Shown here: positions 1 through 63,358 of the stretch, in pieces
How the letters are laid out: every line of letters begins with the position of its first letter
Position numbering within the stretch: position 1 is the stretch's first letter
The notes under the pieces: generated by a model
Told to the model about the DNA's origin: nothing
Database searches by the model: none
What the model saw: the letters and a program-made list of their open reading frames with translations, nothing else
Assembly: GCA_023137595.1 (NCBI GenBank)
Contig: JAGLOZ010000002.1
Location: 1 to 63,358, forward strand
DNA length: 63,358 nucleotides
Source of the DNA: Minisyncoccota bacterium
Lineage (GTDB): Bacteria > Patescibacteriota > Minisyncoccia > JAHIHE01 > JAGLIN01
Reading direction: 5' to 3'
Translations under genes and position numbers: made by a program

Positions 1-90
1 CTGCGTTTTTCAGAGGTTCCTAAAACAAGTCAGTATAATAAAAAAAACCTTCCAAAAATTTAGGAAGGTAACCAATCAATATTACTATTT

Positions 91-567
91 CTATTCACCA
101 GGTTTGTAAATGTTTTTGACAAAACCGTCTTCCATCACCATGACACTGCCAGGCGTCATCATTATCTGCCAGAACCTTGCAGGTATTTTCCCTGCTGAAA
201 TTTCATAAAAATTCATTGGTTCATTATAACAATTCGACACCAATTGTAGCTGCACCGATATAACGCTCATAGCGTCTTGAAGATTAAACTCATTTACACC
301 TTTATGATGTATGGAACTGCCTATGCCTTTTCGCATCTTCATAACTGGAGTGCTCATTATTCTATAGTCTCCGTTTCTTAATCCTGCTACGGCTTTACGT
401 CCTTCGTCTATAAGTCCAACCATTCCGGCAGCCACAAAAGGAAAACCGATTAATACTGATAACCCAAAGATTAAAAGCATTATCCCTTCCTCTTTTATGT
501 AAAAGTATGTTAGCCCGGCAATAACGGGCATCAGATAACCTAGTAAAATCTTAGTATGGCTTTCCAT
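91..567 (-). CDS. hypothetical membrane protein (158 aa)
   Basis: ORF track. The N-terminus has hydrophobic helices. The ATG is preceded by a GGAGGAGG SD (rev-comp of 578-585) about 10 nt upstream. Confidence 0.6.
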   Translation of the reverse strand: MESHTKILLGYLMPVIAGLTYFYIKEEGIMLLIFGLSVLIGFPFVAAGMVGLIDEGRKAVAGLRNGDYRIMSTPVMKMRKGIGSSIHHKGVNEFNLQDAMSVISVQLQLVSNCYNEPMNFYEISAGKIPARFWQIMMTPGSVMVMEDGFVKNIYKPGE

Positions 568-719
568 CTTTTATTTTCCTCCTCCAAATCATTTATTAGC
601 AATTTTTATATGCTATTTCAAACATAATGCTAACAAAACACATCATAATTCATATAACAATAAACGTCAAGCTTAATTCAATAAAAAAGCACATTCAACG
701 AATTGAATATGCATATTTT

Positions 720-1385
720 TCAACTTAAGTTATTTATATATTCCTCCACCAACCTTGGATAGTTTAATATTTCTTGAGCAACCTCTTCTGATATAAATTT
801 ATTTTTTATATAAATCTCAAGAATTTCCTCAAGAGTAAAAAGAAAATGAACTTCAATACCCAATTCATGTAATAATTCAACCCCTCCTTGTTGACGATCT
901 ACGAGAACAATACAGTCAATCACTGCAAGATCATTATCTTTCAAAGGTTTAATTCCTTCAATTTTAGTATGACCTTTATTTACAACATCATCAATTGGAA
1001 GAACAACTTCTCCTTTGTCATATTTTCCAATAATATGAGGCAAGATTATTCTTTTGCCATCTGATTCCTCCTTTTCAAGAAAGACCAGATCATCACTTCG
1101 ACCAGCCATCTTGGCGAAAACTTTTGCAAGAGGATCGCCCGCTTTTGGAAGCCCAACAATTCTGTCAAATTTAATTTCTCTTTCTTTAACAAGCTCATTG
1201 AACAGCCGTCCGATACAAGAAAGAATTTCATCGCTCAAATCCCTGAAATTAAAATACGAAGGCGAACCTGGAGCATCCAGATGCTCATCGTGAAACTTAA
1301 ATTTAAATCCATGTTCACTTCCCGACTCCCTGAATTTTATATGCCCATTTTCAAAAAGCATTATTGCCAATTTTTCGTTATTCAT
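720..1385 (-). CDS. phosphoribosyltransferase, OPRT-like paralog
   Basis: PRPP-binding loop VVLPIDDVVNKGHT and an OPRT-like N-terminus (FKFKFH..PGSPSYFNFR). Start moved to the ATG at 1385 (MNNEKL), which has an AAGGA SD 7 nt upstream. Confidence 0.7.
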   Translation of the reverse strand: MNNEKLAIMLFENGHIKFRESGSEHGFKFKFHDEHLDAPGSPSYFNFRDLSDEILSCIGRLFNELVKEREIKFDRIVGLPKAGDPLAKVFAKMAGRSDDLVFLEKEESDGKRIILPHIIGKYDKGEVVLPIDDVVNKGHTKIEGIKPLKDNDLAVIDCIVLVDRQQGGVELLHELGIEVHFLFTLEEILEIYIKNKFISEEVAQEILNYPRLVEEYINNLS

Positions 1386-1535
1386 TATAACATCCTTTAT
1401 CACCAAGTATATCACCCTTTTTGTTTTGATAATTTTTAGAGATCGTTTTTATCCCCCATTTTTTTTAATTTGTTTAAAAATAGAAATTATTTATGCTGTC
1501 AAAATAAAAAAAGGTAGATAGCTCTACCTTTGAAT

Positions 1536-2474
1536 CTAGCCAGTTATTGGCCAACCGTATTTTCTTTTGAGATTCCACTCTTTGGGATCTTCTAGATATT
1601 TTTTTATGCTTTCTGCCTCTTCTTCTGTTATATATCCATATTCTACTCCGACTTCCAAGTGAGTATCAATATCCGTGAGAGAATGGAGTCGAACATCCCA
1701 TCTCTCAGCCAGATATTGTTCTCCTCCTTGTTTTCTGTCAAAGATTACAATTACATCATTAATTATCGCTCCTGCATTCCTTATATTTTGTATAAAAACT
1801 CCTTTTGATCCTCCATCAGTAATCAAATCTTCAACAAGAATACATACCTCTCCAGGTCTAATTTTTCCTTCAATTCCCTGACCGGTTCCGTATTCTTTTA
1901 CAACCTTTCTCGCGACCCCTACGCCTTTGAATAAATCATTAGCTATCCAAGTCGCAATCGCAATTCCTCTGGTTTCTCCGCCGATAAGTATATCAAATTC
2001 TTCCATAGCTCTTTGAATTTCGACTTGAGCAAAAGCACTCATTAGATTCATAATATCTGCCCAGGATGTAAGAGCGCCACCATCTATATAGATTGGAGAT
2101 TTTGTATGATTTTTAATCGTCCACGGATCTTCGTTATCTACCAGGAAAACATCAGGTGTTACCCAAATTGCAAGAGAAACAGCTCTTCTCCCAATATTCG
2201 CAAACGGATTTTTGAACTCAACAGATCTTGATATTTTTTCAGCGAAATCTTGATTGATTTCTTCTAAAATTTCTGTACCAGAAACAAGATCATTTAAACG
2301 TTCAGAGAAAAACATAATTCCATAGGCCTGTTCATCGTTATGAAACTCATAAACATCCACATTCAATCCTGGAATACGTCTTCTTATTTCCGTGTTCATC
2401 TCTGTTATAACAGCTTTCATTTCCCTTTTTTGAAAGAATGTCAAATACAGCTTCTTATTAATAAGTCTCGTCAT
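1536..2474 (-). CDS. pyrE: orotate phosphoribosyltransferase with an N-terminal extension of about 110 aa
   Basis: KSPIYIDGG and ILVEDLITDGGSK motifs typical of OPRT. SD is GAGGTGA. It lies downstream of pyrF on the same strand. Confidence 0.75.
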   Translation of the reverse strand: MTRLINKKLYLTFFQKREMKAVITEMNTEIRRRIPGLNVDVYEFHNDEQAYGIMFFSERLNDLVSGTEILEEINQDFAEKISRSVEFKNPFANIGRRAVSLAIWVTPDVFLVDNEDPWTIKNHTKSPIYIDGGALTSWADIMNLMSAFAQVEIQRAMEEFDILIGGETRGIAIATWIANDLFKGVGVARKVVKEYGTGQGIEGKIRPGEVCILVEDLITDGGSKGVFIQNIRNAGAIINDVIVIFDRKQGGEQYLAERWDVRLHSLTDIDTHLEVGVEYGYITEEEAESIKKYLEDPKEWNLKRKYGWPITG

Positions 2475-2531
2475 TTCCCATCACCTCTTTGTAAAAAATT
2501 TGCGGCTGAGATAAACTCAGCCAGTTTATTT

Positions 2532-3506
2532 CTATAATTTTCCCGCGCGTCTTCGTGCCTCATTCAGTTCATTGTTCGAAAATTCTGCTGATCGTGCTGA
2601 TGCTTCTGCGTAATCATAGGGATCGCATTTGAAAGGACCTTTTAGATATGCACCAGAAATTCCTCGAGATGAATTAACAATTCCAAAGCCATCATTATTA
2701 ACTCCGGCAACAGCTGCATCTGCCCCACCTCCTTGTCCAGCGCCATATCCAGGTATCAAAAACAAGACTTTTTCACCCAGAATTTGACGCATAATACCGG
2801 CATCTTCGGGATATGTTGCTCCCATTACAACACCAATATTACTATAACCAAATTCACCTTCCGTTCCCTTTCCCCAGCTAAGAGCGAGTTTAGCAAGACC
2901 TTGCCAGACTGTAGTTCCGTCAGAGAGTTTCATCTGCTCAATTTCAGAATTTGGATCAAAGGATGTCTTATCAACAATAAAAATTCCTTTACCATATTCT
3001 TTTATTACTTTTACAAATTCACTTATACAGGAAGATCCAATATAGCCATGAACCGTCATTGCGTCTAAATTGAAAGATGGAACTTTTACAACCTTTCTTA
3101 TATTTCCGTCCCACTTTTCTACCAGTCCAAGGTGGCCTTCTGCGTATGCCTTGGCTGTTGCTCCTCCGTCGCCACGTTTAGCGTCTTCAATGACGATAAA
3201 ACCAACTTCCTCGCATATCCTTTTGGTTTCTTCAAATGCCCAAACGCCCCATGCACCATACTTTTCATAAAAAGCCATCTGTGGTTTTGCAAAAGTTGCA
3301 AACGGGACTGAAGACTTTGCTATTGCGGTATTAAAAATAACAATAGCTCTGGCAATTGGCTCAAATCCTGTTTTGTTTTTTGCCTGTTCCCAGCCTTCTT
3401 GAAGTATATGCTCTGGTATGTGTTTTAATTGAGGATCAAGTCCTACACACAAAACACTGCCTTTTTCTCTTATATGTTTTATTGCTTTATCTGAAAATGT
3501 TTTCAT
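2532..3506 (-). CDS. pyrF: orotidine 5'-phosphate decarboxylase, type 2
   Basis: LCVGLDP and EDAKRGDGG motifs. SD is GGAAGGTGA. Confidence 0.85.
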   Translation of the reverse strand: MKTFSDKAIKHIREKGSVLCVGLDPQLKHIPEHILQEGWEQAKNKTGFEPIARAIVIFNTAIAKSSVPFATFAKPQMAFYEKYGAWGVWAFEETKRICEEVGFIVIEDAKRGDGGATAKAYAEGHLGLVEKWDGNIRKVVKVPSFNLDAMTVHGYIGSSCISEFVKVIKEYGKGIFIVDKTSFDPNSEIEQMKLSDGTTVWQGLAKLALSWGKGTEGEFGYSNIGVVMGATYPEDAGIMRQILGEKVLFLIPGYGAGQGGGADAAVAGVNNDGFGIVNSSRGISGAYLKGPFKCDPYDYAEASARSAEFSNNELNEARRRAGKL

Positions 3507-3561
3507 TCATCTTCACCTTCCGTTTATTTATTCTATTTCAAGAGAATCCGTCTCTTGTCGT

Positions 3562-3735
3562 TCAAATCCCATAAGCCGCATTAAATTTACATCCAGTACA
3601 TTTTTGGGATATTTCCACTTTTCTTTTCTGAACCGATTCCTGTAATTCATCTATCTTCACGGGACTTATTCCGTTACCGCAAGAACCATCGCCACAACAA
3701 TCTTCACAACCTCCAGTTTTTTTTCCTTCACACAT
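3562..3735 (-). CDS. small Cys-rich protein, 57 aa (MCEGKKTGGCEDCCGDGSCGNG...CTGCKFNAAYGI)
   Basis: Below the 60-aa cutoff of the ORF track, so translated by hand. ATG at 3735, TGA at 3562-3564. A perfect AAGGAGGTGA SD lies 7 nt upstream. It is the first gene of the pyrF strand block. Confidence 0.55.
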   Translation of the reverse strand: MCEGKKTGGCEDCCGDGSCGNGISPVKIDELQESVQKRKVEISQKCTGCKFNAAYGI

Positions 3736-4063
3736 TTATTTATCACCTCCTTTGAATTTTCAAAGATCAAACACTTCGGATTCCCTCCAATTTATTCAAT
3801 CTCTCTTAAATAAAAAATAACAGCATAAGCTGGTATTGTCAACAGCAATAATAATAACGTGCGGTCTGACTCCTGACATAATATATTTATGTAGTATAAT
3901 TTTAAGTTCACAATAGATTTGAAAACATTTTAAAAAAGGAGGAGTCATAATTAGATCATTTGAAAGAATAAAAAAGTTCCTTAAAAAAATAGAAACACCC
4001 GCTATAATAATCCTATTTATAATATTAGTTTTTACAAAAGAGGCAAATGTTCTTCGCCATAAT

Positions 4064-4453
4064 TTGTTACAACTAGTCTATATATTTATGATTATTATTG
4101 TTGCGAGTTATGCACATGAGATAGGACATTATTTGGTTATGAAATATTACTATCCAAACGCGGGTTCTATTCGTTTTGTTTGGGATAGAATATTCCTTAT
4201 ACCTGTTCCGCGAAAAGTTATATCGAAAGATTTGAATGGCGATATTACAATAATAAGAGCGCTTGTAGCTTTTTTCTCGGGACCAATTGCAGGTCTCATT
4301 GTGATAACTGTATTATCCTATCTTCTATTGGATGCATATTTATTCATAGTTCCTCTTTCGCTAGGGCTGCATAGCTCAAAAGGAGACTTTGAAAAAATAT
4401 ATATCACAGCCAAAGAAGGATTGGAAGAGAAAAAATCAAACCAAGAGACATAG
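4064..4453 (+). CDS. small membrane HExxH metalloprotease-like protein (M50/site-2-protease-like)
   Basis: AHEIGHY motif inside a TM helix, with further TM segments. The frame stays open back to 3947, where an AGGAGG SD (3937-3942) precedes ATA 3947 / ATT 3950. The true start may therefore be non-canonical, adding one more TM helix. Confidence 0.6.
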   Translation: MLQLVYIFMIIIVASYAHEIGHYLVMKYYYPNAGSIRFVWDRIFLIPVPRKVISKDLNGDITIIRALVAFFSGPIAGLIVITVLSYLLLDAYLFIVPLSLGLHSSKGDFEKIYITAKEGLEEKKSNQET

Positions 4454-4597
4454 TCTCTTTTTTTTCGCAATAAATATTTTATGTCAAAACAAAACTCCTT
4501 TACTATACCTTGTAATGTCAATTCTATATTTTTTCAAATACAAAAACACTCCTTTCCTGAACATTTATCATTCAATTCCAGCAATTTCAAACAAAAT

Positions 4598-4632
4598 AAA
4601 ACACAGAATAAATTCTGTGTTTAATTTTATTT
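4598..4632. terminator. bidirectional hairpin terminator
   Basis: AACACAGAA-taaa-TTCTGTGTT with A/T runs on both sides. It abuts the 3' end of tRNA-Trp. Confidence 0.6.
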
Positions 4633-4633
4633 G

Positions 4634-4704
4634 CAGGAGCTGAAGGAATCGAACCTACACTATCGGTTTTGGAGACCGACGTTCTACCGTTAAACTAAGC
4701 TCCC
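4634..4704 (-). tRNA. trnW: tRNA-Trp (anticodon CCA)
   Basis: Hand-folded cloverleaf. Acceptor GGGAGCT/AGCTCCT, anticodon stem TCGGT/ACCGA, loop CTCCAAA, T-loop TTCGATT. Confidence 0.85.
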
Positions 4705-4785
4705 ATAGGTCTTTGTTTTACTCAACATAAACGCAAAGTTAATCTATCCCAGGCCTAACCCAGTCACGGAAATGTAAAATTAAAA

Positions 4786-4918
4786 CAAATCCAAACTATT
4801 CCAAAGCTCAAATTATTCCAAACCAAGCTCAAATCACAAAGTCTTTAAAAATGTAATTTAAAAACATTTGAAATTTAGATTTAATTTGGAATAATTTGGC
4901 ATAATTTGAATTTTGGAC
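4786..4918. repeat. palindromic intergenic repeat, family E
   Basis: aaatccaaa/attccaaa/gctcaaat words, mirrored by tttgga/aatttgg words. A second copy lies at 33518-33635. Confidence 0.6.
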
Positions 4919-4997
4919 TTATTAACCTTAATTTTTCTAAACAAACTAGCCTTGCTGCGCGTATATTTCCCATTACATACTGACAAATAAAGTAAAT

Positions 4998-5159
4998 TTA
5001 CTTCCCTTTCATTTCCTTATGCTTAGTATGTTTCTTACAAAAACGACAGTGCTTATTCAGTTCAATTTTTTCTTTTTTTGTTTTTTTATTCTTTGTAGAG
5101 TAATAGTTAATTCGTTCACACTCTTTACATTGCATTTTTATCAGACTATCTTGTGACAT
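4998..5159 (-). CDS. rpmG: 50S ribosomal protein L33
   Basis: Hand translation gives MSQDSLIKMQCKECERINYYSTKNKKTKKEKIELNKHCRFCKKHTKHKEMKGK. This shows the CxxC...CxxC KHT.HKE signature. At 53 aa it is absent from the ORF track. Confidence 0.85.
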   Translation of the reverse strand: MSQDSLIKMQCKECERINYYSTKNKKTKKEKIELNKHCRFCKKHTKHKEMKGK

Positions 5160-5305
5160 AGTATATCAAATTAAAAGTTAAAAACAGCATAGATAACAAT
5201 ATCTATATTATACTGTAACACAAATAAAATAATTTATCAAGAGCTGTTGTTCTAAACTACAAAGACGCGATTAATCGCGTCTTTACTCGTTTACATTACG
5301 AAAAA

Positions 5306-5599
5306 TTACAACTTCACATCAATAGCTCCGCTTCCGCCTTCGTTTATTTTGGCTTCACAATATTCCAAATTTTCTTCGATTAAAATAGATCGGACATATC
5401 TATTCAAAACACCTTGATTGTTTTCAGAATGGATTCCCTTCCCTGTAATAATTCTTATTTTGTTATATCCCTTGCTATTTGCTTCACTTAAAAAATCAAA
5501 TATTTCTTCTCTTGATTCTTCTTTCGTAAGTCCATGAAGATCTAACTCAGCTTGAATGGTCTGTGGATATTTATTCTTTTTTTCTTTTTTACTATTCAT
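5306..5599 (-). CDS. Smr domain protein
   Basis: ELDLHGLT ... RIITGKG motifs. Start set to ATG 5599, 4 nt after the metK stop. Confidence 0.7.
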   Translation of the reverse strand: MNSKKEKKNKYPQTIQAELDLHGLTKEESREEIFDFLSEANSKGYNKIRIITGKGIHSENNQGVLNRYVRSILIEENLEYCEAKINEGGSGAIDVKL

Positions 5600-5603
5600 T
5601 TGC

Positions 5604-6662
5604 CTATAGATCAGACTCAATCTTTTCCCATGGAAGATTTGCTTTCCCAAAGTGGCCATAACAAGAAGTTTGACTGTAGATCGGACTTAATAGATTCAAT
5701 CTTTCAACAATAGCTCTTGGTTGAAAATCAAATTTTTCATTAATGATTTTGGCAAGACTTTTTCCATTTTCATCTAAAGCCTCAACCATAAGCGGCTTGG
5801 CCCTGCCTATAGCATAAGCAACCGACACAAGACACTCTTTTGCAAGCTTGTTAGCAACGATATTTTTAGCTACAAAGCGCGCCATATAAGCTGCAGATCT
5901 GTCAACTTTACTTGGATCTTTTCCAGAAAATGCTCCACCGCCATGAGGAGCAAGTCCTCCATAAGTATCAACCATAATTTTTCTTCCCGTTAGACCAGTA
6001 TCAGCTTCAAAACCACCTTGCACAAATTTTCCGGTTGGATTGACTAAGATTTCTATATTATCTAATTCATCGCCGACTAAATCGCTTATTAATTTTTCAA
6101 CAAGAGCTTGGCGAATTTCTTCTTGAGAAATGTTTTCATTATGCTGAGTGCTTATTAAAACAGACTTTATACTACCATCTTCAATTGTTACCTGTGATTT
6201 TCCATCAGGGCCTAGCCATGATATTTTCCCGCTCTTTCTTAATTCCTCCAATCCTTCTGCCAATTTGTGAGCCAAAACAAGTCCTTTTGGCAAAAATTCG
6301 TCGGTTTCATCAGTGGCAAATCCATACATGATCCCTTGATCTCCCGCTCCCCCGGTATCCACGCCCTGAGCAATGTCAGGAGATTGACAGGCAATGTTGC
6401 AATTAACTTCTAAATCATCCTTATATCCAATATCGCGATAAACTTCTCTTGCTATATTTTCAAAATCAACTTCGGAATTAGTAGTAACCTCTCCACCGAT
6501 CGCCAAATGGCCATGACCGCCAAAATTTTCTACCGCGACACGACTTTTGGGATCATTTTTCAAACATTCGTCAAGAATTGCATCTGAAATTTGATCACAA
6601 ACCTTGTCCGGATGTCCGGAAGTTACGCTCTCTACTGTATAAATTTTTGTCTTATCAAACAT
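5604..6662 (-). CDS. metK: S-adenosylmethionine synthetase
   Basis: ESVTSGHPDKVCDQISD and GGGAFSGKD motifs. Start set to ATG 6662 (MFDKTK). Confidence 0.9.
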   Translation of the reverse strand: MFDKTKIYTVESVTSGHPDKVCDQISDAILDECLKNDPKSRVAVENFGGHGHLAIGGEVTTNSEVDFENIAREVYRDIGYKDDLEVNCNIACQSPDIAQGVDTGGAGDQGIMYGFATDETDEFLPKGLVLAHKLAEGLEELRKSGKISWLGPDGKSQVTIEDGSIKSVLISTQHNENISQEEIRQALVEKLISDLVGDELDNIEILVNPTGKFVQGGFEADTGLTGRKIMVDTYGGLAPHGGGAFSGKDPSKVDRSAAYMARFVAKNIVANKLAKECLVSVAYAIGRAKPLMVEALDENGKSLAKIINEKFDFQPRAIVERLNLLSPIYSQTSCYGHFGKANLPWEKIESDL

Positions 6663-6869
6663 AGTGATAAATATTAACAAATAAAAATACTCTTCCGAGA
6701 AATCAAAGAGTTACGGCCCGTAAATAAATAACCTCCACAATTTCACCTCAGCTTCACACCATCTTGGTTTGAAAAAACTTTCAATATATAGCAATATCTT
6801 TCAATTTTTTTCAAAGCAATCTGGGATAAATCTGAGCGAACTCGAGAATATTGTTTATTTACGGAACCT

Positions 6870-7000
6870 TAGAAAAATAAAAATCGACCTTTTATCTTTT
6901 CCTCTCGGTCAACTGGTTTAGCACCTTCCTTAAGCTGTCACGCTTAGGGGGTTGCCGACGGATTAATAAGCCAGCGCTCTATCCGTACTCTTGATAAACA
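6870..7000 (-). promoter_or_regulatory. SAM-I (S-box) riboswitch with terminator
   Basis: The minus-strand RNA reads TTATCAAGAG...GGATAGAGCGCTGGC...ATCCGTCGGCAACC...GGTGCTAAACC...AGATAA. P1 is TTATC/GATAA. It is followed by the TTGACC/GGTCGA hairpin and TTTTTATTTTT. Confidence 0.8.
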
Positions 7001-7161
7001 CTTATTTAATTGTAATTATATTATATCAAAATATAAAAATTGGTCAACAAGATTGAATTCATTGCAAGATAGGACTCCACAATATTAACTTTCATAAATT
7101 TCCACTATTACAGAGACACAATTAATAGCATCTCTATATTTGCAAAAAATATTTAAACAAG

Positions 7162-7653
7162 CTATTCCCTGACTCTTTCTTCCAGTGTATAAAAAATATC
7201 AGATTTACCATTTTTTCTTTCTGTAATTTGAATTGTCAAATCCAAATTACCTTTTTCCAGAACAAGAATACCTTCTTCTTCTTTGGTTCGTATTTCCCAT
7301 TCACCTCTGTTCTTTCTTTTAAGATAATATTCTTTGACAGTTTGCGGAGAGTCAAAAGTGTTAAATGTCCAATGCTTTGAATCGCTTTTTGAAACTGAAG
7401 GTAGCCACATCGAAACAAAGGCACCCTCATATGGCTTTATGTGTAAAGAAAGCTCGTTTGGAACGCGATACTCTCGCCACAGAACATAGCTCACAGCTAT
7501 AAGCAAAAACAGACACGGAAAGAAAAGTGCTTGCGCTTGACGACGACTGAAAAAGAGAAATTCATCTTTAGAAGAAAATCCCAAATAATGAGTCAAAACC
7601 GCGCATGCCAAGACAATTACAAACAAAACAATTGTGGTTGTGCTAAAAATCAT
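7162..7653 (-). CDS. hypothetical membrane protein (163 aa)
   Basis: ORF track. Two N-terminal TM helices. Confidence 0.55.
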   Translation of the reverse strand: MIFSTTTIVLFVIVLACAVLTHYLGFSSKDEFLFFSRRQAQALFFPCLFLLIAVSYVLWREYRVPNELSLHIKPYEGAFVSMWLPSVSKSDSKHWTFNTFDSPQTVKEYYLKRKNRGEWEIRTKEEEGILVLEKGNLDLTIQITERKNGKSDIFYTLEERVRE

Positions 7654-7861
7654 AAAATATTTTTTATCCGGACCTTGCTAATTTTACTGTTAATTTCAGC
7701 TAAACTGCTTTCTAGAATTGGGTTTTAAAGAAATATCAACAGAGTCTATTTGAATTATCCTATTAAAATACTTCCGATTATTTTTTGCGACAAACTGCCC
7801 AAAAAGCACCCATTTAGTACAAAAATTTGACAAAAATTAATTGAGATGTTAGAGTTGAATT

Positions 7862-8001
7862 AGCAGTTTAGTGTAAATATCAAAAGATATTTATGCAAGC
7901 AAGTGGGAACGAAATAAAATTTCATCACGACTTCCAAAAACCTCCTACAAAAAACCCACTTGCGCTTTTTACTTTTCATTGCCGCTTGAAGCGGTTTTTT
8001 T
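7862..8001 (+). ncRNA. candidate small RNA (unknown class)
   Basis: Promoter TTGACA (7827-7832), 17-nt spacer, TAGAGT (7850-7855). Stem GCAAGTGGG/CCCACTTGC encloses a loop containing CCTCC. It ends in the strong terminator GCCGCTTGAAGCGGTTTTTTT (7981-8001). There is no plausible ORF and no downstream plus-strand gene. Confidence 0.3.
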
Positions 8002-8013
8002 GGTGTAAATTCC

Positions 8014-8556
8014 CTAATTTTCACAAACACCATCAGCCCATAATCCTCTCTTTGCTTCTCTTGCCTCTTTTTCTGCTTGTTTGAATTCACTTTGATACTT
8101 ATACGGCAAATCAAAAGTATACTCATAGGCATAACCTTCATTGATCATCATCTTATTGAAATTTATCCCGTCCTCCAAAAAAATATATTTCAACAATCGT
8201 CCATATTTATCCCTTTCACCAACAAGATCGTCCACCTCTAATCTAACTCTTTTACCACTTAATATTTCTTTAGCTCTATTAGATGCTTCTATTCCAAAAC
8301 ATTCTACTGGCCTACGAGGATCTACTACCTCTGGAGTATTAATTCCTATCAGTCGTACAGTTTCATTTTTACCGTCTATCTTAATAATTACAGTATCGCC
8401 ATCTATTACTCTGACAACCCCAAATAATGCATCATCTCGAGAACTATGTAATTTTTCCTTATCAATTATGGGATTGTCTAAAAGAACACCCAAACAACAA
8501 ATTAAACCAACAACAAACAAACTAACAGCAATAATTACGATATAGTTCTTATTCAT
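8014..8556 (-). CDS. thermonuclease (staphylococcal nuclease, SNase-like) with N-terminal TM anchor
   Basis: VIDGDTV...VRLIGINTPE...KYGRLL motifs. Confidence 0.8.
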   Translation of the reverse strand: MNKNYIVIIAVSLFVVGLICCLGVLLDNPIIDKEKLHSSRDDALFGVVRVIDGDTVIIKIDGKNETVRLIGINTPEVVDPRRPVECFGIEASNRAKEILSGKRVRLEVDDLVGERDKYGRLLKYIFLEDGINFNKMMINEGYAYEYTFDLPYKYQSEFKQAEKEAREAKRGLWADGVCEN

Positions 8557-8851
8557 AATTTTGTGTTAAATATTATTTTGCACCTTCCAAATAGATCTTG
8601 TCCTTATAATAAAATATATTTTCGCCAACTTTCCACACTTCTTCTAGATATTTTTCTAACTAATATTTAGATTATATCCAAAAACATAAAAATTTAAACA
8701 TCAATTTAAATTTACAAATTTTTATCCATAGCCCTATAATACTCTTAAAAAGTATGCTCGTAAAGAGAAAGAGAAACAGGATTGACATGTCTAAAAATTC
8801 GTGATTTTGTTTTAGCAGTCCAAAACAAAATTATCGGAGGATAAAAACAGA

Positions 8852-9100
8852 ATGACAGACTATATTATAGTTGTAAACATATTTACAATAGATAGCAACG
8901 ACAACAGACTCTTTAAAGAGTCATCTGAGCATATAATCAAACATTGCGCCGATCCAAAACTCCTTGAAGCTTTAGAAGATCTAAAGAAAACGGCAATTGA
9001 CAATTTTTGTAACAGAGACAAGAAATACAAAAAAACATGTTGCACTTCAAGTATTCATCAGATCATTAGAATACAAAATAATTCCACAACGATCTTTTAG
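8852..9100 (+). CDS. hypothetical protein (82 aa)
   Basis: GGAGGA SD 9 nt upstream of the ATG, and its own terminator at 9099-9136. Confidence 0.5.
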   Translation: MTDYIIVVNIFTIDSNDNRLFKESSEHIIKHCADPKLLEALEDLKKTAIDNFCNRDKKYKKTCCTSSIHQIIRIQNNSTTIF

Positions 9101-9136
9101 CTCACTTGCAAGAAAAAACAAGTGAGCTTTTTTATT
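9099..9136 (+). terminator. rho-independent terminator
   Basis: AGCTCACTTG-caagaaaaaa-CAAGTGAGCT followed by TTTTTT. Confidence 0.75.
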
Positions 9137-9232
9137 AAAAATTAAATCCTACAAACACAAAACTTGTCTATTTCAACAGACTGTTAGATAAATAAAAAAC
9201 ACCACAAAAACTAATTGCGATATTTCTTGTTG

Positions 9233-9305
9233 AGCCGTTGTGCGGATTCGAACCGCAGACCTATTCCCTACCAAGGAATTGCTCTACCAACTGAGCTACA
9301 ACGGC
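9233..9305 (-). tRNA. trnT: tRNA-Thr (anticodon GGU)
   Basis: Cloverleaf. Acceptor GCCGTTG/CAACGGC, anticodon arm ATTCC-TTGGTAG-GGAAT, T-loop TTCGAAT. Confidence 0.85.
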
Positions 9306-9314
9306 AAAATTATA

Positions 9315-9387
9315 TAACGCAAAACGTGTAACTTATAATGCAACTACTTTACTATATTGCATATTACATGTTACACGTTTTGCGTTA
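9315..9387. repeat. 73-bp hairpin between the two tRNA-Thr genes
   Basis: Perfect 18-bp arms TAACGCAAAACGTGTAAC / GTTACACGTTTTGCGTTA, plus an imperfect inner stem. Confidence 0.7.
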
Positions 9388-9397
9388 CACGAACTTG

Positions 9398-9469
9398 AGC
9401 CGACTGTCAGATTCGAACTGACGACCTGCTGTTTACAAAACAGCTGCTCTACCACTGAGCTAAGTCGGC
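9398..9469 (-). tRNA. trnT: tRNA-Thr (anticodon UGU)
   Basis: Cloverleaf. Acceptor GCCGACT/AGTCGGC, anticodon arm GCTGT-TTTGTAA-ACAGC, T-loop TTCGAAT. Confidence 0.85.
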
Positions 9470-9638
9470 GCGCTAACTCACAACTAACAACTTATTACAA
9501 ATAACCTTCCTAAATTTTATCATTAAATTGCTATGCTATGCATAATAATAGAACAATTTAGCAATACAACAATTTGTTTTATATTGAAAATTTAAGTGAG
9601 CTAAAGTAAAAATTCTATTTCCCTACAGTCCTTAATGC

Positions 9639-10541
9639 CTATTTTCTATTCTTTTTTTCTTCTTTTTCCTGAATGTCAACATCTTTTTTCATAATTTTCT
9701 TTTCCTCCTTTGCTTTCTTTTTATTTTCTTTTTTATCTTTCATTCTCTCCATCAAGTCAACGATCTTTTTTTTGGCTTTTGTATAGGTCGGATCTATTTT
9801 TGTAATTTGACGAAAACAGGAAATAGCATCTTTATAATTTTTTCTTCTTGAATATATAATTCCTAATTTCCAATATGCTTTTATGTCAATCGGGTTTTTT
9901 AGTATTATATTTATATATTCCTTTTCCTTGCCTTTCGCGTTTTCCTTTTTTGCGTATGCCTCTATTTCTTCTTTCGCATCTTTTTCAAATTTAGAAGCAT
10001 CGTTCTCTTTCTCGCCGCTATCTGTTGACTCTACTATTTTATCATTATCCATATTTCCCAAGGCTTCGTTTTTCTGTAATTCATTTTCCACAATACCTGC
10101 TTCTTTTTGCAAAAATTCACTATCTTTTTCTTTTGCCTGACCTTCTTCAATTTTTTCTTTTACATCTTCATATTTATCAAAGCTATCAGTTTCTTCGCTT
10201 TTGTCAATTTCAATTTCTTCATGCTTTTCCCTTAATTTATCCAGAAGAGAAATAATTTTATTATCAATTTTTAAAAATCTAATTCTTGTCTTTCGCAAAA
10301 TCTTTTCAAGCCAAACCCACATTAGGTTGATCTTTTTTTTATATTCTTCCTTGTTGATTCTTTTCTTGATCCTACTATACAAATAGAAAAACTTTTCTTT
10401 TTCTTCCTTGTCTTCTTCCTTGTGAAAAAAAAGATTCTCCTCATTTAAATTCCTTACCTTTGAAATGTTTCTGCCCAAAATAACAATAATAATTCCTGTT
10501 GAAATAATTATAATAATTTGAGGCATTAAGTCAAATGTCAT
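9639..10541 (-). CDS. TM-anchored Lys/Glu-rich protein with a C-terminal TPR-like repeat
   Basis: N-terminal TM helix. Low-complexity KE-rich core. AYWKLGIIYSRRKNYKDAISCFRQITKIDP is TPR-like. Confidence 0.55.
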   Translation of the reverse strand: MTFDLMPQIIIIISTGIIIVILGRNISKVRNLNEENLFFHKEEDKEEKEKFFYLYSRIKKRINKEEYKKKINLMWVWLEKILRKTRIRFLKIDNKIISLLDKLREKHEEIEIDKSEETDSFDKYEDVKEKIEEGQAKEKDSEFLQKEAGIVENELQKNEALGNMDNDKIVESTDSGEKENDASKFEKDAKEEIEAYAKKENAKGKEKEYINIILKNPIDIKAYWKLGIIYSRRKNYKDAISCFRQITKIDPTYTKAKKKIVDLMERMKDKKENKKKAKEEKKIMKKDVDIQEKEEKKNRK

Positions 10542-10659
10542 ATTTTTTATTTTTTATACTTTATATAGCGTTATCCTTCTTCAAGATGACATAACTTTAT
10601 TTAGAGCCTTTTTAAAAAATGAAAGGCTAAAGCCTAAATTCCACTTTTCAAGCTAGCTC

Positions 10660-11436
10660 TTAAGCTTTTAATTCACTAATATGAACCTTTTTTTTATTTT
10701 TATTTTCAAATTCAACAGTAACCTTCTCCGCTAATACGTCTAATTCCGTAATTTTTACTTCTTTGCCTTCAATTGTAAACTTCTTTCCTATCTTTGGCAT
10801 TTTTAATAAACTTTTTCTATATTGTTCAGATTCAAAACCCAAACAACACTTAAGCCTTCCACATAACCCAGAGAGCCTTTCGCTTCCTCTTTGCCCCATT
10901 TGTTGCACTTTAGCATCTTCTGTTATAACACTTTTTAAATTGCCTGAAAACTTTATACAACACAACTCCCTTCCACATACGCCAAACCCTCCTCTTCCTC
11001 TTGCCTCATCTCTGGAGCCAATTTGCTGTAATCTTATGGATCGTTGAAATTTTTTTGAAAGACTTTTTACCAGATCTCGAAAATCAACTCTTTTCTCGGC
11101 AATGAACGAAAAAATCACTCTTCCTCCGTCAAAACTAAAACGCGCATTAACAATTTTCATAGCCAATTTTTTCTCGTTAACCAAATTTCTGCAAATTTTA
11201 ACCGCATCTTCGTTTTTTTTCTTATTTTTTTCTATTACCTCAAGATCAATTGAAGTTGCCTTTCTTGCTATATTTGGAACTTCCTCTTTGCTTTCAATGT
11301 CTATTTTTTCAACTACCCCGCTTTCTATTCCAGAATCAACATTAACGATAATAACATCTCCTACTTCAAGACTCCAACTCCCGGAATCAAACACAAGCGG
11401 ATTCTCCCAAGGAAATATTTTTGCGCTTATTTTCAT
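10660..11436 (-). CDS. PSP1 domain protein (YaaT/RicT-like)
   Basis: RVDFRDLVKSLSKKFQRSIRLQQIGSRDEARGRGGFGVCGRELCC motif. Start set to ATG 11436. Confidence 0.75.
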   Translation of the reverse strand: MKISAKIFPWENPLVFDSGSWSLEVGDVIIVNVDSGIESGVVEKIDIESKEEVPNIARKATSIDLEVIEKNKKKNEDAVKICRNLVNEKKLAMKIVNARFSFDGGRVIFSFIAEKRVDFRDLVKSLSKKFQRSIRLQQIGSRDEARGRGGFGVCGRELCCIKFSGNLKSVITEDAKVQQMGQRGSERLSGLCGRLKCCLGFESEQYRKSLLKMPKIGKKFTIEGKEVKITELDVLAEKVTVEFENKNKKKVHISELKA

Positions 11437-11446
11437 ATTTATTTTG

Positions 11447-12031
11447 TTATATCTCAAATCTGACAATATTTTTCACTTTTATATTTTCTCCCAACTTCGC
11501 AATTTTTTCCGTTATCAATTGTTCAATAGTAAGATCGGTATCTTTTACGAATGACTGAGTCAACAAACAAACTTCATTAAAATATTTTTTTATTTTACCT
11601 TCAACTATTTTTTCCGCGATATCTTCCGGTTTATTTTCCTTTTTAACTTCTTCTTTCAATTCTTCTTTCTTGTTTTTCATTTCTTCAGGATCTATATCGC
11701 TGTAATCAATATACTTCGGACCAGTAGCCGCAACATGCATTGCAAGATCATGCGCAAATTCTCTAAACTCTTCATTTCTCGCGACAAAATCGGTTTCACA
11801 ATTGATCTCAACCAAAACCCCGACTTTTCCATTACTGTGAATATATGATCCAATATATCCCTCTGCCATCCCTCTGCCACATTTTTTATCAGCCACCTTT
11901 GATCCGCTTTTTTGCATAATTTTTATTGCTCCTTCAATATCGCCGGAACTTTCTTCAAGCGCTTTTTTGCACTGCATCATGCTCGCGCCCGTGCGATCTC
12001 TTAAATTTTTTACATCTTGAGCTGCAATCAT
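11447..12031 (-). CDS. tsf: elongation factor Ts (short form)
   Basis: VKNLRDRTGASMMQCKKALEES N-terminal UBA-like motif. Adjacent to rpsB. Confidence 0.9.
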   Translation of the reverse strand: MIAAQDVKNLRDRTGASMMQCKKALEESSGDIEGAIKIMQKSGSKVADKKCGRGMAEGYIGSYIHSNGKVGVLVEINCETDFVARNEEFREFAHDLAMHVAATGPKYIDYSDIDPEEMKNKKEELKEEVKKENKPEDIAEKIVEGKIKKYFNEVCLLTQSFVKDTDLTIEQLITEKIAKLGENIKVKNIVRFEI

Positions 12032-12144
12032 AATATTCGTATTAATATTTAAACTTCTAGGTTGAAAATTCTAATAAATTTAGAACTTATACTTTTGTTT
12101 TGTATATTAGCGGTTAGCCCCCAAACACGTAATTCCTAAAATTA

Positions 12145-12843
12145 CTATTTTTTAGCTTCAATTATCATATCAGCGACAGCATTTGCCATTAATTTAATTG
12201 CTCCAACCGCATCATCATTAGAAGGAATTGGATAATTAACTAATGTAGGGTCAATATTGGTATCTGCAATAGCAACTATTGGAATTTTTTTTGAATTAGA
12301 CTCGGTAACTGCCGTTAGGTCTTCTTTCGCATCAATAATAAAAACAGCTTCCGGAAGTTTTTTCATAATTTTAATACCGCCGAACTTTCGCTCAAGCCTG
12401 TTTATCTCTCTGTCTATTTCCAATCTTTCTTTTTTGTTATATTTCTTTTCCAGCTCCCCGCTTTCTTTTTCCAATACCATTTTTTCAAGTCTCTTTATGC
12501 TACTTGCAATTTTTTCGAAATTTGTGAATGTTCCGCCAAGCCACCTCTCTGTAACATAAGGCATACCGCACTTTTCTGCCGCTTCTTTTACAGTTTCTCT
12601 TGCTTGCTTCTTTGTGCCTACAAAAAGAATAACTCCGCCCTTAGATGATACATCTTTTATAAACTCAAGAGCCTCGTTTAATTTTACCATGGTCTTTCCT
12701 AAATCTATGATACTTATGCCGTTTCTTACCGTATAAACATATTGGCTCATTTTTGGATGCCTTTTGGATTTTTTATGACCGAAATGAACTCCTACTTTTA
12801 GCATATTCATCATGCTGATTTCTTCCTTTTTTTTACTTTCCAT
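12145..12843 (-). CDS. rpsB: 30S ribosomal protein S2
   Basis: LKVGVHFGHKKSKRHPKM motif, with tsf downstream. Confidence 0.9.
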   Translation of the reverse strand: MESKKKEEISMMNMLKVGVHFGHKKSKRHPKMSQYVYTVRNGISIIDLGKTMVKLNEALEFIKDVSSKGGVILFVGTKKQARETVKEAAEKCGMPYVTERWLGGTFTNFEKIASSIKRLEKMVLEKESGELEKKYNKKERLEIDREINRLERKFGGIKIMKKLPEAVFIIDAKEDLTAVTESNSKKIPIVAIADTNIDPTLVNYPIPSNDDAVGAIKLMANAVADMIIEAKK

Positions 12844-13400
12844 TATTTTTTACCTTTCTTTCCAACATATTGATTTAAACACAAAAAACACTTGCAATTT
12901 ATATTTAAACAAAGTTATTCGCCTTTTTAATATGTCAGTTTTGTCAAAAATTTGACAAATTTAATAAATTAAAAATGTTAAGGACTTTTAATAACCTTAA
13001 TACTAAAATAGTATATCATAAAAATAAAATATGGCAATAGGTATAGAATAATGAATGATAAATTATGGATTATGAATAGAAAGCTCCAAAAAACTAATAA
13101 ATTCCTCTTTTATAATCCATTTTTTGCCTTAAATCATGGATTCTCTTCTCAGAAGAATGACAAAAATTGCATTTTAAGAGATTTCAACAATATCTTAGCA
13201 GTATAATATACACAGAGATACCACTGGAGCTTAGATTTACAATCTCCTGTGGATTATATGATTAATAATAACCTATTATCCAGAACGTGTTGGACTAATA
13301 CAAAAATTTGCCAAAATTAAATATTTCTGCTACAATCTATTTGCGTTTATATAGACAGGTCAAATAACGGTTTTTTAATTTTATTTTTACTACAATAAAC

Positions 13401-13706
13401 ATGAAAAAGAAGATACATCCAAAATATAATGAATGTAATGTAAAATGCGTTTGTGGCAATATCTTTATAACAAAATCAACTTTAGCTGAAATAAATGTTG
13501 AAGTTTGTGGCTTTTGTCATCCTGTATACACGGGAAAACAAAAGATCGTAGATTCCACGGGAAGAGTAGAAAGATTTCAGAAAATGGTCAATAAAAAAGG
13601 ATCAAAAACAGTAAGATCAAAAACAGAAAAAAGAGCTAAAAAATCCGAGAAAAAAATTGAGGCTAAAAGTAAGATCGAAGATACGAAAGAAAAAAGTGAA
13701 AAATAG
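13401..13706 (+). CDS. rpmE: 50S ribosomal protein L31 with a Lys-rich tail
   Basis: MKKKIHPKY...[13 protein letters not shown]...GRVERFQK. Confidence 0.9.
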
Positions 13707-13716
13707 CTTATTATAT

Positions 13717-13782
13717 GATAAATACCCCGTTCTGGTTTATGTTCTGCTCAAAGTAGAATAAACCAAAGCGGGGTTATTTATA
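13717..13782 (+). terminator. long imperfect hairpin after rpmE
   Basis: ATAAATACCCCG...CGGGGTTATTTAT with an inner GGTTTAT/ATAAACC stem. Confidence 0.5.
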
Positions 13783-13800
13783 AAGTAGATTCATTGATAC

Positions 13801-14025
13801 GGACGCAAAGCATGAATTGGAGTTCTTACGAAAGTAAGTAGGAGCGCAAGATTTTGCGTTCACTTACGAAAGTAAGTAGGAACGCAAGATTTTGCGTTCA
13901 CACGTAAAATTAGCGAATTTCAAAAAAATTGTGACATTTCTTCCTGACTGAAGTTTACGCTGAATCCATTCGGCAAGCTCAGAACAAGCTTATTTCGGTA
14001 TCAAGATTCCGTTGTATTCAAATTC
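13801..14025. repeat. intergenic repeat family B (copy 1, with an internal 38-nt tandem duplication)
   Basis: Shares gacgcaaag..ggagt, acgcaa.attttgcgtt and gaatttcaaaa.aattgtga.atttcttcctgact blocks with 31921-32067, 34307-34455, 41559-41709 and 49111-49306. The unit cttacgaaagtaagtagga.cgcaagattttgcgttca occurs twice. Confidence 0.75.
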
Positions 14026-14039
14026 TTACGCTTTAAATT

Positions 14040-15104
14040 ATGAAAAACAAATTAGAAAAAATAAAAAAAGAATATGGAGAGATCACGGAAGAACTCAGCA
14101 AAACTGGTGTTGTTTCTGACGTAAGAAAATTCAAAAATTTAAATAAAAAGCAAAGTAAGCTTAAAGAAATTATAGATAAATATGAGCAATTTTTAATAAT
14201 AGAAAAGACTATAAAAGAAAATAGCGAGATAATAAGAAAAGAAGAAGATCGGGAATTAGTGTCAATGGCCGCTGAAGAAAACGAGAAGATAGCAGAAAAA
14301 AAAGAAAAGCTAGAAAAAGAGATCCAACTTCTTATAATCCCAAAAGATCCAAAAGATGAAAAAGATGTCCTGATAGAGATCAGAGCCGGCGCGGGAGGAG
14401 ACGAGGCCGGACTCTTTGCCTCTGAATTGTTCAGAATGTATGCAAAATTCGCTGAAAATAATAATTGGAAAACAATCATTTTAAGTTCAAACAGAACGCC
14501 GATTGGCGGATTTAAAGAAATTATTTTTGAAGTGAATGGACAAGATGTCTATTCAAAAATAAAATATGAAAGCGGAGTTCATCGAGTGCAAAGAGTGCCT
14601 GAAACTGAAAAACAGGGCCGCGTACACACTTCAACCGCGACTGTCGCGGTTTTGCCTCAAGCCGAAGAAACTGATATAAAAATTAGAAATGAGGACATCA
14701 GAATTGACATTTTTCGATCATCAGGTCCGGGCGGACAAAGCGTTAATACGACAGATTCTGCCGTCCGAATAACGCACATTCTAACCGGAGTAACCGTATC
14801 CTGCCAAGACGAAAAATCACAACTGAAGAACAAAAATAAGGCTATGCAAATTCTGCGCTCAAGACTTCTTGCTATTGAAGAAGAAAGAAAAGCAAAGGAA
14901 GAGTCTGGCGCAAGAAAGAGCCAGATTGGCACAGGGGACAGAAGTGAAAAAATTAGAACATATAATTTCCCGCAAGACAGGATTACCGATCACAGAATAA
15001 AAAAAAGCTGGCATGAAATTGAAAGCATCCTTGAAGGAGATCTGGATAATATAATCAGCTCTCTGCAACAAGCAGATCAGGAGAAAAAGAAAGAGAACGA
15101 ATAA
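14040..15104 (+). CDS. prfA: peptide chain release factor 1
   Basis: RVQRVPETE (RF1 P-x-T position) and [19 protein letters not shown] motifs. Confidence 0.9.
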
Positions 15105-15204
15105 AAAATTAAAAAAACAAATGTTTTTACACGCTTGAAATGAGTGTTTTTTTATTCACAATTTAAGGGTTGACAGATCCCAGGAAGCATGCTAAGCTGT
15201 TATG

Positions 15205-15451
15205 TTGGCTTGGGAATGATCTTCGTCGCTTTATGTCCTGAAAATAATGAAAAGGGAAATAATAACGAAAGAAAAAAGCGAGGAAGGGTCTGTTAAGACG
15301 ACATAAAAAATCCCGAAGGAAGATTTGCTCTCGCGAAAACGAGAAAACGATTCAATACCTCTACTTGAATCAAAAAAAGAGGTAACCTGAATTAACAAAT
15401 CTTCCTTCTTCCAATTCTTCTGTTTCACTAAAAGCCAGCAGGCTGTTTTTT
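15205..15451 (+). ncRNA. candidate structured RNA of about 250 nt (class not identified)
   Basis: Promoter TTGACA (15170-15175), 17-nt spacer, TAAGCT (15193-15198). Perfect 13-bp pairing GAAGGAAGATTTG/CAAATCTTCCTTC. Nested hairpins TCTCG/CGAGA, GATTCAA/TTGAATC and TTATGTC/GACATAA. It ends AGCCagcaGGCTGTTTTTTT. The only ORF is antisense and low-complexity. Confidence 0.4.
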
Positions 15452-15527
15452 TGTGCGTAAATGCTTACAAATCTAAAAACGCCAGGTATTTTTATTAAAC
15501 CCTGTTCCAATCCCTAAGAAGCTAAAA

Positions 15528-15547
15528 CCTGCCTGTCGACAGGCAGG
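15528..15547. repeat. perfect 20-bp palindrome CCTGCCTGTCGACAGGCAGG
   Basis: It interrupts a CTAAGAAGCTA..CAACCTAAAAA leader-type motif. Related cctg.c.g...c.ggcagg hairpins occur at about 54616-54633 and inside xseA at about 58706-58752. Confidence 0.7.
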
Positions 15548-15569
15548 GCTACAACCTAAAAAGCTAATT

Positions 15570-16004
15570 TTACGAATTAATCCCAACGATCAGATATCCC
15601 GCGACTATTAAAAAAATCTGAATAATAAGAGTATTGAAAGCAAGAAAATAGGAAGCAAGTTTTTCTTTATTATACAGAATATAGCCAAGAACTGAATTAA
15701 ATAAAATTAAAATTAATCCCACAAAAGAAATCAAATAAATTTTTTCATAATCACCCAGACAATCTACTCCAAAGATCAAATTATAATGCAAAATTATCGG
15801 ATAATCGCTTTCTTTTTTATTTTGAAAAAAATAGATCCAAAGAGATATGTTTAAGAACAAGCTCAGGGCGGTCAAATTCACGATCAACCTATCTTTCCAA
15901 AATGAATTTGAAAAAAATATTTTAAATCCACTCAGCAAAAACTTCAGAAAAATAAAAATTCTTCTTATAATAACTTTTATCAACTTTTCTTTTTTTTCCG
16001 ACAT
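15570..16004 (-). CDS. hypothetical membrane protein (144 aa)
   Basis: ORF track. Four predicted TM helices. Confidence 0.55.
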   Translation of the reverse strand: MSEKKEKLIKVIIRRIFIFLKFLLSGFKIFFSNSFWKDRLIVNLTALSLFLNISLWIYFFQNKKESDYPIILHYNLIFGVDCLGDYEKIYLISFVGLILILFNSVLGYILYNKEKLASYFLAFNTLIIQIFLIVAGYLIVGINS

Positions 16005-16077
16005 TGATTTTTGATTAGATTAATTTATTTTTCTAGCACATAATAGCAATTTATGATCCCATCGGAATATTTCATCA

Positions 16078-16255
16078 TCTTCCTGACAAGGGAAGATTAG
16101 GGGATTTAAATACGAGCAGAATTGAAATTATAATGGAGAGTGAGAAGACTTTCTAAATTTTTTATTTAAAATTATAGTTCTGTGATATTTCAAACCCCTC
16201 TCAGCCTCTCCTCGTTCGGCTTCGCTCAGGACAAGCTCCTTTCAGAGAAGAAATT
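16078..16255. repeat. intergenic repeat family G
   Basis: ctgacaag.gga...ggggatttaaa...attataa...gctcaggacaagct. A second copy lies at 59195-59382. Confidence 0.55.
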
Positions 16256-16261
16256 CACATT

Positions 16262-16416
16262 AAATTCCGGATCATACACGATTTAACCTATTTAATAATT
16301 AGAACTTTCTTGTTTTTGTCATTCTGAACTTGTTTCAGAATGACAGGTTTTTAAGAATAGTGAAATAGAGCGAAAAAAATTAAACTAGGGTTAAATTGCG
16401 CATGATCCGAAATTCC
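16262..16416. mobile_element. short MITE-like element (family A relative)
   Basis: About 29-bp terminal inverted repeats, aaattccggatcatacacgatttaaccta / tagggttaaattgcgcatgatccgaaattcc. The central hairpin is tgtcattctgaa-cttgtt-tcagaatgaca. Confidence 0.65.
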
Positions 16417-16422
16417 TTAGCA

Positions 16423-17346
16423 TTAAATCAACAACACCGCAACATATCCCATAAAAGAAAAAAACGACATTAAGGGGAGAGCCGGGATTGCTCTTTTTTC
16501 TTTTTGGGTTACAAAAATTATATGATTAACAGCAAGCCCGACAACTGCTCCTAAAATTATAGCAATAGAAAATTTAATTCCATCGACATAAAAAGCGGAG
16601 GATGCAAAAAACAAAGGCAGGGCTATGTCCCCTGTTCCAAGAAAAATAAATTCACTTCTGTTCTCAGATCTAATGACGCTAAATTTGTTTTTCCATAAAG
16701 AAAAACTTTTTGGAATTATAAGCGCGAGCACAGCTCCCTTTTCCGCCATACCTTTAAAAAGTTTTACCATATGGCAAGTTTTATAAACGGCTATAATATC
16801 ATAGACGGAAAGAAAAATTAATATAAAAATAGCAAAATTCGGCTTTACGCTAGCTCCCAGACTGGCAGCAATACCCGAAATTCCGATTATTATGATGATA
16901 TTTTGCGTCCAAATTCTCGGATATATAAATCGAAAAATAACAAGCAAAATAGAAGCTAGAAACGCATAAATACTCGAAAGAAAGAGCCCAAAAGGACCTT
17001 GAGCGCCAAAAATTATCGCTCCGGCAAAAAGAAATTTAAACAAAAACTTGCCTTTGAGCTTTTTCAAAAACAGAATCATCAGCAAAGTAGCAATAAAAAA
17101 CGAAAGAAGGAATTGGAATATATCAATTTCAGCCGGCTCATAAAAAGGTTTTAGACTTGAAGAATCAGGTTCTATCGCCGGGGCTGATTGTGAAGGAATA
17201 TAAACAGATCTAACCGATTCCAAGGTGTAAGCAGCTTTTCCGGTTATCATGCTATTTACCACTAAGATGGACAATATCGCCGTCAATAAAAAAGCAATGA
17301 CTATTTGAACCAAAAAATTCAGCTTTAAATCTCTTTTATTTTTCAT
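16423..17346 (-). CDS. presenilin/signal-peptide-peptidase family intramembrane aspartyl protease (archaeal PSH-like)
   Basis: Polytopic membrane protein carrying, in order, the motifs SVYDIIAV (YD), LGTGDIALP (GxGD) and AIPALP (PAL). Confidence 0.7.
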   Translation of the reverse strand: MKNKRDLKLNFLVQIVIAFLLTAILSILVVNSMITGKAAYTLESVRSVYIPSQSAPAIEPDSSSLKPFYEPAEIDIFQFLLSFFIATLLMILFLKKLKGKFLFKFLFAGAIIFGAQGPFGLFLSSIYAFLASILLVIFRFIYPRIWTQNIIIIIGISGIAASLGASVKPNFAIFILIFLSVYDIIAVYKTCHMVKLFKGMAEKGAVLALIIPKSFSLWKNKFSVIRSENRSEFIFLGTGDIALPLFFASSAFYVDGIKFSIAIILGAVVGLAVNHIIFVTQKEKRAIPALPLMSFFSFMGYVAVLLI

Positions 17347-17347
17347 T

Positions 17348-17794
17348 TTATTTTTTTCTAAAAATCAACCAGTTTTTTTCTTTGTTTTTTTCACTTCCAA
17401 ATCCCCTTGTTTTTATAAGCGCGAATTCACCTTTTATTTTTTTGCCATTTAGCATAACAATAATTTCCTTTAATTCTCCCAAATCATTATATTTTTTGCT
17501 TATCAGCTCATAGCTGCCATTATCCCATATGATCACTTCTCCCGCCCCATAATTTCCTTCCTCTATTATTCCTTCAAAATCAATATAATTCATATCATGA
17601 TCTTCAACCTGAATCGCCAACCGTTTTATTCCGATTCCGTCAGAAATATTTTTCGGCACAGCCCAAGATTTGAGAATATAGTTCTCGCTATCCCCTTCTT
17701 CTAACATTTCAAGTCTGAAATCATAATGAAGATGGCTTGCGTGGTGCTCCTGAATGACAAAACGGAGTTGTTTTCCTGAAGATTGAGTCAGCAT
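17348..17794 (-). CDS. stand-alone LigD-type 3'-phosphoesterase domain protein
   Basis: FVIQEHHASHLHYDFRLE...KSWAVPK motifs. Its stop lies 1 nt before the start of the downstream protease gene. Confidence 0.75.
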   Translation of the reverse strand: MLTQSSGKQLRFVIQEHHASHLHYDFRLEMLEEGDSENYILKSWAVPKNISDGIGIKRLAIQVEDHDMNYIDFEGIIEEGNYGAGEVIIWDNGSYELISKKYNDLGELKEIIVMLNGKKIKGEFALIKTRGFGSEKNKEKNWLIFRKK

Positions 17795-17910
17795 ATGTTT
17801 AGTATTCAGTGTTTAGCATTAAATATAATAAAACTACAAAAACGATTGACAAAAATGAATTTACTGTTTAGCATAAAGTAGCTTTTTAAAAAAATGCTAG
17901 AGGTGTAATA

Positions 17911-18210
17911 TTGAGTTATATAAAAAATATTTTTGAACTAGAAACTGAAGAAAATAAATATTATGTGATAATTGGAATACCCTTTGAAGGGGTAGTAGAT
18001 GAAGAAACAGCAATTGAAGAGACAGATCAAATAACAATCACATCAACTTTTGAAATAAAAGTTGAAAAGATAAATGAGCATCTTTTAAGAATAAGCTTTG
18101 ACGAAAAAGAAAACGAAACAAAAATAAATATAATTTTCCATCCTGGATCAGAAAAAAGAGCAACAATAAAGAAGAAGAATAAGGGGATTGTCGGAATAGA
18201 AATAGAATAA
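17911..18210 (+). CDS. hypothetical protein (99 aa)
   Basis: TTG start with an AGAGGTG SD. Terminator at 18217-18243. Confidence 0.45.
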   Translation: MSYIKNIFELETEENKYYVIIGIPFEGVVDEETAIEETDQITITSTFEIKVEKINEHLLRISFDEKENETKINIIFHPGSEKRATIKKKNKGIVGIEIE

Positions 18211-18216
18211 ACATCT

Positions 18217-18243
18217 ACTGGGCAACGCTCCAGTCTTTTTTTA
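18217..18243. terminator. bidirectional terminator (17911 ORF / alaS)
   Basis: ACTGG-gcaacgct-CCAGT followed by TCTTTTTTT. Confidence 0.6.
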
Positions 18244-20214
18244 TTCCAAAACAGCTTTGATCCTTCTTACGCCAGCGCTTGAAGATTGTTCTTTCTTTAT
18301 TCTAAATTTTCCAAGCTCTGATGTGTTCTTGATGTGTGGACCACCGCAAATTTCTTTGCTGAAAATATCATCGTTTTTTCCAATGGTATAAACCTTCACC
18401 TTCTCTCCATATTTAGACTCAAACACTCCCATTGCGCCAATTTTTTTCGCTTCTTCCAAATTCATTTCCTCAAATGAAACCGGAAGCTTTTTTTGTATCT
18501 GCTCGCTCACCATTTCTTCAACTTTCTGTTTTTCTTCATCGGTCAATTTGTCGGCATGAGAATAATCAAATCTCAACCTTTCAGCAGTGATATTGCTCCC
18601 TTTTTGAAATACATGCTCGCCAAGAACTCTTCTTAATGATTCTAATAATAAATGCGCCGCCGTATGCAACCTTGTCGTTTCTTCACTCGCGTCCGCAAGC
18701 CCGCCCTTAAATTTCCCAGCTGAGGCTGTACGGGAGAGGGTTTGGTGTTTTTTGAACTCCTCGTTAAATTGTTTTTTAGTTTCTTCTAAATTAATCGGAT
18801 TACTTTTTTCTTTTACTAATTCAATGGTCATTTCTAGCGGGAGTCCAAAAGTAGAAAAAAAATAAAAAACATCCTCGCCACTTATAAATATATCATCTAT
18901 ATTACTCAGTCCTGCTTCTAAATTTCTTTGCTTATATAAATTTATCATCTCCTCAAATTCCTTCAACCCTTTTTTTATTGTCTTTTCAAACTTCTCCTCT
19001 TCCTTTTTGATCTCATCTAAGATTTTATCTTTATTATTCTCCAATTCAGGATAAAATTCTTTATAAATCTCTATCACAGTTTCAGCTAGCGGAAATAAAA
19101 ATCCATTTGGCATTTTCAACAAATTTCCATGCCTGATTGCGCGCCTTAACAATCTTCTCAAAATATATCCCCTATCTAAATTTGAAGGAAAAACTCCGTC
19201 TGAGATCATAAAGACTGAAGTTCTGATATGATCGGCAATAATTTTGATTGATTTTGTTTCCACATTGTCATTCTGAGCCGTAGGCGAAAGAATCCCGTCA
19301 TCAGACTCCTTGCATGTAGTTACGGGATTGCTTCGGGCTTCGCCCTCGCAATGACAATGTGACAAAGTCTTGACTTGAGCTACGATTGGAGCCAGTACAT
19401 CCGTTTCATAAACATTATCAAAGTCATTCAAAATAGCCAGAGTTCTCTCCATTCCCATCCCGGTATCAACGTTTTTTTGTCTTGATAAAACATATTTTCC
19501 TTCAGCCGTTTTATAATATTCCATAAATACATTATTCCAAATTTCAATATACCTTCCGCAATTGCATCCCGGTCTACAATTCTCAGCGTTAGGACAACTC
19601 TCAAAATTTACAGACTTTCCCAAGTCAATAAAAATCTCCGTATCAGGTCCGCACGGACCGGTCAATCCTGCCGGACCCCACCAATTATCCTCTTTTGGAA
19701 GAGGAAAGATCCTCGCATCTTCATTATTCTTTTTTTCTTTATCAAAAACTTCTGCGCTAACTCCAAGCTTTTCAAAACATTCTTGCCAGACCTTGACTGA
19801 CTCTTTGTCGCGCGGAGCGTCAACATCTCCCTCAAAAACCGTAACCTTGATCTTTTCTGGATCAATTCCAAGCCATTTTTCATCCGTTAGAAACTCCCAG
19901 CTCCAACGAATTGAATCATCTTTGAAATAATCTCCCAAAGACCAATTTCCAAGCATCTCAAAAAAAGTATTATGAGTGCTGTCGCCAACATCATCAATAT
20001 CCCCCGTCCTAACGCATTTTTGCACACTCACAAGCCTCTTTCCTTCGGAGTGCAATTCACCAAGCAAATATGGCACCAAAGGATGCATTCCGGCAGTCGT
20101 GAAAAGAACAGTCGGATCATTTTCCGGTACAAGCGAAGCCGAAGGAATCTCGCTATGTCCTCTTTCTTTAAAAAATTCAATATACTTTTTCCGCAATTCT
20201 TTGGAAGTGATCAT
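18241..20214 (-). CDS. alaS: alanyl-tRNA synthetase, short form (657 aa), carrying an in-frame repeat insertion
   Basis: FTTAGMHP, WNNVFMEY, DTGMGMER and HTAAHLL motifs. It lacks the usual C-terminal extension. Confidence 0.9.
   Translation of the reverse strand: MITSKELRKKYIEFFKERGHSEIPSASLVPENDPTVLFTTAGMHPLVPYLLGELHSEGKRLVSVQKCVRTGDIDDVGDSTHNTFFEMLGNWSLGDYFKDDSIRWSWEFLTDEKWLGIDPEKIKVTVFEGDVDAPRDKESVKVWQECFEKLGVSAEVFDKEKKNNEDARIFPLPKEDNWWGPAGLTGPCGPDTEIFIDLGKSVNFESCPNAENCRPGCNCGRYIEIWNNVFMEYYKTAEGKYVLSRQKNVDTGMGMERTLAILNDFDNVYETDVLAPIVAQVKTLSHCHCEGEARSNPVTTCKESDDGILSPTAQNDNVETKSIKIIADHIRTSVFMISDGVFPSNLDRGYILRRLLRRAIRHGNLLKMPNGFLFPLAETVIEIYKEFYPELENNKDKILDEIKKEEEKFEKTIKKGLKEFEEMINLYKQRNLEAGLSNIDDIFISGEDVFYFFSTFGLPLEMTIELVKEKSNPINLEETKKQFNEEFKKHQTLSRTASAGKFKGGLADASEETTRLHTAAHLLLESLRRVLGEHVFQKGSNITAERLRFDYSHADKLTDEEKQKVEEMVSEQIQKKLPVSFEEMNLEEAKKIGAMGVFESKYGEKVKVYTIGKNDDIFSKEICGGPHIKNTSELGKFRIKKEQSSSAGVRRIKAVLE
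19261..19361. repeat. palindromic repeat family C, copy embedded in frame in alaS
   Basis: Terminal inverted repeats (TIRs) CACATTGTCATTCTGAG / CTCGCAATGACAATGTG. The interior also pairs: aggcgaaagaatcccgt / acgggattgcttcg. Same tgtcattgcgag...cgaagcaatc family as 48395-48534. It translates as SHCHCEGEARSNPVTTCKESDDGILSPTAQNDNV. Confidence 0.8.
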
Positions 20215-20239
20215 TTAGTTAATTATTATTTAGTTATCA

Positions 20240-20269
20240 GTGACGAGCACCTTTTTCGGTGCTCGTCAC
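20240..20269. terminator. perfect 12-bp hairpin GTGACGAGCACC-tttttc-GGTGCTCGTCAC
   Basis: Lies between the antiporter stop and the alaS start. A T-run follows on the plus strand only. Confidence 0.4.
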
Positions 20270-20348
20270 CTGTTTTTATTATTATATCTCAAATAAATAA
20301 AAAAATAAAGGACTATGCCCTTATTTTTTTGATACTCAATATTAAACA

Positions 20349-21668
20349 CTAAACACTCTCTACTGCTTTATCTTTCCTCGCTATGCTCCATTTCAAAAGC
20401 GGCGGAGTTACAAGAGTGGTAAGAATTACCATAATAACAATTGCGCCAAAAAGCGAATCATCTAAAACACCAAGTTCTTTTCCGATTCCGGCAAAAATAA
20501 GCCCCACTTCCCCCCTCGAGATCATTCCAATTCCAACTGTCAATTTACTTGCTCCTGGACATTTTACACCAAGTCCGCAAGCTTGTTTTCCAATAATAGA
20601 AACTGCTGTAATACCAAGAGCGATTATAATTATTTTTGGATCTAAAAATGCGTCTAATTTGACCTGAATTCCCATTAAAACAAAAAAGATAGGAACAAAA
20701 ATGCAATAGAGAGGCTTTACTAAAACTTCTATGTGATGCTCTTTTTTGTTTTTAAAAGACACATCGTCTAAAACCAAACCTGCCGCAAAAGCGCCAACAA
20801 TCGTCGCAAGACCCATTAGGTCTGCCATATAAGACATTACAAAAAGAAAAAGAAATGCTGTAACAATTTTCATGCCTTCTACTTTCATTCCTGAAACCCA
20901 TTTACCGATAAGCGGAGCAGCTTTGAGTCCGATTAAAATTGAACCAATCAAAAACACAACCGAAGTTAAACTTATAGTTACAATTGATGTGGCGCTTACG
21001 GTGCCTGAAATGACGATCCCGCTTACAATTGAAAGGATGATAAGACCCAGAACATCATCAATAACCGCAGCTCCAAGAATGATTTTAGCTTCCGGAGTTC
21101 TCAGCTTATCAAGGTCTTTTAACACTCTTGCAGTTATTCCAACTGAAGTAGCAGTTAAAGTCGCGCCAATAAAAAGATGAGCATTAAATCCGGCTTCAGG
21201 AATTATCCAACTGCTTACATAATATCCCAACACCATTGGCACTACAACGCCTACTATAGCAACTAAAAATGATGAAATTCCCACTTTCATCATATCTTTT
21301 ATATTTGATTCTAGCCCAACTTGAAAAAGAAGGATCATAACTCCAAGACGCGCCATAATGTCAATTGCCTCTGCTTCAACAAGATAACTAAAAGAAAAAG
21401 CGCCTCCGCTTAAAAGGGCTAAATTTCCTATCATAATTCCAAAAATCAGTTCTCCTAACACTGCCGGCTGATTCATTTTTTCAAAAAGTTCTCCTCCTAC
21501 TTTGGCAGCCAATAAAATAATAATTAGTCCGAACAACACAGGAGCTATCGGATCGGAATGCCCTGAGCTGGCTGCATGTTCAACTTCAGAGCTTGCATAA
21601 GAGATAAAAGGAGACATTACTAACAAAGCAATTAAACCGTACGACAAAAACTTTTTTGTGATTTTCAT
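20349..21668 (-). CDS. cation:proton antiporter (CPA2 / Na+-H+ exchanger family)
   Basis: About 12 TM helices, with GELIFGIMIGN and IGMISRGEVGLI motifs. Confidence 0.8.
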   Translation of the reverse strand: MKITKKFLSYGLIALLVMSPFISYASSEVEHAASSGHSDPIAPVLFGLIIILLAAKVGGELFEKMNQPAVLGELIFGIMIGNLALLSGGAFSFSYLVEAEAIDIMARLGVMILLFQVGLESNIKDMMKVGISSFLVAIVGVVVPMVLGYYVSSWIIPEAGFNAHLFIGATLTATSVGITARVLKDLDKLRTPEAKIILGAAVIDDVLGLIILSIVSGIVISGTVSATSIVTISLTSVVFLIGSILIGLKAAPLIGKWVSGMKVEGMKIVTAFLFLFVMSYMADLMGLATIVGAFAAGLVLDDVSFKNKKEHHIEVLVKPLYCIFVPIFFVLMGIQVKLDAFLDPKIIIIALGITAVSIIGKQACGLGVKCPGASKLTVGIGMISRGEVGLIFAGIGKELGVLDDSLFGAIVIMVILTTLVTPPLLKWSIARKDKAVESV

Positions 21669-21761
21669 TTTTCTAATTAATTTTTAAAACATAAGATTTA
21701 TGATACTACTTTTATTTTGCTTGTCAAGGGTGGAAAATTTTAGACATAAAAATAAAAAGGG

Positions 21762-22013
21762 TTACTTGATAAGTCCCTTTAAATATTCAATAATTCTTGC
21801 TAGTTTACGCTTTATACTTTTGTTTTCAAGCAATTCTATTCTTTTTAAAAGATCTTTATTTTGTTTTTGCAATTGATCAATACGCTCCTTGTTGCTATCA
21901 TTCTTTGTGATAATAGCTTCAAGAATCTCTTTTAAAAATTCTGGAATTTGTCTTGAACAATTTGTGCTTTCAGGCACTATTCCATTTTCAAACATAAACT
22001 CCTCTAAAGTCAT
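21762..22013 (-). CDS. hypothetical coiled-coil protein (83 aa)
   Basis: Start moved to ATG 22013, because the GGAGG SD directly abuts the first ATG and sits 6 nt from the second. Confidence 0.45.
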   Translation of the reverse strand: MTLEEFMFENGIVPESTNCSRQIPEFLKEILEAIITKNDSNKERIDQLQKQNKDLLKRIELLENKSIKRKLARIIEYLKGLIK

Positions 22014-22066
22014 AATCATCCTCCATATGCTTGAAAATTATCAGTTTTGACTGTTTATATCAATCT

Positions 22067-23023
22067 TTATTCCTCTTTATTCATATTTCGATTTTTTAAT
22101 AAATATGCAGGGAACAAATACAGTAAAGTATGAGCGACAAAAACAAAGACAGAAATAAAAACAAGAACTGGAAGCTGCTTATAAATTTCTTCCATAAAGA
22201 TAATCGCCAAGAAGAAAAAGTGAAGGAAAATTAATATCAAATAAGGTAAAAGATCAACTTCAGCAGATATCCTATTCCTGTTTTTATAAAGTTCTTTTAT
22301 TAGATACAAAACAAGCAAAAAAACCATGCCGAATAGAATGTATGCTTTCGCGCTTTGGACTTCAGGATAATAAGCATAACTATAATCATGCTTATTATAA
22401 AGAGCCATAACTTCATTCAGCGTAAATTTTCCAGAAACAACAGCTGACAAAACAGTATAGCTAATTATTTGAAAAGCCAGTAAAAATGGTGAAATGATCA
22501 CAGAGGAATATTTTATTGCTTTAGACAATTTTTTGCTCAAAAAATTCTGCCTGCTTAGATTTATAAAAAATGAAAATGTCCAGATAACCGCCAGCCAGCC
22601 AAAAAGATTGTCATAAGGAACTCCAAACCATTCCTCGTTGAACGGGATTTGCCAACTCCAAAATCCAAGGCGTATGGCGACAACATCAACAACAAGATCA
22701 ATGCTCAGAGCTATCAAGGACATAAATAGCGGAATTTGCCACCATTTCAGATCATAATTTTGCGCGCTTTTATGTGAAATATAATAAATGACAGCCCATC
22801 CCAGGCCGATGGCAAGCGGCACATTATAGATCTGAACCATAAATTCTTTTCCATAAGAATATAGCCCCGACATATGAACATTAAGAACTTCTAATATAAT
22901 TCCATATAAAACAGCGAGTATCAGAGTTTCCAAAAGATCTCTGTTTTTTCGCTCCTCAAAAAGTATAGCTAAAATCGCGAATATTGCGCCAAATTCAAAG
23001 ATGTAAAAATAGAAATCATTCAT
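22067..23023 (-). CDS. polytopic membrane protein, function unknown
   Basis: ORF track. 8-9 TM helices. A family D palindrome lies 74-115 nt upstream. Confidence 0.55.
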   Translation of the reverse strand: MNDFYFYIFEFGAIFAILAILFEERKNRDLLETLILAVLYGIILEVLNVHMSGLYSYGKEFMVQIYNVPLAIGLGWAVIYYISHKSAQNYDLKWWQIPLFMSLIALSIDLVVDVVAIRLGFWSWQIPFNEEWFGVPYDNLFGWLAVIWTFSFFINLSRQNFLSKKLSKAIKYSSVIISPFLLAFQIISYTVLSAVVSGKFTLNEVMALYNKHDYSYAYYPEVQSAKAYILFGMVFLLVLYLIKELYKNRNRISAEVDLLPYLILIFLHFFFLAIIFMEEIYKQLPVLVFISVFVFVAHTLLYLFPAYLLKNRNMNKEE

Positions 23024-23096
23024 GTTTATAAATTGTTTTTCCTCTTTTAAAAGAAGATGATCTTAAGTTCAAATATTAAAATTCCTTATTAATAAG

Positions 23097-23138
23097 TTAT
23101 AGCCTCTTTCCATGCGGCCGCATGGAAAGACACTATAA
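23097..23138. repeat. family D palindrome (core TCTTTCCATGCGGCCGCATGGAAAGA)
   Basis: Perfect 26-bp palindrome centred on GCGGCCGC, with TTATAG/CTATAA outer arms. Same core as 40070-40117 and 40699-40752. Confidence 0.8.
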
Positions 23139-23171
23139 AAAATAAAGACGATATTGTGATACTAATTATTA

Positions 23172-24266
23172 TTATATTATAACTCCCCCTCCTAAAATTT
23201 CGCTTCCCTTGCAAAAAACAACTGACTGACCGGACGTAATTGCGCGCTGTGGTTTGGAAAATTTCACAATATATTTACCTTTAATTTTATCAACAACAGC
23301 AGACTCTTCGTTCATTCTGTATCTGGCTTTTGCTTTTATTCCAAGAGGAAGTTTGGGAACGCTTCCGGAAATCCAATTTATTTTTTTCGCGATAAGCTCT
23401 TTTGAAAATAAATTTTTATCATTTTTATTGTTGCTTACGACAAGCTGATTTTTTTTGCGATTCAAGTTAATTACATAATATGGTCCTGTTCCGCCAATAC
23501 CAATGTCTCTTCGCTGGCCAATCGTATAAAGCGGCAATCCCTTGTGCTCTCCTAAAATATTATTATTTTCATCAACTATTTTTCCATGAACTAATTTTAA
23601 ATATTTTCTCAAAAAATCTCCGTAATACTTATCCTGAATAAAACAAATTTCCTGGCTCTCCTTTTGGAATTTACCCTTTAGGGTTTCATTTTTATCATAA
23701 ATTCCCAGCTTATATTCCTCCGCGATTTCTCTAACTTCATCTTTTGTATATTCCCCCAACGGAAACAAACAATGCTTTAACTTTTTCTGTGTTAAAGTAT
23801 ACAAAAAATACGACTGGTCTTTATTTTTGTCTTTTGCCTTTAGTAATTTATACCTAGTTTTTAGTTTTAAGTTTTTAGTTTTTATTTTTTTTACATAGTG
23901 TCCCGTCGCAATATGATCCGCTCCCATTTCCAAAGCTTTATCAAGCAAAATTCCAAATTTAATTTCCTTATTGCACATCACACACGGATTTGGCGTTCTT
24001 CCCTTTTCATATTCAGAAATAAAATAGCTGATTATTTCTTTCCTAAACTCTTTGCTTAAATTCACAGCATGAAACTTAATCCCTATTTTTTTCGCCACCG
24101 CCCGCGCATATTTTTCAGACTCATTATCTCCCGCAATTCCCAAACGCATAAAAATTCCTTCTACCTTATAGCCTTGTTCTTTCAATAAAACAGCCGCAAC
24201 CGAAGAATCAACTCCACCTGACATGGCAACAACCGCTTTTTTGTTTTCAGGAATTATCATTGACAT
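23172..24266 (-). CDS. mnmA: tRNA-specific 2-thiouridylase
   Basis: VAMSGGVDSSVAA PP-loop motif. Length and C-terminal domains are typical. Confidence 0.9.
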   Translation of the reverse strand: MSMIIPENKKAVVAMSGGVDSSVAAVLLKEQGYKVEGIFMRLGIAGDNESEKYARAVAKKIGIKFHAVNLSKEFRKEIISYFISEYEKGRTPNPCVMCNKEIKFGILLDKALEMGADHIATGHYVKKIKTKNLKLKTRYKLLKAKDKNKDQSYFLYTLTQKKLKHCLFPLGEYTKDEVREIAEEYKLGIYDKNETLKGKFQKESQEICFIQDKYYGDFLRKYLKLVHGKIVDENNNILGEHKGLPLYTIGQRRDIGIGGTGPYYVINLNRKKNQLVVSNNKNDKNLFSKELIAKKINWISGSVPKLPLGIKAKARYRMNEESAVVDKIKGKYIVKFSKPQRAITSGQSVVFCKGSEILGGGVII

Positions 24267-24314
24267 ATTATTGCTTTGTGTTACATTTTAAACAAATAAG
24301 GAGATGATAGTTTT

Positions 24315-24656
24315 ATGAAAATAACCATTGAAAAGGTAGAACCTCGGCACGAAATAGAATTAAAAAATGCTCTGATAAAAAAAGGGAAATTATATATTGA
24401 TAAAGATAAAGAAGTTGAATGGACAGAATTTATCAGTAGTCCTAAGCTTCGTGGCCTTGATTTATTGTCTGCAGAATTAGCATTAAAAGTTATAAAACTT
24501 TTAGAAAGCGGGGAAAGCCCAGAAGAAGCAGACAAGGTATTAGAAGAAGAAGACACTACTGGTGCATTTAATTATATAGTCGCACAAATAGTAATAAAAT
24601 ACAGCTCAAGAGGAGAGGAATTTAAAATATTCCAAAAACAAAAAGGCTATTTATAA
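24315..24656 (+). CDS. hypothetical protein (113 aa)
   Basis: AAGGAGATGA SD 7 nt upstream of the ATG. The overlapping minus-strand ORF 24281-24556 is low-complexity. Confidence 0.5.
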   Translation: MKITIEKVEPRHEIELKNALIKKGKLYIDKDKEVEWTEFISSPKLRGLDLLSAELALKVIKLLESGESPEEADKVLEEEDTTGAFNYIVAQIVIKYSSRGEEFKIFQKQKGYL

Positions 24657-24705
24657 AGATAATAAATATTTTCAAATATTAATTATCTTTTTTTTATTAT
24701 TACAT

Positions 24706-25083
24706 CTAATTATAAAGACTGCCTAATGCTTTATCCTTCTTAAATCTATCAATATTCTTCGTCACCTGCTTATAAAACTCCGGATAATGAATTCTGTTTA
24801 TCCAGCGGAATTTGTGAAATTGCCGATACGGTTTTTTTTGATGATGCGCAAGTTCATGCGCGATAACAGCAAGAATACTGCTGTATTTTTTTGGTTTTTT
24901 CAATTTCTGCGTATAGATATCAACTACCACTAATTTTGATTTTAAGTTAGTATAACCAAGCTTGTAATTTTTCACATACCCATCCCCCGCTCTGATCACT
25001 TTTGGCTTAAACGAAAAATCTTTGAGCTTTAAAGCTCTACAAGCCTCTTTGAAAATTTCTTCGCAATTTTGTTCGTGATTCAT
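24706..25083 (-). CDS. putative zinc metallopeptidase (HExxH; SprT/YgjP-like)
   Basis: VIAHELAHH motif. Confidence 0.55.
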   Translation of the reverse strand: MNHEQNCEEIFKEACRALKLKDFSFKPKVIRAGDGYVKNYKLGYTNLKSKLVVVDIYTQKLKKPKKYSSILAVIAHELAHHQKKPYRQFHKFRWINRIHYPEFYKQVTKNIDRFKKDKALGSLYN

Positions 25084-25095
25084 AATTCCTGATTC

Positions 25096-26988
25096 TTAGT
25101 TCATAATTCTATCTCCAAAATACCAATCCAGCACCTCTTTTGCCACAGGAACCGCCGCCGCATGCCCTTCTCCTCCTCCTTCGATTATTACTGCCAGAGC
25201 GATCTCTGGATCATCATAAGGAGCATACGCGATATACCAAGCGTGTGTTTTTTGATTTCCGAAATATTGCGCGGTTCCTGTTTTACCGGCAACTTCTATC
25301 GGCAGATTACGCAGCGCTATTCCCGAACCGGATATAACATTTTCCCTCATTCCTTTCTGAACCCACTTTATATTCTCCAAATCCACAAAACCCTCTTTTA
25401 TTATCTTTGGATCTATATCTTCAATTATCTTGCCGTCAGAATCTATGATTTTATCAACTATTTGCGGCTGGAATAATTTTCCTCCATTTGCGATCACGGC
25501 GGTATAATTTGCGATCTGAAGAGGAGTTGCTAGAACATCTCCTTGCCCTATGGAAACATGATAGGTATCGCCTATATACCATTTTTCATTTTTCGTCTCT
25601 TCTTTCCATTTCTTATCAGGAGTAAGTCCTTTTATTTCTCCCGGTATGTCAATTCCTGAAATATTTCCAAGTCCGAAAAGATTTGCATATTTTTTTATCC
25701 TATCAATCCCCAATCCTTCTATATTTCCATGCCCTCCGCCCACTGTATAAAAATATACATTACAAGATTGCGCAATAGCCTTTTTTAGGTCAACCAAACC
25801 GTGCACTTTCCAATCTGGATAACTGTACGAACCGACATATATCGCTCCGCTAGCGAATATTTTGCGCTGAGGACTTATAATTCCTTCTTGCAGAGCCGCT
25901 ACTCCTATCAAGGGCTTAAAGGTTGACCCGGGCGGATATTGTCCGGCAATCGCTTTATTCAGAAGAGGGTTGGTCTTGTCAGCAAGCAATTTGTTATAAT
26001 CGTCGCTACTTATTCCTTTTGCGAATAAATTGTTATCGTAAGAAGGAAAATTAACAAGAGCAAGAACTGCGCCATTTTTTGGATTAATCGCAACAACAGA
26101 TGCTCCCGCTTCAGTTTCCAACCTTTCTATTATCTTCTCTAATTCGTCGTATATTTTTTTCTGTAGTTCTATATCTACATTTAAAATTAAATTATTACCG
26201 GAAACAGGAGCTTCTTTATTTATTGTTCTTGTCTTTTCTCCAAAAGAATCTACTTCAATTTCTTCTTTGCCATATTCTCCTCTGAGCTGTTTCTCGTAAA
26301 AAAGTTCAAGTCCATCTTTCCCTATTGTATCCGTTAAAAGATAGCCAGAATTAACATTCAATTCTTTTTCGTTTATTCTTCCGCTATAGCCTATAATATT
26401 TGAAATATATTTACTATCAATATAATTCCGTATAGCGTTTTTTTCCAGTTTAACTCCGTCTATTTTTTTTATTTCTTCCTCCAATATCAACGCCTCATCT
26501 TTTTCTATATTTTCCAAAATTAAAAAAGATTGATGCGAAAATCTATCCGCTTTATTGATTTTCTCCGTTAAGTCGTCTTCTTTCATTTCAATTATCAGAG
26601 AAAGTTTTTTTATCTTTTCTTTGATTCTATCTTTATCTTTTAGAAAATCATACGGAATAATTACAAGATCAAAAATAGGCACATTAAAAACAATTTGCTT
26701 ATTATTTCGATCATAAATTATTCCTCTTGGAGATTTTACAGCAACAACTCTTTTGTAATTGTTTTCTGAAATCTCCGTATAATGTCCGCCTTTTATTATC
26801 TGCAAATAAGCTGATTGAAGAACAAGCGCTAAAAGAACGAGGAAAAATAATTTCTTAACTGTTTTTATGTTTTTAACGCCCAGAGGGATCTCTAAATTAC
26901 TATCTTTTCTTGCTACAGAATCCAAAAAAAACTCTTCCAGCTCAAGAGATTCTTTATTCTTATTTTTTATAAAATGTTTATTTTTCAT
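25096..26988 (-). CDS. mrdA: penicillin-binding protein 2 (elongasome transpeptidase)
   Basis: PGSTFKP, SCNVYF and KTGTA motifs. Lies downstream of mreBCD. Confidence 0.85.
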   Translation of the reverse strand: MKNKHFIKNKNKESLELEEFFLDSVARKDSNLEIPLGVKNIKTVKKLFFLVLLALVLQSAYLQIIKGGHYTEISENNYKRVVAVKSPRGIIYDRNNKQIVFNVPIFDLVIIPYDFLKDKDRIKEKIKKLSLIIEMKEDDLTEKINKADRFSHQSFLILENIEKDEALILEEEIKKIDGVKLEKNAIRNYIDSKYISNIIGYSGRINEKELNVNSGYLLTDTIGKDGLELFYEKQLRGEYGKEEIEVDSFGEKTRTINKEAPVSGNNLILNVDIELQKKIYDELEKIIERLETEAGASVVAINPKNGAVLALVNFPSYDNNLFAKGISSDDYNKLLADKTNPLLNKAIAGQYPPGSTFKPLIGVAALQEGIISPQRKIFASGAIYVGSYSYPDWKVHGLVDLKKAIAQSCNVYFYTVGGGHGNIEGLGIDRIKKYANLFGLGNISGIDIPGEIKGLTPDKKWKEETKNEKWYIGDTYHVSIGQGDVLATPLQIANYTAVIANGGKLFQPQIVDKIIDSDGKIIEDIDPKIIKEGFVDLENIKWVQKGMRENVISGSGIALRNLPIEVAGKTGTAQYFGNQKTHAWYIAYAPYDDPEIALAVIIEGGGEGHAAAVPVAKEVLDWYFGDRIMN

Positions 26989-27000
26989 TTACTTAAGATT

Positions 27001-27306
27001 ATGCGAAATTTAACCCTAACATAACTTCTTCACTTTAACTCGCCTGCAAAAATTTGTCATCCTGAATTTATTTCAGGATCTTTGTTGTTTTAGGTTTTAA
27101 CTTATTACTATTCAACACTATACTTTCATCTACAATACAAATACAATTATCTTTCTATAATAACACAACCATTGTATTTTTAATTTATTCAAGAGTTCTG
27201 TGATTTATGGATTTTATTAAATGTAAAAGAAAATAGATCCTGAAACAAATTCAGGATGACAAACAGCAAAAGTTTTTGTTATTGATACATAGTTAAATTG
27301 CACATA
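27001..27306. mobile_element. MITE-like element, family A
   Basis: Inner TIRs tgtcatcctgaatttatttcaggatc / gatcctgaaacaaattcaggatgaca (27055-27261). Outer TIRs atgcgaaatttaaccct / tagttaaattgcacat. The conserved interior is aacactatactttcat.tacaa...tgatttatgga. Confidence 0.75.
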
Positions 27307-27311
27307 AGACG

Positions 27312-27815
27312 CTAATTACAAGTCTTGCGAGAAAGAATGTGAGCCAGAGGATAAATTAAAATTACTGTATAAATTATCTGAAAAACAATTATAAGCAAAA
27401 ATTGTTTTAAATTGAAAAAAATTTGCCCAAAATCACCAATACTAATTAAAAAAATGTATGTGGTATTATAAATCAAGATAGCTAAAGAAGCTACCAAGAA
27501 TAAATTATATGAAAACAGTTCTTTGAGAAAATAATAATTCAAGTATGACGAAATAAAGATCGTAAAAAGAATACTGATAATGATCAGGCCGAAATAATTT
27601 CCTGAAAATATATCCAAAACGAATCCAGTTACAAAAGCGGCATAAAATATATTTATAGATCTATTATCTAGCGCTGAAACAGCCAGCAATAATGCAAGAA
27701 CAATATTCGGAATATAATTGTCAAAAAAAAGTTGCGGGATAAAAGTAACTTGCAAAAATAAAAACACAAGAAAAAGCGATATAAATGTCCAATTTTTTAT
27801 TTTTCCGTTGATCAT
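27312..27815 (-). CDS. mreD: rod shape-determining protein MreD
   Basis: Five-TM small protein positioned between mreC and mrdA. Confidence 0.7.
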   Translation of the reverse strand: MINGKIKNWTFISLFLVFLFLQVTFIPQLFFDNYIPNIVLALLLAVSALDNRSINIFYAAFVTGFVLDIFSGNYFGLIIISILFTIFISSYLNYYFLKELFSYNLFLVASLAILIYNTTYIFLISIGDFGQIFFNLKQFLLIIVFQIIYTVILIYPLAHILSRKTCN

Positions 27816-27826
27816 ATCTACAACCT

Positions 27827-28657
27827 TTAACTCTTAATAGCTACAAATATTTTTTCAATTCTATTAATATCCACAAACATATTTACCCCCGCAGATTTAA
27901 AAACTTTATTCGCGGATTCTTTTATGTCTGAGATCTTTCCTATTATCAAGCCCTTAGGAACCTTATCTTCTAATCCGGAAGTTATGATCAAATCACCCAC
28001 AGCAAGCTCCTCCGACTGATTGATCATTTCCAGCTTCACTCCCGTCGCATAACTGCCTTTAACGACTCCATTCGCCCGACTAGTTTGAGTTATAGAATTA
28101 ATAGAACTTTTTGAGTCTGTTATCAGCATAACCTTTGAAGAATTGTCAAATACTTCTATAATTTTTCCAATTAACAATCCCCCGGACGCGACAACAGACT
28201 GTCCGTCTTGAATGCCATTACTTCTTCCCAGATCAATAAAAATATGCTTTCCGAAATTGCTAGGATCCCTTCCTATAACATCAGCCATTTTCCATTCAAT
28301 GCAAACTCCTTCGGAACAACTGCTCTCAGAAAACTTGATTTGCTTTCTTAAGATTTCGTTTTCTCTTTGAACCTCTTTCAATTCCGAAATCTCATAAGTC
28401 ATCTTTAAATTTTCCTCTTTAAGTTCCACGTTCTCCACTTTAAATTTATCTATACTTTTTAGCGTCCAGAAGAATTCATTCACTTCATTAGACGATAATT
28501 GAAACATTTTTCCAACAGGACTTGTAAAATATACTGTATAATTTTTTACCTGATCCAAATACCCGATCTTATTTAAAAAAATTAGCAGTACCGCAACTAC
28601 TAACAGAAAGATAAAGGTTACTATTTTTGTATTAATTTCTTTATTCATAAAAGTCAT
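27827..28657 (-). CDS. mreC: rod shape-determining protein MreC
   Basis: N-terminal TM helix, coiled coil and beta-rich C-terminus. Positioned after mreB. Confidence 0.8.
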   Translation of the reverse strand: MTFMNKEINTKIVTFIFLLVVAVLLIFLNKIGYLDQVKNYTVYFTSPVGKMFQLSSNEVNEFFWTLKSIDKFKVENVELKEENLKMTYEISELKEVQRENEILRKQIKFSESSCSEGVCIEWKMADVIGRDPSNFGKHIFIDLGRSNGIQDGQSVVASGGLLIGKIIEVFDNSSKVMLITDSKSSINSITQTSRANGVVKGSYATGVKLEMINQSEELAVGDLIITSGLEDKVPKGLIIGKISDIKESANKVFKSAGVNMFVDINRIEKIFVAIKS

Positions 28658-28660
28658 TTT

Positions 28661-28800
28661 AACATACTAACATTTTAACACACTAACATAGTTTTATTTT
28701 AATATTGACTTGATATTGTTCTAATTGCAATTTTTATAAATTATTTATTTTGCAATAAACCATTTTTTTCGCTTGTTAAAATGTTAATATGTTAGTATGT
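28661..28800. repeat. imperfect inverted repeat (family H words gttaaaatgttagtatgtt)
   Basis: aacatactaacattttaaca versus tgttaaaatgttaatatgttagtatgtt. Related words abut the start codon of the 53639-54544 gene and occur at 32281-32321. Confidence 0.5.
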
Positions 28801-28808
28801 TTATATGA

Positions 28809-29861
28809 TCACTGCGGAGCTTTTTCGTTTCCTAAAGATACTAGTATTTCTTTCAACCTTTCTACGTCTTCTAAGACAATTCCGGCACCGCGAGCCACGG
28901 CAGTAAGAGGATCATCCGCCAGCTTTACAGGCATTTTTGTTTGTTCATTGATTAATATATCCAAACCGCGAAGCATTCCTCCTCCTCCAACAAGAATTAT
29001 GCCTCTAGTCATTATGTCGGCCACAAGCTCAGGAGGAGTTTCTTCTATTGTCGCTTTTATGTTATCAACTAAAATTTTTACAGACCTTGACAGAGCTCTG
29101 CGAATTTGTTCATCACTTATTAGAACTTCTTTAGGAAGACCGGTCACAAGGTCTCTGCCGCGCATTGTCATTTCCATTTTTTCTTCTTGAGGATAAGCTG
29201 ATCCTATCGCAATTTTGATATTTTCAGCTGTTTTCTCTCCCAAAAGCAAATTAGCTTCGTCCCTTGAAAATTGGACTATATTTTCATTAAGCTCGTCCCC
29301 GGCAATTCTAAGGCTCCTGCTTGCGACAATTCCTCCTAAGGATATCACAGCGACTTCTGTTGTTCCTCCTCCTATGTCGACGATCATATTCCCTGCCGCC
29401 TCCTGTACGGGAAGACGAACTCCAATAGCCGCTGCCATTGGTTCTTCAATCAAATATGCCTCTCTCGCTCCAGCGCTTATAGTTGCGTCAATCACAGCCT
29501 TTTTTTCAACTTCAGTAACACCTGACGGAACACCGATAACAACTCTCGGACGAGGCAAAAAAGCAAATGACTCTTTATGGACTTTTTCAATAAAATATTT
29601 AAGCATTTGCTCGGTAACTTCAAAATCAGAAACCACGCCATCAACGAGCGGACGCGTTGCAACAATATGCGCGGGTGTTTTACCAACCATTTTTTTTGCC
29701 TCTTTCCCAATTGCAAGGATCCTTCCGGTTTTCTTGTTAATAGCAACTACAGAAGGTTCATTTATAACGATCCCCTTGCCCTTAACATAAACAAGGGTAT
29801 TAGCAGTACCCAAGTCTATTCCGATGTCATGGCTGAGATAGCCGAAAAGTTTATTGAACAT
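28809..29861 (-). CDS. mreB: rod shape-determining protein MreB
   Basis: DIGIDLGTANTLVY, GGGTTEVAV and VGGGGMLRGLD actin-fold motifs. Confidence 0.95.
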   Translation of the reverse strand: MFNKLFGYLSHDIGIDLGTANTLVYVKGKGIVINEPSVVAINKKTGRILAIGKEAKKMVGKTPAHIVATRPLVDGVVSDFEVTEQMLKYFIEKVHKESFAFLPRPRVVIGVPSGVTEVEKKAVIDATISAGAREAYLIEEPMAAAIGVRLPVQEAAGNMIVDIGGGTTEVAVISLGGIVASRSLRIAGDELNENIVQFSRDEANLLLGEKTAENIKIAIGSAYPQEEKMEMTMRGRDLVTGLPKEVLISDEQIRRALSRSVKILVDNIKATIEETPPELVADIMTRGIILVGGGGMLRGLDILINEQTKMPVKLADDPLTAVARGAGIVLEDVERLKEILVSLGNEKAPQ

Positions 29862-29870
29862 ATAAAAAAC

Positions 29871-29905
29871 GAATTTAGAATTTAGAATTTAGAATTTAGA
29901 ATAAA
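29871..29905. repeat. 4 x 8-bp tandem repeat gaatttag, 9 nt upstream of the mreB start codon
   Basis: Direct reading. The gene-sense sequence is TTCTAAATTCTAAATTCTAAATTCTAAATTCGTTTTTTATATG. Confidence 0.85.
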
Positions 29906-29929
29906 AATTCTACATTAAAAATTCAAGAT

Positions 29930-31168
29930 TCAAAATTCAAGATTCATTATTTTATCAATTCCAATTAATTCAAACCCATCCGCATCTCTCTTCTTTATCT
30001 CAATACTTCTTTTCTCTATGGTTTTTTTGCTAACCACAATTCGGAGCGGGATTCCGATCAAATCCGAATCTTTGAACTTTACTCCGGCAGATTCGTTACG
30101 GTCATCATATAATACTTCAATTTTCTCTTTTTGTAAAGAATCATATATCTTTTCAGCTTCCGCGATAACATTATCATCATTTCCCAAAGATACTAAATGA
30201 ACTTGATACGGAGCAATTGATTCCGGCCAAATTATGCCGTTTTCGTCGTTCAAGAGTTCTACGATCGTTCCCATTAAACGCGATGGTCCAATTCCATAAC
30301 AACCCATTAAAACCAAATTCTCTTCGCCTTTTTTATCTAAGAACTTAAAATTAAAAGCTTCGGTAAATTTTGTTTTTAGCTTGAATATGTTTCCTGTTTC
30401 AATCGCCTTATCTTCTTCTAAATTTTCATTTCCGCATTCCGGACAGCGATTTTTAACTTCATCAATTATTTCTTTATTAACGGCTACTTTACATTTATCA
30501 CAGATGTAAATTGTATCCTCACCGGCAGAAGATAAGGTCTGAAATTCATGGGAATATTTACTGAAATCTCCTCCCGAAGCAAAGGTTAAATAAGTTTTAT
30601 TTTTTATTCCAACTCTATCAAAAATTTTAAAATATGCTTCCTTTGCCAGATCGTAAAATTTATTTAGGTCTTCTTCGCCGACATGAAATGAATATAGATC
30701 TTTCATTGAAAATTCTCGCCCGCGAAGCACTCCGGATTTCGCTCTCTTTTCGCTTCTAAACTTGGTTTGAATTTGATAAACAGAAAATGGAAAGTCCTTA
30801 TACGATCTTATATATTTTTTTGCAAGCGGAGTCACGACTTCTTCGTGTGTCCACCCAAGTCCATATTCTTTATCAAAAAACGTTTTGACCTTCATCATCA
30901 CGTCAACATCCCACCTCCCGGTTGTTTGCCAATCCTTTTTATTCTGAAGCGCCGGCATAAGAATTTCTTGCCCCCCGATCGCATCCATTTCTTCACGGAT
31001 TATATTCTCAATTTTTGTAAGCACTCTTTTGCCAAGAGGCAAATAGGTATAAACTCCCGCCATTAATTTATCAACAAAACCGCCCCTAATCAAAAGCCGA
31101 GCGTTTATGCTCGTTTCATCCTTTGGAACTTCATAGGTGGTTTTTCCGAAAAGCTGTGATTGTTTCAT
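29930..31168 (-). CDS. proS: prolyl-tRNA synthetase, short form without the INS editing domain
   Basis: Class II motifs (FRSEKRAKSGVLRGREFSMKD; GCYGIGPSR). CDKCK...CPECG zinc-ribbon insert. C-terminal anticodon-binding domain. Confidence 0.85.
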   Translation of the reverse strand: MKQSQLFGKTTYEVPKDETSINARLLIRGGFVDKLMAGVYTYLPLGKRVLTKIENIIREEMDAIGGQEILMPALQNKKDWQTTGRWDVDVMMKVKTFFDKEYGLGWTHEEVVTPLAKKYIRSYKDFPFSVYQIQTKFRSEKRAKSGVLRGREFSMKDLYSFHVGEEDLNKFYDLAKEAYFKIFDRVGIKNKTYLTFASGGDFSKYSHEFQTLSSAGEDTIYICDKCKVAVNKEIIDEVKNRCPECGNENLEEDKAIETGNIFKLKTKFTEAFNFKFLDKKGEENLVLMGCYGIGPSRLMGTIVELLNDENGIIWPESIAPYQVHLVSLGNDDNVIAEAEKIYDSLQKEKIEVLYDDRNESAGVKFKDSDLIGIPLRIVVSKKTIEKRSIEIKKRDADGFELIGIDKIMNLEF

Positions 31169-31284
31169 AGGGGTTGACAGATTAACAATTATATGATATG
31201 ATGATAAGTCTTAGTTTCATCATTATTATTATAAAAATTTACAGAGGGGATGAAATTAGGAAAATATCCTGGAGGGGATAATAT

Positions 31285-31527
31285 ATGGAAGAAATTAATA
31301 CAGAATCGATTTACAGCTTAGTACAAAGGTCAATAGCAAAAGCAAATAAATTTAATTCTCCGGATAGCATGAAAATGGTAGCTGTTCTGGAAGAAAAAGA
31401 CTCAGTAGAAACAATGCATCTGCTAAACAACGAATTAAAAAACAGGACAGGGTACCAGATGGCTTCAACAAAAGACATAACAGTAAACGGAAGCCTAACA
31501 ACAATTTTTCTAACAAAGACAAGATAA
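31285..31527 (+). CDS. hypothetical protein (80 aa)
   Basis: Promoter TTGACA-17-TATGAT (about 31176-31204), GGAGGGGA SD, and a terminator at 31540-31575. Confidence 0.5.
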   Translation: MEEINTESIYSLVQRSIAKANKFNSPDSMKMVAVLEEKDSVETMHLLNNELKNRTGYQMASTKDITVNGSLTTIFLTKTR

Positions 31528-31539
31528 TACTTTGTTAGT

Positions 31540-31575
31540 ATCCAGCTTTTCTTTCGGAAAGCTGGATTTTCTCTT
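31540..31575 (+). terminator. rho-independent terminator
   Basis: ATCCAGCTTT-tctttcgg-AAAGCTGGAT followed by TTTCTCTTT. Confidence 0.75.
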
Positions 31576-31920
31576 TCTAGCGCCTCTCTGGTTCGGTGTC
31601 TTCCTTATTGATTCAGCGTCTCTGACCTGAACTTTTTTTTACATCATCTTTCGGAATTTATCACTGAACTAAATTCAGCGCAAGCTCTTCAGGGTTTCAT
31701 TTTTGATTTGCGACAACCTTGAAGCCATCAAAGGGTAAATTTCTATTTTGATCCTACTATTTTATTCTGCGCGAGAACAAGATTGTCCCGAGTAGTCGGG
31801 ATTTCTTTTGTTTTGAAATTTCATCTATTGCTGTTCCCTATAACAATAATCCTCGCTCTATGATTTTCTAATCTATTTTCCTGTCTCCAACAAACAAATG
31901 TATTCTTGTTAATTTAATGT

Positions 31921-32067
31921 ATAGGAATTCCAATATCACGGAATCCTGACGAGAGTCAGGAAGAAGCATCACAATTCTTTTGAAATTCACTAATCTTTCT
32001 TATGAACGCAAAATCTTGCGTTCCTACTCACTTTCGTGAGGACTCCAATTCGCGTTTTGCGTATGCG
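31921..32067. repeat. intergenic repeat family B (inverted orientation)
   Basis: ataggaatt...cctgacgagagtcaggaagaag.atcacaattcttttgaaattc...acgcaaaatcttgcgtt...gaggactcc. Confidence 0.75.
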
Positions 32068-32098
32068 TGAAACATAATTTCTAGGTCTCCCAACCTTT

Positions 32099-32266
32099 TT
32101 AGAACTTGATCTTTTCTATTCCATCTAAAACCGAACCAATTTTCTTTTCTATTCCATCTTCCAACTTACTAGCTTCATCTTTGATCTCGCTTTTCAGTCC
32201 CTTAAATCCATTTTGCTTTATTCCGTCCCATTTATCCAGAATCGTTTTGTCGTTTTTATTTTCCAT
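32099..32266 (-). CDS. hypothetical small protein (55 aa; MENKNDKTILDKWDGIKQNGFKGLK...DGIEKIKF)
   Basis: Hand translation; below the ORF-track cutoff. It lies directly downstream of rseP on the same strand and has no SD. Confidence 0.35.
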   Translation of the reverse strand: MENKNDKTILDKWDGIKQNGFKGLKSEIKDEASKLEDGIEKKIGSVLDGIEKIKF

Positions 32267-32321
32267 ATTTTTCTATTTTAAATATGTTAATATGTTTAGA
32301 TGTTAACATGTTAGAATGATT

Positions 32322-33434
32322 CTACCCAAACAATCCCATAACCTTTCCCCAAACATCCAGCTTCGCGATATCCTTAAATGTGACAACTAACATCAAGAGC
32401 ATCAAGAGCATAAAACCCACATTATTTACCTTTGCTTCCCAGATCTGATTTATCGGCGATCCTTTTATTTTTTCAACGATCAAAAATACCAATCTTCCTC
32501 CGTCAAGAGCTGGAAACGGAAGAGCGTTTATAATCGCAAGATTAATGCTTATGAGCGCCGTAAAATTCAAAACAGCTATAATGCCAAGTGATGCCGCTTG
32601 CTCGGTCATCATTGCGATGCCAACAGGACCTGAAACTTCAATAGCTGTTTTTCCAGTTGTAAAAAGGCTCCACAAAATCCCGGCAAACGCAGTAATGATA
32701 AACATTGTCAAGAATACGGTCCATTCATATCCTTTCTTTATAGCCTCAAGAAAAGGAAAAGAAACATTAGCGGTATTCACAAGAGACACACCCATAGCTC
32801 CTTCATTTTCAGGATACTTTTCTCTTGGAACTACTTCTCTAACACTGATTTCTTTGTTCCTTGAAACGGTCAATGCCACAGTTTCACCAAGATTATCTTT
32901 CGTGTAATTTTGCAGATCCTTTATGCTTTTGATCTCTTTTTCATCCGCTTTCAAAACCACATCTCCCAACTGAAGCCCGACATCATGAGCTGGAGTTCCT
33001 TCCAGAACTTCAGAGATCGCAACCTGTTCATTTTCCACGCTTCTGGCTTTAGACAGATCCTCTCCCTCAATGCTCATCGGAGCGCCTGCCATAAAAATTA
33101 TGCTAAATATCACAAAAGCCATAAAAAAATTCATTAGCACACCCGCTGAAATTATCTGGAATCTTTGACTTATACTTTTTGAAGAAAAACTTCTCGGATC
33201 GTTTTTTTCTTCACCGTCTTCACCAACAATTTTACAATAACCGCCCAAAGGCACCCAGTTTAATCTATATTCTGTTTCCCCTTTTTTAAATCCAAAGATC
33301 TTTGGCGGAAAACCCAGAGCAAATTCTTCAACTTTCACGCCATAAAGCTTAGCCATAAAAAAATGACCCAGTTCATGAAAAAAAACTATAACCCCGAGTA
33401 TCAATAAAAATAGAATTATTGTGGTTAATATCAT
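32322..33434 (-). CDS. rseP: RIP metalloprotease RseP (M50 site-2 protease with PDZ)
   Basis: FFHELGHFFMAK, a PDZ-like middle region, and the NALPFPALDGGR motif. Confidence 0.9.
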   Translation of the reverse strand: MILTTIILFLLILGVIVFFHELGHFFMAKLYGVKVEEFALGFPPKIFGFKKGETEYRLNWVPLGGYCKIVGEDGEEKNDPRSFSSKSISQRFQIISAGVLMNFFMAFVIFSIIFMAGAPMSIEGEDLSKARSVENEQVAISEVLEGTPAHDVGLQLGDVVLKADEKEIKSIKDLQNYTKDNLGETVALTVSRNKEISVREVVPREKYPENEGAMGVSLVNTANVSFPFLEAIKKGYEWTVFLTMFIITAFAGILWSLFTTGKTAIEVSGPVGIAMMTEQAASLGIIAVLNFTALISINLAIINALPFPALDGGRLVFLIVEKIKGSPINQIWEAKVNNVGFMLLMLLMLVVTFKDIAKLDVWGKVMGLFG

Positions 33435-33517
33435 ATTTATAACATTTAATTAGTAATGAATGGCAAACAAAATCAGGCATAAAAATGGGTTTAGTTTCGC
33501 CTTAAATAGTTTTTAAG

Positions 33518-33635
33518 TTCAAATTACAAATCTCAAATTATTCCAAATCAAATCCAAAACTCAAATGTTAAATTATTTTTAGACGTTTGGATTTTGAGCT
33601 TGCTTTGGAACAATTTGGATTTTGATATTTAGATT
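33518..33635. repeat. palindromic intergenic repeat, family E (copy 2)
   Basis: caaattattccaaatcaaatccaaaactcaaat, mirrored by tttggattttgagcttgctttggaacaatttggatttt. Confidence 0.6.
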
Positions 33636-33706
33636 TAAAAATGAATTCTTAGGTTAAATCAATCAATATTTATTGTTGTCTAAGTTATCTCTTAATATTT
33701 TATTTC

Positions 33707-34261
33707 TTAAATCGTCATTATTTCCGCTTCCTTCTTCCCCGATGCTTCTTCAAGCTTTTTATTTTCTTCATTTATAACTTTTTGAATATCATCTTGTCCC
33801 CTGAATCTTTCATCCTCGCTAATATCTCCTTCTTTTTCCTTTTTTTTAATCTCTTTCATCGCGTCTTCCCTGCCATTACGAACAGAAATTTTTGCCTCTT
33901 CCAAAAGATCGCGTAAATGCTTTACCAGATCTTTTCTTCTTTCTTCAGTAGGTTGAGGAACTGTGATTCTAATGCTTTCACCGTCATTTATAGGATTAAA
34001 ACCAAGTTGAGCCAGGTTTATTGCTTTTTCAATTTCCTTAAGCTGATTTTTCTCCCAGGGTTTTATAAGGATATTTCTAGCATCAGGAATACTTATTGTA
34101 GATATTTGCTTAAGAGGCGTAGGAGTTCCATAATAATCTACTATGATATCTTCCACAAGAAAAGGAGTTGCTCTTCCCACGCTTAATGACGCGATCTCGC
34201 TTTTGAAATGGCTTTGATTTTTATCAAGTTCCTCTTTCAACGTTCTTATTATATTTTCCAT
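33707..34261 (-). CDS. frr: ribosome recycling factor
   Basis: LSVGRATPFLVEDIIVDYYGTPTPLKQ motif; 184 aa. Confidence 0.9.
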   Translation of the reverse strand: MENIIRTLKEELDKNQSHFKSEIASLSVGRATPFLVEDIIVDYYGTPTPLKQISTISIPDARNILIKPWEKNQLKEIEKAINLAQLGFNPINDGESIRITVPQPTEERRKDLVKHLRDLLEEAKISVRNGREDAMKEIKKKEKEGDISEDERFRGQDDIQKVINEENKKLEEASGKKEAEIMTI

Positions 34262-34306
34262 AAATTTTTAAATTAATTAAGTTTGTAATTAATTAGGTTT
34301 TACAAA

Positions 34307-34455
34307 CAAAGACGCAAAGCGCAGATCGGAGTCCTCATGAGAGTGAGTAGAAACGCAAAATTTTGCGTTCATAAAAAAGATTAGCGAATTTCAAAAGAAT
34401 TGTGATATTTCTTCCTGACTCTCATCAGGATTCCATGAGATTAAAATTCCTATGC
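34307..34455. repeat. intergenic repeat family B
   Basis: caaagacgcaaagcgcagatcggagtcctc...acgcaaaattttgcgtt...gaatttcaaaagaattgtgatatttcttcctgact...aaaattcctatgc. Confidence 0.75.
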
Positions 34456-34481
34456 TTTTAATTATTTTCATCCAAACACAC

Positions 34482-35651
34482 TTAAAAAAATCCTTTTTTC
34501 TTTGGCGGTGGCGGCGGTGGCGGCGGGTCATAGAAAGAACCTACGTAAATTACATCCGAATTTCTATAATCGCTTATCGTATAGCGAACATCCCCTTTGA
34601 TCGGGATATCGTGCATTGACCATGTCATTCCGGCGTTATCACTTTTATACAAAACATTACCAGCTCCGTAATAAACAATATCACCTATCAAACCAATCTG
34701 TTTTATTTGTGGAACCGTACCTATTACTGTTTTTGACGGAGTTATCGTATTTAATTTCTCCCAGCTATTTCCTCCGTCTCTTGAAATAATTACTAAATTT
34801 TTATATGTTATATAAAGAATAAGAGGATTTGCGGGATGCATTGTTATTGAATTGATCGCACCCGCCCTTACTCCACGAACAGATTTAGCCATTTCAGTCC
34901 CTAAATCTTCCCATTCCTTCCCTCTGTCAATTGTTTTTTTAAGGCCAGTTGACAAACGCAAAATTATACCATTATTATTCCAAAAATCGATCAAGATATC
35001 CTTAACCTCCTCTTTTGCTTCAAACCACATTACAGTTTCCCATTCCTTGCCTCTGTTCTCACTTTTTATGAATCCAGCTTGGGCAGTACCTATGTAAATT
35101 ACATTCTGGGATTTTGGATCTATTTCAACTGCGTAAATAGGCTTATTGAGTTCAGAAATTATATGAGACTCAATCCAACTTTTTCCTCCGTCTTCAGTTT
35201 TTAATAATTCTCCGCGGCCATTGTTCAAGGTTGCGACATAAATTATATCAGAATTTCCTTTTTCTATGGCGATATCATAAATCGTCGCAACAGGGCTGAA
35301 TATTCCATTTTCATCAGTTATTTTTTCCCACGAGTCAGCTCCGTTTAAAGATCTATACAAACCATTTGCTGTTGTGCCAAGATATAAAATATTATTATCC
35401 TGCGGATCCATTTTCATACTCAATATTTTTACTCCATCGATCAAACTTCCATCAATAACATCAATTTTATGTTCCCATGTTTTTCCTCTATCAATAGATT
35501 TAAAAACTCCCTGATTATTATTCACAACAACAACATCATCAGCAACAGGCTCTTCTTTGGTCGTGCCTGACAAATTTAGACATCCGGTAAAAGAGGTCAT
35601 TATGATCGCAATAAGCAGAAGAGAAAATATTTTGTTTGTTTTTTTATTCAT
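34482..35651 (-). CDS. BNR/Asp-box repeat lipoprotein (Ycf48/sialidase-like beta-propeller) with a C-terminal poly-Pro tail
   Basis: Lipobox FTGC. Seven SxDxGxxW boxes. It ends PPPPPPPPKKKGFF. Start set to ATG 35651. Confidence 0.75.
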   Translation of the reverse strand: MNKKTNKIFSLLLIAIIMTSFTGCLNLSGTTKEEPVADDVVVVNNNQGVFKSIDRGKTWEHKIDVIDGSLIDGVKILSMKMDPQDNNILYLGTTANGLYRSLNGADSWEKITDENGIFSPVATIYDIAIEKGNSDIIYVATLNNGRGELLKTEDGGKSWIESHIISELNKPIYAVEIDPKSQNVIYIGTAQAGFIKSENRGKEWETVMWFEAKEEVKDILIDFWNNNGIILRLSTGLKKTIDRGKEWEDLGTEMAKSVRGVRAGAINSITMHPANPLILYITYKNLVIISRDGGNSWEKLNTITPSKTVIGTVPQIKQIGLIGDIVYYGAGNVLYKSDNAGMTWSMHDIPIKGDVRYTISDYRNSDVIYVGSFYDPPPPPPPPKKKGFF

Positions 35652-35668
35652 AGTCGAAACTAAATTAA

Positions 35669-36622
35669 TCAAATCTGTAAAAATAAATTTTCAATAGCCA
35701 GTCTGGGATTTACGTTTTTGGTTAAAATATCTCTTTTGGTATTATCTATCAAATTTATATTACTTTTAATTTTTACAACCTTGTTCTTGTTAATGTCATT
35801 TATTTTTTTATATTCCTTCAATAAAACTTTTCTTAAATAAAAAGAATATAAATTTAACAGATCAACGATTTCATTTATTTCTTTTTTTGAAACGATCTCA
35901 GCTTCGTCAAGCCTTTCAATGTCACCTTTTTGAACAAAATTTGAGAAACTATCCAATATACCGATCAATTCTTCAATTTTACCTCCGTCATTTGTAAATT
36001 CTACAATTTTTCCCGGTTTATACCCTGCCAATTCAATGATCTTTTCTACTCTGGATTGATCGCTTATTTTGTTTTTCACAAAATCTTCAAGAACCATTTT
36101 TTTTACCGGCAGAAATTTCAATATTTGACAGCGTGATTTTATGGTATCAAGTAAATTTCCGGAATTGGATGTCAAAAGTATTAAAATCGTTGTGCCACTT
36201 GGCTCTTCCAGTGTTTTTAAAATAGAATTAGCGGCAGATTTACTCATCATATCTGCTTGTTCTATAATCGCCACTTTATATTTTGCCGAATACGGAAAAA
36301 GGCTTAATTTTTTTTGAAGATCCCTAACTTGCTCGATCACTATCTGTTTTTTATCTTCATCTGGACGCAAAACAGCTAAATCTGGGTCTTCTTCAATTTT
36401 ATCTCCATTATCATCGTTGTTGGCTCCATATTTTTGCATGGGATCATTCCGCAAAAGCAATTTACAAAATGCCAACGCAAGCGTTTTCTTGCCAATATGC
36501 TCCGGACCATCAAATAGATAAGCATGAGACAATTTTCCTGTTTTATAGCTTCTTTCCAGCATGTTAACTATTTGTTCATTTCCAATTATTGCATTTTGAA
36601 AAGACATAATTTTCTCATTCAT
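35669..36622 (-). CDS. holB: DNA polymerase III delta' subunit
   Basis: HAYLFDGPEHIGKKTLA and KTLEEP motifs. Confidence 0.8.
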   Translation of the reverse strand: MNEKIMSFQNAIIGNEQIVNMLERSYKTGKLSHAYLFDGPEHIGKKTLALAFCKLLLRNDPMQKYGANNDDNGDKIEEDPDLAVLRPDEDKKQIVIEQVRDLQKKLSLFPYSAKYKVAIIEQADMMSKSAANSILKTLEEPSGTTILILLTSNSGNLLDTIKSRCQILKFLPVKKMVLEDFVKNKISDQSRVEKIIELAGYKPGKIVEFTNDGGKIEELIGILDSFSNFVQKGDIERLDEAEIVSKKEINEIVDLLNLYSFYLRKVLLKEYKKINDINKNKVVKIKSNINLIDNTKRDILTKNVNPRLAIENLFLQI

Positions 36623-36670
36623 AGTTTTAAATTAACACAATTCTACAACTAAAGCAATACTATGTTTTCC

Positions 36671-36774
36671 TGTCATTCCGAAAAATTTTGTATCCGCCAG
36701 CAAGCAGAAAATAAATTTATCCGGAATCCAGCAAGTATTACCGGCGTGTCATTCCTGTGAAGGCAAGAATCCAG
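36671..36774. repeat. palindromic repeat family C (gtcattcc... gaatcc modules)
   Basis: tgtcattccg...ccggaatccag and gtgtcattcctgtgaaggcaagaatccag. Confidence 0.6.
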
Positions 36775-36955
36775 TAAGTTTCAATAAACAATATTTCTCG
36801 TATAATTTTATAAGCAATAAAAACGTTTCATATGATAATTTGAACAAAACGAAATAAACCAGATCCCAAACTTTTTTCTTAAGCTATCGCTTCAGAAAAA
36901 AATCTGGGATGCCAAAAAATATTATTCCGTAATTGAAAATAATTTAGCTCAAAGC

Positions 36956-37384
36956 TCATTTCCCTCCCGTGCTTCCAAATTTTCCATCACCACGTTGCGA
37001 GCCACTTAAATCTTTAGCCTCTTCAAATTCAGCTTCCTCTACTTTTTGGATTAATATTTGAGTTATTTTAGAATTTTTTTCTATTTTATGATCTTTTTTA
37101 CCAAGGTTAACTAAGATAACAACAAATTCTCCTCTATAAGTAGAATCAATAACTCCACCCATTGTTTTAATTCCATGATTTATAGCCAATCCGCTTTTAT
37201 CCCAAAAAAGAGCAACGTATCCTTTGGGAATTTCCATTTTTATGCCAGTCTTAAAACCTTTTCTTTCTCCTGGCTTTAGCGTGTAGTCTTCTTCTGCTGA
37301 ATAGATATCAAGTCCAGCATCTCCTTGATGAGCATAATTAGGAGTTTTTGCATCGCCAATTTTTTGAATTTTAATTTTAATCAT
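36956..37384 (-). CDS. dut: dUTP diphosphatase
   Basis: GDAGLDIYS and RGDGKFGSTG motifs. Its TGA stop falls right after the conserved C-terminal motif. Confidence 0.9.
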   Translation of the reverse strand: MIKIKIQKIGDAKTPNYAHQGDAGLDIYSAEEDYTLKPGERKGFKTGIKMEIPKGYVALFWDKSGLAINHGIKTMGGVIDSTYRGEFVVILVNLGKKDHKIEKNSKITQILIQKVEEAEFEEAKDLSGSQRGDGKFGSTGGK

Positions 37385-37527
37385 AAGATTTATTTATTAT
37401 TTTTTTATTGTACTAGGAACAATATTTTTATTTTTTTAATTATAAAACATGAACTATTACCCCTTTAACGACAACCAACTATTCATTAATTTTTTCATCA
37501 ACAATTTTTATAATTCTATTATGAATT

Positions 37528-38082
37528 TCATTGATTGTCTGAATTAGCATTAATTTTTTTCCAGTTATATTTTTCTGCCAGCTCCAGATGAATTTGCCGA
37601 ACCTTCTCAATAAGAATACCGTTATTTTCATGTTTATGATTCTTTTCTATAGAACTGGTAAATCTTTCTCCGTCGAATAAAATTGCTAAATCTTCTTTAT
37701 AAATAAAGGAGTATAGATACTCAAGTATTTCTCTGTCAACTCCCGCTCCAGCGCCTCAAGCCACCGCCGTACCAACATAATTCTCTGCAATAATATTGCT
37801 TCCATCGTTTAGTTTGTTTTTTAAAATCGGCTCAAAAGCAACGCGGTCAGTATAATGTAATAACTGCAACTCGCGCGGGCTAAAATTATTTGGATTGCCG
37901 GCTCTTAAATATTCATTGATTAATTTTCCGGCTGGTTTCAAATCGTAAATCGGATATTTTAAATACTCCGCTTTTATATTTTTTCTACTCAAATAATCCA
38001 CTAACATTTTCGCTTGCGTGGTTTTTCCTAAATTATTTACTCCATATAAAACAATAAGTTTTCCTTTAGATTTATTTTTCAT
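37528..38082 (-). pseudogene. tmk: thymidylate kinase interrupted by one in-frame TGA (37756-37758)
   Basis: P-loop LYGVNNLGKTTQ. The reading frame continues unchanged after the TGA: ...NYVGTAVA[TGA]GAGAGVDREILEYL... for 75 more codons. Combined length is 184 aa. Confidence 0.75.
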
Positions 38083-38153
38083 TTAGTATCTAAAATTCAC
38101 CTGATTATTTTTTAAAATTATATTAATATGATTATAAGAGGTGCAAAAAAATA

Positions 38154-38360
38154 ATGTTACAAGACAAAAAGAGCTTAGAAAGGCTAATAAAATCGGTTCG
38201 CGATTTTTTTATAGCAGCGTCGTGGTTTGTTTTTTGTTGGTCATATACAATTTTATTCTGCATATTGCCAGCATCACAGACAACGAAAATAAAAATTTTA
38301 AAGACAATAGAACCGCTTATCCGCTTTATAACAGACAAGCATCCAAAGATTACAATTTAA
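38154..38360 (+). CDS. possible small membrane protein (68 aa)
   Basis: AAGAGGTG SD about 10 nt upstream of the ATG, and one TM helix. Weak support. Confidence 0.3.
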   Translation: MLQDKKSLERLIKSVRDFFIAASWFVFCWSYTILFCILPASQTTKIKILKTIEPLIRFITDKHPKITI

Positions 38361-38388
38361 ATGGTAGCCTCAAGGTGCTGCGATTTTT

Positions 38389-39843
38389 TTATAATTTTAA
38401 TTCTTCGTCTTGTTTATATTTAATTCCTCGTTTTATCGCCATTTCCGCTTTTTGCAGTTCCGCGCCTAGATCAAACGCGTGAGAAATTTCTGATACCGCG
38501 TCTGCTAATAATAATTTTCTATACATTGAAACAGACGCTTTTTCTTCTGTTCCATTTTGGTGAAATTCCTGTATATATTCGCCTTTTGGCGTATAGTGTT
38601 TTACTATAATATCTTTATTTTCTACGCTGATCATAAAATATCCTCTTGGATCAGTTGCTTCAAATTTTATTTGATTTCCATATTTTTTTACTATTCCTTC
38701 CGCTGTTTGCCATTCATTATCATAGATATGCGAACAATTTGAAAAGATCGTTAGCGTTCCCATTTTTTTTGAAAGCTTGTCCGCTATGTGCTTTTGAACC
38801 GTTCTAAGTCCAAAAGCATTTAAAACCCATCCGGAAAAAATGGCGTGGCTTCTGAAATACGCGGTTAAATTCAACTCATCGCCCAGCGCTGTCGCCTGAA
38901 CTTGAGTCATGCAAGGCGCTCTTTCAGCTTTATGATCGTTTGTCAGATCAAACATCATCGCGATTGCCGCTCTGTCGGTAGGATATTTTTTCAAATAAGG
39001 TATCATCACATCCTCAACTTGATTTATTCCCTTGTAATTCCAAAGTCTTTCTCCATAAGTATAAACTTCATCGCCCTTTTTACCGCTCATTATGTTGGCA
39101 GAATATTTTTCGATATCTTCTTTGCTTACCTGCATAAAAGGAAACATTTTAGGATCTAGCGGATCTTCCTCGGTAACTACTGCCGCGATATTAAAAAGTT
39201 CTTTCACATTTCCGCCGTACCATGTCGGATTTTCAATTCCAAATTTCAAGATCTTTTTCAAGATCTGCAGCCAGACGTTGCCGATATACTTGCCCCTGAC
39301 TTTGAAAACTGATTGATCGGTTGGAAATATTTTTACCTCTTCCTTCTTTGCGTCTGAAAAAACTTGAGGCTCGGAAAACGGCTTGCCGATCGATTTATGG
39401 TCGCTTATTTTCTTCTTTATTTCATTTATATCCTGAACGCCTATTAAATTTTCCAATTTAACATTCTCACGGATTAGAGCTAAAGACTCCTTTGGAATTT
39501 CTTTATGTATTTTAGCAAAATCATTGCCAATAACCAGAAAGTCATCATCAATTCCTTTTTCAAAAAAATCCACAAGCACTTTTCCGCTTCCGGAAAGTTC
39601 TGTCCCACAGACGATCAAATATCTGACTGAAGGCTTGGCAAGAATATTTCTGATTATGAAATTTATTCCCTCTTTTGAATAAAGCTGTCCCGCGACACAA
39701 AAAGAATCAGGATCCAATTCATCCGTAATTTTTTTTGTCGGTGTCCAAAGAGTCGCGATCACTATTTCACTATCAGGATTTCCCAACACCAAATTCTCAT
39801 TTGAACAAACCGGCCAATTTGTTTTTTTGTCACATTTTGACAT
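38389..39843 (-). CDS. thyA: thymidylate synthase (ThyA family), three-domain form: MtrA-like N-domain + ThyA + DUF4346-like C-domain
   Basis: The ThyA core shows ERAPCMTQVQ...YFRSHAIFSGWVLNAFGL...SHIYDNEW. The C-terminal motif is SHAFDLGAELQKAEMA. Confidence 0.75.
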   Translation of the reverse strand: MSKCDKKTNWPVCSNENLVLGNPDSEIVIATLWTPTKKITDELDPDSFCVAGQLYSKEGINFIIRNILAKPSVRYLIVCGTELSGSGKVLVDFFEKGIDDDFLVIGNDFAKIHKEIPKESLALIRENVKLENLIGVQDINEIKKKISDHKSIGKPFSEPQVFSDAKKEEVKIFPTDQSVFKVRGKYIGNVWLQILKKILKFGIENPTWYGGNVKELFNIAAVVTEEDPLDPKMFPFMQVSKEDIEKYSANIMSGKKGDEVYTYGERLWNYKGINQVEDVMIPYLKKYPTDRAAIAMMFDLTNDHKAERAPCMTQVQATALGDELNLTAYFRSHAIFSGWVLNAFGLRTVQKHIADKLSKKMGTLTIFSNCSHIYDNEWQTAEGIVKKYGNQIKFEATDPRGYFMISVENKDIIVKHYTPKGEYIQEFHQNGTEEKASVSMYRKLLLADAVSEISHAFDLGAELQKAEMAIKRGIKYKQDEELKL

Positions 39844-39934
39844 TGCTATATCTATTTTTTATTATTACTATATTCTTATTATATTATTATATCTTCTCCC
39901 ACTTTTATCTGTTTTCATTTATTAGTTTTATAAT

Positions 39935-39957
39935 ACCCCGCTCGCTTGCGACGGGGT
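39935..39957. terminator. GC-rich hairpin ACCCCG-ctcgcttgcga-CGGGGT
   Basis: Lies between the 40115 gene and thyA. Confidence 0.4.
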
Positions 39958-40069
39958 CCCAAGCTGTACAATTAATATGTAAACACTAAACTAAAATTTA
40001 GAGTTCATTGAATCTGTGAATAAGGGAAAGAGTTTAGGGCTTGCACTGAGGTTTAATACCTTTTATTTC

Positions 40070-40117
40070 TAGCCATAGCATCTTTCCATGCGGCCGCATG
40101 GAAAGATGCTATGGCTA
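40070..40117. repeat. family D perfect 48-bp palindrome (NotI-centred), overlapping the stop codon of the 40115 gene
   Basis: tAGCCATAGCATCTTTCCATGCGGCCGCATGGAAAGATGCTATGGCTa, symmetric about 40093/40094. Confidence 0.9.
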
Positions 40118-40639
40118 TATTTCCTCTATTAGAAATAATTTTACATATGAATCAATAGAATGTTTCCTTAAAATAAATTCAGTCTCTTTTTGAACATCAT
40201 AAGGACAAATCCAGATGCTTTGTTGAAGCATTTTATATTTCAGAAGAATAAGTTTTTCTCGCAACAAATTTCTCAAGTATCTTTTTTCTTCAGGAATATC
40301 AAAAATTATCATTTGCCATTTTTTGTCAGGTCTTTTTTTATTATCTTTTATTTTAAGTCTTGCTTTTAGAACTTTTTCTGCTCCTTTTTTGGTTAAAAGA
40401 ATTCCTTCATTTTGTTCTAAATTTTTAATCTTAATATAACCATTTTTCTTTAGATGATAAACTAGTTGAGTAAATTGCTGTTTTGTTTGTTTTTTTCTAT
40501 ACTGATTCTTTAATTCATAAAGAGACGGATAGCAATATTCTTTCATTTTTCTATACGAAAAAACAGTAAAGGTGTTGTCTAATTTCTCAGCATAGCTACA
40601 GACATCTAATAAAAATTTTTCAGTAATCGGAAGTTTCAT
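40115..40639 (-). CDS. wHTH regulator with a PaaX-type (Cas2-like) C-terminal domain
   Basis: N-terminal winged-helix-like segment (QLVYHLKKNGYIKI). C-terminal KKWQMIIFDIPEEKRYLRNLLREKLILLKYKMLQQSIWICPYD matches the W-x-iv-FDIPE...SvW.P pattern of PaaX-family/Cas2-like domains. Confidence 0.6.
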   Translation of the reverse strand: MKLPITEKFLLDVCSYAEKLDNTFTVFSYRKMKEYCYPSLYELKNQYRKKQTKQQFTQLVYHLKKNGYIKIKNLEQNEGILLTKKGAEKVLKARLKIKDNKKRPDKKWQMIIFDIPEEKRYLRNLLREKLILLKYKMLQQSIWICPYDVQKETEFILRKHSIDSYVKLFLIEEI

Positions 40640-40698
40640 TGTGATAATAATTTATTTAATTTTTTAAATCATATAACTTTATTATACACTAGTTCTTG

Positions 40699-40752
40699 AT
40701 ATAGCCATAGCATCTTTCCATGCGGCCGCATGGAAAGATGCTATGGCTATAT
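40699..40752. repeat. family D perfect 54-bp palindrome, 60-113 nt upstream of the 40115-40639 gene
   Basis: atATAGCCATAGCATCTTTCCATGCGGCCGCATGGAAAGATGCTATGGCTATat, symmetric about 40725/40726. A TATAAT box lies about 15-17 nt downstream (gene sense) of its edge. Confidence 0.9.
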
Positions 40753-40848
40753 TTTCATAATCTATCAGTCAAAAGCTACAACGAGTTGTCTAATAGTTAT
40801 AATAAAAAATTATAAATAGTTATTATAAATACGATAAATATTTAGAGT

Positions 40849-41355
40849 TTAATTTCCACCTTTGATCCACCTTTCAATTCTCGGAATAGTGTCTATAAAA
40901 TTTTTGTGTACTTTTATATTTTTCTCAATTATTTCATTCGGTTTTATCCAGATATATTCTTCCACGTCATATTTCCTTTCTGTCTCATCTTCTGATCTTT
41001 TTAACTCTATTTTTTGTCCATCTGGGAATTTTCCGATATATGTTACTATTGGAATAAAAATTTTATTTTCTTTATAAGGATTATCCCCTTCCGCATACGA
41101 AATTCTGACATCAAGCAGTTCTGCGTTATTTTTTTCAATACTGATCCCGACTTCTTCTTCGGTTTCTCTGATCGCGGCATCAATAAATTGCTCTTTTTTG
41201 CCATAATCAACCTCCCCGCCCGGAACGGTCCAGATATCATAACTATTCCTTTCTTTCGCCAGAAGAATTTCGCCTTTGTTATTTACCAACACCAAAGAAC
41301 CGACAAAATATGCCGCTTGAACCGGGAATTCTAGGTCTTTTTGATTCTTTTTCAT
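40849..41355 (-). CDS. NUDIX hydrolase
   Basis: Nudix box GGEVDYGKKEQFIDAAIRETEEEVGI. Confidence 0.8.
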   Translation of the reverse strand: MKKNQKDLEFPVQAAYFVGSLVLVNNKGEILLAKERNSYDIWTVPGGEVDYGKKEQFIDAAIRETEEEVGISIEKNNAELLDVRISYAEGDNPYKENKIFIPIVTYIGKFPDGQKIELKRSEDETERKYDVEEYIWIKPNEIIEKNIKVHKNFIDTIPRIERWIKGGN

Positions 41356-41394
41356 TTATTTGAATTATCTTCAATTATAAAATTAATTAGAAAC

Positions 41395-41859
41395 TGTCAT
41401 TCTGAACTTGTTTCAGAATCTTTTACATGTTAGGTTTTAATTTTCGCTATTTAACGCCATATTTTCATTTACAGTAATTCTAGGTTTTCTTGATTAGTTT
41501 TCATTTGTTTGAGCTAGATTTTAAAAATAAATTTGGTCTTTGATATATACATGAAATACAAGCAGACATCGTGCAAACTGGAGTCCTCGCGAGAGCGAGG
41601 ATGAAATTTCGCAAGATTATTGAATTTCAAAAGAAATATGATATTTCTCCCTGACTGGAATTTATGAATTCAGTTCAGTATCGGGACTTCTTAGTATTAA
41701 AATTCCTTAATAATAATCTATTTTTAATTACAAACAACCGTTTCATCCTAAGCTTGTTTCAATATTTTCGCTGATTTCACGTAATACTATCTAAATGTAA
41801 AATACCGTAGATTCTGAAACAAAGCCTGTGCTGAATTTAGTTCAGTATTCAGAATGACA
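41395..41859. mobile_element. MITE-like element family A with a nested family B insertion
   Basis: Ends tgtcattctgaacttgtttcagaatc / ttcagtattcagaatgaca. The interior has ctatttaacgccatattttcatttacag. A family B copy lies at 41559-41709. Confidence 0.7.
41559..41709. repeat. intergenic repeat family B, nested inside the family A element
   Basis: cagacatcgtgcaaactggagtcctcgcgagagcgagg...gaatttcaaaagaaatatgatatttctccctgact...aaaattcctta. Confidence 0.7.
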
Positions 41860-41994
41860 AATTGGCGCACATCTTCACATCTCTACTAAATCTACCACAT
41901 TTATTGATCTTTTTCAAATAAATAAAGAGATATTGATATTAAAGATACTTGTGTTAAATTAAATACAACATAAAAAAATTTGGGAGAGAAATCA

Positions 41995-42261
41995 ATGCTA
42001 ACAATCTATAAATACCCCGTATCATCTGAAAAATATTTTTCACTTGACATGCCTGCTGGAGCTAAAATACTTTCAGTTCAGGAACAAGATGAAGAAACGC
42101 AAATATGGGCACTTGTAAATCCAGAAAATCAGACAGCAACTAGGGATTTTGCCACTTTCGAAACAGGCGCTTTGATTAGCGAGGAAGAAAGTCGCCTACA
42201 TTTTATTGGAACATATCAAGATTTAAAGGCTGAACCTACAAATGGTTTATCATTTATATGA
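41995..42261 (+). CDS. hypothetical small protein (88 aa; MLTIYKYPV...AGAKILSVQEQ...IWALV), resembling a family I recall from phage genomes
   Basis: GGGAGAG SD 6 nt upstream of ATG 41995. The family resemblance is from memory and unverified. Confidence 0.5.
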   Translation: MLTIYKYPVSSEKYFSLDMPAGAKILSVQEQDEETQIWALVNPENQTATRDFATFETGALISEEESRLHFIGTYQDLKAEPTNGLSFI

Positions 42262-42391
42262 AATAGCTCCGGATTGATATTTTCAAACAGTTTATGCCTC
42301 TCTTTCAATTGAAAGGCTTATTTTTTTTATATAAAAATAAAGGGAATTAATTTCCCTTTTTAAATATTTTTTAGTTTTCTGTTCCAGCTGT

Positions 42392-42754
42392 TTATATCAT
42401 TGTAACAATCTTAGTAACTAGAACAGCGAGAGCTAGACAGGTAATAATTATTCTCGGTCTTAATTTCATCTTACCATAAATGTCCTGTTTATACCAAAAA
42501 TTGCTTGGGTCTTCTATTTTAGCAGAAGAACAACTTGTGTTTTTTAAATATCTTGTTAGACATTTCTTTTTGTCAACGGTAATATATCCTCCAATCTCAA
42601 CACTATCCATAATAGTATGCGATATATTTGTTGCTCCACATAGAATGGTAAGTTCTTCAATGATTTCATTTATTATTTTATATCCTTGTCCATAATATAC
42701 TTTTTCTGGTGGGAAATATGCAATAAACAAAATTCGTATTGGTTCTTTTTTCAA
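42392..42754 (-). CDS. hypothetical tail-anchored protein (120 aa)
   Basis: TTG start with an AAGGAGGT SD 7 nt upstream. C-terminal TM helix. Terminator AAGGGAA-ttaa-TTTCCCTT downstream. Confidence 0.55.
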   Translation of the reverse strand: MKKEPIRILFIAYFPPEKVYYGQGYKIINEIIEELTILCGATNISHTIMDSVEIGGYITVDKKKCLTRYLKNTSCSSAKIEDPSNFWYKQDIYGKMKLRPRIIITCLALAVLVTKIVTMI

Positions 42755-42846
42755 CTAAATTACCTCCTTATAAGAATTTGTATTTTTTGTTAATATATTC
42801 TTTATATCAATAGAAAAGCATACACTTATGAATTATTTTGTCAATA

Positions 42847-42891
42847 GTCAGATTATCGTATGTCAGATTATCGTATGTCAGATTATCGTAG
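42847..42891. repeat. 3 x 15-bp direct repeat gtcagattatcgta(t/g), abutting a -35 box
   Basis: Gene-sense reading: CTACGATAATCTGAC ATACGATAATCTGAC ATACGATAATCTGAC TA-TTGACA-17-TATGCT. This lies upstream of the 42392-42754 gene. Confidence 0.8.
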
Positions 42892-42941
42892 TAATTTATG
42901 TTAGTTTGAGTCTTTTTTGTTATAAAAAATAAAAAAGGGAA

Positions 42942-43397
42942 TTAAATCTTTCCCTCACGAAGGAGTTGATTCAATTCCAATAATTTTGCTGCAAAATTTG
43001 GATATATATTAATATCCCAACTGTCTATTTCTCTCATTGAACATGGAAGAGGCAATAGGACAGTATCAACGATCATGCAGTCCTTCTCTGGCTCCTTATT
43101 CAATACAATATCATTAAGGTTCCATTTTCCAGTGTGAAGATATGATGAAATTAATATGCCAACTCCATCATAAAGATCATATTCTGGCGTTGGTAATATT
43201 AACTGGGGATCTCCAATATGAACAAGATCCTGTTCGCTTAGTTTAAGTCCTGTTTCTTCCCAGACCTCTGCAACTGCTGCCTCTCTTGGATATTGTCCAT
43301 TAAGAACCTTTATTTCTCCTCCTGCAGGGGTATAAATTAGCGCTTCTTCTCTATCTTCTGAAAGAGTAAGAAAGATATTTCCCTTCTCATCAATCAA
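42942..43397 (-). CDS. NUDIX-like hydrolase (degenerate Nudix box)
   Basis: GGEIKVLNGQYPREAAVAEVWEETGL. The frame is open upstream to ATA 43493, which sits 7 nt after an AGGAGG SD (43501-43506). No ATG/GTG/TTG lies between, so the N-terminus is probably 32 aa longer. Confidence 0.6.
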   Translation of the reverse strand: MIDEKGNIFLTLSEDREEALIYTPAGGEIKVLNGQYPREAAVAEVWEETGLKLSEQDLVHIGDPQLILPTPEYDLYDGVGILISSYLHTGKWNLNDIVLNKEPEKDCMIVDTVLLPLPCSMREIDSWDINIYPNFAAKLLELNQLLREGKI

Positions 43398-43557
43398 TGT
43401 GACATTAGCAAACAGATGCCATGCCGATGCTGGATAAGGTCGTTCTCCTAGCGCAGAAGTTAGGTCTGCAAATTGTACATTCTTTTCAGGTATTAAAATT
43501 CCTCCTATACATCTAATAGCAAAGAATATTTTTTATCAATGCCAATTATATTCTATC

Positions 43558-44430
43558 TCAAATCTTAATAATGTCAACTTCCCTGCTTGCCATAACCCTT
43601 TCTCCGTCAAAAACGGACGAGCCGCGAGTGTAAACAACTTTTTTAAATCCGGCCAGTGCGACAAGCTTAGCGCAAGCTGGACATGGAAAATGAGTTACAT
43701 ATAAAATTGTGTCTTTCAAAGAAACTCCATCACGCGCCGCCAAGGAAATAATAGACGCTTCGGCGTGGGTTACAGAGCAAACTTCAGGGTCTTTTCCAGG
43801 TTCAATTGAATCGCGAATACAGCCGATCTTATAACATTCATCTTCAGTGGGAAGCATTCTGTTAAATCCTCGAAAGATCACCTCTCCGTTTTTGACCGCC
43901 ACGGCTCCGACTTGCCTCCACCAGCATTTTGATCTTTCGGCTTCTTCCAGCGCATCCCGCATAAATTTTTGATGTTCTTTCAGTTCTTCTTCTGGCAATT
44001 CTGATGCTTCTTTTTTAAATTCCTGAACCTTGTCGTCAGACCAACGCAATCTGATGTCGTGATATTCAGTAATATCTTTATATTTACTGTCTATAAGATA
44101 CTTATCTGCAAAATCTTCACTCTTATCGCCTTGTAAAATAAATATTTTGTCTGGCTCCAAATCGCTTACAATTTGAGAAAAATTATCTTTCCCAACAGAA
44201 AAATATTCTTTAACGGAAATATAAGAATTAATTATATGCTTTATACCTTCTTCGGAAACTTTTCTGATATCCGGTTCCAAGGATGTTAATTCTTTAATGG
44301 TTTTGTCACTCAAAATTCCAACAAAAAAAACAAGGTTTTCCTCGCCTTTTTTTATTTTATTTAAAAATTCAATATATCCTTTATGAAATACTATAAATTC
44401 ACCAAGTATTAATATCTTTTGTTTTGACAT
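43558..44430 (-). CDS. fusion protein: nucleotidyltransferase-like N-domain + dCMP deaminase
   Basis: N-terminus has ILGEFIVFHKGY (a degenerate HxGH). C-terminus has VTHAEASII...THFPCPACAKL zinc-deaminase motifs. Confidence 0.75.
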   Translation of the reverse strand: MSKQKILILGEFIVFHKGYIEFLNKIKKGEENLVFFVGILSDKTIKELTSLEPDIRKVSEEGIKHIINSYISVKEYFSVGKDNFSQIVSDLEPDKIFILQGDKSEDFADKYLIDSKYKDITEYHDIRLRWSDDKVQEFKKEASELPEEELKEHQKFMRDALEEAERSKCWWRQVGAVAVKNGEVIFRGFNRMLPTEDECYKIGCIRDSIEPGKDPEVCSVTHAEASIISLAARDGVSLKDTILYVTHFPCPACAKLVALAGFKKVVYTRGSSVFDGERVMASREVDIIKI

Positions 44431-44482
44431 AAATAATATTATTTTAATTTCTTAGTCGTATAAAAAAATACAAAGCAAATTT

Positions 44483-44687
44483 TGTCATCCTGAATCCATT
44501 CGACTACCGCTCAGAACAAGCTTATTTCAGGATCTTTTGTAATTTAGGTCTGATCTATTCTATTTAACACTATACTTTCATTTACAACGCACACACAGAT
44601 TATATTAATTTATTCAAACGCTTTGATAATTTATGGATTTGATTAGATGTAAGAGAAAATAGATTCTGAACTAAATTCAGAATGACA
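44483..44687. mobile_element. MITE-like element, family A
   Basis: tgtcatcctgaatccattcgactaccgctcagaacaagcttatttcaggatc ... agattctgaactaaattcagaatgaca. The conserved interior is aacactatactttcatttacaacgca... Confidence 0.75.
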
Positions 44688-44740
44688 TCAACGTGTTTTA
44701 TTAGCTCTAATGCTCTAAAAAGCTAATAATAATCTTATTG

Positions 44741-45178
44741 TCATCCAATCGGAAAATTAATTACTTTCGCGTTCTTGTTTTTATCAAGTTCAGGAACAAT
44801 AAGATGAAAATGCAGATGACAAACAGTAGCTCCGGTAAATTCCGTATCGCCGAACCTCAAACTCAATGCTCCTCCTTTTATTTTATATTTTTTGATCGCC
44901 CAATTCGCCAGATCAGAGACTATTTTGAAATCAGAAATTTCCAGCTCATCAAATTCCTCCTTGTGTTTTTCTGAAATGATCAAAAAATGAAATTTCGCGT
45001 TTTCATAGGGCCAGCTATTTTTAGTTATAAACCAATTTTTATAAGTTTTAAGAACTTTTTTCTTGTGATATTTGAAATTTTCTTTGCAAAATGGACATTT
45101 GGCGGTATTTTCTATAGTTTCCAAAGTTTTTTTATAATCTTCGGATTTTGCGTGTTTTTTGTCAACTACCTTTTTCAT
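44741..45178 (-). CDS. HIT family protein
   Basis: Histidine triad CHLHFHLIVP. N-terminal CPFC. Overlaps the upstream gene by 4 bp. Confidence 0.75.
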   Translation of the reverse strand: MKKVVDKKHAKSEDYKKTLETIENTAKCPFCKENFKYHKKKVLKTYKNWFITKNSWPYENAKFHFLIISEKHKEEFDELEISDFKIVSDLANWAIKKYKIKGGALSLRFGDTEFTGATVCHLHFHLIVPELDKNKNAKVINFPIG

Positions 45179-45705
45179 AATTTGATATTAGATAAAACAT
45201 GTTCCAGTCTTTTCTTGAAGGTTTTTTCAATTATATCGCTTGTAGAAGTGTTTTCCGCTTGTCTGTCAAACAGCCTCAATTCACCGCAAAATTTACTTAT
45301 ATTGTCTCTCTGCTCCTGCGGATAACTTTCTTCAGTGGCAACAAAAAAATCAGGGTTAATTTCTCTCAGAATAGTCATTGCCCAATCTCCTGTTTCGCTA
45401 ACATCGTCAATAAGCGTCACATAGTCAACAAAATGCTGATAGCTAAGCATTTCCATCCTCTCTTCTTCCGGAATAACCGGCCTCAAAGAATTTTTCTTAT
45501 ATGTTTTTATCGCCTTATCACTGTCCACCCCCACAACCAGTATATCTCCTTGCTTTTTTGCTTTATTCAGATATCTAAGATGCCCGATATGAAGCATATC
45601 CCAAGAACCGATCGTACAAACAACTTTATTCCCAAGCGTTTTGTGAGCCTTTGTTAATTCTGATAGTTTTTTGTAATCAGTTACAATTTTATTTTTTGTT
45701 TCCAT
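45175..45705 (-). CDS. cytidylyl/adenylyltransferase family protein (TagD / RfaE domain II-like)
   Basis: GSWDMLHIGHLRYLNKAKKQGDILVVGVDSD. Confidence 0.75.
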   Translation of the reverse strand: METKNKIVTDYKKLSELTKAHKTLGNKVVCTIGSWDMLHIGHLRYLNKAKKQGDILVVGVDSDKAIKTYKKNSLRPVIPEEERMEMLSYQHFVDYVTLIDDVSETGDWAMTILREINPDFFVATEESYPQEQRDNISKFCGELRLFDRQAENTSTSDIIEKTFKKRLEHVLSNIKL

Positions 45706-45737
45706 TTCTAATTAATAAAAAATTAACAAAAGTCTTA

Positions 45738-46418
45738 TTAAATATTAACTTTAATTCCCGCGCCCATTGTTGAAGTGATTGTGATGGTTTTGATAAATTC
45801 TCCCTTTGCTCCGCTTGGTCTTGCTTCTTTAATGGCCTGGATAAAACTTTTTAAATTTTCTCTTAATTTTTCATCTCCAAAAGAAACTTTTCCGACTAGC
45901 TGATGAATATTTCCGGAATCATCGTTTTTGAAGTTTAATTTTCCTTTCTTTAATTGTTCAACTGTCGCCTTAATATCTACCGTTACGGTGTCAGTTTTCG
46001 GCGATGGCATAAGACCCTTTGGACCTAATATCTTGGCGATAACCGCCAGCTTTCTCATCATATCCGGCGTTGCAACCGAAACATCAAAATCAACCTGCTT
46101 TGTTTGTTTTATTTTTGCGACAAGCTCCTCTCCGCCGACAGTATCAGCTCCAGCTTCCTTTGCTTCTTCCGCTTTCTCGCCCTCGGCGAAAACTGTAATT
46201 TTCTTTTCCTTTCCAATCCCATATGGCAAAACAACAGACCCTCTAATAAGCTGATCCGCCTGTTTTGGATCAATATTCGTTCTGAAATGGATTTCAACGC
46301 TTTCATCAAATTTTGCGTTTGCGTTTTCAATTAAAAGACTAAGTGCTTCGTCAAGTTCATAAGCTTTGCTCCTGCCTATTTTTTCTTTTACACTTTTATA
46401 CCGTTTTGATCTTTTCAT
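45738..46418 (-). CDS. rplA: 50S ribosomal protein L1
   Basis: Typical L1 sequence (FDVSVATPDMM, GPKGLMPSPK). Confidence 0.9.
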   Translation of the reverse strand: MKRSKRYKSVKEKIGRSKAYELDEALSLLIENANAKFDESVEIHFRTNIDPKQADQLIRGSVVLPYGIGKEKKITVFAEGEKAEEAKEAGADTVGGEELVAKIKQTKQVDFDVSVATPDMMRKLAVIAKILGPKGLMPSPKTDTVTVDIKATVEQLKKGKLNFKNDDSGNIHQLVGKVSFGDEKLRENLKSFIQAIKEARPSGAKGEFIKTITITSTMGAGIKVNI

Positions 46419-46508
46419 ATTTTTTTCCTTTGTGGTGCGAGCGCGCTAGTTTAATTATAACGCTCCCACTGGTTAGTTGGTTAAATTTGAATTTAATAAA
46501 TAACTAAG

Positions 46509-46688
46509 TGTCATCCTAAACTTGTTCCAGAATCTTTTGACTGCATGGACCAGCCTCTATCCAACACTGACCTTTTGCATACAATGTAGCCAATGTTTGG
46601 ATGATTTATGGCTTATGACCAACGTAATATACAGTGGATTCTGAAATAAGCTTGTTCTGAGCGGTAGTCAAATGGATTCAGAATGACA
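46509..46688. mobile_element. MITE-like element, family A
   Basis: tgtcatcctaaacttgttccagaatc ... ggattctgaaataagcttgttctgagcggtagtcaaatggattcagaatgaca. Confidence 0.7.
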
Positions 46689-46694
46689 AAATTT

Positions 46695-47345
46695 CTATTT
46701 TTTTATTTCTGTAAATTTTTTCTTTTGCGATAATATTTTTGAAATATCGTAATTTTTAACTCCATAAAGCACTCTTGAAGCAATATAAATCCCCATCGGC
46801 ACAAAAATCAAATTTCCAACCAGGTTATTTCTAAAAAATGGGATCGCCATCCAATAGCACCTCGCAAGTCCCGACAAACTATATTCATACATTCCGGACA
46901 TCAGCCACCAGCCAAAGTTGGTACACAAATAAAAGAATATGGAAGATAATAGAGCTAAAACAATTGAATTTTTCGTTCCAAGTTCATAATCTTTTCTCTG
47001 ATTATATTTTTTTTCTAACTTCCAATTTTCCGCTTTAACTGGATTCCCGTCTTCACAGGAATGACAAGTTTTTTTCTTAAAAAAACATCCAAACAATCCA
47101 ATTGCCGCGAATGCTGTCCAAGTGAAAATGAAAATATATGTATTCCCAATTACCAAATCACTCAAAAAAATTATAGAAAGCGGAACTGCAACCGCGTAAA
47201 CACCGCCCAGATATATCCCCGAAATCAAAGCCAAAACGGTTATTATTTCAAGATTTGGAATTCCGATATAGCTTACTAAAACAAATCTACCAACTACGCC
47301 GATTATTATCAGCATCAATGCTATAAGTATTTTCGATTTATTCAT
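46695..47345 (-). CDS. polytopic membrane protein (ECF S-component-like), with a repeat-derived internal segment
   Basis: Six TM helices. The central hydrophilic insert is ..KKTCHSCEDGNPVKAENWKLEKK... Confidence 0.55.
   Translation of the reverse strand: MNKSKILIALMLIIIGVVGRFVLVSYIGIPNLEIITVLALISGIYLGGVYAVAVPLSIIFLSDLVIGNTYIFIFTWTAFAAIGLFGCFFKKKTCHSCEDGNPVKAENWKLEKKYNQRKDYELGTKNSIVLALLSSIFFYLCTNFGWWLMSGMYEYSLSGLARCYWMAIPFFRNNLVGNLIFVPMGIYIASRVLYGVKNYDISKILSQKKKFTEIKK
47041..47066. repeat. family C hairpin module inside the coding sequence
   Basis: Gene-sense TGTCATTCCTGTGAAGACGGGAATCC is near-identical to the intergenic tgtcattcctgtgaaggcaagaatcc at 36749-36774. It encodes CHSCEDGNP. Confidence 0.7.
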
Positions 47346-47375
47346 AATTCTAATTTCATAATTCTAAATTCCAAA

Positions 47376-47825
47376 TCAAAACGGCACTTCTTCAAATCTC
47401 CATTCTACCACATCCCCTTCTTCCAAAACTTTTTTATCAGCCGCGACATCACCCAAAACATCATTCATATAATACTGCCAATATTTTCCATCAACTCCAT
47501 TCTCAATTCCATCAATATTTTCTATAAAAACTCCAAAACTATAATCATTATTATATTTTATATCAACGCTATTTTTTAAAATATCAAATACAGTGACCTG
47601 TTCTGAAATATCATTTAACTCATATTCTTTTTTTTCTTCGCTTCCATTATCTATTTTGAGCAGAACAGAAAATTTTATCTCATCTGATTTTTCAATAATA
47701 CCAACCTTGTCATCATTTTTTTTGGAAGCAATATCAGCGCTCAAAAAGAAGAAAACGGCAAGCAACAGCACCAAAGCCAGCACAAGCGACAATATTTTAT
47801 TATGTTTTTTGCCCATCTTCCCCAT
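47376..47825 (-). CDS. DUF4430-like (transcobalamin-like fold) TM-anchored protein
   Basis: GKYWQYYMNDVLGDVAADKKVLEEGDVVEWRF C-terminal signature. N-terminal TM helix. Confidence 0.6.
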   Translation of the reverse strand: MGKMGKKHNKILSLVLALVLLLAVFFFLSADIASKKNDDKVGIIEKSDEIKFSVLLKIDNGSEEKKEYELNDISEQVTVFDILKNSVDIKYNNDYSFGVFIENIDGIENGVDGKYWQYYMNDVLGDVAADKKVLEEGDVVEWRFEEVPF

Positions 47826-47942
47826 ATTTTTGGAAATTTAAAATTGACAATTTAGCAATTTGACAATGAAGAATTTGACAATTTTTTTCAATTTCAAGCA
47901 ATACTACAGATAAAAACCTAAACTCAAGAAACTAGGCATATT

Positions 47943-48368
47943 CTACCCTTTCACTTCTATCCCCATATTCCTTGCTGTTCCCGCTATAATTTTCATCGCG
48001 CCTTCAATATCATTCGCGTTTAAGTCTTTCATTTTCAGCTCAGCGATCTCTTGAAGTTGTTTTTTTGTAACTTTTCCAACTTTATCTTTTTGTGGCTCTT
48101 TCGATCCTTTTTTAATTCCAGCAGCTTTTTTGAGAAGTTCAGCGGCTGGAGGAGTTTTCATTATAAAGCTATAGGACTTGTCCTCATAGACAGAAATTTC
48201 AACAGGAATAATATCCCCGCCCATATTTTTTGATTCATTATTAAAACGAGTGCAAAATTCCTGAATGTTAATTCCAGCCTGTCCCAAAGCAGGACCAATG
48301 GGAGGAGCTGGATTAGCTTTTCCAGCTGGAATTTGAAGCTTAACTAATTTTTCAACTTTTTTTGACAT
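47943..48368 (-). CDS. rplK: 50S ribosomal protein L11
   Basis: [26 protein letters not shown]. Confidence 0.95.
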
Positions 48369-48394
48369 ATCATTATATATTTAATAATAAACAC

Positions 48395-48534
48395 TGTCAT
48401 TGCGAGAAGTCTGAGCAAGCGTAGCGAATGAAGTGGCGACGAAGCAATCTCTTAATTAAATTCCTCGTACATAGTTATGGGATTGCTTCGTCATTTCACT
48501 ACGCTATCGCTCTGTTCCACTCCTCACAATGACA
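48395..48534. repeat. palindromic repeat family C (intergenic, rplK-nusG)
   Basis: tgtcattgcgagaag...cgacgaagcaatc...gggattgcttcgtc...ctcacaatgaca. Confidence 0.75.
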
Positions 48535-48536
48535 AC

Positions 48537-49082
48537 CTAGATCTTCTTAATCTGCAAAAAATCAAGTTCAAGCGGTGTTTCTCGTCCAAACATTTGAACT
48601 AAGATCTTTACTTTGCCTTTTTCTTCGTCAATAGCGTCAACCTTACCATCAAAATCCTTAAAAGGACCATCAATTATCTTTATAATTTCACCTGAAATAA
48701 CATCAATTTTATATTTTGGCTCTCTAACCCCCATTCTTTTTTTAAGCATATTCATCTCTTCTTCAGATACTGGAGTTGGCGTAGTTCCAGATCCCACAAA
48801 ACCAGTTACATTAGGAGTGTTTCTAACAACATACCATGAATCATCATTTACGATCATTTCAACCATAACATATCCTGGAAAAATTCTTTCTTCTATCGTT
48901 TTTCTCTTTCCATTCTTTATTTTTATCTTTTTCTCCTTCGGAACTAAGACGTCAAATATTTTGTCCTCCATGCCCATTGAGTCAATCCTCTGCTTTAAAT
49001 TTCTGCAAACATTATCTTCGTAACCGGAATATGTATGCAAAACATACCAATTCCTTCCAAAATCCACTGTTTGTTTTGGCAT
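48537..49082 (-). CDS. nusG: transcription termination/antitermination factor NusG
   Basis: NWYVLHTYSGYE, and a KOW motif (G.IIKIIDGPFKDFDGKV). Confidence 0.9.
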   Translation of the reverse strand: MPKQTVDFGRNWYVLHTYSGYEDNVCRNLKQRIDSMGMEDKIFDVLVPKEKKIKIKNGKRKTIEERIFPGYVMVEMIVNDDSWYVVRNTPNVTGFVGSGTTPTPVSEEEMNMLKKRMGVREPKYKIDVISGEIIKIIDGPFKDFDGKVDAIDEEKGKVKILVQMFGRETPLELDFLQIKKI

Positions 49083-49110
49083 AGTTTTCGTTTAATGATT
49101 TAGTTAGATT

Positions 49111-49306
49111 CAAAGACATAGACACTTTCGCATATTTTGGAGTCCTCGCACTGGACTAAATTCAGCATAAACTCCAGCAAGAATGAAGCTTCACAGGATA
49201 AACGCGTTTCAAAATAATTGTGATCCCTCTTCCTGACTAGAGTCTATATTGAATTCAGCTCAGTATTAGGACTCCGCAATGTCCAAATTCCTATGCTTTG
49301 AATTAA
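49111..49306. repeat. intergenic repeat family B (between secE and nusG)
   Basis: caaagacatagac...ttggagtcctcgc...caaaataattgtgatccctcttcctgact...aaattcctatgc. Confidence 0.7.
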
Positions 49307-49323
49307 TATTCCCTAGCAATAAA

Positions 49324-49515
49324 TTAAAAAGCTATATTTTTCATTATTTCATTTAGCGCAAAATCAATTCCACCCAAAAACGCAGCAGCTGCCAAACTTA
49401 TCCCGATAACAATAAAAGAGTCTTTTATTGCTGTTTTTTTACTTGGCCAGCTAACCTTTTTTGCTTCTGTTTTGACTCCTGTAATATATTTTTTTGTTTC
49501 TTTGAAAATACTCAT
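49324..49515 (-). CDS. secE: preprotein translocase subunit SecE
   Basis: 63 aa with a single C-terminal TM helix and the KVSWPSKK motif. Lies upstream of nusG. Confidence 0.8.
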   Translation of the reverse strand: MSIFKETKKYITGVKTEAKKVSWPSKKTAIKDSFIVIGISLAAAAFLGGIDFALNEIMKNIAF

Positions 49516-49640
49516 TTTTTATGTGATTATAGTTGTTTATAAATTTCTGATTTTTAAAACAGCCCTTCAGAGGCTATTTATTCATTTTCAAGTTACAACT
49601 TCATAATACAAGTATTTTTAGATTTAGTCAATAGCCAGCT

Positions 49641-49677
49641 AGGTTTGTAGCTTCTTAGGTTTGTAGCTTCTTAGGTT
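49641..49677. repeat. 2.3 x 16-bp tandem repeat aggtttgtagcttctt
   Basis: Gene-sense CCTAAGAAGCTACAAA x2, immediately upstream of the TTGACT-17-TATTAT promoter of secE. Confidence 0.8.
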
Positions 49678-49733
49678 AGCTGATTTTGTACTATTATTTA
49701 AACATTACCCCGAGACAGACATTAAATTTTTCT

Positions 49734-49877
49734 TTACTTTTTAATGTCTTTGTATTTATCTTTCTTCGCTTCTTTAAGCCTTTCAAATATCTTTATAACA
49801 AGCGCAATTATAAAAAACAAAAACAGCCCCGCTTCCACGAATAAAATAAACATTACAAAAATTGGCGTATCTTCCAT
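49734..49877 (-). CDS. possible small membrane protein (47 aa; MEDTPIFVMFILFVEAGLFLFFIIALVIKIFERLKEAKKDKYKDIKK)
   Basis: Hand translation. One TM helix plus a basic tail. No SD. Confidence 0.35.
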   Translation of the reverse strand: MEDTPIFVMFILFVEAGLFLFFIIALVIKIFERLKEAKKDKYKDIKK

Positions 49878-49895
49878 AATTTTATTATTCTTAAT

Positions 49896-50210
49896 TTATC
49901 TAATTTTAACAGCAGTCCCGTAAACCAAAACTTCTGAGATTCCGCCACTGATCGTTGTACTTGAAAATCTGACACAAACAATGGCATTCGCGTCCATTTT
50001 TTTTGCTTCTTCCTTCATTCTGTCCATTGACTGTTCTCTTGATTCAGCAATGAGCTTTGTGTATTCCAAAACTTCTCCGCCAACAATATTCTTGGCAAAA
50101 GCAAAAATATCTCGCCCGACATTCCTTGCTCTGGCGGTATTTCCCCTGACCAATCCTATTGTCTCAATAATTTCCTTACCGGGAATTTTGTCCGTTGTTG
50201 CAATAATCAT
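49896..50210 (-). CDS. YbjQ/UPF0145 family protein
   Basis: Full-length similarity pattern (IGLVRGNTARARNVGRDI...GGEV..Y). Confidence 0.75.
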   Translation of the reverse strand: MIIATTDKIPGKEIIETIGLVRGNTARARNVGRDIFAFAKNIVGGEVLEYTKLIAESREQSMDRMKEEAKKMDANAIVCVRFSSTTISGGISEVLVYGTAVKIR

Positions 50211-50236
50211 AGTTTTAATTTTAATTTTTTAAATAT

Positions 50237-50812
50237 TTATTGAACTTCGTGCTTTACTTCATTTTTAAATAATAGCATAAACGGATAACCTACATAATTC
50301 CTCTCTATTTTTCCTAGTTTTAAATTCTTTAAAAAAATCACCATTTCTTCTGTTATTTTTTTCGGATCTACTTTTTCATTTTTGCCAATATATTCTATCT
50401 CCACAAAATTTCCTAGGTCTTTTACTGAATCTACGGCGATTTCATAATTTTTGTGCACCTAAATTTTTCTCATTTTATTAACCGTCACAATAGACTTAAA
50501 ATTAATTGCATTAAAGATTTTTTTTGCTTTATCCGAATCTTCAACTTTAGTTTCGTATTCATCGCAATAATTACCTTTTCCGTTTTCACCAGAATGCCAA
50601 TTTTTATAATTTATAGAATAAATTCCATCAGCACTTCTTAGCCTTAACCACTCATTTACAGGTCGTGTTTTTAAGAAATTACGATGTGCTGGAAAAAAAT
50701 ATTCGTCTATTTGATTTTTTTCCGCTTTAAATTCCGCGTTCTTTTCTAAAAACTCTAACAACGGTTTATTGTTTTCAATTTTTACTTGAATTTCAATTTC
50801 AATATTATCCAT
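50237..50812 (-). pseudogene. CYTH domain protein (CyaB-like) interrupted by one in-frame TAG (50459-50461)
   Basis: N-terminal part has EIEIQVKI; C-terminal part has DLGNFVEIEY. The two ORFs are contiguous and in frame: ...TVNKMRKI[TAG]VHKNYEIAVDSV... The combined 191 codons are typical for the family. Confidence 0.7.
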
Positions 50813-50853
50813 AATATTTATTAGTTTTTATAATAGCAACGGAGCAATTTAAT

Positions 50854-51777
50854 TCAAATCCACCTTTTACTTTTTATCACTACAAAAAATAACATAGACA
50901 ATAAGACTATAACCACGACCACAAACAAAAACGCAAAAGGATTTCCTTCTAAGGGCAATGCGACATTCATTCCGAAAATACTGGAAACAATTGTTGGAAT
51001 AGTCAGGAAGATAGTAACAAAAGTCAGAATTTTCATAATTTTATTAAGTTCATTCGTAAGAATTGCAGAATATGCTTCACGAATATTTTTAATTGATCTT
51101 GAGCCGGCCCTGGAAAGCTCCATGGTCTGATTGCTGTCCATCACAAGATCTTCCATGATATCTCTGTCTTTTTCATAGATCGTAATATAGCGGCCGCTAA
51201 GAATCTTTTCTAAAATATTTATTGCCGGAAATAATGAAGAAACAAAATTATTCAGTGATTCTTCTTCCTGGACTAAAAACAAAATGTCTTTATTCTCCAG
51301 GTTGCCGATTTTTATTTTCTTTGATTTTATGTCTTTTAAAATTCTATTTAAATACAGATCATAACTGCCAAAAATTTCCAGAATAATTTTCAGAAGAAAA
51401 TTTGTTTTGTGCGTGGTGCAAAAATCACTGTTGCTTATCAGAAAACTATCCGTGATCTTGTTTTTTGTTCTGCATAAAGTTATTATATTATCTTTAGTTA
51501 TCACAACCAAAATCGGCGTAGTTATAATATCAGCATCTTTTTCAATCGGAAATCTCATAATCATATAAAAATTACCAGCCTTATCCGTTTCTATTCTGGA
51601 AATTTCATTTTCATCCAGTCCATCTTCAAGAATTGTAAAATCAAGATCCAAAGACTTCGCAAGCGATCTTATTTCCTCTTCGCCTGGTTCCAAGACTGAA
51701 ATCCAACTGCCTCTTTCTATTTCCTTTACCTTTTTCAATCGCAGATCATTTAGTTTTTTTCTATATATATTGATCAT
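50854..51777 (-). CDS. corA: magnesium/cobalt transporter CorA
   Basis: IFGMNV (GMN) motif before the last TM helix. Confidence 0.85.
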   Translation of the reverse strand: MINIYRKKLNDLRLKKVKEIERGSWISVLEPGEEEIRSLAKSLDLDFTILEDGLDENEISRIETDKAGNFYMIMRFPIEKDADIITTPILVVITKDNIITLCRTKNKITDSFLISNSDFCTTHKTNFLLKIILEIFGSYDLYLNRILKDIKSKKIKIGNLENKDILFLVQEEESLNNFVSSLFPAINILEKILSGRYITIYEKDRDIMEDLVMDSNQTMELSRAGSRSIKNIREAYSAILTNELNKIMKILTFVTIFLTIPTIVSSIFGMNVALPLEGNPFAFLFVVVVIVLLSMLFFVVIKSKRWI

Positions 51778-51919
51778 AAAATAGCTCTATAATATAATAA
51801 GTTTTTGTTTTTTCATTTCTTGTTATAAGTATAGCCGTTTGGAAAAATATGACAAGAATTTAATTGTCATTGCAAGAAGCCTGAACGAACAAAGTGAATG
51901 ACGACAAATAGAGACTAGC

Positions 51920-52933
51920 TTACGATTCTCTAAAAACAATCTTCGCCTCCTCCCAGATCCTGTCATCCCCTTTTTTTGTCTTCAGCCAATACCACCATTC
52001 TCCACCCCATAAATACGCCTCTGAAAATTCTATTTTTTTCACATATTCTATATTTTCACGAAACTGTTCCGGGCTCATTGATTTATACTGCTCTTCTAAT
52101 GGCGTATCTATGATCATCTTTGGTCCCCATGGCTCCGCCTGCAATTCTACAATGATTATCTTTTCCACGCCTGTAATATACATAATGATTGCCGCTTTTA
52201 TTCTATAAGAAATTGAAGCAATCGGATAATGAACATAGCCAAGATGACCGTTCCAAACAATTCTATACAGAGTTGTTCCAAGAATGTCCGCTCTTTTCGC
52301 GGCGCTATACCAAGTGCCAAGCTCGCCGCTATCTGAAATTATAATTGGTCGGCTATCAAGAGAACGGACCAGGGAAATTTCTCTATCAAGAAAATTTTTA
52401 TCTAATTTTGGACACTCTCCAAAGGCCAGAAAAGGTTCGTTTTCCACCTGCCACGCAACAATGTTTTCTTTATATTTGTACCTCTCCACAACTTTTGTTA
52501 TTTTCCCAATAAGCTCTTCTTGCCTCTCATATTTATTCAATTTCTCCGCCCATTCTGGAATATGGCACTCCGGCCAACGCGGTTGTTTTTGACCCAGAGA
52601 AAGAACTACTTTCACTCCGCGTTTTTCTGCTTCTTCAATTTGCCAATCCAGATCTTCAAATGAATAGCTATCTCTTTCCGCTTCAATTTCTGTCCAGTAA
52701 GATGATAATCGCACTCTTTTTGCGCCAGCATCATCTAGTAAAGCCAGGTATGTCTCTTGCCAATCCAATCCCAAATGCTCCGCAAACGGCTTGCTGAACG
52801 TTACGCCATATTGAACATCTTCTCTTCTCGGGGCATAAACAAGATAGATCACAGTCACAAAAAAAATAAATGTAATAAGAACTGCAAGAGTTTTCTTTCG
52901 CGATAATTTTAGATGTTTATTTATTATTGACAT
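51920..52933 (-). CDS. TM-anchored glycoside hydrolase, TIM-barrel (GH5/GH42-like)
   Basis: WQVENEPF catalytic-type motif. Start set to ATG 52933 (MSIINK). Confidence 0.6.
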   Translation of the reverse strand: MSIINKHLKLSRKKTLAVLITFIFFVTVIYLVYAPRREDVQYGVTFSKPFAEHLGLDWQETYLALLDDAGAKRVRLSSYWTEIEAERDSYSFEDLDWQIEEAEKRGVKVVLSLGQKQPRWPECHIPEWAEKLNKYERQEELIGKITKVVERYKYKENIVAWQVENEPFLAFGECPKLDKNFLDREISLVRSLDSRPIIISDSGELGTWYSAAKRADILGTTLYRIVWNGHLGYVHYPIASISYRIKAAIIMYITGVEKIIIVELQAEPWGPKMIIDTPLEEQYKSMSPEQFRENIEYVKKIEFSEAYLWGGEWWYWLKTKKGDDRIWEEAKIVFRES

Positions 52934-53178
52934 AAGTTTTCTTGTTTTTTTAAAAAATAAGTTTATCACTCTGTATCCTTTTTCCATACGACCGCACAAA
53001 AAGAGGCTAAGATCGCTTTATATGAAAAAATAAATATTGATATAAATTTTTATTTTTAAATATATCTTTTAACACCATAGGTGTTCGTGCATAAAAGTAA
53101 AGACACTGTGAAGTATTGACGGAGCTGAAAATTTGAGTTATATTTTTTTTAGATATAAATATCAACGGAGGAGTAAGC

Positions 53179-53613
53179 TTGAATAATAAACAAATAGAAA
53201 GTGAATTGAGGTTCGGATTTAAAATAGGTCCGTTAGTGGGAATATTTTTGGGAATATTTGCCCTGCTCATACTAAATGTGTGGTATATTTTACCTCCTAT
53301 TGGCGCTCCCGACATTTGGGCAGCAATAGTAATTTGGATAGGAGTAGGATTTTCTCCGGTAGTTTTACTTTACAAGCCGTTAGACCTGCGCCTATACCGT
53401 CCAAAAAGCCAAGCTTTTTTTATAGGAATGATTATGACTATTGGATTGATAAGTTGTGTCTATAATGCAATAACAGCATATAACATATTACCATATAGCT
53501 CATTGGAAACTATTCCTGTTGTAATGTTTGTCATGTTTGGCACATTTATAGGTTTTACTATAAAAACAATAGTGGAACCAAGAATAGCGAAAACAAAAGA
53601 AACTGTGCAGTAG
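53179..53613 (+). CDS. hypothetical membrane protein (144 aa)
   Basis: TTG start with a GGAGGAG SD. Promoter TTGACG-17-TATATT upstream. Four TM helices. Confidence 0.55.
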   Translation: MNNKQIESELRFGFKIGPLVGIFLGIFALLILNVWYILPPIGAPDIWAAIVIWIGVGFSPVVLLYKPLDLRLYRPKSQAFFIGMIMTIGLISCVYNAITAYNILPYSSLETIPVVMFVMFGTFIGFTIKTIVEPRIAKTKETVQ

Positions 53614-53638
53614 GATCTAATCTCTCTACTGTATTTTT

Positions 53639-54544
53639 TTATCCCCCCAACAAAACCAGTCCAATTCCGATCAAAACAATAGCTCCCACCTTTTGCATGA
53701 TAACATTTCCCCGGGCTTGTTCGTGATATAATTTTGGAAGTTTTTTGGAAAGAATTATGGCAAACAATAAGACAAAAACATATTGGACAGACTGCAGAGA
53801 GTTTATTATTGCCACACTGCTATCTTCAATTGAAATTGCGTAAAAGATCAAAATCGCCGCGACGGCCGCAAGAATTTTGTTTGGTATAAACAAATATGCG
53901 GTTCTTTTTTTTATTGTTTCCGGAGTTGAAAATATTTTTTTTCTGTTCTGTTTTGACAAAAGCAGCAGTACAGCTCCAAAAAACCCGCCAATCTGGAAGA
54001 GGATAAATCCGTCAAAAAATGATATGTGCAGATATAAATATTTTATCAAAGTATAATATAGAGCAAAGAGAAGTCCTGCGATAGCGGCCGGTAAAAATCC
54101 CTTGATCATGGAAAATCTGCCATTGTCCAGCTTTGAAGACAAAAGAAATCCGCCTAAAACGAAAAATGCAAAAGCAAAGAATTGCTTAGTTGTCAAAAGC
54201 TCCCCCATAATCAAATAAGACAAAAGAACGGTAAAAATAGGAACAGTTGCCCCGACTACAGGTATGACTCTTGACGCTTCGCCAAGTTTCAATGCCTTAT
54301 AAAAAATCAGAAGCGCCAAAATAAACAAAGCTCCATTTGAAATCCCGAGAATGAAAAATCCGGTTTCTGGAATCGTAAATCCAACGATCGGAACAAGCGC
54401 AATAAACAAAATCTGAAAAACGCCAGAATAAAAAGTATAAGCCACTGGACGCAATACCGTATTTGAAACAATATGCTTGTCAATTATTGAAACAATGGCA
54501 TTCAGAAAATGAGCGGTGATTGTAATTAGAATCCAGGAAAACAT
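53639..54544 (-). CDS. EamA/DMT family transporter
   Basis: Ten TM helices with a two-EamA-repeat architecture. Confidence 0.7.
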   Translation of the reverse strand: MFSWILITITAHFLNAIVSIIDKHIVSNTVLRPVAYTFYSGVFQILFIALVPIVGFTIPETGFFILGISNGALFILALLIFYKALKLGEASRVIPVVGATVPIFTVLLSYLIMGELLTTKQFFAFAFFVLGGFLLSSKLDNGRFSMIKGFLPAAIAGLLFALYYTLIKYLYLHISFFDGFILFQIGGFFGAVLLLLSKQNRKKIFSTPETIKKRTAYLFIPNKILAAVAAILIFYAISIEDSSVAIINSLQSVQYVFVLLFAIILSKKLPKLYHEQARGNVIMQKVGAIVLIGIGLVLLGG

Positions 54545-54589
54545 ACTAACATTTTAACATATAAACATTTCAACAGATTTAATAAAGTC

Positions 54590-54823
54590 TGTCGTTCTAA
54601 GCGTCGTTCTGAACCTGTCTGCTGATAGGCAGGCTTGTTTCAGAATCATTATTATTTTAGGTCTGATTTATACTATATTAACACCACACTTTCATTTACA
54701 GCGCAAACACAATTATTTTTTATAATACAGCTATTGTATTATAAATTCGTTCAAAAGTTTAGTGATTTATAGGTTTGATCAAATGCAAAATACAATAGAT
54801 TCTGAACTGAATTCAGAATGACA
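54590..54823. mobile_element. MITE-like element, family A
   Basis: gtcgttctgaacctgtctgctgataggcaggcttgtttcagaatc ... agattctgaactgaattcagaatgaca. The conserved interior is aacaccacactttcatttacagcgca. Confidence 0.75.
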
Positions 54824-54850
54824 TCAACGCATCCTGATAATTCAAATGTT

Positions 54851-56032
54851 CTAAGAATCTAACAAACCAGTCTTGCATATCTTCGCATACTCTCTCGCGC
54901 TCTTGCGAATCTTTGTGCTCATATCCTTATAATTCATTTCAACAAGCCCAAATCTCGGTCCGAAGCCGTCAACCCATTCAAAATTATCAATGAGCGACCA
55001 ATGTAGATAACCTCTGACATCAACACCGTCTTGGATAGCCCGATGAATTTGTTGAAGATGCTCCATAATAAATTTTGTTCTTTTTTTGTCCTCTTTATCA
55101 GCTAATCCATTTTCGGTAATATAGATCGGCAAATTATATTTTTTAAGATCTCTTAAAACATAATAAAGGCCTTCAGGATATATCTCCCAGCCCAAATCCG
55201 AAACTTCTTTGTCATCATTTTTAATTTTCAAAGGAGAGAAAGAGAAAGGATCAAATTTTATTCTGTCATGAAAATAATAATTTATTCCCAAAAAATCTTG
55301 ATAGTTTTTTGTTAATTCCAGAAACAAACGATTTCTGAAAAAATTAAAAGCGTTCGCAACCGCCTTGTTCAAAACAGAATTTTCATCAAAGACATCCACA
55401 AAGGAAAGATTTTGCGCAATACCGACTTTCGCGTTTTTATTAATGTCATGTATGGCTTTATACGCTTTTTTATGAGTTTCTATAAAATTATAAAAAACTT
55501 TTGGAACAACTAACAAATTATTTTTTTGGGGAGGAAATTTTCCCAAAATATAGGCAAGAGAGGTATAGATCATCGGTTCATTCGTCGTCAGCCAAAGATC
55601 AACGACATCATCAAGCTCTTCAACTACGAATCTCGTATATTGCTCAAAATATTCCGAAAATTTTGAGTTTTGCCATCCGCCTTTTTCTGCCATCCACAAA
55701 GGAAGAGTCCAGTGCCAAATTGTAACCATCGGACTTATTCCTCGTTCTCTCAGCGCTAAGATCATTTTCCTATAATGTTCAATTTGCTTTCTGTCAAATT
55801 TACCCTCTTCCGGCTGGATTCTTGACCAGGAAAGTGAAAAGCGATGAGCATTTTGATTCAATTCTTTTGCCAGATCAAAATAATGCTCATAATTTAAATA
55901 ATAGTTACAAGCGGTGCGAGCCGGAAATTTCTCCGACCAATCGCAATTCTTGACATTGCCCTCTACCTGATAGGAAGAAACTGAAGAACCCCATAAAAAA
56001 TCCTTTGGAAATTTTTTTGTTTCTTTTGGCAT
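54851..56032 (-). CDS. beta-glucosidase, glycoside hydrolase family 1
   Basis: LTTNEP and YITENG catalytic motifs. Confidence 0.85.
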   Translation of the reverse strand: MPKETKKFPKDFLWGSSVSSYQVEGNVKNCDWSEKFPARTACNYYLNYEHYFDLAKELNQNAHRFSLSWSRIQPEEGKFDRKQIEHYRKMILALRERGISPMVTIWHWTLPLWMAEKGGWQNSKFSEYFEQYTRFVVEELDDVVDLWLTTNEPMIYTSLAYILGKFPPQKNNLLVVPKVFYNFIETHKKAYKAIHDINKNAKVGIAQNLSFVDVFDENSVLNKAVANAFNFFRNRLFLELTKNYQDFLGINYYFHDRIKFDPFSFSPLKIKNDDKEVSDLGWEIYPEGLYYVLRDLKKYNLPIYITENGLADKEDKKRTKFIMEHLQQIHRAIQDGVDVRGYLHWSLIDNFEWVDGFGPRFGLVEMNYKDMSTKIRKSAREYAKICKTGLLDS

Positions 56033-56298
56033 AAGATATGATTAACTTAAAAAGATCGTTCTATTGCCTCATTGTCAAAAACTATCAAAACCCTTGTCGC
56101 CAAACAATTCAGCGATAAAACGATGAAACGATGTAATATCATTATACATTAACTTTTTATTAAATCCAAATAAATATCCGAATAAACATTAATGATTTAT
56201 TGTCTTATTTATTGACTTATTATTTATTATATGGTAGAAAGAAGACATCCTGATCTTATTGTAAAATAAAATTTAGGACATACTACGGGAGGATTATC

Positions 56299-56955
56299 AT
56301 GAAAGAAGAAATAAACAAAACAATTAAAGAGTACACCGACGATCTCGCAGAAAGGTTTATCGAAGACCTAAGAAGAGTTTTAAGCACAGGAATAAGCTCT
56401 CAGGAGCTCGTTCGATTATTTTTGGGAGAGAGTGTAAATGTAAGCATTGCTTCTTTAACAAAAACGGACAAAAGAATACACAGCGCTGTTTTCGCGAAAG
56501 TAAACGACATTCTTTCAAAAAAAGGAATTTATGTTAAACCTATGAGAAGGGATGGATTTAATTGCCGAGTTTCACTTACTGGAAACTATCCCCCGGGAAC
56601 ACGATGGTTCCATCTTGAAAATAGTGAGTTTATGTTGGAAGATCGCTATTTGATAGAAAACGGAAAGAAAGCTTTTGACGAAATTACAGAAAAGCTTGTC
56701 GAAAATATAAAAGAATCCGCTATTTTCCCTGGAGAAAGAGCTGTAAAACTGCGTCTAGGAGAAGCAGTGCATCTTAAAGACATCAATGTTCTGCTTCCGA
56801 TAAGATCAGAAACTGCGAGAAGAAAGATCATCTCAGCAGCTGTCCGGAAGCTAAAAGAAGTAGAGATAGCGGCAGAATTTAAAAATATCAAATTCACTAG
56901 AAGAGAGGAGGGGCATTATGATTGTAAAATTCATTTGATCAATTCCGCTTCTTAA
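56299..56955 (+). CDS. hypothetical protein (218 aa)
   Basis: GGGAGGA SD 6 nt upstream of the ATG, with its own terminator. No recognisable motif. Confidence 0.55.
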   Translation: MKEEINKTIKEYTDDLAERFIEDLRRVLSTGISSQELVRLFLGESVNVSIASLTKTDKRIHSAVFAKVNDILSKKGIYVKPMRRDGFNCRVSLTGNYPPGTRWFHLENSEFMLEDRYLIENGKKAFDEITEKLVENIKESAIFPGERAVKLRLGEAVHLKDINVLLPIRSETARRKIISAAVRKLKEVEIAAEFKNIKFTRREEGHYDCKIHLINSAS

Positions 56956-56978
56956 GGCATTATACGATGCCTTTTTTT
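56954..56978. terminator. bidirectional terminator
   Basis: AAGGCAT-tatacg-ATGCCTT followed by TTTTTT. Confidence 0.75.
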
Positions 56979-57183
56979 ATTCTTCAACATTTCCCAGATC
57001 CTTCTTCACTTCCTCAAACTCATTCTCAACCTTTTTCAGCCTTTCTTTACTGGCTTTGATCAGTTTCACGCCTTCTTTGACTTTCTCAAGCCCTTTTTCA
57101 ACATCAACTTCTTCCTGCGATTCAAACCAATCCACTATCTTTTCCAATTTTTTAAGCGACTCGCTCAAATTTGTTTTTTCCAT
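56977..57183 (-). CDS. xseB: exodeoxyribonuclease VII small subunit
   Basis: 68-aa helical protein, LEKIVDWFES...VDVEKGLEKVKEG. Downstream of xseA. Confidence 0.8.
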   Translation of the reverse strand: MEKTNLSESLKKLEKIVDWFESQEEVDVEKGLEKVKEGVKLIKASKERLKKVENEFEEVKKDLGNVEE

Positions 57184-57217
57184 ATTTTTTTAAGTTAGTT
57201 TTTAAGTGTTTTAATAG

Positions 57218-57310
57218 TCGCTGGTTCCATAGTCCCGATAGGGCTGTGGAACCTATTTGCAGATATCCCGCATTTAGGCTTCACAGGGTTCCGCCGCAAT
57301 GGAGCCAACA
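57218..57310. other. GC-rich structured spacer between xseA and xseB
   Basis: Hairpins GGTTCCA..CCC-gata-GGG..TGGAACC, CCTA..TGC/GCA..TAGG and GGCT...AGCC. About 50% GC in a roughly 33% GC context. Confidence 0.35.
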
Positions 57311-57316
57311 AGCAAC

Positions 57317-58987
57317 TTATTTCCCAACACCTCTCACCTCAGCCTCAATCTTCCCGTCAGAGATTTTTATATCAACAGCATCTCCTTTCCCCACTTGTTT
57401 TATGCTTCTTACAATTTTCCCGCCAAATGACACTATGCTATAACCAAGCTTCAATTGCCTTTCCGGATCGCTCGCGTTTATTGCATTTTCAAAAATATTT
57501 ATTTTGTTTTTTGTGTCTATGATCTTTCGACTATAATTTGAAAATATTCGGCTTGCAGAATCATCAACTGCGTGTCTCGCGCCATCAATCGCGTAATTTA
57601 TATTTTTAACTATTTTCAAAAAATTATTTTCCGCGTCAGTGAATCTTTGCAGTATATTTTCAAATTTTTGGTTCAGACTAAAAGAAATTCTTTCAATTTT
57701 GTGCTTGGATTCATATAAATATTTTTCAAATGAATTTATTAGAATTGCTTCATTGCGATTTAGTTTTTCAAAAGCCTTGTCCCATGATTCCCGAATTGCT
57801 CTTGCCGCAGCGGTCGGAGTTGAAACCGCAAGATCAGAAACAAGAGAAACAAGAGAAATATCTTTTTCATGTCCCACTCCGCAAATAACAGGGATATTCA
57901 AATCCGCAATTTCCCGCACCAGCGCCTCGTTGTTAAACGCCTGCAAGCTTTCCAAGCTTCCGCCTCCCCGAACTATTACCAGCGCGTCAATTTTTTTTAT
58001 TTTCCTAAATTGTCTCACAGCTTTTATGAGATCAAAAACAGCTTGTTTTCCCTCAACGCTGGAATCTATAAATTTGATCTTAAATCCATAGCTTCCCAAA
58101 TTTGTCGTAAAATCCCCTATCGCAGCACCCTTTGATGAAGTTATGAGTCCGATCGTTTCTGGCAGTTCCGGCAAAGATTTTTTTCTTTCAAGAGCAAACA
58201 ACCCTTCTTTTTCAAGTTTATTTTTAATTTCGTCATAAGCTTTTTTCAACGCCCCTTCTCCCGCAACTTCAACCAGACTTGTTTTTAGACTCAATTTTCC
58301 ATACGGCTTATAAATTTCAGGTCTTCCGCTTGCAATAATTTCATTTCCAATCTTGATCTTTACGCCGGAAATCTCATATTGATACCGAAAGATCAAACAA
58401 TTGATAACACTATCATCTTTCTCATCTTTTAAACTGAAATATACCACCTTCTCCCTTTCGTCAACGCTTGTCACCTCGCCTTTCAATCTCACCTCTTCAC
58501 TCGTCAATTTCTCATTCAAATGATCCAGAAATTCGCTAACGGAATAAATTTTTTCTTTTTGATCCGTTGCGCTAAAATCTAACGATGCGGTGCTCTCTTC
58601 TTCCCGCCCTGCCGGAGTCTCTCGCAAAGAACTATGATAAGATTCAGAATTACCCTCGCTTTCGCGAAAACTCCGATTCGCGCTTTGTCTTTCTGGTAAA
58701 ATTATATTCCTACCAGCCTGTCCGGCAGGCGGGAAAAACGGCTGCCTGCTGTCTATTTTATCATTTCCCAGACTTTCTTTTACCATATCCAAAATCTCCT
58801 TGCCATATTTATAATATTTTTTATCTTTTATTCCCTTGATACTTGTCAACTCTTCTCTCGTTTTTGGCTCCATCCTTGCAACATCTTCAATGGCTCTGTT
58901 TGGCAACACGCGAAAAATCTCAACCATTTCTCTTTTGGCCGTTGCGTCTCTCCACGCCTTTAATTTTCTGAGGAGATTTGGGTTCAT
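57317..58987 (-). CDS. xseA: HRDC domain - repeat-derived linker - exodeoxyribonuclease VII large subunit fusion
   Basis: N-terminal 70 aa are HRDC-like (LKAWRDATAKREMVEIFRVLPNRAIEDVARMEPKTREELTSIKGI). Residues from about 145 onward are XseA (IYSVSEFLDHLN...IGLITSSKGAAIGDF). Confidence 0.8.
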   Translation of the reverse strand: MNPNLLRKLKAWRDATAKREMVEIFRVLPNRAIEDVARMEPKTREELTSIKGIKDKKYYKYGKEILDMVKESLGNDKIDSRQPFFPPAGQAGRNIILPERQSANRSFRESEGNSESYHSSLRETPAGREEESTASLDFSATDQKEKIYSVSEFLDHLNEKLTSEEVRLKGEVTSVDEREKVVYFSLKDEKDDSVINCLIFRYQYEISGVKIKIGNEIIASGRPEIYKPYGKLSLKTSLVEVAGEGALKKAYDEIKNKLEKEGLFALERKKSLPELPETIGLITSSKGAAIGDFTTNLGSYGFKIKFIDSSVEGKQAVFDLIKAVRQFRKIKKIDALVIVRGGGSLESLQAFNNEALVREIADLNIPVICGVGHEKDISLVSLVSDLAVSTPTAAARAIRESWDKAFEKLNRNEAILINSFEKYLYESKHKIERISFSLNQKFENILQRFTDAENNFLKIVKNINYAIDGARHAVDDSASRIFSNYSRKIIDTKNKINIFENAINASDPERQLKLGYSIVSFGGKIVRSIKQVGKGDAVDIKISDGKIEAEVRGVGK

Positions 58988-59016
58988 AGATTAGGTTTTT
59001 AGGTTGTAACTTCTTA

Positions 59017-59137
59017 GAACCTGTTTAAAAAGTTTATTTTCGGGTAGATGCGAGCCCTTGCTCGCACCAAAAATAGCTCATCCCAAACGGTTCAAGTGAG
59101 GGTTTGAATCTACCCGGTAGAGTTTTTAAACAGGCTC
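59017..59137. other. nested-palindrome structured element of about 120 nt
   Basis: Outer arms GAACCTGTTTAAAAA/TTTTTAAACAGGCTC, middle arms CGGGTAGAT/ATCTACCCG, inner hairpin GCGAGC-cctt-GCTCGC. Its GC content is elevated. Confidence 0.4.
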
Positions 59138-59194
59138 TTAGCTCGTTAGGGATTTAAAATTTTCAGAATATTGAACGAAAAGCGTGCGTTTTAT

Positions 59195-59382
59195 CTCGTC
59201 CCCCTGACAAGAGGGAATCAAAGGGGGTTTTGAATATAGATAGAGTTGTAATTATAAAATAAAACTAGAAGAGTTTTGAAAAAATTTATTTAAATTTATA
59301 ATTCTATAATGCTTTAAAACTCCTCCCAACCCATTCGACTATCGCTTAGGGCAGGCTCTTCACTTATCAGGGAAGGAGTCCC
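59195..59382. repeat. intergenic repeat family G (copy 2)
   Basis: ccctgacaagagggaatcaaaggggg...attataaaat...ccattcgactatcgcttagggcaggct. Confidence 0.5.
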
Positions 59383-59389
59383 AAAAAAG

Positions 59390-59797
59390 CTAATCACTCA
59401 TTCCTTTAATTCTTCGTATTATATTTTCTAGAGCATCATTGCTATCAGACTCCTCTATTTCAGATATTTCTTTCTCAAGAAGTTCATTTTCTTTTTCCAG
59501 TTCAGTGGCAATATTTTCAACAGAAACCGGAACTTCTTTGTCACTATTATATAAAAATAATCCCATAAAAACAATAGATATAAATGAAATAAAAATTATT
59601 CCAAAAATTAATCTTTTATTTGAACTTATTAAACTTTCTAAATTGGTTACTTTTTTTGCTTTATTTTCTACGCTTCTTACATCTGTTTTATTTTTAGAAC
59701 GTGAAGAAGCAGCAACTTTTTTTGCCGCATTATAATTCCTCAACAAGTCTTTCTTGTTATCTTTTTTTACACAAATTATATCTTCAACTATTCTCAT
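59390..59797 (-). CDS. hypothetical single-pass membrane protein with an acidic coiled-coil tail
   Basis: ORF track. One central TM helix. Confidence 0.5.
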   Translation of the reverse strand: MRIVEDIICVKKDNKKDLLRNYNAAKKVAASSRSKNKTDVRSVENKAKKVTNLESLISSNKRLIFGIIFISFISIVFMGLFLYNSDKEVPVSVENIATELEKENELLEKEISEIEESDSNDALENIIRRIKGMSD

Positions 59798-59850
59798 TTT
59801 TTTGCTTTAGTTTTATTCATAATTCTATATTCTAAATTCTAAATTCTTTT

Positions 59851-60942
59851 TTATACCGCCTTTTCTTTTTCAAAATCTTTCGGCTCGTCAAAAATAAAAA
59901 TATTATCCGAAAAGAAATTGATTGAGACCTTGTCTCCGGATCTTAGATCGCTTGGAGTTCTTTTCAAGGCGTTCACTTCAGTTCCGTCAAAAAGTCTTAT
60001 GATATATTGCCATTTGTCTCCTAAAAAATTAACAAATTCAATTGTTCCTTTGATATTCTCTTTTCTGACAGCGCTGTCTATATGTATTTTTTCTGAACGA
60101 ACTCCCAGGACAACTTTCTTCTTTGAGTTATTTTTCGGCAGCTCAATTACGGCATCCTGAAATCTTACATGATTTTTATCAACCATTTCACAGCGAAAAA
60201 AATTACAGCGTCCCAAAAAATACGCAGCAAAAATTGAATTTGGCTTGTCATAGATTTCTTTCGGCGATCCGGATTGAACAACTTTTCCCCGCTTCATCAT
60301 TATAATATTATCAGAGATCGTCATCGCCTCTTCCTGGTTATGCGTTACATGGATCGCGGTAAGCTTATATTCTTTGATCAGTTTCATTAGATCATATCGA
60401 AGAGCGGTTCCAATGCGAGCATCCAAGGCTCCAAGAGGCTCGTCCAGAAGCATCAAGGGAGATTTGGTCGCAATCGCGCGCGCCACGGCAACTCTTTGCT
60501 GCATTCCGCCTGAAAGCTCGTTTGGGTAAGCGTTTGCCCGATCATCCAGCCTGACCATTTTCAAAACTTCGTGAATATAATTCTTTGTTTTTTGCGAAAA
60601 ATTATTTCTGATCATGGGACCATAGCTTACATTATGCCAAACATCCATATGAGGAAAAAGAGAATAGCTTTGAAACACAAATCCTATATTTCTCTCTTGC
60701 GTAGGCATATTTGTAATATCTTTTCTGCCAAAAAAAACTTTTCCGCTTGTCGGCTCTTCTAGTCCTGAGATCATGCGAAGCAATGTCGTTTTTCCACACC
60801 CGGAAGGACCAAGAAGCGTGTTATAGCTATATTTTTTTATTTCCAGACTGACATCGTTAACGGCAACGATAATTTCTCCTTTCGTTGCTTCATTTATAGA
60901 AATGAATTTTTTGGTAAGTTTTTTTAATTTTATATTTGGCAT
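59851..60942 (-). CDS. ABC importer ATP-binding protein (PotA/FbpC/CysA type, with a C-terminal regulatory domain)
   Basis: Walker A GPSGCGKTT, signature LSGGMQQRVAVARA, Walker B LLLDEP. Confidence 0.85.
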   Translation of the reverse strand: MPNIKLKKLTKKFISINEATKGEIIVAVNDVSLEIKKYSYNTLLGPSGCGKTTLLRMISGLEEPTSGKVFFGRKDITNMPTQERNIGFVFQSYSLFPHMDVWHNVSYGPMIRNNFSQKTKNYIHEVLKMVRLDDRANAYPNELSGGMQQRVAVARAIATKSPLMLLDEPLGALDARIGTALRYDLMKLIKEYKLTAIHVTHNQEEAMTISDNIIMMKRGKVVQSGSPKEIYDKPNSIFAAYFLGRCNFFRCEMVDKNHVRFQDAVIELPKNNSKKKVVLGVRSEKIHIDSAVRKENIKGTIEFVNFLGDKWQYIIRLFDGTEVNALKRTPSDLRSGDKVSINFFSDNIFIFDEPKDFEKEKAV

Positions 60943-61009
60943 ATATTTAGATTATTAGGTTGTTAGATTATTAGGCTTGCTAGAACTTTAAATTATCAGG
61001 ATATATTGA

Positions 61010-61236
61010 TGTCATTCTGAATCCATTCAGTAAACCCAGGACAAGCTTAGTTCAGAATCTATTATGTATTAGATTTCAATCTATCCTGTTTATATTAACT
61101 TTCACCTAAACTATAAATACAACTATTTCTTGTATGAATATTGTAATTGTGTTTTCGTTCCAATCAAAATGTTTGATGATTTATTGAATAAATTAGTGTA
61201 ATAATTGAAAGATTCTGAACTAAATTCAGAATGACA
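61010..61236. mobile_element. MITE-like element, family A
   Basis: tgtcattctgaatccattcagtaaacccaggacaagcttagttcagaatc ... agattctgaactaaattcagaatgaca. Confidence 0.75.
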
Positions 61237-61301
61237 CCTACGCATCAACCTATGAATAACTCAGCAAATCCTGGTTTCTTGTCCCTAATTAAATTAATTT
61301 T

Positions 61302-61532
61302 TCATTCCCGACGCCAGTTTTTTAATTGTTTTTCTCTCCTGATAGCGGAATTTATATCATTCGTCGTTTCATAATAAACTAATTTGTTAACTTTGTATTT
61401 TTGAGAGAAGCCCTCTACTAGACTATCTTTGTGCTCGTACATTCTTTTTGGCAAATTACTAGTTACTCCAACATACAAAACATTATCATTAACATTCGTT
61501 GAGATATAAATATAGTATATTTTATTTTCCAT
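61302..61532 (-). CDS. GIY-YIG nuclease superfamily protein (UPF0213-like)
   Basis: YYIYISTNVNDNVLYVGVTSNLPKRMYEHK. Confidence 0.8.
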   Translation of the reverse strand: MENKIYYIYISTNVNDNVLYVGVTSNLPKRMYEHKDSLVEGFSQKYKVNKLVYYETTNDINSAIRREKQLKNWRRE

Positions 61533-61593
61533 AATTTTAAACCTAATTCCTAACCCACTAAGGGCTAATCCCTAATTCCTAATTCCTAACCCA

Positions 61594-63096
61594 CTAGCAT
61601 CTCTTCGTCTTCTTCAACATTATCAAAAACACAAACGCGATCATAAACAAAACAAAGCATATAAATCCAGCTTCCGCAATTTGTTCTTTTTCAACTAGAT
61701 CAACTATTAGAACCGAGATGGTTTTTACGTCATTACTCACAGCCAGCGTTGCTCCGGTTTCCGACAAGCTTCTCATAAAAGCCATAATGCTCCCGGCAAT
61801 TATGGCGGGCAGGATCAAGGGAAAGAGAATTGATGTCAAAACTTTGCTTGAATTCGCGCCAAGACATAAGGCCGATTCTTCTATCTTAAAATCAACATTT
61901 TTTATCGCCGCGACAACAGGCTTTACAAGAAGCGGAAAAGTAAAGCTCAAGTGAGCAAAAATAAGAATCAACAATTCATTAAAGTGCAGTCTCCCCCAAA
62001 ACATAGCAAGTGAAAATCCCAGCGCGCTGGTCGGCACCAAAAGAACAATGTCATGCATGCTTTCAAACAGATTCGCCAGTTTTATATTTTTGCTTCGCGC
62101 GATAAAATATGCCATAGGAATCGCAAAAATAAGCCCGATTAGCGTTACCGAAAAAGCGATTCCAAAAGAAATAACGAAACTTTCTAAGATCTGCGCGTTA
62201 AAAACAGGATTAAAATTCAAAAAATTATAAAAAATAATATAAAAAGTCGGAATTATTATAATGATCGCAAGAAACGATCCGAGAATAAGATTTCTAATTT
62301 TGTGCAAATCACTTAACGATCTTTCAAGTTTTGGATAAGCGACTTCAAAATTAAAATGTTTCTTTCTTGTTAAAAATTTTGCAAACACAAGCACGAAGAG
62401 GGCTGACAAAATAAGAATGATACTGGCAATCGCTGCCTCGGGAATATCTCCAGAATGCTTTAGATTAACAATAAATACTGGAGCGGTCATTGTCGCAGCA
62501 CTTGCAACCATCATCGTTGCTCCGGTTTCCGACAAGCTTCTTGTAAAAGTAAGAACTGCTCCGACAACAACTCCGTCTTTGAACAAAGGAAGATCAATCG
62601 TTCGAAATAAACTGAAAGAAGACGCGCCAAGCGTTGTGCCAGCCTCGTTATAAGTTTTGTTGATCTGTTCAATTGAGGCCACAACTGAGCGAACCATATA
62701 AGGAATCGTAAAAATAATATGAAGTAAAATTATAAGAACTAATCCCCTGCCAATATGCCAAAACTCTCCCCAAAACAAGAATACTGAAAGCCCGAGAGCC
62801 GCTGTCGGAACAATCAGAGGTAGGTCAATAAGATTGTCCATCCACGCTTTATATTTGCTTTTTGTATTGACGAAAACCCACGCAAAAGCAATTCCAAAAA
62901 ACAAATTAACGCTCGTCACTATAAAAGCCACCAAAAAAGAAATTTTCAATACACCGAAAAGCTCGCTTGAAACAGTAAGCTTTCCGCCGAAAGCAAAACT
63001 AAGGACATATACCGCTGGCAAAAAAATAACGGTAATAAAAAACAAGAATGTCGCGAAATAGATTAGATGTAAAAAATATTTTTTATAACTGAACAT
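61594..63096 (-). CDS. ABC importer permease, duplicated two-domain form (FbpB/ThiP-like)
   Basis: About 12 TM helices. Two copies of the SLSETGAT(M/L) EAA-loop motif. Confidence 0.8.
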   Translation of the reverse strand: MFSYKKYFLHLIYFATFLFFITVIFLPAVYVLSFAFGGKLTVSSELFGVLKISFLVAFIVTSVNLFFGIAFAWVFVNTKSKYKAWMDNLIDLPLIVPTAALGLSVFLFWGEFWHIGRGLVLIILLHIIFTIPYMVRSVVASIEQINKTYNEAGTTLGASSFSLFRTIDLPLFKDGVVVGAVLTFTRSLSETGATMMVASAATMTAPVFIVNLKHSGDIPEAAIASIILILSALFVLVFAKFLTRKKHFNFEVAYPKLERSLSDLHKIRNLILGSFLAIIIIIPTFYIIFYNFLNFNPVFNAQILESFVISFGIAFSVTLIGLIFAIPMAYFIARSKNIKLANLFESMHDIVLLVPTSALGFSLAMFWGRLHFNELLILIFAHLSFTFPLLVKPVVAAIKNVDFKIEESALCLGANSSKVLTSILFPLILPAIIAGSIMAFMRSLSETGATLAVSNDVKTISVLIVDLVEKEQIAEAGFICFVLFMIAFVFLIMLKKTKRC

Positions 63097-63358
63097 GATT
63101 TAGGTTTTTAGGTTGTAGCTTCTTAGCTTCTTAGGGTTCTAGGACTTGTTAAAATATATTGATATTATCCCGATTCGCCAACTGACGAAGAATTGTCATC
63201 TCAAAGGAGGTGCGACTAAGAGATCTAAGAGTTAAACAAAGTTCACTTTAACTTTTCTTATTTCTAGCATAGTATAGTTTCCAGACCTCTCATACGTTTT
63301 TAGATAAATGCAACTATAAAACTCAAAATTAACAAATATAGTGTATTTTACAACGGCC

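Follow-up and report, generated by a model that had tools for sequence, protein, structure and literature searches.

A single uninterrupted ORF in the window (the whole stretch of 63,358 nt analysed here) joins an HRDC domain to the large subunit of exonuclease VII, XseA, through a low-complexity linker that resembles intergenic repeat DNA, which raises the question of whether the repeats made the fusion or entered it afterwards. The original prediction held that a repeat-filled spacer between two genes had become coding. The coordinates of the features are given in Table 1.

The ORF is a real gene. Domain searches bore out the predicted combination of an N-terminal HRDC-like domain and a complete XseA, with matches to PF00570, PF13742 and full-length PF02601. 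The HRDC match scored 63.6 bits (Pfam gathering cut-off 23.8), and in a PDB comparison the RecQ HRDC structures 2ma1 and 2rhf aligned with residues 5–74; by its score and its similarity to solved structures, this is an HRDC domain. AlphaFold predicts it to be helical (pLDDT 88–92). Exonuc_VII_L is covered from profile position 1 to 315 of 315, and E. coli XseA (8txr_A) aligned with residues 165–470 (E 1e-41). An OB fold, followed by a full Exonuc_VII_L and accompanied by an xseB partner, is what is expected of a predicted XseA, and the order xseA, then xseB, was also found in the relatives L002 and L005. Separate translation of xseA from an internal start had been raised as a possibility; no in-frame start with a Shine-Dalgarno-like sequence was found between residues 69 and 156.

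Table 1. Position of the HRDC-XseA gene, its parts and the related repeats in the window
Feature	Position	Strand	Remarks
HRDC-XseA fusion gene	57317–58987	minus	single uninterrupted ORF, 556 aa
HRDC domain, aa 4–69	58781–58978	minus	PF00570, E 1.7e-17
Interdomain disordered linker, aa 76–144	58556–58762	minus	low pLDDT
21-nt palindrome, decayed in-frame copy CCCGCCTGCCGGACAGGCTGG, encodes PPAGQAG	58713–58733	minus	2 mismatches to canonical CCTGCCTRCCGGACAGGCAGG
Family B module 1 homologue including GNRA hairpin TTCGC-GAAA-GCGAG, encodes ...QSANRSFRESEG...	58654–58691	minus	nhmmer E 2.6e-6
Partial inverted copy of 21-mer left arm, TCCGGCAGGGCGGGAA, within ...TPAGREE...	58601–58616	minus	inverted repeat I3
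XseA OB fold, tRNA_anti_2, aa 148–236	58280–58546	minus	PF13742, E 4.6e-15
Exonuc_VII_L, catalytic and coiled-coil region, aa 263–550	57338–58201	minus	PF02601, E 1.5e-65
xseB, ExoVII small subunit, directly downstream of the fusion gene	56977–57183	minus	PF02609, E 2e-8
Intergenic perfect 20-nt palindrome CCTGCCTG-TCGA-CAGGCAGG, loop variant of the 21-mer	15528–15547		
Family B reference copy, intergenic	34304–34470	plus	
Further intergenic family B copy	13795–14045	plus	
Further intergenic family B copy	31905–32069	minus	
Further intergenic family B copy	41558–41715	plus	
Further intergenic family B copy	49114–49310	plus	

HRDC, OB fold and Exonuc_VII_L were present in one protein in all but one of the best 119 homologues (476–601 aa, 41–81% identity), which belong to Patescibacteria, Pacebacteria, Parcubacteria and Moranbacteria; the exception is a truncated entry, called 'partial' by its source. 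Separate HRDC and xseA genes were not found in any relative. The architecture, which had been called unusual for XseA, is indeed so when compared with characterised XseA proteins, but within this clade it is the norm. A literature search for HRDC together with exonuclease VII gave nothing relevant, and as far as we found this widespread architecture is apparently undiscussed. It suggests that the ExoVII of these organisms is aimed at particular DNA structures.

The linkers of the homologues are hypervariable, with lengths between about 10 and about 90 residues; outside the closest clade they cannot be aligned, and many are short or unrelated. Could neighbouring HRDC and xseA genes nevertheless have been fused in this lineage, by loss of the stop codon before a repeat-filled spacer? 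Intergenic-type repeats do occur in the linker, which is also G+C-rich like those repeats. However, the fusion reaches homologues of 41% identity in several Patescibacteria groups, many of their linkers lack these repeats, and the presence or absence of repeats is seen within a gene that is already fused, so that we regard this origin as hardly credible. The original prediction had itself listed widespread HRDC-XseA fusions with a conserved linker as evidence against it; the fusions are widespread, except that their linker is not conserved. The fusion came first and the repeats later.

The linker is clearly predicted to be disordered, as the original prediction had proposed to check: pLDDT was 30–40 over residues 76–144, below the limit of 50, against 80–96 in the domains (AlphaFold). 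The linker peptide quoted there was found in the ORF translation, with the stretches ...FFPPAGQAGR... and ...SFRESEGNSESYH... The G+C content of the linker (47%) was higher than that of the rest of the gene (37–38%) and of the window (34%), and its predicted RNA fold had a z-score of -3.42, none of 200 shuffles being as structured. No other in-frame G+C-rich inserts were found in the window's own genes; judged by eye, the G+C-rich islands of its other ORFs encode ordinary-looking protein, including recognisable conserved motifs.

One piece of the linker is homologous to the family B repeats, of which a whole element measures about 165–250 nt and consists of module 1, an ACGCAA..TTGCGT hairpin and module 2. 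A module-1 profile trained on the five intergenic copies only (13795, 34304, 32069rc, 41558 and 49114) matched the linker with 23.4 bits, the sole significant match in the window outside the training set. The top three non-trivial matches of the linker in gapped blastn were likewise all family B copies (32027–32059, 41564–41600 and 34298–34332). The GNRA-looped hairpin is retained, and its stem varies among the copies by compensatory changes (CTTAC/GTAAG, CTCAC/GTGAG and CTCGC/GCGAG in the intergenic copies, TTCGC/GCGAG in the linker). The claimed family B match is thus better than chance, and by its sequence and its hairpin with a covarying stem this piece belongs to module 1. Just positions 7–47 of the full-length model align with the linker (E 1.6e-4), so it carries a fragment and not the whole element. 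At the orthologous site the score was 12.1 bits in L002 and 4.8 bits in L006, and the hairpin is broken in the linkers of the relatives. Either a conversion from a family B copy, specific to the window, or an ancestral insertion since decayed elsewhere could have produced this piece, as no empty site bounding it was found and about 50 kb of contigs from close relatives showed no intact family B copy. Two inverted 153-nt family B copies bracket 2.2 kb; that these are the terminal inverted repeats of a transposon was rejected, as rseP-like and frr housekeeping genes lie in the interval. Among known RNA families, Rfam at gathering thresholds detected only three tRNAs in the window.

The in-frame palindrome is a second piece. 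Its canonical form, CCTGCCT[A/G]CCGGACAGGCAGG, is a 21-nt palindrome with a stem of 7–8 bp and a loop of 5–7 nt, and in shuffled sequence 0.00 matches as good as the linker copy are expected. The likeness that had been claimed to the hairpin at 15528–15547 is real: the same two 8-nt arms are present with a different loop, and the pattern CCTGCC-N0-8-GACAGGC is limited to these two sites, the intergenic hairpin being single-copy in the window. At this hairpin, 27 nt fill a site in a motif whose occurrences at 58996–59017 and 63105–63134 are empty, and this variant may carry a target duplication of 3–4 nt (GCTA).

The partial arm copy forms an inverted repeat with 58721–58736, makes up the long-range stem in the predicted fold of the RNA, and has a pattern that was found nowhere else. 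It is confined to the window's lineage and is an extra segment relative to L006; the extra linker segment bearing CCGGCAGGGCGGG is present in the window alone among the close relatives. Reading 58601–58736 as one 136-nt MITE with 16-nt terminal inverted repeats was rejected, as the relatives show that its parts were gained at different times. Identifiable repeat DNA makes up only about 75–90 of the 222 linker bases (about 40%). The notion that the linker stems from repeat DNA accordingly holds for the part that matches dispersed, otherwise intergenic families, and only for those recognisable bases.

The DNA of the linker was aligned with that of eight close relatives, the state of the 21-nt unit being listed for the window, L001, L002 and L004–L008. 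The unit is single in the window, L001, L007 and L008, and tandemly doubled in L004 and L005; L002 and L006 lack it, with a clean gap of seven codons in its place. All linker indels among these relatives keep the reading frame. The L001 orthologue reads F-LPTGQAG-K at the position of F-PPAGQAG-R in the window, and orthologous copies in the XseA linker carry 2–5 mismatches. In its sequence match, its presence or absence as a whole unit and its favoured frame, LP(A/T)GQAG, the linker piece is a 21-mer copy. Further copies in relatives are intergenic (L002:210–237 and L001:6003–6023), and L005:4493–4515, between xseA and xseB, matches L005's own linker at 23 of 23 nt. In addition, the linkers of L001 and L004 hold another dispersed palindrome, TCCGCCAGCTGGCGGA, which recurs in the contigs of the relatives at about 10 more sites that appear to be intergenic.

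A linker of low complexity that is rich in G+C and evolves fast might resemble repeats by chance and contain no repeat DNA at all. The matches span no more than 21 and 38 nt, the hairpin at 15528 has no second copy in the window, and a family B pattern scan of species genomes gave 15 matches, about chance level by estimate apart from their clustering in three Paceibacterota/Parcubacteria MAGs; among these matches the full-length profile confirmed only Paceibacterota/Parcubacteria MAGs (L010–L012 and L019). Against this stand the profile match and the shuffling result given above, the exact copies of same-contig intergenic sequence in the relatives' linkers, and the sharp boundaries and random flanks of 80 independent copies of the 21-mer, which make coincidence highly improbable.

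At least 120 contigs from metagenomes and 25 viral stretches contain the same 21-mer. Its hosts are Paceibacteria, Chitinophagaceae (Bacteroidota) and phage proteins; the sequence is identical across phyla, and its density is low, roughly one per 20–60 kb. The flanks have background composition, except that T is rare at -1 and A at +22. The 21-nt form lay inside ORFs in 46 of 83 copies, against 3 of 9 for the 19–20-nt variants, which are too few to bear on whether ORFs exclude them. One of the six frames, reading LP(T/A)GQAG, is used by 31 of the 46 in-ORF copies (about 67%). The canonical sequence was present in frame within enolase, AspRS, IleRS, LigA, UvrD/PcrA, TatD and the CCA-adding enzyme, with clean 7-residue presence or absence among orthologues 77–90% identical. 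At the one site pair compared at the DNA level, in TatD, the filled and the empty site were exactly 21 nt apart, showing no target duplication beyond a 1-nt ambiguity. The same insertion site was occupied in diverged lineages of TatD and of the CCA enzyme. No published description was found in literature searches by DNA sequence, by peptide or for in-frame palindromes in CPR bacteria.

A sequencing or adapter artefact was rejected because of the frame bias, the diverged orthologous copies and the clean polymorphism seen in clusters that come from several independent sources; we know of no adapter that the 21-mer resembles. Several intergenic copies hinted at insertion at the tips of existing hairpins, which was rejected as a rule because contiguous flank complementarity was at background (absent in 84 of 119 copies). 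A tblastn search of about 1.1 Mb, using TnpA/RAYT queries, gave two matches, one of them near a 21-mer copy (L132, PF01797); this gene is itself host to an in-frame copy, and the REPs that flank it are different ones. The sequence examined yielded no mobilising enzyme, and no link supporting RAYT/IS200 as the mobiliser emerged from it.

The palindromes might instead be kept for a function, as an RNA hairpin (ribosome pausing between domains or mRNA stability), as a protein-bound DNA site, or as an LP(T/A)GQAG hinge or recognition motif. The strong folding of the linker RNA, the identity of the 21-mer across phyla, its preference for one frame and the filling of the same site in diverged lineages would fit such a role. 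However, closely related orthologues differ in having the unit at all, the XseA copies have accumulated mismatches, relatives have a broken family B hairpin, the host proteins and positions are unrelated, and selection against alternatives that are rich in Cys/Arg or contain stops would be expected to produce a frame bias. We therefore consider a function unlikely.

The explanation that we consider probable is an old, clade-wide fusion into whose disordered tether dispersed palindromic repeats later landed in frame. The domain architecture, the homology to the repeats, their arrival after the fusion and the predicted disorder are shown by the data. HRDC-XseA is an old Patescibacteria-wide architecture with a disordered tether, about 70 residues long and under little sequence constraint, between its folded parts, and short palindromes scattered mostly between genes have entered it. 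The likeliest route would be that a trans-acting enzyme inserts a hairpin-forming element precisely, since no target duplication was seen. The repeats could persist because they add whole codons, bring no stop in the frame used and disturb neither domain. The inserted pieces would then decay by ordinary substitution and small in-frame indels, three of them still being recognisable in the window: the 21-nt palindrome (PPAGQAG, originally LP(A/T)GQAG), the family B fragment of about 38 nt with its GNRA hairpin, and the partial inverted arm copy. Conservation of the frame suggests that the pieces are translated within one protein, probably as neutral passengers. The 21-mer could be more than that, considering its exact cross-phylum conservation, strong frame bias and recurrence at identical sites.

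More tentatively, the linker hairpin may be a copy, now decayed, of a mobile mini-element that is undescribed and still active: 21 nt long, inserting precisely without target duplication, identical in Patescibacteria, Bacteroidota (Chitinophagaceae) and phages, forming tandem arrays and hitting the same site again. Such an element would persist inside essential genes because it adds exactly seven stop-free codons, usually LP(T/A)GQAG. This would place it with the smallest mobile DNA elements known and make it a general source of loop insertions of seven residues; it would also offer a tractable case for studying the movement of very small elements, a marker for recent exchange of DNA among CPR bacteria, their neighbours and phages, and a natural experiment on the tolerance of proteins to loop insertion. 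What sets the 21-mer apart is the combination of exact conservation across phyla and phages, 7-codon presence or absence in essential enzymes, strong frame bias and the lack of target duplication at the only pair of sites compared as DNA. For the locus itself, fusion through a translatable repeat is replaced by a documented order, an old fusion followed by repeats colonising the tether, and in-frame colonisation of proteins by palindromes, best known from Rickettsia, extends to reduced CPR genomes.

Compared with known systems, the protein shares the OB fold, catalytic domain, long helical region and adjacent xseB with E. coli XseA (8txr), but the latter has 456 aa and neither HRDC nor a long disordered tether, the N-terminal RecQ-like HRDC being clade-specific. 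The GC clusters, double-hairpin elements and byp elements of fungal mitochondria are short G+C-rich palindromes in A+T-rich genomes, sometimes inside protein-coding genes; the ribosome skips byp elements, whose length need not be a multiple of three. Those elements are organellar, whereas the 21-mer is exactly 21 nt, and its frame bias argues that, unlike byp, it is translated. DNA uptake sequences (USS/DUS) are also short exact motifs tolerated in ORFs, favouring certain frames and variable protein segments. They are species-specific 9–12-mers with hundreds to thousands of copies that arise by substitution, whereas the 21-mer is a 21-nt insertion, low in copy and cross-phylum. It also differs from MITEs, which have terminal inverted repeats and a target-site duplication: the filled TatD site has just the 21 nt more than the empty one and no such duplication, and the 21-mer is one palindrome without a core flanked by such repeats.

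REPs and REPINs are multicopy palindromes of 20–40 bp, mostly extragenic, with an intragenic minority often in replication or repair genes, and REPs occur as singletons, dimers and arrays (Di Nocera et al. 2013, PMC3733652). The 21-mer fits a 20–40-bp imperfect palindrome, but it lacks a GTAG or CGTC end tag, has random flanks, lies within ORFs for more than half of its copies in low-G+C contigs, and is identical in sequence from one phylum to another. No RAYT link was found in the about 1.1 Mb searched by tblastn. The RPEs of Rickettsia are palindromic and lie both between genes and in frame inside protein-coding genes (review PMC10969869). Like the pieces described here, they add whole codons without stops to tolerant regions of unrelated housekeeping proteins, in genomes that are reduced and A+T-rich (PMC10969869). 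RPEs, however, measure about 100–150 bp, encode a conserved peptide of tens of residues and form Rickettsia-specific families, while the pieces found in the linker measure 21 nt (7 aa) and about 38 nt and occur in Patescibacteria; Bacteroidota and phages also carry the 21-mer. Length and host thus set them outside the RPE-1 to RPE-10 families, which they resemble in behaviour.

The minus-strand ORF 57317-58987 is unbroken and encodes a protein of 556 aa, for which an HRDC-like N-terminus joined to a complete XseA had been proposed. Pfam identified HRDC at the N-terminus and an OB fold and Exonuc_VII_L in the remainder (see Table). In addition, a search of solved structures aligned the E. coli XseA structure 8txr_A with aa 165-470, and the RecQ HRDC structures 2ma1 and 2rhf with aa 5-74. 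In an AlphaFold model, with 36 homologues as input, all domains had pLDDT values of 80-96 and the linker (aa 76-144) had values of 30-40; this tether is predicted to be disordered. The G + C content of the linker was 47%, versus 37-38% elsewhere in the gene and 34% for the window. A start codon in frame and accompanied by a ribosome-binding site, which would argue against a single product, was absent from aa 69-156. Based on these results, the description of the protein was therefore correct.

Several intergenic repeat families are abundant in the window, and the linker was predicted to contain one of them, family B. Every family B copy is a row of hairpins; module 1 ends in a GNRA-looped hairpin, the stem of which varies among copies by compensatory substitutions. 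A profile was trained on module 1 of the five intergenic copies only. Beyond these five, its sole significant match in the window was 58654-58691 on the gene strand (E 2.6e-6). Independently, gapped blastn of the linker yielded family B copies, at the same element position, as its top three non-trivial matches, and the hairpin TTCGC-GAAA-GCGAG is retained in the linker. Since the full-length family B profile aligns to the linker over positions 7-47 only (module 1), the linker contains a fragment of about 38 nt and not the entire element. Elements related to family B were present in other Paceibacterota/Parcubacteria MAGs; an Rfam search of the window recognised none of these repeats. The possibility that family B is an insertion-sequence end was considered and rejected; what lies between the two inverted copies at about 32-34 kb is rseP-like and frr genes. 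For about 60% of the window's linker no source was matched.

The second piece of the linker, gene-strand 58713-58733 (CCCGCCTGCCGGACAGGCTGG), was predicted to be of the same type as a hairpin at 15528-15547. The pattern CCTGCC-N0-8-GACAGGC was found in the window only at these two sites (expected 0.00). Their kinship is made clear by copies in relatives and metagenomes, and both are variants of one 21-nt palindrome, CCTGCCT[A/G]CCGGACAGGCAGG, from which the linker copy differs at 2 positions (chance 0.00). In the predicted RNA fold of the linker (z -3.42; 0/200 shuffles), the 21-mer copy pairs as a long-range stem with a partial inverted copy of the left arm. The motif CTAAGAAGYTA-CAACCTAAAAASCTAAT occurs three times in the window, one copy immediately preceding the start codon of xseA. 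The copy at 15514 is split by 27 nt that hold the 20-nt hairpin, and GCTA is found to either side; compared with the uninterrupted copies, this is an intergenic filled versus empty site inside the window.

Table. Location of the protein domains and repeats described in the text
Feature	Location	Strand	Remarks
HRDC domain	aa 4-69	-	Pfam E 1.7e-17
OB fold (tRNA_anti_2)	aa 148-236	-	Pfam
Exonuc_VII_L, complete	aa 263-550	-	Pfam E 1.5e-65, whole profile
xseB, small subunit	56977-57183	-	PF02609; downstream of xseA
Family B copies	13795-14045; 31905-32069 (reverse); 34304-34470; 41558-41715; 49114-49310		intergenic
Hairpin	15528-15547		CCTGCCTG-TCGA-CAGGCAGG; between ORFs, single-copy in window
Partial inverted copy of left arm	58601-58616
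CTAAGAAGYTA-CAACCTAAAAASCTAAT	15514-15568 (+); 58990-59017 (-); 63099-63134 (-)
21-mer, in-frame examples	L062:3428-3448; L091:404-424; L084:5230-5250; L069:7199-7219; L152:2768-3774		L152 viral, the others metagenome loci
51-nt perfect palindromes (TAGCCATAGCATCTTTCCATGCGGCCGCATGGAAAGATGCTATGGCTATAT)	40070-40120; 40699-40749		identical, bracketing a 578-nt segment; kin at 23099-23136 and, in relatives, L001:6225-6279 and L004:276-321
Nested inverted repeat	59013-59141		outer arms 24 nt, inner 28 nt; in 400-nt spacer upstream of xseA; MITE-like shape, single-copy in all DNA fetched
Long-hairpin family TGTCATTCTGAA...TTCAGAATGACA	27053-27263; 41395-41432; 44509-44693; 54784-54846; 61197-61242		second repeat family of the original prediction; arms enclose TCCGCCAGCTGGCGGA in relatives; one arm matches linker ~58635-58650 (GTAATTCTGAATC) at 12/13
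8-nt unit arrays (ATATGTTA / TAACATAT-like)	28654-28808; 32255-32326		intergenic, mutually inverted
396-aa protein	34482-35672	-	C-terminal end PPPPPPPPKKKGFF, encoded by G+C-rich GGCGGTGGCGGCGGTGGCGGCGG run (34498-34539) adjoining a family B copy

According to the original prediction, a repeat-filled spacer between two genes had become coding and thereby created the fusion. A homologue search of 5.8 billion proteins returned 4616 at E 1e-10 or better. Among the best 119 of these 4616 (the window's own excluded), all but one contained HRDC, OB and Exonuc_VII_L in one chain; the lone exception was a truncated entry, named 'partial' in its source. The best 119 were 41-81% identical, 476-601 aa long and, where named, from Patescibacteria, Pacebacteria, Parcubacteria or Moranbacteria. 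When 36 of the 119 were aligned, the domains were alignable throughout; the linker, about 10 to 90 residues long, was alignable within the closest clade only. In essentials, then, the fusion is widespread in relatives, the outcome that the original prediction had named as refuting it. The fusion did not arise in this lineage, nor is the linker derived from a recent intergenic spacer. In many Patescibacteria, HRDC-XseA is the usual form of exonuclease VII; no paper on this architecture was found in a literature search.

Linker codons were aligned from the DNA of the window and seven close relatives. In two outgroup relatives (P0007 and P0008, reading QPLF-KDILL) the 21-nt unit was missing as a clean 7-codon gap. 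It was single in the window, L001, L007 and L008, where L001 reads F-LPTGQAG-K in the canonical frame; L004 and L005 had a second unit of 21 nt in tandem. The window, L002 and L006 shared an orthologous family-B-like stretch, with profile scores falling from 23.4 to 12.1 and 4.8 bits, respectively, and its hairpin was broken in the latter two. The L001 group showed a 9-nt deletion in this stretch, followed by different palindromes, and an additional segment bearing CCGGCAGGGCGGG was present in the window alone. Every linker change among these sequences kept the reading frame; this is the main, indirect evidence that the linker is probably translated as part of one protein. The alignments thus show the order of events, as read from these sequences: the old fusion first, the repeats later.

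The same palindromes were also found between genes in the relatives' contigs. The L005 linker was identical over 23/23 nt to L005:4493-4515, between its xseA and xseB; other copies were at L002:210-237 and L001:6003-6023, and an S8 peptidase carries one in frame in its C-terminal tail (L001:115-144). A second dispersed palindrome, TCCGCCAGCTGGCGGA(..GAATGACA), is part of the L001 and L004 linkers and was present at about 10 more, apparently intergenic, sites in these contigs. The tether has therefore repeatedly acquired small palindromes circulating in the genome. The observation of intergenic-repeat DNA, translated to judge from the frame, in the linker is thus confirmed; the interpretation was half right, as the repeats did not create the fusion.

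A scan for the 21-mer in public metagenome contigs gave at least 120 stretches (L024-L143). The 80 copies from low-G+C contigs all measured exactly 21 nt. Their position 8 was A or G, and their flanks were of background composition, except that T was rare at -1 and A at +22. Of 79 copies from low-G+C contigs, 46 were inside open frames of 150 aa or more, 31 of the 46 in the frame and orientation LP(T/A)GQAG (binomial P ~3e-14 versus one in six); the alternative frames give Cys/Arg-rich peptides and one has a stop. The hosts, assigned by eye from translations, were unrelated proteins and included enolase, AspRS, IleRS, LigA, a UvrD/PcrA-type helicase, TatD, CCA-adding enzyme, a GH13 enzyme and alpha-2-macroglobulin, of which TatD and CCA-adding enzyme were backed by homologue searches. 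Host proteins came from Paceibacteria, Chitinophagaceae and phages, mostly with LP(T/A)GQAG. L108 contained a tandem array (NLPAGQAG-LPTGKAG-LPTGQAG). In viral contigs the 21-mer was present in 25 stretches (L147-L171). A single 29-kb contig had as many as six copies, and three of these were in a phage glucosaminidase, within its low-complexity N-terminus. These sequences show a wider in-frame distribution of the 21-mer; a literature search revealed no paper with the peptide or the DNA of the 21-mer, and none on such in-frame repeats in CPR bacteria.

The TatD host was assigned to Paceibacteria by homologue names, with three clusters containing HPND[LPTGQAG]NPDE; relatives 77-80% identical had exactly seven residues fewer. 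A second TatD lineage, only 60% identical, contained the insert at the same site, and its own neighbours were without it. DNA pairs (L084:5230-5250 versus L144, and L145:10204-10224 versus L146) showed that both lineages have a perfect 21-mer at an identical codon position (GA^Y AAT), filled and empty DNA differing by exactly 21 nt, without target duplication. The shared site in such distant lineages points to recurrent insertion or repeated precise loss. The CCA-adding enzyme host was from Chitinophagaceae (Bacteroidota). At one site the insert was present, absent, mutated (LPAKQAG) or doubled among proteins 75-90% identical, and one enzyme had an additional copy nested within another variable insert. 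In different TatD and CCA-enzyme homologues, further short inserts that keep the frame and encode similar peptides were present at differing positions (for example PARNASGTADAGG / PAHNASDTAGVGG, VAKAEAGSPS / VALAKEGSLQ, VKEVSKVSPTGGDLEGA); they look like further translated mini-repeat families.

Given their presence/absence and decay, the inserts are probably neutral. Because the 21-mer is exactly conserved between phyla and recurs at identical sites, it may nonetheless have a function or a strong target preference. The lack of target duplication and the hairpin form would fit spread by a single-strand, HUH-type cut-and-paste of the hairpin. No transposase could be tied to the 21-mer by tblastn with TnpA/RAYT queries over about 1.1 Mb. 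The only Y1 gene near a copy was an IS200-like/RAYT-type Y1 transposase gene (PF01797; L132:10351-10917), which itself hosts the 21-mer in frame (CLPAGQAG) and is flanked by its own GCGCGCGTTTGCAACGCGC-type palindromes, REPs unlike the 21-mer.

Tagged REPs carry a GTAG/CGTC tag and are mainly extragenic, whereas the 21-mer has no tag and does not lie mainly outside genes. The MITE anatomy of terminal inverted repeats plus duplication is missing as well. The 21-mer was therefore assigned to neither family. Uptake into proteins has likewise been described for Rickettsia palindromic elements (RPEs; review PMC10969869), and intragenic REPs are often found in replication and repair genes (PMC3733652). 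The in-frame palindrome uptake of the tether resembles both and belongs with them to a known kind, that of palindromic repeats carried in frame; new are the host group and the element itself, which is very small and seems to cross phyla.
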